DNA of 35,182 nt, filler included, from an uncultured virus (IMG/VR IMGVR_UViG_2049941000_000112) (14 parts of one record of this genome joined end to end with filler, not necessarily neighbours in it), one strand, 5' to 3'; counted from the first letter of the whole stretch, positions 1-35,182 are shown. Made by a program: numbers and translations. The notes: generated from the sequence alone by a model not told the origin.

Positions 1-201
1 TCAACCAATATCTTGGTAGCGGTCACCTTCTGCCCGTCCTTATTGGTATAGGAATCATTCTGTAAACGCCCCTCGATAACCACCTTGGTTCCCTTATGAA
101 CGTACTTCTCAAGAAACTCTGCCGTCTTACCAAATGCCGAGCAATTAAAGAAATCCGCATCCGGTTCTCCGTCCCTCTTAAACCTGCGGTCAACAGCATA
201 A
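1..201 (-). CDS. ssb: single-stranded DNA-binding protein, second allele (fragment)
   Basis: Translates AVDRRFKRDGEPDADFFNCSAFGKTAEFLEKYVHKGTKVVIEGRLQND, a diverged copy of 235..633. Confidence 0.85.
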
Positions 202-234
202 NNNNNNNNNNACGCTTTGCGTTGTACTTGTTCC

Positions 235-633
235 TCATGTAAACGGCAACTCCTCTCCATCGGGTACGTTCATAAATCCCTGTGCATCGGGTGCCGCAGG
301 CTGACTTTCAGCTGATGCCTGCTTGCTCTCCGCAAACTCCATAGAATCAACCAATATCTTGGTAGCGGTCACCTTCTGCCCGTCCTTATTGGTATAAGAG
401 TCATTCTGTAACCTGCCATCAATAACAACCTTTGTGCCTTTCTTAACGTACTTCTCCACAAACTCCGCAGTCTTGCCGAATGCCGAACAATTAAAGAAGT
501 CCGCCTCGGGATCATCATCCCTCTTAAACCTGCGGTCAACAGCGATACTGAAACCTGCTACCGCAGAACCACTCTGTGCATATCTGATCTCGGGATCACG
601 AGTTAATCTTCCCATCATAATAACCTTGTTCAT
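235..633 (-). CDS. ssb: single-stranded DNA-binding protein
   Basis: MNKVIMMGRLTRDPEIRY OB-fold start; acidic C-terminal tail EELPF. Confidence 0.95.
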   Translation of the reverse strand: MNKVIMMGRLTRDPEIRYAQSGSAVAGFSIAVDRRFKRDDDPEADFFNCSAFGKTAEFVEKYVKKGTKVVIDGRLQNDSYTNKDGQKVTATKILVDSMEFAESKQASAESQPAAPDAQGFMNVPDGEELPFT

Positions 634-736
634 TTTNNNNNNNNNNNNNNNNNNNNNNNNNNNNNNNNNNNNNNNNNNNNTTAATTAATTAANNNNNNNN
701 NNNNNNNNNNNNNNNNNNNNNNNNNNNNNNNNNNNN

Positions 737-982
737 GGTCAGCCTACGCATCCACAGGACTATATGACACAATCCTCATATACAAAGTTCTGGCAGGGGA
801 TAATAAAAAAGCTGAACGCTCCCACGCTCACAGCCCACGTATTCCGACACAATTATGTGACCATGCTCCATTACGCCGGAATAACCCCCAAGAAAGCCGC
901 ACAATTGCTCGGTGACAGCAGTATCGATATGATCATGAGAGTATATACCCACCTGGATGAGCGTAAAGAAAATACCATAGAT
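737..982 (+). CDS. int: tyrosine integrase, C-terminal fragment
   Basis: AHVFRHNY (HxxR) ... LLGD ... RVYTHL (catalytic Tyr). Confidence 0.9.
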
Positions 983-1040
983 CCTCGAGCATATCTATGT
1001 CTGANNNNNNNNNNGCATAATATAAGGTTTTCTACAAATA

Positions 1041-1073
1041 TGTTCGACACTTATTCGACACTTGTTCGACACT
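1041..1073. repeat. three tandem 11-bp repeats T(G/A)TTCGACACT, candidate integrase arm-binding sites
   Basis: tgttcgacact-tattcgacact-tgttcgacact at 1041, 1052 and 1063. Confidence 0.7.
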
Positions 1074-1249
1074 TACTCTTTATATAAATAGTCCTGCCGT
1101 ACAGCCCTGTCCAATAACGAAACAACATAACTCGGTGCCTTTCTGCGATCATGCTCCCAATCTTCCATGGTTCGCACCGGAATCCCAAAGTGCCTGCAGA
1201 ACTCTGCCCTGCTCATGCCTGTTTTTTTTCTGATCTCCGCAATCGTCAT
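1073..1249 (-). CDS. small XRE-type HTH protein (not in ORF track)
   Basis: MTIAEIRKKTGMSRAEFCRHFGIPVRTMEDWEHDRRKAPSYVVSLL; AAGGGAG RBS upstream. Confidence 0.8.
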   Translation of the reverse strand: MTIAEIRKKTGMSRAEFCRHFGIPVRTMEDWEHDRRKAPSYVVSLLDRAVRQDYLYKE

Positions 1250-1268
1250 ATCGCCACATCTCCCTTCA

Positions 1269-1448
1269 TCAAACCTGCTCCGCTCCTAATAATCTAAACT
1301 CGCATTTCGGGAATGTCCTGTGCATATATTCCCGATACTCCAATGCCCGTCCAAACACGTTGCTGTCAGCTGAAAACTCTTGGATATGTTCGTGCCTGCA
1401 TTTCCCAACGCCATCAATAATAACCTCACTGTAGACTTTAAACTTCAT
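1269..1448 (-). CDS. hypothetical protein (59 aa, not in ORF track)
   Basis: MKFKVYSEVIIDGVGKCRHEHIQEF...GAEQV; GAAAGGG RBS. Confidence 0.6.
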   Translation of the reverse strand: MKFKVYSEVIIDGVGKCRHEHIQEFSADSNVFGRALEYREYMHRTFPKCEFRLLGAEQV

Positions 1449-1591
1449 TCTGCCCTTTCTGCCATCGTAACCTCCGTGACGGGAATTAATTTATTCAATA
1501 GCCCCTCGTATCTTTAGATCTAACATACACCACTTATTGATTTTGTAATCCGACATATACTTAAATTCTTCCATCTGCAGGNNNNNNNNNN

Positions 1592-2164
1592 ACGGACTAT
1601 AGCCGAGCTGAATCAGCGTATCGAGGATGCCAAACAAAAATGGATGGAGATGAACTCGGTAAACGATGGAGTGCTCTTCTCGACATACGCTCGCAGGTGG
1701 TTTAATACAAACAAGGCCGTACGGTCAATGAACACCAGGTTCATGTATGAAAACGTGATTGAGAAACACCTGGTACCGGAGATAGGTGACTTCTACTTCT
1801 CGGAGATAAAACTGTCCGACCTGCAGATGATAATCAACAAACGCTCNNNNNNNNNNNNNNNNNNNNNNNNNNNNNNNNNNNNNNNNNNNNNNNNNNNNNN
1901 NNCTCCAAGATAAAACTCACACTGAAACAGATATACGAGTCAGCCATAGATGATGAGATAGCAAAAGACATCAAGGTCAAGAATTTGGTTCTGCCACCCA
2001 AGACCTATGTCGAGAAAAGACCTCTCTCCCAGGATGAGGTAAACGCCATCTTCACCGCTGACCTTGCAGATGAGCAAAAGATGTTCGTCCATGCCCTCTA
2101 CTACCTCGGCATCCGCAGAGAGGAATCGCTTGCACTCGAGGTCAGCGATATAGACTTCACAAAC
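1592..2164 (+). CDS. int: tyrosine integrase, core-binding and catalytic fragments (gapped)
   Basis: FSTYARRW...YENVIEKHLVPEIG (core-binding); KRPLSQDEV...YLGIRREESLAL (catalytic Arg box). Confidence 0.88.
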
Positions 2165-2264
2165 NNNNNNNNNNNNNNNNNNNNNNNNNNNNNNNNNNNN
2201 NNNNNNNNTTAATTAATTAANNNNNNNNNNNNNNNNNNNNNNNNNNNNNNNNNNNNNNNNNNNN

Positions 2265-2305
2265 GGTGCTACGGGCATAATCATTGAATCGTCTGTAAGT
2301 GCCAT
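2265..2305 (-). CDS. N-terminus (putative exon 1 start) of the Gly-rich/QCCCD cassette protein
   Basis: AGGAGG RBS then MALTDDSMIMPVAP, cut by a gap; follows 2380..2583 as expected for the gene whose remainder is 33889..34562. Confidence 0.6.
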
Positions 2306-2379
2306 AAAAGTGTCCTCCTATAAATTTTTTAGGTTAGCAGATACCTTTTAAGGTATCCGGTATATAAAGCGTGCACGCC

Positions 2380-2583
2380 TTATTTCATGAGATTTCTGAA
2401 CATGGGATTGTTCCTCATCTGCATAGCGTTATTCAGCTGTGCCTGTGAGATCTGACCGGAATCCAATAAATGCTGAACCATGTCCTGTGGGTTCTGAATG
2501 TTCTGTGGGATATTAAATCTCCTTGATAAAACTGCCATCGGGTTCTGCCTTGCCTGCATGATCATATTAAAAAGATTATTCAC
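2380..2583 (-). CDS. small Q/N/M-rich hypothetical protein (post-lysis cassette)
   Basis: MNNLFNMIMQARQNP...QQ/NN/M-rich; overlaps stop of the upstream gene. Confidence 0.85.
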   Translation of the reverse strand: MNNLFNMIMQARQNPMAVLSRRFNIPQNIQNPQDMVQHLLDSGQISQAQLNNAMQMRNNPMFRNLMK

Positions 2584-2811
2584 CGCATAACTCCTTTCGT
2601 AACTGTGTCACGGTATCCCGTAACTCGTCAAACTCGGTCTTCGTAACAAACACAACTTCCTCTTTTGGAGCATCAGCGTCCTCTTTGGTCAGACGGTATT
2701 TCTCGAACACGGGTAAATCCATCTGTGAGAACCCCAATGTCTTGGTATAGATATATGGAAGTTTCTCATCACGGAACGTAACCGAGGTACCATGCTGAAT
2801 GGGATATACCC
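2576..2811 (-). CDS. C-terminal half of Y/N/Q-rich cassette protein (N-half at 5025..5134)
   Basis: VYPIQHGTSVTFRDEKLPYIYTK...EFDELRDTVTQLRKEL; 7-nt overlap tataccc shared with 5025..5031. Confidence 0.75.
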
Positions 2812-2821
2812 NNNNNNNNNN

Positions 2822-3217
2822 ACGGTAATCGATCACCACATAGAGTTTATCCTTAACAGATACCCTGTCCGGTAATTCCAACCACTCCTTCGCCGTGTGG
2901 CTCTCCGGGATAAAAGGACTGTTCGCCAACAGTTTGGTAAAGAAGTCTATGAGATAACTGATCATGGGGTTCATCGGCTCCGTGGCATTGCTTTCCTTGC
3001 CGACCTTGGCTTTCTCTTCCGAAACAGCTGTGATCTTCGCACGGATACTCTTCATGGTAGCCGAAATCGTGCTCTCGCAGACATTCAATTCCATAGACAG
3101 TTCGGTGTTGGTTTTATCTTTGGCTTTTAGATCGAAACATTGCCTTTCAAGGTCTGTAAAATTGCATTCTTTTCGGAACGTGTCAAGTTCCTTTTTCGTA
3201 TACGAGCATATCTTCAT
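2822..3217 (-). CDS. LuxR/sigma-region-4-like HTH regulator with C-terminal extension (truncated)
   Basis: NFTDLERQCFDLKAKDKTNTELSMELNVCESTISATMKSIRAKI; the ORF-track 213-aa protein is a chimera across the gap. Confidence 0.7.
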
Positions 3218-3224
3218 GCGTACC

Positions 3225-4005
3225 TCACTTCTTTAAAGCCCTGCGTGTATTCTTACCGCAGATACCGTCAACCTCAAGCCCCTTCTTCTCCTGGAAGTCC
3301 TTAATGCACTTCACGGTAGCCTTACCGCAGGAACCGTCTATGCCGCCTGCATCGTCAATCTCGCTCTGATACCCCTGTCGGCATAACTCATACTGTACCC
3401 ATTGCACGCCCTCACCCTTATAGATGTATTCCCTGCATCCGGTAGCCTTGGCATTCGCCTTTGATGTGACATTGACATCGGGCTCCTTATAGGGATTGGT
3501 TCTCGGCATACCCTCAACAACGATAGCCGTGTGCCCCTTGGTCTTGGTGACGATAACATCCCCCGTGTACAGCGTAACCCCTGCACGGTAATCAATAGGA
3601 TCATAAAACAGACCTGTCTTCNNNNNNNNNNACCTCGTTGCCTGTATAGAAGTCCGGTATGGGTTTCCCCGATGCCTCACGGATCACCTCGCCCACCAGG
3701 GATGAGCAATCACAGTTCGCCGGAACCTTGGTATCTATCCCCAGACGGGTGATAGAATCACGGTCATTCTGCGAGTAACCAATATTCTTATTATTGCAGG
3801 CCGCTTTCATCAAAAGAGCCATGGTCTTTGCAAGCTGAACCTTCTTCGGTCTTAAAATGTGCCAACCTTTCTTGCTCATATAGAAATCCTGCAATTTTAC
3901 CTCGCCACTATAATCGTCCGTACCCTTTTGGAGCTGATCACCCCTCTTGCCATTCGTAGATCTGCCGTTCTCATCATGGACAGCATTACCTATTATAATT
4001 TTCAT
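3225..4005 (-). CDS. endolysin: NlpC/P60-CHAP-like catalytic domain plus peptidoglycan-binding domain (gap 3622-3631)
   Basis: NIGYSQ...NCDCSSLV (Cys), GHTAIV (His); IDGSCGKAT...FQEKKGLEVDGICGKNT. Confidence 0.88.
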
Positions 4006-4216
4006 TATCCTTCTCCTTGTTGTAAGCCGCTGTGGATACGCCGATAAGTGTGCCGATAAGCGTGCCGACAGCTGAAATGATGGTTACGATGATGTTGATG
4101 GTCTTGGGATCAACTTCAAGCACACCCAGGACTACAGATAAAAACGTCACTACTGCAGGAATACAGATGATCGCAACCCACTTTAAAATGTCATAAACCC
4201 GATTCGAAATCTTCAT
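3986..4216 (-). CDS. holin (Dp-1-like)
   Basis: MKISNRVYDILKWVAIICIPA, two hydrophobic helices, GVSTAAYNK; directly upstream of the endolysin. Confidence 0.9.
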   Translation of the reverse strand: MKISNRVYDILKWVAIICIPAVVTFLSVVLGVLEVDPKTINIIVTIISAVGTLIGTLIGVSTAAYNKEKDNENYNR

Positions 4217-4227
4217 AGAATCCCTCC

Positions 4228-4361
4228 TTAATCAAAATCTCTATCCATGGTCTCAATCTTCGCCTTAACGCCATCAGCCCATCCGTCACCGCCCAGAGCC
4301 TTATAGGCATTGTATGTGGCCATAAAAGAATGATACTCGTCCCTGGATATATTTCCTTTAG
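4228..4361 (-). CDS. pre-holin hypothetical protein, C-terminal fragment
   Basis: Alternative frame KGNISRDEYHSFMATYNAYKALGGDGWADGVKAKIETMDRDFD*; YxALGG motif typical of genes preceding holins. Confidence 0.65.
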
Positions 4362-4371
4362 NNNNNNNNNN

Positions 4372-5014
4372 CCCAAATCAACAGCATCACCCTCATTTGG
4401 TAAATTACCCGTTCTTACATCATAATGAGAGTAATACACCGTCTGCCCCAAGGATTCCGATATGGATGTGGTTTTAACGTAGGGGACGTAGGTGGTGGCT
4501 GAACTATTTTCTTCTAATTGGAATGATACAATATCAGATGCAGTAACTCCCGAACCAAATGCCCAAAATCTATATTGTGACTTTTCGGCAACTGTAAAAG
4601 TAAATGGTAATGATTGCATTGCGACACCCGAACCACCATTCGCACCATAATAAATTGTCATGCCTTTTGTGGTTGTAATACTAAAAGTATAAGTGCCGGA
4701 TTTAAGTGTATAATTATGGTCAGATGCACTTGATGTTGATGTTCCTATAAGTACTGAACCACCACCCAAATCATACTTTTCATTTCTTAATAGATTCTTT
4801 CCACACGATAAAACCTCGATTTTATCATAGCCGGATATTGCCCTTATATTACTCGGTGAGGGTGTCCCACTTCCTGCCTGTATGGGTTCAAGCGTGATTA
4901 TAGGGTTTATTGCTAATTGGTCTGCCTTTAATCCGCTGATTGAGATGGGGTTGCCACTTATGCTTGTGGTGTCCTTTGCCCCGTTCCATCCGCTATCCGT
5001 GAGGTTGCCCGAAC
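4372..5014 (-). CDS. tail fibre / receptor-binding protein allele A (fragment; continues at 35062..35182)
   Basis: PIQAGSGTPSPSNIRAISG...SCGKNL...QLEENSSATTYVPY...LGQTVY. Confidence 0.75.
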
Positions 5015-5024
5015 NNNNNNNNNN

Positions 5025-5134
5025 TATACCCTCGCATCCTGCTCGCTCGGAATGGATACCAGACCGCCGTTCTGAATCTGATTCTGTTGGTAATTAGGAT
5101 AGTAATTACTATTGAAATTATAAGGATTGTACAT
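5025..5134 (-). CDS. N-terminal half of Y/N/Q-rich cassette protein
   Basis: GGAGGG RBS, MYNPYNFNSNYYPNYQQNQIQNGGLVSIPSEQDARV. Confidence 0.75.
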
Positions 5135-5430
5135 ATTCCCTCCAATAAACAATGGGAACCTCGTCTCCCGAGTCCCAGGTATCATAATAATCGCCGTCTA
5201 TTACCGCTATAACGTGAGAGCCTGTCCCCACCACATACGTCCCCGATGGGTGATCATGACAGAACTCTCTCACGGTATTAAAACTGTCCGACCTGCNNNN
5301 NNNNNNAACCGTACTCGGTCAATGCCTGGTACGCTTCATCCCAGGACATATTGAGAGCGACAGCAATCGCCCGAACCGCACAATCACCGATGAGTGTCTT
5401 ATAAGGATTTGGATTGGTAAAGATATACAT
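5118..5430 (-). CDS. putative papain/C39-like cysteine peptidase (gap 5297-5306)
   Basis: MYIFTNPNP...GDCAVRAIA / ...GTGSHVIAVIDGDYYDTWDSG: Cys-His-Asp order; GAAAGGAG RBS. Confidence 0.7.
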
Positions 5431-5584
5431 AACATCTCTCCTTTCATATATACAATAACACAAAGAGTCAGCCATAGATGATGANNNNNNNNNNNNNNNN
5501 NNNNNNNNNNNNNNNNNNNNNNNNNNNNTTAATTAATTAANNNNNNNNNNNNNNNNNNNNNNNNNNNNNNNNNNNNNNNNNNNN

Positions 5585-6208
5585 AATCTTTAGTCCAACC
5601 TGTAGCCGCCAATAACCAATCTGAATCAAACAGATTCTTCCCACACGATAAAACCTCAACCTTATCATAGCCGCTTATTGCCCTTATATTGCTCGGTGAT
5701 GGTGTCCCACTTCCTGCCTGTATCGGTTCAAGCGTGATTATAGGGTTCACCGCTAACTGATTTGCCTTTAATCCGCTGATTGATATGGGGTTGCCACTTA
5801 TGGATGTGGTGTCCTTTGCCCCGTTCCATCCGCTATCCGTGAGGTTGCCCGAACCGTTCAAGCCTGCGAGGTTGCCACTTGTCGCGCCTGCTACCTTTTC
5901 CGCATAATCCTTGGTGTCAACCGTGCCGTCATTCTTCAATAAACCTGCGGTTTGTGATTTCTGCACATAATTCGTCAAATCCACCATGCCTGCCAAAAGG
6001 TCAAATTTATATTCACTCTGTCCGCCCGTGCCAANNNNNNNNNNNNNTCCGCACAAGTGATGTTCCCCTTGGGTTTATAAACGGATGTGTCTAATCCTAA
6101 CGCATCGATTATCCCCTGCAATTTTTGGATAACGGCATCCATTTTTGTGTTGGTTCCCTGCAAGGTTTCATCCAATGCCATCGGTTTTGTGATGTCTACT
6201 ATTGCCAT
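5585..6208 (-). CDS. tail fibre / receptor-binding protein, N-terminus and allele B (gapped)
   Basis: MAIVDITKPMALDETL...; region 5641-5854 near-identical to 4801-5014, then diverges after SCGKNL. Confidence 0.75.
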
Positions 6209-7933
6209 TATTCATCCTCCCCTTTGTATGTCATGCACATTTTACCGTCTACGATCGAAAACGGTGCTATATTGGCGGATATTGTGTCATTGTCGATTGA
6301 TATGCGGTCACCTGCGGTCAATACATCTTGCTTGCCTGTCAGAACGATCTTGGCAACGCCGCCATCTACAACGGATACGCCATCAACTGTGACATCACCC
6401 ACGCCGGATGTGCCACCGCCGCCACCGCCGCCACCGGATGCTCTCACAACATCCGTAGCTGTGTTCTTTATAAAGTCAAGCAATCGCCTGTTTCGGTTCA
6501 GACCGTTATTCCGGCGTGCCGAGGTATAAACCTTTTCGTCCGATGCGGATCGTGTCAAAAGTGTCTGCTTATCGCCACCGGAATCAGCCACAAAGTCCGT
6601 AAAGAACCCTTTCTCGCCAAAAGTATGTGTGATCTCGTTCACGATACCGATATCCTTGGAAGAACCATTCTCCTGGACGGTAGCATAGTCCCCGACCAAC
6701 AGCTGTGGNNNNNNNNNNAGTCCCCGACCAACAGCTGTGGCTTGATCGTAGTATTATAATTCTCATGTAAACCTGCACGCTTCAATTGCTTTGCCAGAGT
6801 GAGTGCGTAATTGGCCAACTCGGCCTGGGTGGTATTTTCAAGCGTAGGAGCAAAGTATGTCTTGTTAGCAGGCAATGACCAATACTTCCATTGGGTGACA
6901 TTCTGAACAACAGGTGTCAAGTCTACGCCACCGGACGTCTTGCCCGTACAGTAAACCTTGGTGTAGGCTCCGTCAGCTGATTTGGTAGATGATCGTCTAA
7001 ATAGATCTGAACGCCCATTAAACTTGAATACTGACTTCGGCAGGTAGGAACCACGGAAACCATTAAAGCCGATTACGATAGTGCCATCGGGCATCTCCTC
7101 AATTCCCCAATCGCTACCAGGCTCATAACCGCTTGCCATGTCTGCAATCGTCTGCAGGGCTTTGATTCCGGTGTCGGTCGGGCTGTACTCTAAAGTAAGN
7201 NNNNNNNNNTGTACTCTAAAGTAAGCCGTGTAGAATTTTCTTCTATCAGATACCTGTCGACACCCAACGTATCGAGCACCCACTTGCAGAGGTTGGTCAC
7301 GGTATCGGGTTTCTTGCCCTGCTCGTTGATAGTAGGATCACTGATCATAACGCCCATCCGGTTACGTGCCGAAATGGATACTGTAGGCTGATTATACGCA
7401 AAGTCTATCTGATCAAGATATGCCTCACATAATTTATAGACAGGTGAGTCACCCATCATCAGCCCCAGAGTGATCTTCGCTCCGGGGATAAACAATGTCT
7501 CGTTCTTTACAAATGCATCTGTGTCATAATTCTTGACCTCCGCATTGATCTGAATAACAGGATTGTCGACCTGGGCTTTATAATTGCCAGAGGTTATCAG
7601 ATTGCCGATATCCTTGACATATGTATATCTCAAAAGATACAAGATGGTCGAATCATCATCCGGTAAAACCGCTGTGCCGTAAAGTGAGCCTGTCGCAGGG
7701 TGATTCCATGCCATCTGCGTATACCCGACATCTGAAATGTTCACTTCCTCGCCAGGTACCAACTCCTGCCAATGTCCGCTTTCGACATCTAACTCCTTCG
7801 TTGCAATCCCGTCATGCAGATATAAACTCTGTGCATCCTCGGAAAAGTAATGTGCGATACCGCCACACCCGTCCGCTTCCTCTGCACGGAGCTGTAATGA
7901 TTGCCATAAAAATGGTCTCGGAGTAGTAGCCAT
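6208..7933 (-). CDS. tail hub/baseplate-like protein (one gene split by two 10-N gaps)
   Basis: ORF pieces 7210..7933, 6719..7199 and 6208..6708 join through duplicated gap-flank sequence; PQLLVGD motif, Gly linker; position after the tape measure gene. Confidence 0.65.
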
Positions 7934-7944
7934 AACAAGCCTCC

Positions 7945-9305
7945 TTACTCTTGATATTCACCGAATTGGAATGTTACCTTAAGATCGAAAACATGGTCTG
8001 CATCCTTTGCAATATACGGAGTATGATAATTGGCCGTGATAACATCGCCCACCGCAGGTGCCGTGTCGAATATGATCGCCGCACCATCGTCAAGGTCATT
8101 CCAATAAAGTCTCGCCTCGGCACTTCCCGTATTCTTAAAGTATCTGTAATTCTGATCTGCACCTGTCAAGGTCACAGTGCCTGCATTCGCATCTGCAAGC
8201 AAAGTCCAGTTCGTTAAGTCAATACCCTCAACAACGNNNNNNNNNNTAAAGCCGATTATGTTTGCTGTGTTTTCGATTATCCATTCAGCAGGTAGCGGAT
8301 AAAAGTGCACATAATTGGGTGATGTGCCCTCTACGCAACTATATGAACCTAACGTATAGGTTATGAGTGTTTTCTTGGTTGTAGTGGAGTTATTCCTTAA
8401 TCTCCTAATGTACAGCTGTGGCTGTTGACCATAACCTGGTGCCTCTGCATCCACAGGTGGAATACATATCTTCCTAAATGTAACACCGCTTGTTTTCTTT
8501 ACGCCGTTTACATAGACCTCAACGTTCTCGGGGAAATCGAAATCAAGAGCAAACCTTGTGGTCTCACCATCACCCGTACCAACCGCCTCATTAGTGATGT
8601 TATCACCGGAATAGAAGTCCTCAACAGGGAGCATTAAAGCACAGGTGCCATCGTAACCNNNNNNNNNNNNNNNNNNNNNNNNNNNNNNNNNNNNNNNNNN
8701 NNTTAATTAATTAANNNNNNNNNNNNNNNNNNNNNNNNNNNNNNNNNNNNNNNNNNNNTACCGAACAACCATCCCCTTAAAGGCTCGTTGCCCCATTGGA
8801 ATGAGCCGTGTGAGGATGCACTCCAATGGATATAAACTGTGGCATATATGTTTATGATATCCACATTAGTCTTTTCGATCGTGATAGGGTTCCCGTTCAT
8901 GTCCTCAAGCATGGCATGAGTACATAAGCCGCCCGAGTTCGAGTTTCTTCCGATGCCGACCTCGGATATCTCCACGCCTACAGAGGTCTGCTCGTCAAGC
9001 TGTATCATTCTTGTGCAGGATGCTACTCTTGTCACGTAATCAGCGTTAAAGGTGGAGTTTGTGCCTGCTTTCTTTCCCTCATGATGGAATAAATCCGTAT
9101 CTGTAGCCGCAGGTGTTCCGCTACCACTGCCCCAATAGATATAATCAAAATACAGATATCCTGCTGTACTAACGCATAGATTAGCATACAGGTTATTGCA
9201 GATTATATTCTCTGCCTGCACCCTCTGCTTGATCTTCCCTGTACGGGAATCAATAACCTCTATGTCGAATCGGTTATGAATTGACAAATTGATGTTCTTT
9301 TCCAT
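7945..9305 (-). CDS. minor tail protein (N-part 8703..9305, C-part 7945..8658; join across linker inferred)
   Basis: GSGSGTPAATDTDL...ISEVG; GTGDGETTRF...FDTAPAVGDVITANY. Confidence 0.6.
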
Positions 9306-9314
9306 TTTCTCCTC

Positions 9315-9806
9315 CTACAAATCGCCTATATATGTCAGCGTGCCCTGTGCCGTGACTTCAACCTCTAAATGCTCATCGGTCTTGGAATCGGTATAATATA
9401 TCCTTATGTTCGTGCCGTCAGCTGTAACCTCTAACGAGAGGTGCTCCATATCATGAGGATTGTCCTTCGGCTCTAAATCCTCCGGAGCAAACGCCTGTGA
9501 AAAACTCTGCACGGAACCACCCTCGCCATATAACCGTCCGATTGTGGCATCATAATCCACCGTCACATTGCCGACAGCATTCCGGAAATTACGTGTCACG
9601 CCCTGCCCCATGTTCAGATATAACAATTTAGGGTTATTCAGATCTAATTCCATACTGTCAATCGGTCTCGTCACCTGCACCAACTGTCCACCGGGAACCA
9701 TATCGTACTGATAAAAGCTGATCGTAAACGCATCCGTCACATCACCTATATTTAATAGCGGTTCGCTAAACAGGATCGCTATTCTCTCTCCATCTTTTTT
9801 CGCCAT
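9315..9806 (-). CDS. minor tail protein
   Basis: Complete ORF in the tail cluster; EHL-x-L-x-V-TA repeats shared with the upstream gene. Confidence 0.65.
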   Translation of the reverse strand: MAKKDGERIAILFSEPLLNIGDVTDAFTISFYQYDMVPGGQLVQVTRPIDSMELDLNNPKLLYLNMGQGVTRNFRNAVGNVTVDYDATIGRLYGEGGSVQSFSQAFAPEDLEPKDNPHDMEHLSLEVTADGTNIRIYYTDSKTDEHLEVEVTAQGTLTYIGDL

Positions 9807-9815
9807 AGGATCACC

Positions 9816-10781
9816 TCACACATTATAAATTGAAACCACANNNNNNNNNNCCCTTACATCACCATCGGTATTGGGATAGTCCATGGTCACTTCCACTTTC
9901 CTGCCCCAATCGCCATTATAATTGATATTCTTCGCCTCTAAAGGAACGGCAGATAACCCATATATCCTCGTGCCGTCTGCCGTAACACTAATGTTCAGAT
10001 GTTCTTTAGTGTAGCCATCACCATAGCCTATACGAAACAAGCGACCTTCTGCCGCCACCCCCAACTCGAGATGCTCCGTACCCCTGGTACCGATACCCTC
10101 GGTATAGGAAAACAGTTCGTACAGTTTGTTATCATCCGTCAGAATCTGCAACCCGACACGATAGTCCCAGGTATTGAATGCCTTAATCTCTGCAATGGTC
10201 AATTCTGACAGCCCTGCAAAGGTGATCCTCTCCGCATCGTACCATTCGCCCCCGATGTACTGTCGGTAATATAACTGTCCTGCCATGACGAAAAATACTG
10301 TTAGCCCCAAGTCCCAATTGCCATAATCACCGGACGGTGCCCTTACAGCTGAAACATCCGTCACGTTCGAAACAGCCAACTCATGAACATACTCGCCAAG
10401 CGGAGTGCATAATTTCGCTTTGAGAGCCCCGTCTTGCACCCAGAATACCCACGGAACTTCTTCCGTAACAAACTCCCACTGCCCTCTCGCATTGTGCTTT
10501 GCTACGGAATTAAACGCTATAGAACACGCACTCGCATCAGCTGTGAACCAATAATTGTTCCACTCGGACTTGCTCAATATCTCCGTGTTCTTCGCCCACT
10601 TGATATGCAGAATCCCATTGCGGACATACGCCGCCCAGATATCCTCGTCCTCATGGTTAAAGTACGGATGGCAGACAGCGACATCCGAATCGGTTATGCC
10701 CTCGGCCTTTACAATTCTGGATCGCTCGATCAGTTCCTCGTCCAATANNNNNNNNNNACGCTGTCCACATTCCTCATTCAT
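9816..10781 (-). CDS. minor tail protein (gapped; internal piece probably 12355..12560)
   Basis: Long beta-rich ORF in the tail cluster. Confidence 0.65.
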   Translation of the reverse strand: MNEECGQRXXXXLDEELIERSRIVKAEGITDSDVAVCHPYFNHEDEDIWAAYVRNGILHIKWAKNTEILSKSEWNNYWFTADASACSIAFNSVAKHNARGQWEFVTEEVPWVFWVQDGALKAKLCTPLGEYVHELAVSNVTDVSAVRAPSGDYGNWDLGLTVFFVMAGQLYYRQYIGGEWYDAERITFAGLSELTIAEIKAFNTWDYRVGLQILTDDNKLYELFSYTEGIGTRGTEHLELGVAAEGRLFRIGYGDGYTKEHLNISVTADGTRIYGLSAVPLEAKNINYNGDWGRKVEVTMDYPNTDGDVRXXXXVVSIYNV

Positions 10782-11067
10782 CCACCACCTCTTTCACCAT
10801 AAGTGTAAACCGACCGACACCATGCTCGTCACGCCATTCTTTCCAGGTAACATCCTTTTCGATATACCCTTTTATATTCTTGCCTTTCCACCCCGTGACG
10901 ATAAGCAGAGCACACTCATTTGATGCCTCGTCAACGGCATCCCTCAACTCCTTTGTGGAGCAATATACAGATACCGTCCTCTTATCGATGGCCGTTCCCG
11001 TGGTCTGCACATACGGAGTGCCATCAAGAGCTATATTTGAGATCTTCTGTGAAGTGTATTTCTTAAC
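10774..11067 (-). CDS. distal-tail-like protein (fragment)
   Basis: ALDGTPYVQTTG motif; immediately after the tape measure gene. Confidence 0.5.
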   Translation of the reverse strand, partial: VKKYTSQKISNIALDGTPYVQTTGTAIDKRTVSVYCSTKELRDAVDEASNECALLIVTGWKGKNIKGYIEKDVTWKEWRDEHGVGRFTLMVKEVVDE

Positions 11068-11097
11068 NNNNNNNNNNGTAAATGTCCTGGAATACGC

Positions 11098-12274
11098 CGG
11101 ATACCTTATCCCAAACCCATCCCATGATCTTCGTGCAGACTTCCCATACGCCATTAAAGAAGTCCTTGATAGCCTGTAAAGGCTTTCCTAACAATTCTGC
11201 GATACCGCCGAATATCGTATCGAATGCTTCACCGACCTTGCCTACAACGCCCAGGATACCATCCTCGCCCAGAGCCGATGCAATGGTGGATACGCCATCC
11301 GATATGCCGCCGAAAATGAAATTAACTAAATCTAACAAGGGTTTCAACAACAGATTGACTACATCCAACACGGGCTTTAATATCGCATTCAATGCCTGCA
11401 GTAAAGGATTGATCATCTGCAGAGCCGACACGATGATCGGCAAGATGGCTTGTGCGAGCATATTGATGGTAGGCATTAAAGTATCGATCAGCTGAAAAAT
11501 GGTCGGCAATAACGCTTCCGCCAAGTCCATGATAAACGGGAGCACCTGCTCCGCAAAATTGAGTATCAACGGCATGATCTTGTCGACCATCTCCATTAAC
11601 CTCGGCATGAACTTGATAAGCCCGTCAGCCAACTTCTTGACCAACGGCATAAGGCTGTTGCCGATACGGGTAATGATAGCCCCGAATGAGTCCTTCAAGT
11701 TTGACAGGGAATCATTCAATGCGGCACCTGCCTTGACATCATCCTCGGACATAACTAAACCAAGATCATGTGCTTCCTGTCTCATCGCCGCAAACTCTTC
11801 TGCGGATGCATTGAGCATGGGAGTCAGACTATATGCTACGTTATCGCCAAACAGTTCTGCGGCCTTTGCCGCCCTTTCTTCGGCGGTTTGGAACGAGAAT
11901 ATCTCACTCATAGCCTGGTCAAGCGACATACTCCCGTCAAGGCTCTTTGCGGCCTTTTCAAGGGAACCCATCTCAACACCGGACAGCCCTGCCGCATGGG
12001 CTAACTCCTGGTAACTGTCCGTGCTGATCTGCATTCGCTGTGATGCCTTATCTATAACATCCATAGCAGATGAGGATGAGGATGCCATCTTCATAATCCC
12101 TGCACCTGCCGCTACCGCCACACCGGATACCGCACCTACAACCTTCGTTGCCGTGCCAAGTCCCTTTTTTAATTTATCGCCAAACCCCGATGCTTCATCT
12201 GCCGCCTCGTCAAGTCCGGCATCATAATCTCTTTTATTTAAGGTGAGCACCGCCACCAGATCAAACAAATTCAT
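11098..12274 (-). CDS. tail tape measure protein (C-terminally truncated)
   Basis: MNLFDLVAVLTLN..., IDKASQRMQISTDSYQEL, long amphipathic LxP repeats. Confidence 0.92.
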
Positions 12275-12344
12275 TACTTCACCACCAATCCTGCCTTGGC
12301 TATTACCTCGGCCACTATCTCGTCACCCGTCTTCTGTGGTGCCT
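12274..12344 (-). CDS. tail assembly chaperone C-terminus
   Basis: KTGDEIVAEVIAKAGLVVK*, ending at the tape measure start. Confidence 0.55.
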
Positions 12345-13509
12345 NNNNNNNNNNTAACGGTGACACCAGGTTCGTAGGTGTAAATGTGATACTGAATGAG
12401 TCCGTCAGCACTACAGGTGACATTAATGTACCCTTGGTATATATCACCGTCAGACTTGATGCAGAGTATGCCATGTTGAAATTGACAAACGTTAACCGGA
12501 TAATATTGCCATCACACTCAACACTCTCACAGGCATACACATTGCCATTGGAATCACGGATAAGTGCCGGATTTAAGTGTANNNNNNNNNNNNNNNNNNN
12601 NNNNNNNNNNNNNNNNNNNNNNNNNNNNNNNNNNNNNNNNNNNNNNNNNNNNNNNNNNNNNNNNNNNNNNNNNNNNNNNNNNNNNNNNNNNNNNNNNNNN
12701 NNNNNNNNNNNNNNNNNNNNNNNNNNNNNNNNNNNNNNNNNNNNNNNNNNNNNNNNNNNNNNNNNNNNNNNNNNNNNNNNNNNNNNNNNNNNNNNNNNNN
12801 NNNNNNNNNNNNNNNNNNNNNNNNNNNNNNNNNNNNNNNNNNNNNNNNNNNNNNNNNNNNNNNNNNNNNNNNNNNNNNNNNNNNNNNNNNNNNNNNNNNN
12901 NNNNNNNNNNNNNNNNNNNNNNNNNNNNNNNNNNNNNNNNNNNNNNNNNNNNNNNNNNNNNNNNNNNNNNNNNNNNNNNNNNNNNNNNNNNNNNNNNNNN
13001 NNNNNNNNNNNNNNNNNNNNNNNNNNNNNNNNNNNNNNNNNNNNNNNNNNNNNNNNNNNNNNNNNNNNNNNNNNNNNNNNNNNNNNNNNNNNNNNNNNNN
13101 NNNNNNNNNNNNNNNNNNNNNNNNNNNNNNNNNNNNNNNNNNNNNNNNNNNNNNNNNNNNNNNNNNNNNNNNNNNNNNNNNNNNNNNNNNNNNNNNNNNN
13201 NNNNNNNNNNNNNNNNNNNNNNNNNNNNNNNNNNNNNNNNNNNNNNNNNNNNNNNNNNNNNNNNNNNNNNNNNNNNNNNNNNNNNNNNNNNNNNNNNNNN
13301 NNNNNNNNNNNNNNNNNNNNNNNNNNNNNNNNNNNNNNNNNNNNNNNNNNNNNNNNNNNNNNNNNNNNNNNNNNNNNNNNNNNNNNNNNNNNNNNNNNNN
13401 NNNNNNNNNNNNNNNNNNNNNNNNNNNNNNNNNNNNNNNNNNNNNNNNNNNNNNNNNNNNNNNNNNNNNNNNNNNNNNNNNNNNNNNNNNNNNNNNNNNN
13501 NNNNNNNNN

Positions 13510-13617
13510 TCATATCTTGGAAATGTCTTTATCTGTAGCGATCTGTATCACAGGGTCAAGAATGCTCGCCAATACTTCAACGGCATCCTCGTTTTTGATT
13601 TCGGATAATTTTCTCAT
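13510..13617 (-). CDS. tail assembly chaperone N-terminus
   Basis: AAGGAG RBS, MRKLSEIKNEDAVEVLASILDPVIQIATD; follows the major tail gene. Confidence 0.65.
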   Translation of the reverse strand: MRKLSEIKNEDAVEVLASILDPVIQIATDKDISKI

Positions 13618-13637
13618 TATCTAACTCCTTTAGGGTG

Positions 13638-14207
13638 TTATGTGGGCTCTGCTGTCCCTGCCTGCACGAATACCTCATAAGGTACTGTGTTAGGTGTTGC
13701 GATTGACGGATGTGCTGTAAACTCAAATGTCTCCTGTCCCTTGGCCTTATCGCCGGACTGAATCTGGAAACCGCCTGTCGACAATGCATCCATCATGTGG
13801 ATCGCCACAAAGCCACCATTGGTGTCACCATTCTTGTCGGAATAGTCTCCTACCCACCAGATATCAGAAAAATCAGCATCGTCAAGATCTGCCCTGGGGA
13901 TAATATGTGTTTCATCCGTTGCATCGATATCTGCCGCTCCGATAAGCATCTTAACGGATGCCGCAGTAACGGTAAGAAATGTTCCGCTGATCTTAACATC
14001 ACGTTCTGTGAGTTTCTTTAATTCCTTGGTGTTTTTGGGGCAATTGTCAACATCAGCACCAAAATCCTCATAGGTGGGATTGTCACNNNNNNNNNNACCG
14101 ATGATATTGCCGATGGTTCCTGTCGCAGGAGTGAAATCGTCTAAAAGGATACCTGCATTTAACTGCATCTCCTTAAACAGATCGCTTGGTATCTGTGTAA
14201 ATTTCAT
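13638..14207 (-). CDS. major tail (tube) protein
   Basis: MKFTQIP...QLNAGILL...WWVGDYSD...DALSTGGF...EFTAH. Confidence 0.85.
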   Translation of the reverse strand: MKFTQIPSDLFKEMQLNAGILLDDFTPATGTIGNIIGXXXXDNPTYEDFGADVDNCPKNTKELKKLTERDVKISGTFLTVTAASVKMLIGAADIDATDETHIIPRADLDDADFSDIWWVGDYSDKNGDTNGGFVAIHMMDALSTGGFQIQSGDKAKGQETFEFTAHPSIATPNTVPYEVFVQAGTAEPT

Positions 14208-14217
14208 TTCGTGCCTC

Positions 14218-14577
14218 CTAATCTATAAACTCGATTGAAAACTGTAACAATATACGCCGAATCATGTCATCCGGATCACCCATACGCTGTGCCCAGGGAT
14301 TGCCCTTAACAAGCCAGAACCCACCACCATCGTAGGGTACATTGATTCCCCCACGGCCTATCTTCTCGGATATGTGTTTCTCCATGGCTGTTATGTTAGT
14401 CCATGACTTGTTGCGATACCACAAGGATGCGGTCAGCATAACAGGATGATTGAAATCGTCCGATGCGGCCTGGTAGGTGATGTACGGCGGCTCTGCTTCA
14501 TCCGGAACCGTGTTCTCATCATAGGCAGGTATCCCAAACGAGTTCCAGAACCCATTATAAGCCTGCAACTTATCCAT
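14218..14577 (-). CDS. tail completion protein
   Basis: FGIPAYDENTVP...PYITY; position between head closure and tail tube genes. Confidence 0.75.
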   Translation of the reverse strand: MDKLQAYNGFWNSFGIPAYDENTVPDEAEPPYITYQAASDDFNHPVMLTASLWYRNKSWTNITAMEKHISEKIGRGGINVPYDGGGFWLVKGNPWAQRMGDPDDMIRRILLQFSIEFID

Positions 14578-14929
14578 TCGTTCCTCCCATCTTGAACTCC
14601 TCGACAGAGTACTGCCGCATATTAAGCTGTGCGGACGGCGGTGTCTGTCTGTCCTCGGTACCGGATGTCAAACGAAAATACTGTCCGTCACGCTTACGCT
14701 TTAAGACAGTATGGTAACCAAGTTCGACATTCTTTCGTACAGTTAATGTATATACTGACTTCGCACCCATTGCCTGTGCTATCTTCATTTCTGTGGAATT
14801 GTCAAAAGGCATCGCTCCCAGGATCGTAACACCCTCAACGTAGGATGGTATGGTGCTCCCGTACCCGTCCTGCGTATAAGTGACATCCATGACGATGAAC
14901 TCTTCCATGGAATCGGTAAGTAGACTCAT
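14570..14929 (-). CDS. head closure / head-tail adaptor
   Basis: QDGYG...; KRKRDGQYFRLTS; synteny. Confidence 0.7.
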   Translation of the reverse strand: MSLLTDSMEEFIVMDVTYTQDGYGSTIPSYVEGVTILGAMPFDNSTEMKIAQAMGAKSVYTLTVRKNVELGYHTVLKRKRDGQYFRLTSGTEDRQTPPSAQLNMRQYSVEEFKMGGTNG

Positions 14930-15300
14930 ATACGCATCTTCCTCCACTTATTCAGCCTTGCCCCAAACACGGACTTCCATGTCCCTGCAGAATTGCCGCT
15001 TGCCGTCTGTCCCTTGGAATAGGAGTAACCGCCAAATGACTCTGAATTAAACGGTGACATAGCCTCGGAGTCAACACCGCCGTGCTTTGCCTGCCATGCT
15101 TCAATCTCTGCAACCAGGGAGAGGAACTCTGCAGGTACCGCCATAAGGTTGACGGTACCCACAAAAGTCTCGTCCTTCAAGGTCTCATTCCCATCATGGA
15201 GATAAACGCCGTCATTGAATACACTGCCACGAATACGATAATACTGTCCCTGCTGAATTTTGTCAGCAATATCCAACTGTNNNNNNNNNNCGGTCAGCAT
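14926..15300 (-). CDS. head-tail connector protein (gapped)
   Basis: GQYYRIRGSVFNDGVY...SESFGGYSYSK. Confidence 0.75.
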   Translation of the reverse strand: MLTXXXXQLDIADKIQQGQYYRIRGSVFNDGVYLHDGNETLKDETFVGTVNLMAVPAEFLSLVAEIEAWQAKHGGVDSEAMSPFNSESFGGYSYSKGQTASGNSAGTWKSVFGARLNKWRKMRI

Positions 15301-15310
15301 AATATACTCC

Positions 15311-15403
15311 TTATTTCTTGGTGTCTTTCTTGCTTTCAGCCTTCTTGGTCTCCTTCTTGGGAGTAGGCTTACTTGCTGTTGCTTTACTCGTTACGATAAC
15401 CAT
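15311..15403 (-). CDS. small Lys-rich protein (30 aa)
   Basis: AAGGAGGG RBS; MVIVTSKATASKPTPKKETKKAESKKDTKK. Confidence 0.5.
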   Translation of the reverse strand: MVIVTSKATASKPTPKKETKKAESKKDTKK

Positions 15404-15413
15404 GTTGCCCTCC

Positions 15414-15803
15414 TTAATCTAAAGTCAAGCCAGACAGATCGTAGAACTCCATAAGTCTGCCCTTGCCTGCCTTCTCCTGGAATACAACAAGTCTCTGAAC
15501 ATCCTTATTGGTAACCTTGAATACGCCGTTCTGATCGGAATCAAGCGTAACAAGTCCGGAACCTTCTGTAGGTGCCATACCAACCTTGACATTCTCGTAT
15601 GTAAGTCCCGAAGTGAAATTGCTGAACTTCAAGCAGATAAAGTAGCCCTCGCCCCAATCGGTTACAAGCTGACCTTCTGATAAGTACTTAAGGGTACCTG
15701 TTATCTTCTTTCCGGATACGGAAACATCTTCCTGTATGTCTGATACAAGAGTGCCCCATAAGTCCGTGCTACCGTCTTCCGGTGCTACGGTAGCACTAGT
15801 CAT
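15414..15803 (-). CDS. capsid-associated beta-rich domain, probably expressed as a -1 frameshift extension of the capsid protein
   Basis: Overlaps the capsid stop at GGGGGAATGA; no well-spaced RBS; downstream 10-bp hairpin. Confidence 0.65.
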   Translation of the reverse strand: MTSATVAPEDGSTDLWGTLVSDIQEDVSVSGKKITGTLKYLSEGQLVTDWGEGYFICLKFSNFTSGLTYENVKVGMAPTEGSGLVTLDSDQNGVFKVTNKDVQRLVVFQEKAGKGRLMEFYDLSGLTLD

Positions 15804-16564
15804 TCCCCCGAGTTTATGGTGCCTTTCACTACGCCACCTGCGTATTCTACGAGGAACTGAATGCCATCCATAACAAGAGATTCGATCTGTGCTCTCTCTT
15901 CGTTCTGATAACCGGACTTGATACCGATGTATCCTAACTCATCAGCTGTGAGTGAGAAAGCATTTGCTAAATCACCATTCATGGTAAGATAGTACATGAT
16001 GATGCTCTCTTTAGCAGTAGCGATGAATGTACCCTGGGTAATTCTTGATGTGAGGATCACGGTACCTAAACCAAGGAAGTTTTCAATATAATTCATACCG
16101 AATACGGTCTGAACGCTGATGTTTGCCTTGCCAAGGTAATCGGCAACGTCAAGAGGATTAACAAAATAAACTGCTTCTGCGGTATCATCTTCGAATGCTA
16201 CCTGGAGTGCTCCCCATGCATTTGCAAGAGCCGCCTGCAGGCCTGTACCGGAAACAGATGTTGCTCCTGTGATGGTTCCGTTAAGGAATGTGAAAAAGTC
16301 AGATCTAACGCCTGCCTGCACAAGTGATAACAGCTTTGCATCTGTCTCAACAATTGCGGTTTCAGCACCGGACTTCTTGATAGCCTCTGCTGATACGGCC
16401 TTTCTCCACTTCTTGAGTGTGATCTCACCGATAGGTGTCTTGGTCTGTGTGATCTTTGATAACGGGATGATATCGCCCTCGGTAACAGCACCATTGTTTG
16501 CTAATGATCCGGTAATCTTGTAAACATACATTGTGGTGCCTTCCATCATAGGAATCTTCCTGGT
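15800..16564 (-). CDS. major capsid protein (N-terminus MAAL at 18745..18757)
   Basis: GAVTEGDIIPLSK...LKKWRKAVSAEAI...YFVNPLDVADYLG. Confidence 0.9.
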   Translation of the reverse strand, partial: TRKIPMMEGTTMYVYKITGSLANNGAVTEGDIIPLSKITQTKTPIGEITLKKWRKAVSAEAIKKSGAETAIVETDAKLLSLVQAGVRSDFFTFLNGTITGATSVSGTGLQAALANAWGALQVAFEDDTAEAVYFVNPLDVADYLGKANISVQTVFGMNYIENFLGLGTVILTSRITQGTFIATAKESIIMYYLTMNGDLANAFSLTADELGYIGIKSGYQNEERAQIESLVMDGIQFLVEYAGGVVKGTINSGE

Positions 16565-16665
16565 NNNNNNNNNNNNNNNNNNNNNNNNNNNNNNNNNNNN
16601 NNNNNNNNTTAATTAATTAANNNNNNNNNNNNNNNNNNNNNNNNNNNNNNNNNNNNNNNNNNNNT

Positions 16666-16795
16666 TCCTCACCATATGCGTCTCGCATGGTCTCCGCAAT
16701 TTCGTCCTGCTTGGTGATGGAATCGGACTTCGTCTCATAATGCCCCTTCTTCCATTCATCATAGGACATATCCTTGAGGTTCTTGTTGTGCCGCA
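16666..16795 (-). CDS. MuF minor head protein, additional allele fragment
   Basis: RHNKNLKDMSYDEWKKGHYETKSDSITKQDEIAETMRDAYGEE, diverged copy of 17265-17395. Confidence 0.75.
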
Positions 16796-16805
16796 NNNNN
16801 NNNNN

Positions 16806-17510
16806 GTTTAAAACCATAAATGCCGTCCGGTTTGCTGATATCCATTACAACGGAAACAGGATTGCCTTCACCAGAATAGTTATCGACATTTGTGTAAATA
16901 TTCGCAATGTCCTTGGATGTGGCTGTAGCTGTGATCGTGTCAAACTGATACTCCGAACCGGGGTTAAACATCTGACGTACCTCGTCCTCGTCCATTACCA
17001 TGCCTCGGTACAAAGTCTTGTACTCGGTCTTTGTTTCCTCGCCTATCTTCTGGATCATATCAGCCTCGGCTTTAATCTTGGCTCTTTCTTCTACGCTTAA
17101 AGGATTGCCATACATATCCGCTGTAGGAACTTCGCCTGTCCGGATATAATCTGCCATGGCATTCGCCTTCTCATATTCAAACCAATCATCCGATGCCTCT
17201 TGTCGGGTAACCTTAACCTCGGGTAATTCTTCCTGCGGAGTGCTCCGTTTATAGGATGCATATTCCGCACCGTAAACATTCCTCATGGTTTCCGCAATCT
17301 CGTCCTGCTTGGTTATGGAATCGGACTTCGTCTCATAGTGTCCTTTCTTCCACTCATCATAGGACATTCCTTTGAGGTTCTTGTCATGCCGCAGGTCGGT
17401 GTTCGATACATCCCTCTCGAAACCCTTAATGGATGCGATCAAGGTGCAACGGCAATTGTAGATGTTCGCAGGGTCTGCCTTGGGATCACCAGGAAACATG
17501 ATCTCCCCGA
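16806..17510 (-). CDS. MuF C-terminus with ADP-ribosyltransferase-like extension (fragment)
   Basis: FPGDP...NCRC end of MuF, then TLYRG and TITATATSKDIA (R and STS-like ART motifs). Confidence 0.72.
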
Positions 17511-17610
17511 NNNNNNNNNNNNNNNNNNNNNNNNNNNNNNNNNNNNNNNNNNNNTTAATTAATTAANNNNNNNNNNNNNNNNNNNNNNNNNNNNNNNNNN
17601 NNNNNNNNNN

Positions 17611-17973
17611 TGATAAGTCCTTGCCATGGAGTCCGCCACCCGTTACGGCATCACCCATGTCAGAACCTAACTTCCTGTTCGTGGCACCCGTGTCGACATC
17701 TGTTCCACCTGTCCAGTAACCCAACGGATTGATAATCGCATTTGACACCAAACCTGTATCGAGTATCTCGTCTATCTTCGCATTACTCTGACAGATAATC
17801 ATCCGGTTACCGTTAATGATGAACTTACCGTCCGTAGGGAAGTGCTCATATAAGTGCCTTGCGATAGCGGATAGAGTCCTCTGCTCCTCCGTCACCGGAA
17901 CGCCCTTGAATATTCCGTTATCACCGCAACGGATACCGCCCTCCTGGTTGCCTGCCAAATGAACATCCTGCCT
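17611..17973 (-). CDS. metK: SAM synthetase, second allele (fragment)
   Basis: GDNGIF...DTGATNRKLGSD...GGGLHGKDLS. Confidence 0.85.
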
Positions 17974-17983
17974 NNNNNNNNNN

Positions 17984-18163
17984 AGCCCAATGTGTGAAAT
18001 CCTTGCCCTGCAGGTTTGCGTGCCCGACAGCGATACTATGTATATCCTCGACCTCGAGCATATCAATATCAGACCGGACAGATATAACCACCGGATGGTC
18101 ATTCTTGATCCAACGCTGTCCATAACGCCCCAACAGGATGTTCTTGCACCTGGGCTTTGATAC
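17984..18163 (-). CDS. NinB-like protein, second allele (fragment)
   Basis: Near-identical to 29276-29453. Confidence 0.75.
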
Positions 18164-18173
18164 NNNNNNNNNN

Positions 18174-18208
18174 CGTGCGATTATGTATTTCATTTCAGCT
18201 TCAGTCAT
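18174..18208 (-). CDS. putative immunity protein N-terminus (C-terminus probably 19340..19411)
   Basis: GAGGTG RBS, MTEAEMKYIIAR overlapping the stop of the upstream ORF. Confidence 0.5.
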
Positions 18209-18284
18209 CCAGATCACCTCGTTTCTTCAATTCCTCTATGCGGTCATTGATGTTGTTATTAAAATTCCTTATTTCCTTTTCCCA
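18201..18284 (-). CDS. putative toxin domain C-terminus (N-part probably 19520..19648)
   Basis: WEKEIRNFNNNINDRIEELKKRGDLDD*; AT-rich like 19520..19648. Confidence 0.5.
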   Translation of the reverse strand, partial: WEKEIRNFNNNINDRIEELKKRGDLDD

Positions 18285-18302
18285 NNNNNNNNNNATTTTT
18301 CA

Positions 18303-18363
18303 GAAAAAAGCAAAAAAGGACTAACTGTTACCCCTCGTGCGAGATAACGGTTAGTCCTTTGAT
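18303..18363 (-). terminator. long hairpin plus U-tract with GCAC(G) loop
   Basis: AUCAAAGGACUAACCGUUAUCUC-GCAC-GAGGGGUAACAGUUAGUCCUUUUUUGCUUUUUU. Confidence 0.8.
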
Positions 18364-18427
18364 ATCACTTGGACATTTATGCCTTATTCTGTTTATAGAA
18401 CAAGTTTATCACAACAATTTTGGTACG

Positions 18428-18734
18428 TCAACCATTTTTTAAAAAATGCTCCACCATCTCGGAGTATTCGTCCGTGTGGTTATATACAGCAGGCTGTAAG
18501 TAGGGCTGTGCTTTAGATCGTGATGTGCCCATCTCCACATATGCGGCATACTCCACATTGGTACCGATATACGCTTTCAACTCGCCCACATCCACGGCAT
18601 GAGTGATACTGTTCCGCAGGCGGCCTGTGTCCACCGGACAGAGCATCTTCGCATATCCCTCTGCCTGTAAGCCAATAGCCTCAAGAGCACGCTCTATGGC
18701 TTCGGGAGCCGCATTCTTGATAGCCTCGGCATTG
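18428..18734 (-). CDS. HK97 gp10-family protein (start MKIDVSI probably at 19309..19329)
   Basis: CPVDTGRLRNSI...GTNVEYAAYVEMGT...AQPYLQPA. Confidence 0.88.
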
Positions 18735-18769
18735 NNNNNNNNNNCTAATGCCGCCATAATTTTTCTCCT

Positions 18770-19298
18770 TTACTGAATAAATAATTCTTTGTTCTCCAAC
18801 ATGGCTTTCTGACGTTCTACGGTATCTTTGATTGCGAATATCTCTTCTTTGGTTTTCTTACCGCCGCCTGCACCTGCCGGAGGATTAGGTGTCTTCGCAC
18901 CCTCGGTACCCGTGGAAGTAATGAAATCAGCCCACTCTTCCTTGATGGATTCCTTGAGTTTGTCAGCACCTTTGATTTTGCCATCTTTGTCAAGTTCAAC
19001 GCCATCGATGTCGGAAACCTTTAATACTGCGGCAATACGCTTTTCGGAAACACCCACGTCCTTAAGTAAAGCACGGTATGCTTCTTCCTTGACAGCCTTG
19101 GTGGCTTTCTTTTCCGTATCAGCCTTGAATGCATCAAATTCTTNNNNNNNNNNTAAGGGTTCTTGTCTCCATTCTTTTCGACAGACTCCTTAAGTTCGTC
19201 CAATTCCTTCTGGACACCTGTTACCTTTTTCTGTGCGGTCTCGGCCTGGGACTTGTACTTTTCTACTTCGTCCTGTAAGCCTGTGACAGACTCCATGT
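18770..19298 (-). CDS. capsid scaffolding protein (gapped)
   Basis: Coiled coil, then GADKLKESIKEEWADF...IFAIKDTVERQKAMLENKELF; precedes the capsid start. Confidence 0.8.
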
Positions 19299-19339
19299 NN
19301 NNNNNNNNGATACTGACATCAATCTTCATAGGCTACCTC

Positions 19340-19411
19340 CTATGCATAAATCTTATCCAGATCAATGTCAAGCCCAAACTCTTTGAGATCAACACTGTGA
19401 GCCATCAATTC
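19340..19411 (-). CDS. acidic C-terminus of putative immunity protein
   Basis: ELMAHSVDLKEFGLDIDLDKIYA*, directly before the RBS and start MKIDVSI. Confidence 0.5.
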   Translation of the reverse strand, partial: ELMAHSVDLKEFGLDIDLDKIYA

Positions 19412-19519
19412 NNNNNNNNNNNNNNNNNNNNNNNNNNNNNNNNNNNNNNNNNNNNNNNNNNNNNNNNNNNNNNNNNNNNNNNNNNNNNNNNNNNNNNNNN
19501 NNNNNNNNNNNNNNNNNNN

Positions 19520-19648
19520 ATTGGAGATTTTTTCTTTGTGTTCTGCAATGCGTTTTTCGTATTTCCTTATTGCTTTTTTCAGCGAGGTAGACGATTGATT
19601 CTTAATATCTTCCTCTGCGAAAAACTGTAGATTCATCCCAAATGTTCC
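19520..19648 (-). CDS. LQFFA-preceded helical domain, putative alternative MuF toxin
   Basis: GMNLQFFAEEDIKNQSSTSLKKAIRKYEKRIAEHKEKISN; frame open upstream to the gap. Confidence 0.55.
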
Positions 19649-19748
19649 NNNNNNNNNNNNNNNNNNNNNNNNNNNNNNNNNNNNNNNNNNNNTTAATTAA
19701 TTAANNNNNNNNNNNNNNNNNNNNNNNNNNNNNNNNNNNNNNNNNNNN

Positions 19749-19955
19749 GTGGAGTCCTCATTCCAGGTGATGCCATTGCCTAAAAGATACTGATTCTCCT
19801 GCACGATGAAACGTGTAAAGAAATTGGATGCCATCTTGAAGTCCGCACCCCATATATCCGGTATAGCCCGACCGGAAAAATCACGGAGCAACTTCTGAAA
19901 ATTCCTTATCGTCCTGTTCTGATGACGGTCATATTCGTCAGCAAGCAAAGCAGTC
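19749..19955 (-). CDS. portal protein N-terminal fragment
   Basis: ASNFFTRFIVQENQYLLGNGITW (SPP1-type portal). Confidence 0.75.
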
Positions 19956-19965
19956 NNNNNNNNNN

Positions 19966-20206
19966 TGACAAAACCATAAATGCCGTCCGGTTTGCTGATA
20001 TCCATAACAATGGAAACAGGATTGCCTTCACCGGAATAATTATCGACATTCGTGTAGATATTCGCAATATCCTTGGATGTGGCTGTAGCTGTGATTGTGT
20101 CAAACTGATACTCCGAACCAGGGCTGAACATCTGACGTACCTCGTCCTCGTCCATCACCATGCCTCGGTACAAAGTCTTGTACTCGGTCTTTGTTTCCTC
20201 GCCTAT
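19966..20206 (-). CDS. ART-like MuF extension, second allele (fragment)
   Basis: Near-identical protein to 16806-17046 with mostly synonymous changes. Confidence 0.7.
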
Positions 20207-20216
20207 NNNNNNNNNN

Positions 20217-21122
20217 GGAAACATCCCTCTCGAAACCCTTGATGGATGCGATCATAGTGCAACGGCAATTGTAGATGTTCGCAGGATCGGCTTTAGGATC
20301 ACCGGGGTACATGATATCCCCATACTCGGTCTTGAATGGCTGATCATTGTCAACGGTCTCACCATCCAACTCGGCGTGCCAATGTCGGGTACGGTCATCC
20401 AGGGTGGCCAACCATTGCTTGCGTGTCTGTATGCCCATATCATTCGCACGATCATAACTCGCCATTCGTCCGGCATTCTCCACACCTGTGGTCATGGTAC
20501 GAGCATTGCGGATAGCCGCCTTGCGGTCGCTCTCGCCCACCGTCCTTGACAGCCTGTCGGCAATCTTGGAGATGGACTCGCCCTGTACAATGGATTGCAT
20601 CATCGCAGATTGTACAGCCTTTTTGTTCCAGGCCATTGCCTTGCCCTCGTTGATGGCTTTCTTGACCTTGCGACCGGGAGCCGCAATAAAGTCCTCGTCC
20701 TTCATCAACTCCTCTACGGTTTGCCTGTCATAGAGAGTATATGAAGTGTCCATCATGGAACCTTTCTCCACCTGGAACGTGCCGTAATTATGGTTGATGG
20801 CATATACATCGGGCTGATAACCATAAGCTATGGACTTGGCTATCTTGTCAGCATTGGTGAAATCCCGTGCCAACGTGTCCCTCATTTCTTCCCATCGTTT
20901 GCCCATCATGATCTGCCCTATACGCCATTGCTTGTATTCCTGCTCGGTGATAAGACCGTTCTCAAGTGCCTTGCGTTTTAGATCGTCTTTGACAGCAAAG
21001 TCTTTAAGGTACTTGTCTAACTTCGCCGCAATCTCCCTCTCGGCCTGGGCATACTCTTTCGATATTCGCTTTTCCATTTCCTTGAGAACTTTCTCTGTCT
21101 CTTCGTGTCCGATATCTCTCAT
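20217..21122 (-). CDS. MuF / SPP1 gp7-like minor head protein
   Basis: RNARTMTT...KQWLATLDDRTRHWHAELDG...YPGDP...NCRC. Confidence 0.92.
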
Positions 21123-21139
21123 AATATGCCCCCGGAGTA

Positions 21140-22118
21140 TTATTCTATGTCACCGCCACGGTCGAGTTCGTCAGCAGACATCTGCTCCAGAACCTCGTCA
21201 GCCTCGTCCTTGTCTCCAAACAGAGTGAGAATCTTCCTGGTGACATATTCACCGGACAGATAGTTCGCTGATTGTACCACAAGCTGAATCTCTTCCTGCG
21301 TGTTGACGATAGCAGAACGTGTAAAAGTAGGAGTATCCTCAACCCCAACGATCTTAAGCAGGTTCCCAAGGAAATCCAATACGCAATACTCAAATTCGTC
21401 CGTTTTTGAGTTTAACGGTTCATAGGCCGCCTTGATCTGTGTAGCCGTCACCGCACCGTCAGCAATGTTCTTGGTGTCAAGAGCCATGGCACTCTCGTAA
21501 AGGTCAGCCCTCAGCTTCGCTAACAACGCTTCACGGGATTGGTACGGTGCCTCGAGATTGTGACTCTCTGCTGTCACCCCGTCCTCTGTGGTGGCGGCGT
21601 GCATGGTCTTCATCTTGGTGACAAACTTCGTAAGTTCCACATCGTCCATGGCACTCGCATTATTAAGAGTCCAATAGATAAGCGAGCCCTCGTCCACGTT
21701 GTTCGCATAACCGGACTTGATCAGATCGTAACAATCGATCTGTTCCTGCAGGCCGACAATCTCACTCTGCCTCTTCGAATTACCCCATAAAGGTATGATA
21801 GGGAATGACGGATAATTCTCGCCGTTATAAATCTCCCTGCCGTCAGCAACGCTCTCACGGTAGTCAAGTTTATAAGACGTCTTCTCATGCATTACAAGCC
21901 CCTCTGCATGGTCTTTGTCCCACAGGTAGTCCGTATACCCGTCCACCTCATATAACGTGGCTCTTAAGGGCTTATTCGCATCAATCTGCCACCATCTGAC
22001 ACCTGCCATCAAGGCACCGTTCTCCTCGTCATACAACGGAACGAACTCAAGTACAGAGAACACCTCAAGGTGATCCAGATTCCAAAAACCGAATGCCACA
22101 CCACCGGACAGAGCCTTC
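21140..22118 (-). CDS. portal protein (SPP1 gp6-like), main fragment
   Basis: FVPLYDEENGALM...FPIIPL...IDCYDLIKS...ATQIKAAYEPL. Confidence 0.9.
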
Positions 22119-22128
22119 NNNNNNNNNN

Positions 22129-23310
22129 CATCGCATGGTCGGCAACCTTGACAGGTCTCTCCTCGGTGCTCTTCTCGTCCCACACATAACCGCCTGCCTC
22201 GGATACCCAATTGGTGCATGAGCGTAAGATCTTAATCAAGCCTAATTTCATAGCGACAGCTGTTTCACGGATACCATTCAATACATCGTTGTCCGCCTTG
22301 ACAACCCTCGCCCATGGACGTTTCTTGAGCAAAGCGATAAAGGATGCCGCACTCGGGTCAATGATGGTTCTGATCCTGCCACGCTCACCGCCGAAAATGC
22401 TCTCCGCAGGCATCTGTTGGTACTCGTCCCATACAGGCTCAATCCACTCGTCTAAATCACGGGCATACTCCTCGTCCGTTTTCTGAACGCCCTTGTCACG
22501 TCCAGAATAGTAATATTCTTTCTCGCCATACCATATGCCCCCACGCTTCGACCACAGCCTTGCAGAAAATGCATTCATGGTACCGTAATCAATCGATACC
22601 ACATAATCGGTAGCAGGGATAATGTCACCATTGGCCATAGGCAGGTTCTCCGCAATAGCGTCCTGGTACATGGGATAGATCAGTCCCTCTGCCAGAGTCC
22701 ACTTGCCCAGAATATAACGGTCATAATAGATGGTACCGGAGTACTCCTTCTTCAACTCTTCGACCACCCTCGGTGGAAGAACGCCATCGTCAATGACATA
22801 ATTCTGCTCGTAGATGTCAGCATCCGATTCCAAAAAGGCTTTAAACCAATGGTTCGGTGAGTCCGGGTTACAAGTCCCGTCAAAATGGCTGTGCTCGCAC
22901 CTCAAACGGGACTTAAGCATCTGAAACACATCCTGCGACCATGTAGTGACCTCATCACCATAGGCGTACTCGATAGTGGAACCCTGGATACGGGCAACGT
23001 GTTTCTTGTTGTCCGCACCCAGGACATAACACTTCTTACCGAATATCATCATGGTGTTGTCATTACGGATATTCCCCACCAACTGTGGCGTCCATATCTC
23101 CCTCATGGGCTCCAGGATATTCCTCTCAAGGGTACCACGGGTATTTCCAAACAACACGATAAGCCCCTCGCCCCTGCAGGCACTGATCCTCTTCGGGATA
23201 GTGACCATGACATCGAGGTAGGACTTCCCCGATCCTGTTGCTCCGGTCTTGACATTCCATCGGTGATTGCAGTTAAGCAAAAACTCCCTCTGCATATTAG
23301 TCAATGACAC
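22129..23310 (-). CDS. terL: terminase large subunit (PBSX-like), C-terminus truncated
   Basis: Walker A GATGSGKS, Walker B AYGDE, TCNP, IDYG, DPSA, DHAM. Confidence 0.95.
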
Positions 23311-23686
23311 TATCGACTCCCCCTAACAGTTCCTGTGCCTTCCGCAGGCTCTCCGGATTGAACTCGATATCAGCTGTATCTTTCTGACCAAGGTAGTTCT
23401 TGCCCAAAAAGATAGCCATTGTGGCATTGGTCTGTGCCAACTTAAACTGTGATCTGCGGAGCGACATACAGCCCAGGCTCCTTTTTTCTCGGAAAACTTC
23501 CGAAAATGTGCGTCCGTAGGTCTCTTTGCACCATCTGTTCAAGGTATCATCCTGCACGCCAAGAATGGCACATATCTCCTCAAGCGTACATTGGATACTG
23601 CACATGGTCTCAAACTGTTTCTGATCAATCTCCTTTTTCGGTCTCCCCATCTTTGCTTTGGGTTTATCCAGGTTCTTCTTCGCCAT
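23297..23686 (-). CDS. terS: terminase small subunit
   Basis: MGRPKKEID...HTH...SLRRSQF...AIFLGKNYLGQKD; directly upstream of terL. Confidence 0.8.
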   Translation of the reverse strand: MAKKNLDKPKAKMGRPKKEIDQKQFETMCSIQCTLEEICAILGVQDDTLNRWCKETYGRTFSEVFREKRSLGCMSLRRSQFKLAQTNATMAIFLGKNYLGQKDTADIEFNPESLRKAQELLGGVDSVID

Positions 23687-24365
23687 ATAATCACCTCGNN
23701 NNNNNNNNNNNNNNNNNNNNNNNNNNNNNNNNNNNNNNNNNNNNNNNNNNNNNNNNNNNNNNNNNNNNNNNNNNNNNNNNNNNNNNNNNNNNNNNNNNNN
23801 NNNNNNNNNNNNNNNNNNNNNNNNNNNNNNNNNNNNNNNNNNNNNNNNNNNNNNNNNNNNNNNNNNNNNNNNNNNNNNNNNNNNNNNNNNNNNNNNNNNN
23901 NNNNNNNNNNNNNNNNNNNNNNNNNNNNNNNNNNNNNNNNNNNNNNNNNNNNNNNNNNNNNNNNNNNNNNNNNNNNNNNNNNNNNNNNNNNNNNNNNNNN
24001 NNNNNNNNNNNNNNNNNNNNNNNNNNNNNNNNNNNNNNNNNNNNNNNNNNNNNNNNNNNNNNNNNNNNNNNNNNNNNNNNNNNNNNNNNNNNNNNNNNNN
24101 NNNNNNNNNNNNNNNNNNNNNNNNNNNNNNNNNNNNNNNNNNNNNNNNNNNNNNNNNNNNNNNNNNNNNNNNNNNNNNNNNNNNNNNNNNNNNNNNNNNN
24201 NNNNNNNNNNNNNNNNNNNNNNNNNNNNNNNNNNNNNNNNNNNNNNNNNNNNNNNNNNNNNNNNNNNNNNNNNNNNNNNNNNNNNNNNNNNNNNNNNNNN
24301 NNNNNNNNNNNNNNNNNNNNNNNNNNNNNNNNNNNNNNNNNNNNNNNNNNNNNNNNNNNNNNNNN

Positions 24366-25151
24366 GAAACCGCCTAATTTGTTTATATATTCCCTCGCTA
24401 TTTGTACAATCTCGCTATAAGGCCTGCCGTCCACACGGTCATCACCTATAGCACAACACAACTTCACTTCCTCGCCCGTCTCCTGTGCCTTGAGATGAGC
24501 ATATATATTGACAGATACATCTGCCTTGCTCAAGTCCTTGCCATGGAGTCCGCCGCCTGTTACGGCATCACCCATGTCAGAACCCAACTTCCTGTTCGTG
24601 GCACCCGTGTCGACATCGGTACCGCCTGTCCAATACCCCAAAGGATTGATGACAGCATTCGATACCAAGCCCGTATCAAGAATATCGTTTATCTTGGCAT
24701 TGCTCTGACAGATGATCATACGCCCGTTAGACAGGATAAACTTCCCGTCCGTAGGAAAATGCTCATATAAGTGTCTTGCGATGGCCGACAGGGTCTTCTG
24801 TTCCTCTGTAACGGGTACTCCCTTAAAGATACCATTATCACCACAGCTCATAACNNNNNNNNNNTCACCACAGCGTACACCGCCCTCCTGGTTGCCTGCC
24901 AGGTGCACATCCTGCCTGTTCTCGTCATAAATGACTTCCATGCATCCTGCGATCCTGTTCACGATATAGATTACTTTGTCCCTCGGGATAGGAACGGATG
25001 TCTCCGTAATGATATGGCACTTGCCATGGCCGATAAGAACCTCGACAGCTATCTTCGGGTTCTCTTCCTGTGAATAGGCATAATCAACCAACGCCCCTGC
25101 GATCCTGTCAGCCACCTTGTCGGGGTGATCGCGGTTCACCTTTTCGTACAT
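24366..25151 (-). CDS. metK: compact S-adenosylmethionine synthetase
   Basis: HPDKVAD, GDNGI, DGK, DTGATNRK, GGGLHGKDLSKAD motifs. Confidence 0.92.
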
Positions 25152-25152
25152 A

Positions 25153-26069
25153 CTACTCTTCCTCCTTCGTCAAGAGGACTGCCTTGTCTNNNNNNNNNNN
25201 NNNNNNNNNNNNNNNNNNNNNNNNNNNNNNNNNNNNNNNNNNNNNNNNNNNNNNNNNNNNNNNNNNNNNNNNNNNNNNNNNNNNNNNNNNNNNNNNNNTG
25301 CATCCCTCATGGCCTGCATGAATACACCCGAGCCTAACTCCTTATAGAATACATATATGGATGCACCATCCTTCATAGACTCCAGATAGCACTTATAGAC
25401 AGAGAGTAAAAACTTCTGAAACTGTGCTTCGGGCATCTTGTCATTCATGATCTTCTTGGACTCACGGTCTTTGGTATTGCCTGCACCCTCATAACCCATG
25501 TTGTATGGTGGATCGGTAACAACGCAATCGGCTTTCTTCCCGTCCAATAATTTCTTCACATCAGCCATCTTGGTCGAATCACCGCACATAAGACGGTGCC
25601 TGCCAAGCTGATAAATCTGGCCATAATGTGACTTCGGTTCTTCCGGTGGCTTGGGTGTCTCCACCTCGACAACCTCTTTCTCCTCTTCGGGTTCGGAGAG
25701 GTCAAAACCAAAATCGCTCATATCGATATCGGTGATATCATCAAGTTCGGATGACAGCAGGTCGATATCCCACTCGGACATCTCTGCAGTCTTGTTGTGA
25801 GCCAGGGCATACGCACGTCTCTGCTCATCGGTCAGATCATCCAAACGGATGACCGGAACCTTCTTCAAGCCCAATCGCTTGGCGGCTATCAATCGCCCAT
25901 GTCCCTCGACAATGACATTCTTGTCACTCCATATACCGATAGGGTCTTTAAAGCCGAACTCCTGTATCGACTTCATGATCGTGCTGACATCTGCATCAGC
26001 GTGCTTACGAGCGTTCTTCTCATAAGGCTTAAGTTCCTTGATAGGTAAATATTCAATCTTCAAGTCCAT
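25153..26069 (-). CDS. ParB/Srx-domain DNA N6/N4-methyltransferase (gapped)
   Basis: LKPYEKNARKH...GHGRLIAA (ParB-like); HRLMCGDST...VTDPPY. Confidence 0.92.
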
Positions 26070-26110
26070 GCTTACTCCAGTCTGTACCGTAACGGTCAAN
26101 NNNNNNNNNG

Positions 26111-26238
26111 GGATTGTGAAATAACTCTCTGTGCCATCGGAATTGAACGTGATACCTACGTGTAATAATTCATGGAATAATAAAATACGGATTTGCTCGT
26201 CCGTCATGCCCTCGACATTGGGCTCAAACACGGTTATG
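26111..26238 (-). CDS. putative phage metallopeptidase, C-terminal fragment
   Basis: ILLFHELLH (HExxH); continues 28020..28227. Confidence 0.7.
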
Positions 26239-26399
26239 NNNNNNNNNNNNNNNNNNNNNNNNNNNNNNNNNNNNNNNNNNNNTTAATTAATTAANNNNNN
26301 NNNNNNNNNNNNNNNNNNNNNNNNNNNNNNNNNNNNNNATGGAAATAAACCTTGTACTCGGACGGCTCAATGCCTAAAAGCTGTCCCCANNNNNNNNNN

Positions 26400-26588
26400 G
26401 TGGAAATAAACCTTGTACTCGGACGGCTCAATGCCTAAAAGCTGTCCCCAGGCATCCCAATGGTACCAGGCCAGGGTACGCTTGCCGTTGAGCACATTAC
26501 CGACAGCACCCACGGTCAGCCCGACCTTGTCAGCGAACACCTGCACCTTGCCATACTTCTTCAAAACTAATTCCTTTAAAGTATCCAT
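26400..26588 (-). CDS. XRE-like HTH protein
   Basis: KVQVFADKVGLTVGAVGNVLNGKR. Confidence 0.75.
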
Positions 26589-26783
26589 TCATTCCTCCAC
26601 ACGTAGATCGGGTTTACGCTCATGTGCTTTCTGCCATTCCCTCAAACACTTGTAGCCGCAGAACCACTTTAAACTGCCCTCTTTGCCCGTCTTGTAAGCC
26701 CACTCGGGATAATACAAGGTCGAGAACCTCTTACGGCATACAGCACACTTGTGATCCGTCCAGGTAGTATCCAATTTACCCAT
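26589..26783 (-). CDS. small zinc-finger protein
   Basis: CAVC...WAYK...WFCGYKC. Confidence 0.7.
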   Translation of the reverse strand: MGKLDTTWTDHKCAVCRKRFSTLYYPEWAYKTGKEGSLKWFCGYKCLREWQKAHERKPDLRVEE

Positions 26784-27282
26784 AGCAGAACCACTCCCCG
26801 TTTATTTTTTCATATAGCCGTCCCTGCTTAAAGGTCGCTTGGAATATCACCCCTGCAGGGACATCCGGTGTCCCGTTCCTGTAAATGTCCCGAGCCATAT
26901 CGTAACACTCCTGCGGTATCTCCTTGGTAAAGAAATATTTTGTAGTGGAATACTGCCCCGGAGCATATAAAACACTCTCGATCGTCTTGCCATTAGGATG
27001 CATCCACTTCTCGTCACTCGCCAAACGGTTCATGACCACAGCCCCTGTCAGATAGGCCGCACGCTTATCCTTGTCAGTATACCAATTCTCCCAATAGATC
27101 ACCTCTGCAAGCAGATTGATCTCGCTCTGCCGATGCTCCCATGCGGCGATCAATCGGTCTGTCATTATCCTGTGCTCACGGAGCATATCCGATATCTTCT
27201 CCCCAAAAGTGGGTTCCTTTGCCGATGCCGGATAACCCGACATCAGCATCAGAAATAAAAATGTAAATATAAACTTCTTCAC
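26776..27282 (-). CDS. SleB-like (Hydrolase_2) cell-wall hydrolase with signal peptide
   Basis: LLAEVIYWE...GAVVMNR...TIESVLYAPGQYS; hydrophobic N-terminus ending PASA. Confidence 0.85.
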   Translation of the reverse strand: MKKFIFTFLFLMLMSGYPASAKEPTFGEKISDMLREHRIMTDRLIAAWEHRQSEINLLAEVIYWENWYTDKDKRAAYLTGAVVMNRLASDEKWMHPNGKTIESVLYAPGQYSTTKYFFTKEIPQECYDMARDIYRNGTPDVPAGVIFQATFKQGRLYEKINGEWFCYG

Positions 27283-27716
27283 GCCGTCTCCTTCTTCACC
27301 AGACGGTACTCATCGTAGTGAACTNNNNNNNNNNGTGCCTCAATAGCCATGTCTAATGCTGTTAAAAGTGCCTCTTTTCCGAGTGCATTATAAAGGTCTT
27401 TTCTTGCATCTTTTAATATTTTAATTGCCTCTTTTATTGTCATTCGCTCACCTCCCGGTATCGTTTCTCGATAATCTTCTCTATACTGCTGAATATGTTC
27501 TCACAGCACTGCAGGCAGGTCGGATTATCCTCCGCAAGATCGCAGTCCATATGATACATAGAGATGTCCTCGCTGATCGCATCCATGAACCACTTAAGCC
27601 TGCTCTGTTCATTCCCNNNNNNNNNNNNNNNNNNNNNNNNNNNNNNNNNNNNNNNNNNNNTTAATTAATTAANNNNNNNNNNNNNNNNNNNNNNNNNNNN
27701 NNNNNNNNNNNNNNNN

Positions 27717-28009
27717 CTGCTCGTCCACGTTCTTAACAGCTGTATCGATGATGGAAATAATCTCATCCACCTTGCCCTTGAACACATCAAACGGTGCCAT
27801 ATAGACCTTCTGACAGGATAACCGCTTATCGTTTAATGACTTCTTGATCCTGTTCAACTCTGCCCTGTCAGCCTTTGCGGCCTTGATATCATCCTCGCTG
27901 TATACCATATTCTTGAATGCCTGTGTCTTCTCCAGGACACCGGACTTCAATTCTTCGAAATTAAAATCAATCTCCGCAGGGAGCTGAAAATCTAAAACTT
28001 TAATATCCA
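27717..28009 (-). CDS. DUF1351-family protein, N-terminal fragment
   Basis: IDFNFEELK...AKADRAELNRIKKSLNDKR; C-part at 30312..30612. Confidence 0.8.
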
Positions 28010-28019
28010 NNNNNNNNNN

Positions 28020-28227
28020 TAAAATCACACGGTATGCCCCACTTATACTTCTCGGAAACCTTCTCGCATTCAGCGTGAACCACCTTTCCGGAACTGTTCT
28101 TCTTGTGCTCTGATGACAGATAGATGATAGTAGCCTGGCTGTTCGCAATATTAGCCAGAGCATCCTCTGTCTTGATCAAATCCATACCTATCTCGGCATA
28201 CCTCTCGTTAATCGATCTCTTGTCCAT
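28020..28227 (-). CDS. putative phage metallopeptidase, N-terminal fragment
   Basis: GGAGGG RBS; MDKRSINERYAEIG...IIYLSS...AECEKVSEKYKW...DF. Confidence 0.7.
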
Positions 28228-28235
28228 AACCCTCC

Positions 28236-28293
28236 AAAAAGCAAAAAGAGCCACCGAGGATATAACGTGCTATATCCCAGGCGGCTCTTTGAT
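28236..28293 (-). terminator. long hairpin plus U-tract with GCACG loop
   Basis: AUCAAAGAGCCGCCUGGGAUAUA-GCACGU-UAUAUCCUCGGUGGCUCUUUUUGCUUUUU. Confidence 0.8.
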
Positions 28294-28305
28294 GTTAACT
28301 TAAGC

Positions 28306-28464
28306 CTATTTTTTAATATCAAGTTTTACCCATTTCTTGCACTTGCGGCATTGGATGTAGATCATCCCATCCAGGGAAAACGCCATCATCTTACCACAAT
28401 GCTTGATTGGTATACTCCCATTATAGTACACTTTAGGTTCTTTCGTCAATTCTTTTTTTGGCAT
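28306..28464 (-). CDS. Mu Com-like zinc-ribbon regulator
   Basis: HCGKMMA...IYIQCRKCKK; last early gene before the late block. Confidence 0.6.
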   Translation of the reverse strand: MPKKELTKEPKVYYNGSIPIKHCGKMMAFSLDGMIYIQCRKCKKWVKLDIKK

Positions 28465-28474
28465 CCGGTACCTC

Positions 28475-28735
28475 CTAAATGCGGATATACGCCCCACACA
28501 TCTTGCAATACTTTGCATGAATCCCGACAATAGCCTTGCACTTCGGACAGGCATCGTAATCGTAACCCATCACCGTCCCCAGGGGTTCATCGATCGTGAT
28601 GTTCCTTTCAACGATACCATTAACATAATCCGCAATATCAGCATCGGTGCCCTTGCGGATGTTGATAGGCATTCCCTTGTGGCGTATCTCGTCCCGTATG
28701 CTCACAAGTAACTCGTTTGCCTCCTGCCTGTTCAT
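28475..28735 (-). CDS. hypothetical protein with C-terminal Zn ribbon
   Basis: CPKC...KYCKMCG. Confidence 0.7.
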   Translation of the reverse strand: MNRQEANELLVSIRDEIRHKGMPINIRKGTDADIADYVNGIVERNITIDEPLGTVMGYDYDACPKCKAIVGIHAKYCKMCGAYIRI

Positions 28736-28986
28736 ACCCTCACCTCGATTTCTTTATCCCAATACTCTTTGAACTCATTTTCGATCTGTTCCACCCGTGT
28801 CCAACATACGGTCTCTCCCGTCTCCATGACATACGCCAATGGACAGTTATCGCAGGAATGGGTATCGCATATCCATTGCCTCTGATNNNNNNNNNNNNNN
28901 NNNNNNNNNNNNNNNNNNNNNNNNNNNNNNTTAATTAATTAANNNNNNNNNNNNNNNNNNNNNNNNNNNNNNNNNNNNNNNNNNNN

Positions 28987-29146
28987 TGTGTATGTACTCG
29001 TGGCACCTACGGCATACCCAAATTTTAAGCCCGTACTTCTCCGAGTTCTTCCGGTTAGAAGTCCCATGTATTACATGATGGCACTCCAATCCGATTGTGG
29101 TTTCACAGATTGCACATTCTCGTTCTTTTTGTAAGATTGATTCCAT
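28987..29146 (-). CDS. HNH-like (CxxC-HH-CxxCH) recombination-associated nuclease (truncated)
   Basis: ECAIC...ECHHV...NRKNSEKYGLKIWVCRRCH. Confidence 0.7.
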
Positions 29147-29655
29147 GCCTTCATCATCCTTTCTATCGTGGTAGCAGGTAGTGTCTCTATATCCAAATCC
29201 TTTGCTTCCTGCACCGTTCCGTCAATCAAGTGCGACATCTCTACGGTGTTGTACTCATGGCTCCCACGGATGACCGCCCAATGAGTGAAATCCTTGCCCT
29301 GCAGGTTTGCGTGTCCGACAGCGATACAATGTATATCTTCAACCTCGAGCATATCTATGTCTGACCGGACAGATATGATCACCGGATGGTCATTCTTAAT
29401 CCACCGCTGTCCATAACGCCCCAACAGGATGTTCTTGCACCTGGGCTTTGATACGCCCAATTTGTCGGCTATCTTACCCACTAACACATGGAAGTAGGCA
29501 TTAGCAGATAAAGACCGCTTTACGCCCGTCCTGGAGATCGTCAGAGCCACTTCCTTGTTCTCCATCCCTCTAATCTCGTCCACGGCATCAACTTCATAAG
29601 TGATCCTGTACTTGCCGCCCATAAGCCTTACTACATCAATAAGTTTTCCAATCAT
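29071..29655 (-). CDS. NinB/Orf-like recombination protein
   Basis: KRSLSANAYFHVL...GSHEYNTVEMSHLIDGTVQEAKDLDIET. Confidence 0.75.
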   Translation of the reverse strand: MIGKLIDVVRLMGGKYRITYEVDAVDEIRGMENKEVALTISRTGVKRSLSANAYFHVLVGKIADKLGVSKPRCKNILLGRYGQRWIKNDHPVIISVRSDIDMLEVEDIHCIAVGHANLQGKDFTHWAVIRGSHEYNTVEMSHLIDGTVQEAKDLDIETLPATTIERMMKAWNQSYKKNENVQSVKPQSDWSAIM

Positions 29656-30278
29656 TTTTTACTCATCCCCACAACCTGTTCCCAATGGTCATTAATGTTC
29701 GCATACATAGCAATGGTCATATCCTTGAAATCCTCAACCTTGGCAAGGTTCTTGATAACAGCCTCGTCAACGCCGTCATTCTTGCAACGGGACACCAACG
29801 CCTTGACCTGCACAGCTGTGATCTTCTGCTTGGCATCAACGATGGGTGCAACCTCGTGACACTCGGCATCGGGGTCTGCCATCTCCTCGGTAGGAATACA
29901 GAATACCTGGAAACAAGCATACTTGAATGCGATTGACATAGCCTTGTTGGTTGCCTTGTCACCGGAATCCATGCCCTCACCGATCACGGTAGCAGATAAT
30001 GAAGAACCATCCTCTGCATAGAACGTATACTTGATTTTGCAGACCGAATAGATCAGATTGCCACCCTTGGAAGTCTGTCTCTCCTCACGGGTCTGCTCCA
30101 GAATCTCCGGTACCACGAACACCTTGTTCTTGATCAATGCAGGTGACAATGCATTCATAACTGCATCAATGCCTCTGAACATGAAACCCTGCTGTGCATT
30201 CTTGCTCGTCTTGCCGACAGCACCTATATCTGTCATAACCGCACATATACTCTCGTAAATATTCTTCTTATCGCTCAT
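29652..30278 (-). CDS. ERF-family single-strand annealing protein
   Basis: GEGMDSGDKATNKAMSIAFKYA...IPTEE..DPD. Confidence 0.9.
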   Translation of the reverse strand: MSDKKNIYESICAVMTDIGAVGKTSKNAQQGFMFRGIDAVMNALSPALIKNKVFVVPEILEQTREERQTSKGGNLIYSVCKIKYTFYAEDGSSLSATVIGEGMDSGDKATNKAMSIAFKYACFQVFCIPTEEMADPDAECHEVAPIVDAKQKITAVQVKALVSRCKNDGVDEAVIKNLAKVEDFKDMTIAMYANINDHWEQVVGMSKK

Positions 30279-30311
30279 ATAATCTCCTTTTCTATACCCT
30301 GNNNNNNNNNN

Positions 30312-30612
30312 TCGGCTCATCACTTACCGGAATCGTCTCAACCTCGGATTTCTTCGTGGCCATCTCGACCAACCTCTTCGATTCCGCCAGAGCATCCGAC
30401 ATGGATAATGTCTCCTTGTACTTCTCGATCGTCTCAAACTCATACGGTAATCCCTTAAGTGCATTAAGGTTCGTCGCAATTGTGCTCAAGATGATATTGA
30501 CCTCGGCCTCGATACTGCTGACCGTTGTGGATGCATTCAGCCACCTGGAATTGAATACCTGGTCGAACTGTAACCAATCATAGGTATTCCACTCTGTAAA
30601 CTTCTGCCGGAG
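30312..30612 (-). CDS. DUF1351-family protein, C-terminal fragment
   Basis: FDQVFNSRWLNAST...YKETLSMSDALAE. Confidence 0.7.
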
Positions 30613-30622
30613 NNNNNNNNNN

Positions 30623-30689
30623 TTAACGGCATATCCAAAAAAGCATCGCTGTCAATTATGGTCTTGGCAAACATCCTACGCTCTGCCAT
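30623..30689 (-). CDS. replication initiator (replisome organizer) N-terminus
   Basis: MAERRMFAKTIIDSDAFLDMPL. Confidence 0.8.
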
Positions 30690-30694
30690 ATTAA

Positions 30695-30877
30695 TCACTT
30701 CCCTCCAAAATAGATCTGCTCCAACAGCCCAACCTTCTCATGCAGATTGGTGCAGGCCTTTAAATCCTCTTTCAACGGATGGTTCATCAACCTCGGTAAC
30801 GTGATCCTGCAGAGCAAAACACGATATTTTTCCAAGTCAGATAATCTCGCCCATTCTTCGGTCATACAATCCATCAC
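30695..30877 (-). CDS. hypothetical protein
   Basis: GGAGGTG RBS; coupled to neighbouring genes. Confidence 0.6.
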   Translation of the reverse strand: MMDCMTEEWARLSDLEKYRVLLCRITLPRLMNHPLKEDLKACTNLHEKVGLLEQIYFGGK

Positions 30878-31251
30878 TTCACCTCCAGAACACGTATCCC
30901 ATACTTCTCGAGCATCAACTTACGCTTGATCGTAAACACGGCATAAGCACCGCCCCTGCGGTAACCCTTGACATCCTCGACCACGGTCTCGCCGTCCTGC
31001 TCATACTGAAAATCCGCTATATATGAGCACTTACGCTCGATCACTCTGCCGGGCTTATGCTTACCCGTCTTGGTGATGATGTCGGGCTCCCTCTGTATGG
31101 GAATCAGTTCATACTCGACCTGCCTGCAGAGGTTCTTGATCTGTCCGGTATCAACTAAATGGATGAGAAAAAGATACCTGCGGTACTCCCTCTTGGAATC
31201 CCACATCTCACCATCAGCCATAAAACGCTTTGCGTTATACTTGCTTTTCAT
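30874..31251 (-). CDS. DUF1064-family endonuclease-like protein
   Basis: KYNAK...DSKRE...YIADFQY...VVEDVKG; follows an ssb C-terminus at 31248-31327. Confidence 0.85.
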   Translation of the reverse strand: MKSKYNAKRFMADGEMWDSKREYRRYLFLIHLVDTGQIKNLCRQVEYELIPIQREPDIITKTGKHKPGRVIERKCSYIADFQYEQDGETVVEDVKGYRRGGAYAVFTIKRKLMLEKYGIRVLEVK

Positions 31252-31427
31252 GTAAACGGCAACTCCTCTCCATCGGGAATATCCATAAAGCCCTGTGCAT
31301 CGGGCTCGGGTGCCTTGGGCTGACTTTNNNNNNNNNNNNNNNNNNNNNNNNNNNNNNNNNNNNNNNNNNNNTTAATTAATTAANNNNNNNNNNNNNNNNN
31401 NNNNNNNNNNNNNNNNNNNNNNNNNNN

Positions 31428-31755
31428 ACAAGATGACCTTGCCAAAAAGCTGAATATAAGCCGCCAGGCTATTGCAAAATATGAATCGGGTGAGATCAAA
31501 CGTATTAACCGTGATCTAATCAATAGGATGGCTGTAATCTTCGGATGTCAGCCTGCATGGCTAATGAATCTCGATGATGCCCGTGATGTTACTCTTACAT
31601 ACCATGCTCCTGGCAAGGAGCCTATAGTAACTGCCGTAAAAGGCACTCCGATTATAGGCGTAGAAAGCCTGCGTGCTCAACTGTACCATGCCGCCGTAGG
31701 AGTCAAGCCCGAGAACCTGCAGGTAGCCATAGAATTATTAAAATCATTATCATAG
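31428..31755 (+). CDS. XRE-family prophage repressor (start MKTMGTR probably at 33577)
   Basis: QDDLAKKLNISRQAIAKYESG...FGCQPAWLM. Confidence 0.85.
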
Positions 31756-31762
31756 GAGATAC

Positions 31763-31823
31763 ATGAAAAAGAAAAAAGGAACCAATGTCTATGAAAAGAA
31801 AATAACCCTCGGCCGTGCCCCGG
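31763..31823 (+). CDS. int: integrase N-terminus (arm-binding region)
   Basis: AGGAG RBS; MKKKKGTNVYEKKITLGRAP directly after the repressor. Confidence 0.6.
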
Positions 31824-31833
31824 NNNNNNNNNN

Positions 31834-32032
31834 TGTCGGTCTTGCATAACCATACCAACGCCACCGCTACTACCACCATCACGCCACCGCAGATAAGTAT
31901 CTTCTTGAAACCCTCTGCCAACGGGATCGCATCCTGCTCAACACCGCCTGCGATACCCCACAGCGTAATGAAAGCTACAAACTCAATAAGCGTAAACAAT
32001 GTACCGAAAAAATCTCTGATCGTATCCGTCAT
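31834..32032 (-). CDS. small two-TM membrane protein
   Basis: Two hydrophobic segments; GAAAGG RBS. Confidence 0.65.
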
Positions 32033-32205
32033 ACTGCTACCTGCCTTTCGATATAAGCCTTAAATTTGTCCGGGTCTATCCAGAACTTGCCATTCGGCAC
32101 GAACTGTACCGCAAACCGCTGACCTCGTGCGTGACACTTGTTGCGAACATCGTCAACCTTAAACCCGAACATCGCCGCAACCTCTTTAACGCTCTTGTAC
32201 TTCAT
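32029..32205 (-). CDS. excisionase-like winged HTH protein
   Basis: MKYKSVKEVAAMFG...GKFWIDPDKFKAYI. Confidence 0.65.
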   Translation of the reverse strand: MKYKSVKEVAAMFGFKVDDVRNKCHARGQRFAVQFVPNGKFWIDPDKFKAYIERQVAV

Positions 32206-32284
32206 TTGACACTCCCTCCTGCAGGTGCTATAATTGACCTGCAATTAATTTTGCTTGCCTGCCATGACATAACCCTCGCAAAGT

Positions 32285-32920
32285 TTACATGGTGGGCTTT
32301 TTGTGACTTGCGGAATCCAACGCCCGTTCCGCACTTAACCCCATTACATCAATCCGATGTCTGATCGTAGAATGATGTAGTCCGGTAATTCGACTCCATT
32401 CAGCTAATGTTCTCGTTACTCCGTTGCACGTTATTAAACGATTATCCGAGCGGTTACTTGCTTGAACATCCATACCTACCCACCTACAATTTGATGGTTC
32501 GTAATCCTTGCCAGAATTAATACGGTCAATGCTCAAATCATCCTGGTAACCATGACTTAATGCCCAATCCCTAAACGATTCGAATTTCAGCCATTCATCA
32601 CATACTTTAATGCCCTTGGCACCATACCACTTGTATCCTCGGATGGCAGGATTACTACATCGTTCCCTCATATTGCACCAAATCCCAAATAAACGGGTTT
32701 TTGATTGTCCATGGATCGTGTGATAATCTGCCGCTCTTCTTCTCTGTAAGCATCCACACGAATGTGTATGCCCACTCCTCAAGTGACTAATATCTGTAAT
32801 AAAAACGTTTCCGCAATTGCATTGGCACTTCCATAAACTCTTGCGGCTACTGCTCCTGCCGACATATTCTAATGCGACAGCCTCTCCAAAACGTTGTCCG
32901 GTAATATCTAACCGCCCCAT
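32285..32920 (-). CDS. free-standing HNH-type homing endonuclease
   Basis: DITGQRFG...WKCQCNCG...SCGC...YGAKGIKVCDEW...SIDRINSGKDYEPSNCRW. Confidence 0.85.
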   Translation of the reverse strand: MGRLDITGQRFGEAVALEYVGRSSSRKSLWKCQCNCGNVFITDISHLRSGHTHSCGCLQRRRAADYHTIHGQSKTRLFGIWCNMRERCSNPAIRGYKWYGAKGIKVCDEWLKFESFRDWALSHGYQDDLSIDRINSGKDYEPSNCRWVGMDVQASNRSDNRLITCNGVTRTLAEWSRITGLHHSTIRHRIDVMGLSAERALDSASHKKPTM

Positions 32921-32976
32921 GCACTCTCCTTTCCTATGTGCTACGATTGATTGCTATCAAGTAGCATTTGCCACGA

Positions 32977-33207
32977 TTAATTGCACGTACGGGTAAAAAA
33001 AATACGCTGAATGTCTTTCGCATTAAGTTTGTATCTCAATGCGACCGCTTCAATCTCGGGCTGTTTAAAAGGCACGGAACCGTTCATCCTGGCAGATAAG
33101 CCGGATGGAGTAATACCCAAAGCCATCGCCAGATCTTCCTGTCGATCACCATAACGTGCCATAGCCGCACGCAACTCATTCTTATTCACACAAACACCTC
33201 CTTTCAA
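32977..33207 (-). CDS. Cro-like HTH regulator
   Basis: RQEDLAMALGITPSGLSARMNG..F; true start is likely the GTG of VNKNEL after AAAGGAGGTG. Confidence 0.85.
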   Translation of the reverse strand: MKGGVCVNKNELRAAMARYGDRQEDLAMALGITPSGLSARMNGSVPFKQPEIEAVALRYKLNAKDIQRIFFTRTCN

Positions 33208-33392
33208 TAATATCCAGGCTTGATCAAGTGTGCTTCCTCGTCCTCACACCTCTGAACTGTGTTTGCTCTCGGGTCTATCTTACGAACTTTAGCAAGAGCA
33301 TCATCAACGGATTCAGCATCAACACAATAAATAATCTCATCCCTCTTATACCATACCTTGTAAAGTTTCATAATACACACCTCATTCCACAC
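33204..33392 (-). CDS. hypothetical early protein
   Basis: GAGGTG RBS before MKLYKVWY; first gene of the leftward operon. Confidence 0.6.
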   Translation of the reverse strand: MWNEVCIMKLYKVWYKRDEIIYCVDAESVDDALAKVRKIDPRANTVQRCEDEEAHLIKPGYY

Positions 33393-33443
33393 TTGATTGT
33401 CTTATGCCACCGTAAAGCAACTGTAACTTGTCCTTACGCCACC

Positions 33444-33472
33444 ATATTACACGATAACATAACATTTGTCAA
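33444..33472 (-). promoter_or_regulatory. sigma70/SigA promoter for the lytic early operon
   Basis: TTGACA-17 nt-TAATAT on the minus strand. Confidence 0.75.
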
Positions 33473-33511
33473 GAATTTATTTCGTTTGTCCGCAACTTTT
33501 TTCTTTACGGC

Positions 33512-33540
33512 TTGATTTATTTCGTTGACAATGGTATAGT
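33512..33540 (+). promoter_or_regulatory. sigma70/SigA promoter for the repressor
   Basis: TTGATT-17 nt-TATAGT with extended -10 TGn; GGAGGT RBS and ATG at 33577. Confidence 0.7.
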
Positions 33541-33696
33541 TATCATGTCGCAGTATCCATGTGGAGGTAGTGTCTTATGAAAACAATGGGAACCCGNNNN
33601 NNNNNNNNNNNNNNNNNNNNNNNNNNNNNNNNNNNNNNNNTTAATTAATTAANNNNNNNNNNNNNNNNNNNNNNNNNNNNNNNNNNNNNNNNNNNN

Positions 33697-33876
33697 AGAC
33701 ATAGAGTCATGCATATAATCCTCTGAATAGCCATCCATAGCCTCAATGGTCTTGATAGATTTCAAGGTATGCGATAACTTGTCAAGGGTATCAAGAGATG
33801 AACTGTTAAGTTCCTTTCTCTCGGCAATACGATCTATCTCGTCACAAAGCATCATTTCTAACTCTTTATAATCCAT
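33697..33876 (-). CDS. helical hypothetical protein (post-lysis cassette, truncated)
   Basis: MDYKELEMMLCDEIDRIAERKEL...LDKLSHTLKSIKTIEAM. Confidence 0.8.
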
Positions 33877-33888
33877 GACAGCACCCCC

Positions 33889-34562
33889 TTATGTAGCAGG
33901 TGTGACAGGATTAGCCACGGTGTACGCCGGAATAGGGTACGGAGCCACCCTGTTAACAATATACTGCGTCTGTGCGGTATTGTCTGCGATAAGAGCCGCC
34001 GTCTGTGCGGTCTGTGATGCAGAGAGGTTAAGCATATTAACCTGGTTCTGAAGTGCGATGTTGGCCGCCTTAAGGTTGTCAATCTCCTGCTGACACATCT
34101 TGTCGAGGATAGCCTGTGTCTGCTCCTGGATCGCAAGTCTTGTAGCCGCACCCTCGTTCTGAACTATGTTCTGTGTCTGACAGGTCGCTAAACGGTTATC
34201 ACAACAGCATTGTGCTAACTGACTTGATAATCCGGTCATTCCGCTTGTAACCGCAGTCTGTGCCGCAAAACTTCTCTCCAGGGATGCGATCTCGTTGCCG
34301 TAAAGCTGACTTGCGATAGCGTTCTGTGCTCCGTTGATGCTTGCATTCACGCCTGCAAAACCTCCGCAGAGTGCGGTCTGCATATCACCAAAACCGGATG
34401 TGATACTGTTCTGAATAGAGTTAACAGATGAATTGAGCATGGAATCTCTGAATCCATCGTTGATCTGGTTTGAATTGTTCAGCCAGGGATACATATTGTT
34501 TCCACCGCCGAAACCACCATTGCCACCCCAACCATTAAAGCAGAGTAACAACAGGATAATCC
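33889..34562 (-). CDS. Gly-rich/hydrophobic plus coiled-coil QCCCD protein, exon 2
   Basis: IILLLLCFNGWGGNGGFGG...QLAQCCCDNR...PYPIPAY; no RBS and an in-frame TAA at 34585-34587. Confidence 0.8.
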
Positions 34563-34961
34563 CAAATGTTATCGTAAAGGCTTTTTATCCTCTACTTCTT
34601 ACGCTTACTTATTCGCGTAAGTTCAGCATATCTTTTCAATTTGCAAATGACAATTATTCCCTTTGCAAATTGTCGCGGTCTCGTGGGTTTCCTTTTTAGG
34701 AATACATGCTTTATACATGCTGTATTATATTCCTACAGGTACATGAATTGATGATTTTTGTATTTGTTTCGTTTTCCGCTCAAAACTCTATGTATAGAGC
34801 CTTTGTTCGTGCAAAAATATCTTGCGCACTCCGACAAACTCTCAAATGTAATCGATGTTCCATCGTCAATGCTAACCGCTTTTATCGGCTTATTCTGCAC
34901 CTTCAAATTTGTGCTTCTTGCGTGGGAGTCATTTTCTTTTGCCGTCACCCATATAAGCCGC
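34563..34961 (-). ncRNA. group I intron (IA-like), 3' half, carrying an HNH endonuclease gene
   Basis: P8-like 11-bp hairpin 34637-34672, then AAGAUAUGCUGAAC, two P9-like hairpins, and GAUAACAUUUG (terminal G) at the exon boundary. Confidence 0.8.
34733..34961 (-). CDS. intron-encoded HNH/NUMOD1-type homing endonuclease, C-terminal fragment
   Basis: LIWVTAKENDSHA (HNH end) plus FESLSECARYF...IHRVLSG (NUMOD1-like HTH). Confidence 0.78.
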
Positions 34962-35061
34962 NNNNNNNNNNNNNNNNNNNNNNNNNNNNNNNNNNNNNNN
35001 NNNNNTTAATTAATTAANNNNNNNNNNNNNNNNNNNNNNNNNNNNNNNNNNNNNNNNNNNN

Positions 35062-35182
35062 ATATCCCTCACATAATGCTTTACAACCGCTTTCTTTTTT
35101 GTAATTGCTTAATGTTGCATAGAATATCGCACCACCACTCCAATACGTCCATGATAAATCGCCCAAATCAACAGCATCACCC
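35062..35182 (-). CDS. tail fibre allele A continuation
   Basis: 35162-35182 is identical to 4372-4392; GDAVDLGDLSWTY. Confidence 0.75.

What the first reader, a model, noticed from the sequence alone, without database searches (positions are those of the whole stretch)
34563..34961. Group I intron with HNH endonuclease interrupting an uncharacterised cassette gene
Seen (minus strand): HNH/NUMOD1 ORF end, a hairpin (UAGGAAUA/UAUUCCUA), CCACGAGACCGCGA, an 11-bp stem CAAUUUGCAAA/UUUGCAAAUUG, AAAAGAUAUGCUGAA, hairpins CUUACGC/GCGUAAG and GUAGAGG/CCUUUAC, then GAUAACAUUUG|GG AUU AUC CUG. The host frame has a stop 8 codons upstream and no RBS. Established: this 3' layout parallels IA2 phage introns such as Twort (GAUAUAGUCUGAAC-hairpin-GAAG-hairpin-UAACA..G); group I introns end in G and follow an exon U. 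U+GG would restore Trp in W-IILLLL. Unusual points: a variant P7 strand (AUAUGCU instead of AUAGUCU) and a target outside the usual nucleotide-metabolism, polymerase or terminase genes. Inference: homing elements favour conserved, useful targets, so this supports the cassette being functionally important. The 5' half is lost in the gap.
Basis: partly seen in the sequence, partly recalled or inferred. Interest (0 to 1): 0.75.

Follow-up and report, generated by a model that had tools for sequence, protein, structure and literature searches.

The report
Rear half of a phage intron
This is the rear half of a self-splicing (group I) intron that carries a homing-endonuclease gene and interrupts a widespread, uncharacterised membrane-protein gene of a cattle-gut phage; it is a real but ordinary kind of mobile element, cut off by a break in the assembly.

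Summary
Window 34563-34960 (minus strand) holds the last 75 codons of an I-HmuI-like HNH/NUMOD endonuclease ORF, then the 3' domain of a Twort-like group I intron ending in G at 34563.

- **Junction:** intronless homologues (about 254 aa) read ...GWW|IILLLL, and TGG precedes the hydrophobic run in 64 of 72 parsed relatives. U + GG therefore restores the predicted Trp.
- **Family match:** a covariance model built from 24 related viral loci hits the window once (34559-34686, 93 bits, E 3.4e-19).
- **Same site elsewhere:** 22 related loci carry complete introns of this family at the same site of the same gene. P1 and its U.G pair are intact in 21 of 22, and the guide sequence covaries with the exon.
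- **P7 variant:** the "variant" strand (UAUGC) is family-wide and is matched by an invariant GCAUA strand, which here lies in the missing half.

The 5' half is absent because the window is a chain of small contigs. The gene's first 14 codons lie at 2305-2265. A public cattle-gut run holds a 2008-nt contig that continues past the break. Splicing and homing are inferred, not shown. Verdict: new member of a known kind, modest interest.

The parts
34733..34960 (-). C-terminal 75 codons plus the stop (TAG 34735-34733) of the intron-encoded HNH/NUMOD homing endonuclease. The N-terminal part (about 87 residues, by alignment to the 161-aa L003 ORF) is lost at the contig end.
   Evidence: phrog_20162 HNH endonuclease, E 4.4e-9. 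PF22083 I-HmuI NUMOD-like, 23.3 bits (cut-off 27). 43% identical, end to end, to residues 88-161 of the 161-aa intron ORF of L003, which has NUMOD4 + HNH_3 + NUMOD1/I-HmuI NUMOD-like domains. A loose end of a public contig continues the frame as ..KENNSADNLEW, the HNH motif region.
34687..34732 (-). Post-ORF segment. It holds the conserved GAAUAUAAU motif (34732-34724) directly after the stop, then 37 nt before CCACGAG. It is probably the 3' side of the P7.1-type extension into which the ORF is inserted.
Evidence: The same motif and position occur in the ORF-less relatives (..GA(A/U)AUAAU + 4-5 nt stem strand + CCACGAG) and directly after the stop of the L003 ORF. The partner strand would lie upstream of the ORF and is not in the window.
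34673..34686 (-). CCACGAG (conserved joiner) plus ACCGCGA, the 3' strand of P3.
   Evidence: This aligns to model R1 positions 1-14. In 16 distinct full-length relatives the P3 3' strand pairs with a 5' strand near the intron start, and 6 of 6 pairs covary. The partner (expected UCGCGGU) is in the missing half.
34637..34672 (-). P8 hairpin: an 11-bp perfect stem with a 14-nt loop.
   Evidence: P8 covaries in the family: 4 of 5 pairs change on both sides.
34622..34636 (-). J8/7 and the 3' strand of P7 (AAAAGAUAUGCUGAA; P7 strand UAUGC at 34630-34626, with G at 34624).
   Evidence: Invariant in the family. It pairs with GCAUA inside the invariant GCAACGCAUAG (helix 3, 100% paired, no variation). 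The Twort equivalent is CGACUAU with AUAGUCUG. The 5' strand is not present anywhere in the window.
34598..34621 (-). P9 hairpin (CUUACGC / GCGUAAG, 10-nt loop).
   Evidence: In the family, 6 of 7 pairs change on both sides.
34574..34595 (-). P9.1-type hairpin (GUAGAGG / CCUUUAC) with the conserved loop AUAAAAAG.
   Evidence: In the family, 7 of 7 pairs change on both sides.
34563..34573 (-). 3' tail GAUAACAUUUG ending in the terminal G (omega-G, 34563). The 3' splice site lies between 34563 and 34562.
   Evidence: Homology to intronless proteins begins with the GG of the Trp codon at 34562. 22 of 22 same-site relatives end ..AACA(N2-6)G before GG/TA. Unrelated public contigs that share the intron's 3' end diverge at 34563-34567 (tables 7, 8).
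33889..34562 (-). Exon 2 of the host gene (GG + 223 codons + stop). It belongs to a phrog_16490-type protein with a transmembrane helix, Gly-rich linkers, a long helix with a CCCDN motif, and a YPIPAY tail.
   Evidence: phrog_16490, E 7.6e-19, matching profile positions 37-258 of 286. Homologues are 76-88% identical and mostly 239-268 aa long, with two 201-aa gene calls. The AlphaFold2 model of close relative P0002 has helix 29-37 and helix 98-235; mean pLDDT is 66 overall and exceeds 90 over residues 171-230.
2265..2305 (-). Start of exon 1 on another contig piece: ATG 2305-2303 and 14 codons (MALTDDSMIMPVAP), preceded by AGGAGG at 2319-2314 and cut by a contig linker.
   Evidence: tblastn of homologues' N-termini, E 4e-4; sequence. 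It may come from a co-assembled strain, because the window holds two variants of the SSB gene.

Best explanation
Window 34563-34960 (minus strand) is the 3' part of a mobile group I intron of the Twort-like (subgroup IA-type) kind. It interrupts the gene for a roughly 254-aa membrane-anchored helical phage protein (phrog_16490). The insertion lies after the first base of the Trp codon that opens the transmembrane helix.

Proposed mechanism:
1. The gene is transcribed with the intron.
2. The intron RNA folds into P1-P9. P7 is formed by GCAUA with UAUGC, and P3 by UCGCGG-type with CCGCGA.
3. A free guanosine attacks after the exon U, which is held in a U.G pair by the guide GCCANN.
4. The freed exon end attacks after the terminal G (34563).
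5. This joins U to GG AUU AUC and restores ..GW-W-IILLLL..

The intron carries an I-HmuI-like NUMOD4-HNH-NUMOD endonuclease ORF in the extension between P7 and P3'. That enzyme would cut or nick intronless copies of the gene in co-infecting phages or prophages, and repair would then copy the intron in (homing).

Shown: the 3' domain, the splice-site position, the ORF identity, intact introns at the same site in relatives, and intronless relatives. Inferred: the existence and integrity of this copy's 5' half, splicing, endonuclease activity and homing.
For: 1. **Junction.** 14 of 15 aligned homologues carry an N-terminus ahead of the junction (13 from the initiator Met, about 34-37 residues; P0086 shorter) ending in W directly before IILLLL; the 15th, P0115, is a short gene call starting at MYPW. 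The codon before the hydrophobic run is TGG in 64 of 72 parsed intronless viral loci; 8 of the 80 loci were not parsed. The phrog_16490 match starts at profile position 37.

2. **Family.** blastn finds 75 phage records matching only window 34639-34564. 56 viral contigs hold the window's 19-mer. Model R1 of the 3' domain gives a single window hit, 34559-34686, 93 bits, E 3.4e-19, with all 20 pairs standard.

3. **Same site, same gene.** 22 of the 56 contigs have the host-gene homologue directly downstream. I analysed 22 loci with both splice sites: 21 of those plus PQ006093.1, making 20 distinct introns.
   - All 22 have an exon 1 ending TGGT, an intron ending in G, and a junction restoring GW-W(I/L/V)I.. 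or GW-LILLLL.
   - P1 has 6 of 6 pairs including U.G in 21 of 22.
   - The guide covaries with the exon: GCCAAC, GCCAAG, GCCATG, GCCATC, GCCAAT.

4. **Structure.** On 16 distinct ORF-less relatives, 96.8% of cells pair (slid controls 29-39%). 31 of 43 pairs change on both sides, and 0 of 500 shuffles reach this.

5. **Group I identity.**
   - RF00028 scores 53 bits (gathering score 50) on family member L009.
   - RF00028 scores 26.9 bits (E 6.6e-5) on the same-site intron of PQ006093.1.
   - R1 hits four Twort intron sites.

6. **Sporadic distribution.** None of the 80 closest viral relatives of the host gene has the intron's 3' end (nhmmer).

7. **Independent assemblies.** In run X1 a 707-nt contig bridges the 3' splice site. 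A 2008-nt contig is identical over 34572-34952 and runs on past the window's contig end.

8. **ORF.**
Against: - The window itself gives no RF00028 match, even at E <= 10.
- The 5' half is absent from the window: P1 guide, P3 5' strand, P4-P6 and P7 5' strand. The catalytic core of this copy therefore cannot be checked, and a decayed 5' half cannot be excluded.
- P7 never varies within the family, so within the family its pairing rests on complementarity alone. The only support from variation is one comparison with Twort.
- R1 was built from loci chosen for sharing the window's own 19-mer (23 of 24 rows). Part of the 93 bits is therefore by construction, and its E-values are rough.
- One of the 22 same-site relatives (L026) showed only 4 of 6 P1 pairs under my simple rule.
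- No RNA evidence of exon ligation was obtained.
- The exon-1 fragment at 2305-2265 may belong to another strain.
Confidence: 0.9

Rival explanations
1. Decayed intron or pseudogene: the element is of intron origin, but this copy has lost splicing ability (damaged 5' half or guide), so the host gene is inactive or expressed only from an internal start.
For: The 5' half cannot be inspected. The gene call on record for the window's own gene starts at the internal ATG (MYPW, 201 aa, P0001).
Against: All three 3' hairpins and all conserved joiners are intact, and all model pairs are standard. The ORF fragment is open over 75 codons and ends where its relative ends. Exon 2 has no stops and is 76-88% identical to intact homologues. 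A public contig continues in frame through the HNH motif.
Confidence: 0.06
2. Free-standing HNH endonuclease gene followed by an ordinary intergenic region (terminator hairpins), with an N-terminally shortened version of the downstream gene.
For: Free-standing HNH genes are common in phages, and one lies at 32285-32920 in this window. Hairpins followed by a gene could look like this.
Against: The 'intergenic' 128 nt match the 3' domain of a group I family with covarying helices. Homology to the host protein runs up to the G|GG junction, with no start codon and a stop 8 codons upstream. Complete introns flanked by both exons occur at this site in 22 relatives. The gene's true start is elsewhere in the window.
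Confidence: 0.02
3. Assembly chimera: an intron 3' end from another phage was wrongly joined to exon 2 through a shared repeat.
For: The window is a patchwork of small contigs holding at least two strains. The intron's 3' end (34566-34601) is a repeat shared by many contigs in the same runs.
Against: A Logan contig of 707 nt spans 33887-34593 across the junction, though probably from the same sample. The same intron-exon junction (..AACA..UUG|GGAUUAUC) is seen in independent viral contigs such as L019 and L055.
Confidence: 0.02

Closest known systems
Group I introns of Staphylococcus phage Twort (NC_007021.1). Subgroup IA2 and the orf142 naming are recalled, not tested.
   Same: The 3' layout is the same: P3' strand, P8, J8/7 AAGAUAU.., P7 strand, CUGAAC, P9 hairpin, GAAG, a second hairpin, then UAACA..UUG. 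Model R1 finds four Twort sites at E 2e-6 to 2e-3. Both share GCAACG before P7 and have an extra hairpin between P7 and P3'.
   Different: P7 is GACUA/UAGUC in Twort and GCAUA/UAUGC here: two adjacent pairs swapped on both strands. The scores differ widely (26-39 bits in Twort, 93 in the window). Host genes and hosts also differ.
Unannotated same-site introns in viral contigs (L003, L055, L019 and others), in Bajarodcaudo virus 2 (PQ006093.1), and in an uncultured Clostridia MAG (L152)
   Same: Same gene family, same insertion point (TGG T|GG AT.), same intron family. L003 also has the same ORF type at the same place in the intron, 43% identical.
   Different: 16 of the 22 carry an ORF; I read 4 of the ORF-bearing introns besides L003 (L042, L019, L005, L001) and all 4 have the HNH ORF in the P8 loop, and 6 of the 22 have no ORF of 70 aa or more. 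In the 22 same-site loci the host proteins are only 26-63% identical to the window's. None is a near-identical copy of this intron.
I-HmuI-type HNH homing endonucleases of Bacillus phage SPO1/SP82 DNA-polymerase introns (the biology is recalled; the domain names come from Pfam)
   Same: Intron-encoded enzyme with an HNH_3 catalytic domain and a NUMOD-type DNA-binding tail. PF22083 'I-HmuI NUMOD-like' matches the window fragment (23.3 bits) and L003 (34.6 bits).
   Different: Only the last 75 residues are present here. The target gene and the position of the ORF in the intron differ. Nicking activity is untested.
Rfam RF00028 (Intron_gpI)
   Same: Family members reach it: L009 at 53 bits and PQ006093.1 at 26.9 bits, with P3-P8 and J8/7 aligned.
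   Different: Only 1 of 19 loci searched at the gathering threshold had its family copy reported. The window fragment gives nothing.
Spliced group I introns in capsid and tail genes of Cluster J mycobacteriophages (PMC3706429; passages read)
   Same: This is a precedent for phage introns, one with a homing endonuclease, in late or virion genes rather than nucleotide-metabolism genes.
   Different: Unrelated hosts and, as far as I tested, unrelated intron sequences. Splicing was shown there and not here.

Membership tests
Group I intron | Last intron nucleotide is G (omega-G), directly before exon 2 | tested here: met
   G at 34563. Protein homology to intronless genes starts at GG at 34562. 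Unrelated contigs that share the intron end diverge at 34563-34567.
Group I intron | Exon 1 ends in U, which forms a U.G pair in P1 with an internal guide sequence | not testable with these tools
   The 5' half of this copy is not in the window. In 22 same-site relatives exon 1 ends TGGT, and P1 has 6 of 6 pairs including U.G in 21, with a covarying guide.
Group I intron | Conserved core: P3-P8 domain and the P7 pseudoknot that forms the guanosine site | tested here: inconclusive
   The window has P8 complete, plus the P3 3' strand and the P7 3' strand. Their partners are missing. In the family, 6 of 6 P3 pairs covary. P7 pairs in 16 of 16 rows but never varies. The swap relative to Twort is compensatory.
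Group I intron | Match to the curated covariance model RF00028 at its gathering score | tested here: not met
   No hit in the window at the gathering threshold or at E <= 10. This is expected for a 128-nt 3' fragment. Relatives: L009 at 53 bits (met), PQ006093.1 at 26.9 bits (below).
Group I intron | Removal restores an uninterrupted conserved reading frame | tested here: met
   U + GG AUU AUC gives W-I-I, as in homologues that read GWW|IILLLL. The frame is otherwise closed 8 codons upstream.
Group I intron | Self-splicing with guanosine | not testable with these tools
   No experiment was done. Laid RNA-library contigs do not include exon 1, so no joint could be seen.
Mobile (homing) intron | Sporadic presence: close relatives of the host gene lack it, at a precise empty site | tested here: met
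   0 of the 80 closest viral loci have the intron's 3' end. 72 of them read straight through the site.
HNH homing endonuclease, I-HmuI-like (NUMOD4 / HNH_3 / NUMOD1) | HNH catalytic motif | tested here: inconclusive
   Only the end of the motif is in the window (..WVTAKENDSH), and it aligns to LEWCTAQENDHH of L003. A 30-nt loose end of a public contig adds KENNSADNLEW. The His-containing start of the motif is not seen.
HNH homing endonuclease, I-HmuI-like (NUMOD4 / HNH_3 / NUMOD1) | NUMOD-type DNA-binding C-terminal domain | tested here: inconclusive
   PF22083 scores 23.3 bits against a cut-off of 27. PHROG HNH families match at E 4.4e-9 to 4e-6. The 43%-identical L003 ORF passes PF22083 (34.6), HNH_3 (33.0) and NUMOD4 (33.5).

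The most novel reading that the evidence does not exclude
The window samples an under-annotated, widespread lineage of Twort-like group I introns, marked by a swapped P7 (GCAUA/UAUGC) and largely missed by Rfam at its gathering score. This lineage has made the first codons of the membrane anchor of one accessory phage protein a recurrent homing site across gut and rumen phages. Within that single site, the HNH gene has been acquired at two different places in the ribozyme: the P7-P3' extension (as here and in L003) and the P8 loop. That would make it a natural series for studying how endonuclease genes and ribozymes combine.
Probability: 0.5. Interest if true: 0.4.

Novelty: new member of a known kind. 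Interest (0 to 1): 0.3.

Why it matters
For annotation, the gene here is not a 201- or 220-aa protein with an odd start. It is a split gene of about 254 aa, and gene callers truncate it: two 201-aa calls appeared among the 120 best hits, one of them the window's own.

The intron also explains why the assembly breaks here. Its conserved end is a repeat shared by many phages in the same samples.

More broadly, this intron family is common in gut and rumen phages, yet Rfam reported the family copy at its gathering score in only 1 of 19 related loci. Intron-split phage genes are therefore probably under-counted.

The repeated use of one site gives a defined DNA target, about GGN TGG T^GG ATY ATY CTG, for testing an uncharacterised HNH homing endonuclease. 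This does not change what is known about group I introns.

Tried and rejected
- **Rfam on the window.** Nothing at the gathering threshold, and no group I match in 34400-34961 at E <= 10.
- **Own genome.** None is held.
- **Search for a near-identical intact copy.**
  - A 28-mer and a 19-mer from P3'/P8 found 0 viral contigs.
  - The 19-mer in metagenome contigs gave 6 loci, all chance matches of about 20 nt.
  - A degenerate P9.1-to-junction pattern in genome contigs gave one locus (L152, uncultured Clostridia MAG). It is ORF-less, at the same site, and no closer to the window than the others.
- **5' half elsewhere in the window.** GCAACGCATAG with up to 1 mismatch gave 0 matches.
- **Laying public contigs.** This gave no information on splicing, because exon 1 is not in the stretch laid. 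Stretches without cover and depth differences were not interpreted. An RNA-library contig identical to 34682-34920 may be DNA carry-over.
It is complementary but not in the MFE or centroid fold. L003 has a hairpin nearby but in another register, so I do not assign it.
- **P7.1 stem across the ORF.** I could not find a convincing stem in L003 by eye.
- **Host protein fold.** The AlphaFold2 model has mean pLDDT 66 and pTM 0.30. It shows a short helix and one long helix. I ran no fold search, because a single long helix gives meaningless matches.
- **Splice-site script.** My first script picked wrong sites and was replaced.
- **Other element types.** An intein is excluded by stops in frame. No evidence pointed to a group II intron.

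Full report
**What is in the window**

The window is not one molecule. It is a chain of small contigs joined by 44N-TTAATTAATTAA-44N linkers and 10-N gaps. The finding lies on a 1265-nt piece, 33697-34961.

Read on the minus strand, this piece holds:
- an open frame from the contig end to a TAG stop at 34735-34733;
- 170 non-coding bases;
- from 34562, a frame that runs to a stop at 33889.

The downstream frame is closed 8 codons upstream of the first Ile codon (ATT, 34560-34558), with no start codon between.

**The ORF**

- The 75-residue fragment matches HNH-endonuclease PHROGs (best E 4.4e-9).
- It also matches Pfam PF22083 (I-HmuI NUMOD-like), at 23.3 bits, just under the cut-off of 27.
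- It aligns end to end, at 43% identity, with residues 88-161 of a 161-aa intron ORF in viral contig L003. That ORF passes NUMOD4, HNH_3 and PF22083.

**The host gene and the junction**

- Exon 2 matches phrog_16490 from profile position 37 of 286.
- It has thousands of relatives. 7993 of 8000 scored candidates had E <= 1e-3. 1001 clusters at 50% identity had E <= 1e-3. Most are 250-260 aa long.
- In an alignment of 15 relatives, 14 carry an N-terminus ahead of the junction (13 from the initiator Met, about 34-37 residues) that ends in Trp directly before IILLLL. The 15th (P0115, 201 aa) is a short gene call like the window's own.
- Of the 80 closest viral loci, my script parsed 72. The codon before the hydrophobic run is TGG in 64 of them.

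The true start of the gene is also in the window, on another piece. ATG at 2305 with AGGAGG upstream is followed by MALTDDSMIMPVAP and then a contig linker. The window holds two variants of an SSB gene, so this piece may come from a co-assembled strain.

**Is the non-coding stretch an intron?**

Rfam finds nothing in the window. Comparison with relatives gives a different picture.

- blastn against phage records finds 75 records that match only window 34639-34564. These include Staphylococcus, Clostridioides and Alicyclobacillus phages.
- The window's 19-mer around the P7 strand occurs in 56 viral contigs.
- 22 of those 56 have a homologue of this same host gene directly downstream.

I analysed the 21 of these that have both splice sites on the contig, plus Bajarodcaudo virus 2 (PQ006093.1). 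That makes 22 loci and 20 distinct introns. Results:
- All 22 have an exon 1 ending TGGT and an intron ending in G.
- All 22 junctions restore GW-W(I/L/V)I.. or, in two loci, GW-LILLLL.
- P1 forms 6 of 6 pairs including the U.G pair in 21 of 22. L026 gave 4 of 6 under my simple rule.
- The guide sequence changes with the exon: GUUGGU/GCCAAC, CUUGGU/GCCAAG, CAUGGU/GCCAUG, GAUGGU/GCCAUC, AUUGGU/GCCAAU.

RF00028 reaches its gathering score on family member L009 (53 bits). It scores 26.9 bits (E 6.6e-5) on the 248-nt ORF-less intron of PQ006093.1. Only 1 of the 19 loci searched at the gathering threshold had its family copy reported.

**Structure of the family**

An alignment of 18 ORF-less members (16 distinct) gives a consensus with P3, a P4/P5 stem, a hairpin between P7 and P3' (P7.1-type), P8, P9 and a second 3' hairpin. 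I added P7 as a pseudoknot and counted pairs:
- 96.8% of cells form standard pairs, against 29-39% when partners are slid by 1-3 columns.
- 31 of 43 pairs change on both sides.
- 0 of 500 shuffles reach any of the five measures.
- All six P3 pairs covary.
- P7 (C-GCAUA with UAUGC-U-G) pairs in all rows but never varies.

Twort reads CGACUAU with AUAGUCUG at the same places. The family's 'variant' P7 strand is therefore matched by a swap on the other strand.

**The window's copy**

Model R1 was built from the 3' domain of 24 relatives. It hits the window once, at 34559-34686, with 93 bits, E 3.4e-19, over its full length and with all pairs standard.

Caveat: 23 of the 24 rows were chosen because they share the window's 19-mer, and the calibration is short.

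R1 also finds four sites in phage Twort (E 2e-6 to 2e-3).

**Position of the ORF**

In the window and in L003, the ORF stop is followed at once by the conserved GA(A/U)AUAAU motif. In ORF-less members that motif lies inside the P7.1-type hairpin, before CCACGAG. The ORF therefore sits between P7 and P3'. As a result, the P7 5' strand lies upstream of the ORF, in the missing part. It is nowhere in the window.

In the four other ORF-bearing same-site introns that I read (L042, L019, L005, L001), the HNH ORF sits in the P8 loop.

**Mobility**

None of the 80 closest viral relatives of the host gene has the intron's 3' end. In one of them (L059), the intact 254-aa gene lies among small unknown genes between an endolysin and an integrase.

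**Public reads**

The stretch occurs in cattle-gut runs. Results:
- In run X1 a 707-nt contig crosses the 3' splice site.
- A 2008-nt contig is identical over 34572-34952 and runs on. Its first 30 further bases continue the frame as KENNSADNLEW, the HNH motif region. The window's last 9 bases differ from it.
- Many other contigs share only 34566-34601/34639 and diverge at 34563-34567. This marks the element's 3' boundary independently.
- A contig from an RNA library is identical to 34682-34920. This may be transcription or DNA carry-over.
- Nothing bears on exon ligation.

**Host protein**

An AlphaFold2 model of the close relative P0002 has mean pLDDT 66. It shows a disordered Gly-rich head, a short helix at 29-37 (the WWIILLLLC anchor) and one long helix at 98-235. 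The function remains unknown.

**Comparison and novelty**

This is a group I intron with an I-HmuI-like HNH ORF, a well-known kind of phage element. Introns in late or structural genes are also known:
- Relatives of this family lie beside tail genes in phiCD211, next to an annotated Intron_gpI, and in a Staphylococcus epidermidis phage.
- Spliced capsid- and tail-gene introns are described for Cluster J mycobacteriophages (PMC3706429, passages read).

My two literature searches were general. I did not search specifically for this gene family, so I make no claim that its intron is unpublished.

**Verdict**

Observation confirmed and interpretation supported. This is a new member of a known kind. 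Splicing, endonuclease activity and homing are inferred. Interest is modest.

Noticed in passing
window 1-200 and 212-636 (minus strand): Two similar but non-identical copies of a single-stranded-DNA-binding protein gene fragment lie side by side, separated by a 10-N gap. The window therefore mixes at least two related phage strains, and the order of its pieces is not reliable.
   Followed up: no
window 32285-32920 (minus strand): A complete free-standing HNH endonuclease gene of 211 aa (phrog_374, E 1.2e-67) that is unrelated in sequence to the intron ORF fragment.
   Followed up: no
L003 (IMG/VR contig of 175,955 nt), intron ORF and neighbouring genes: The intron ORF has one in-frame TAG that aligns with Gln in the window's ORF. 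The host gene's exon 2 and an upstream gene also carry in-frame TAGs. This large phage probably reads TAG as a sense codon (Gln).
   Followed up: partly
L144 (Clostridium phage phiCD211, LN681537.2, 28792-29156): The family's 3' domain match ends 30 nt before a separately annotated Intron_gpI, between the minor tail and tape-measure genes. These may be two adjacent introns, or one intron annotated only in part.
   Followed up: no
L008 4606-4821: A second, different group I intron (RF00028, 100.5 bits) lies about 1 kb downstream of the family copy in the same viral contig.
   Followed up: no
window 34953-34961: The last 9 bases of the window's contig differ from the otherwise identical 2008-nt public contig (RLIW here, NLEW there). 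This is probably a contig-end artefact or a strain branch point.
   Followed up: partly
window 34682-34920: A 239-nt contig from a cattle metatranscriptome library (run X16) is identical to the ORF end and the post-ORF segment. This hints at expression, but it could be DNA carry-over.
   Followed up: no
L002 and L048 (viral contigs): These hold the 19-mer but lack the conserved 3' hairpins seen in the other loci. They are probably not introns of this family.
   Followed up: no
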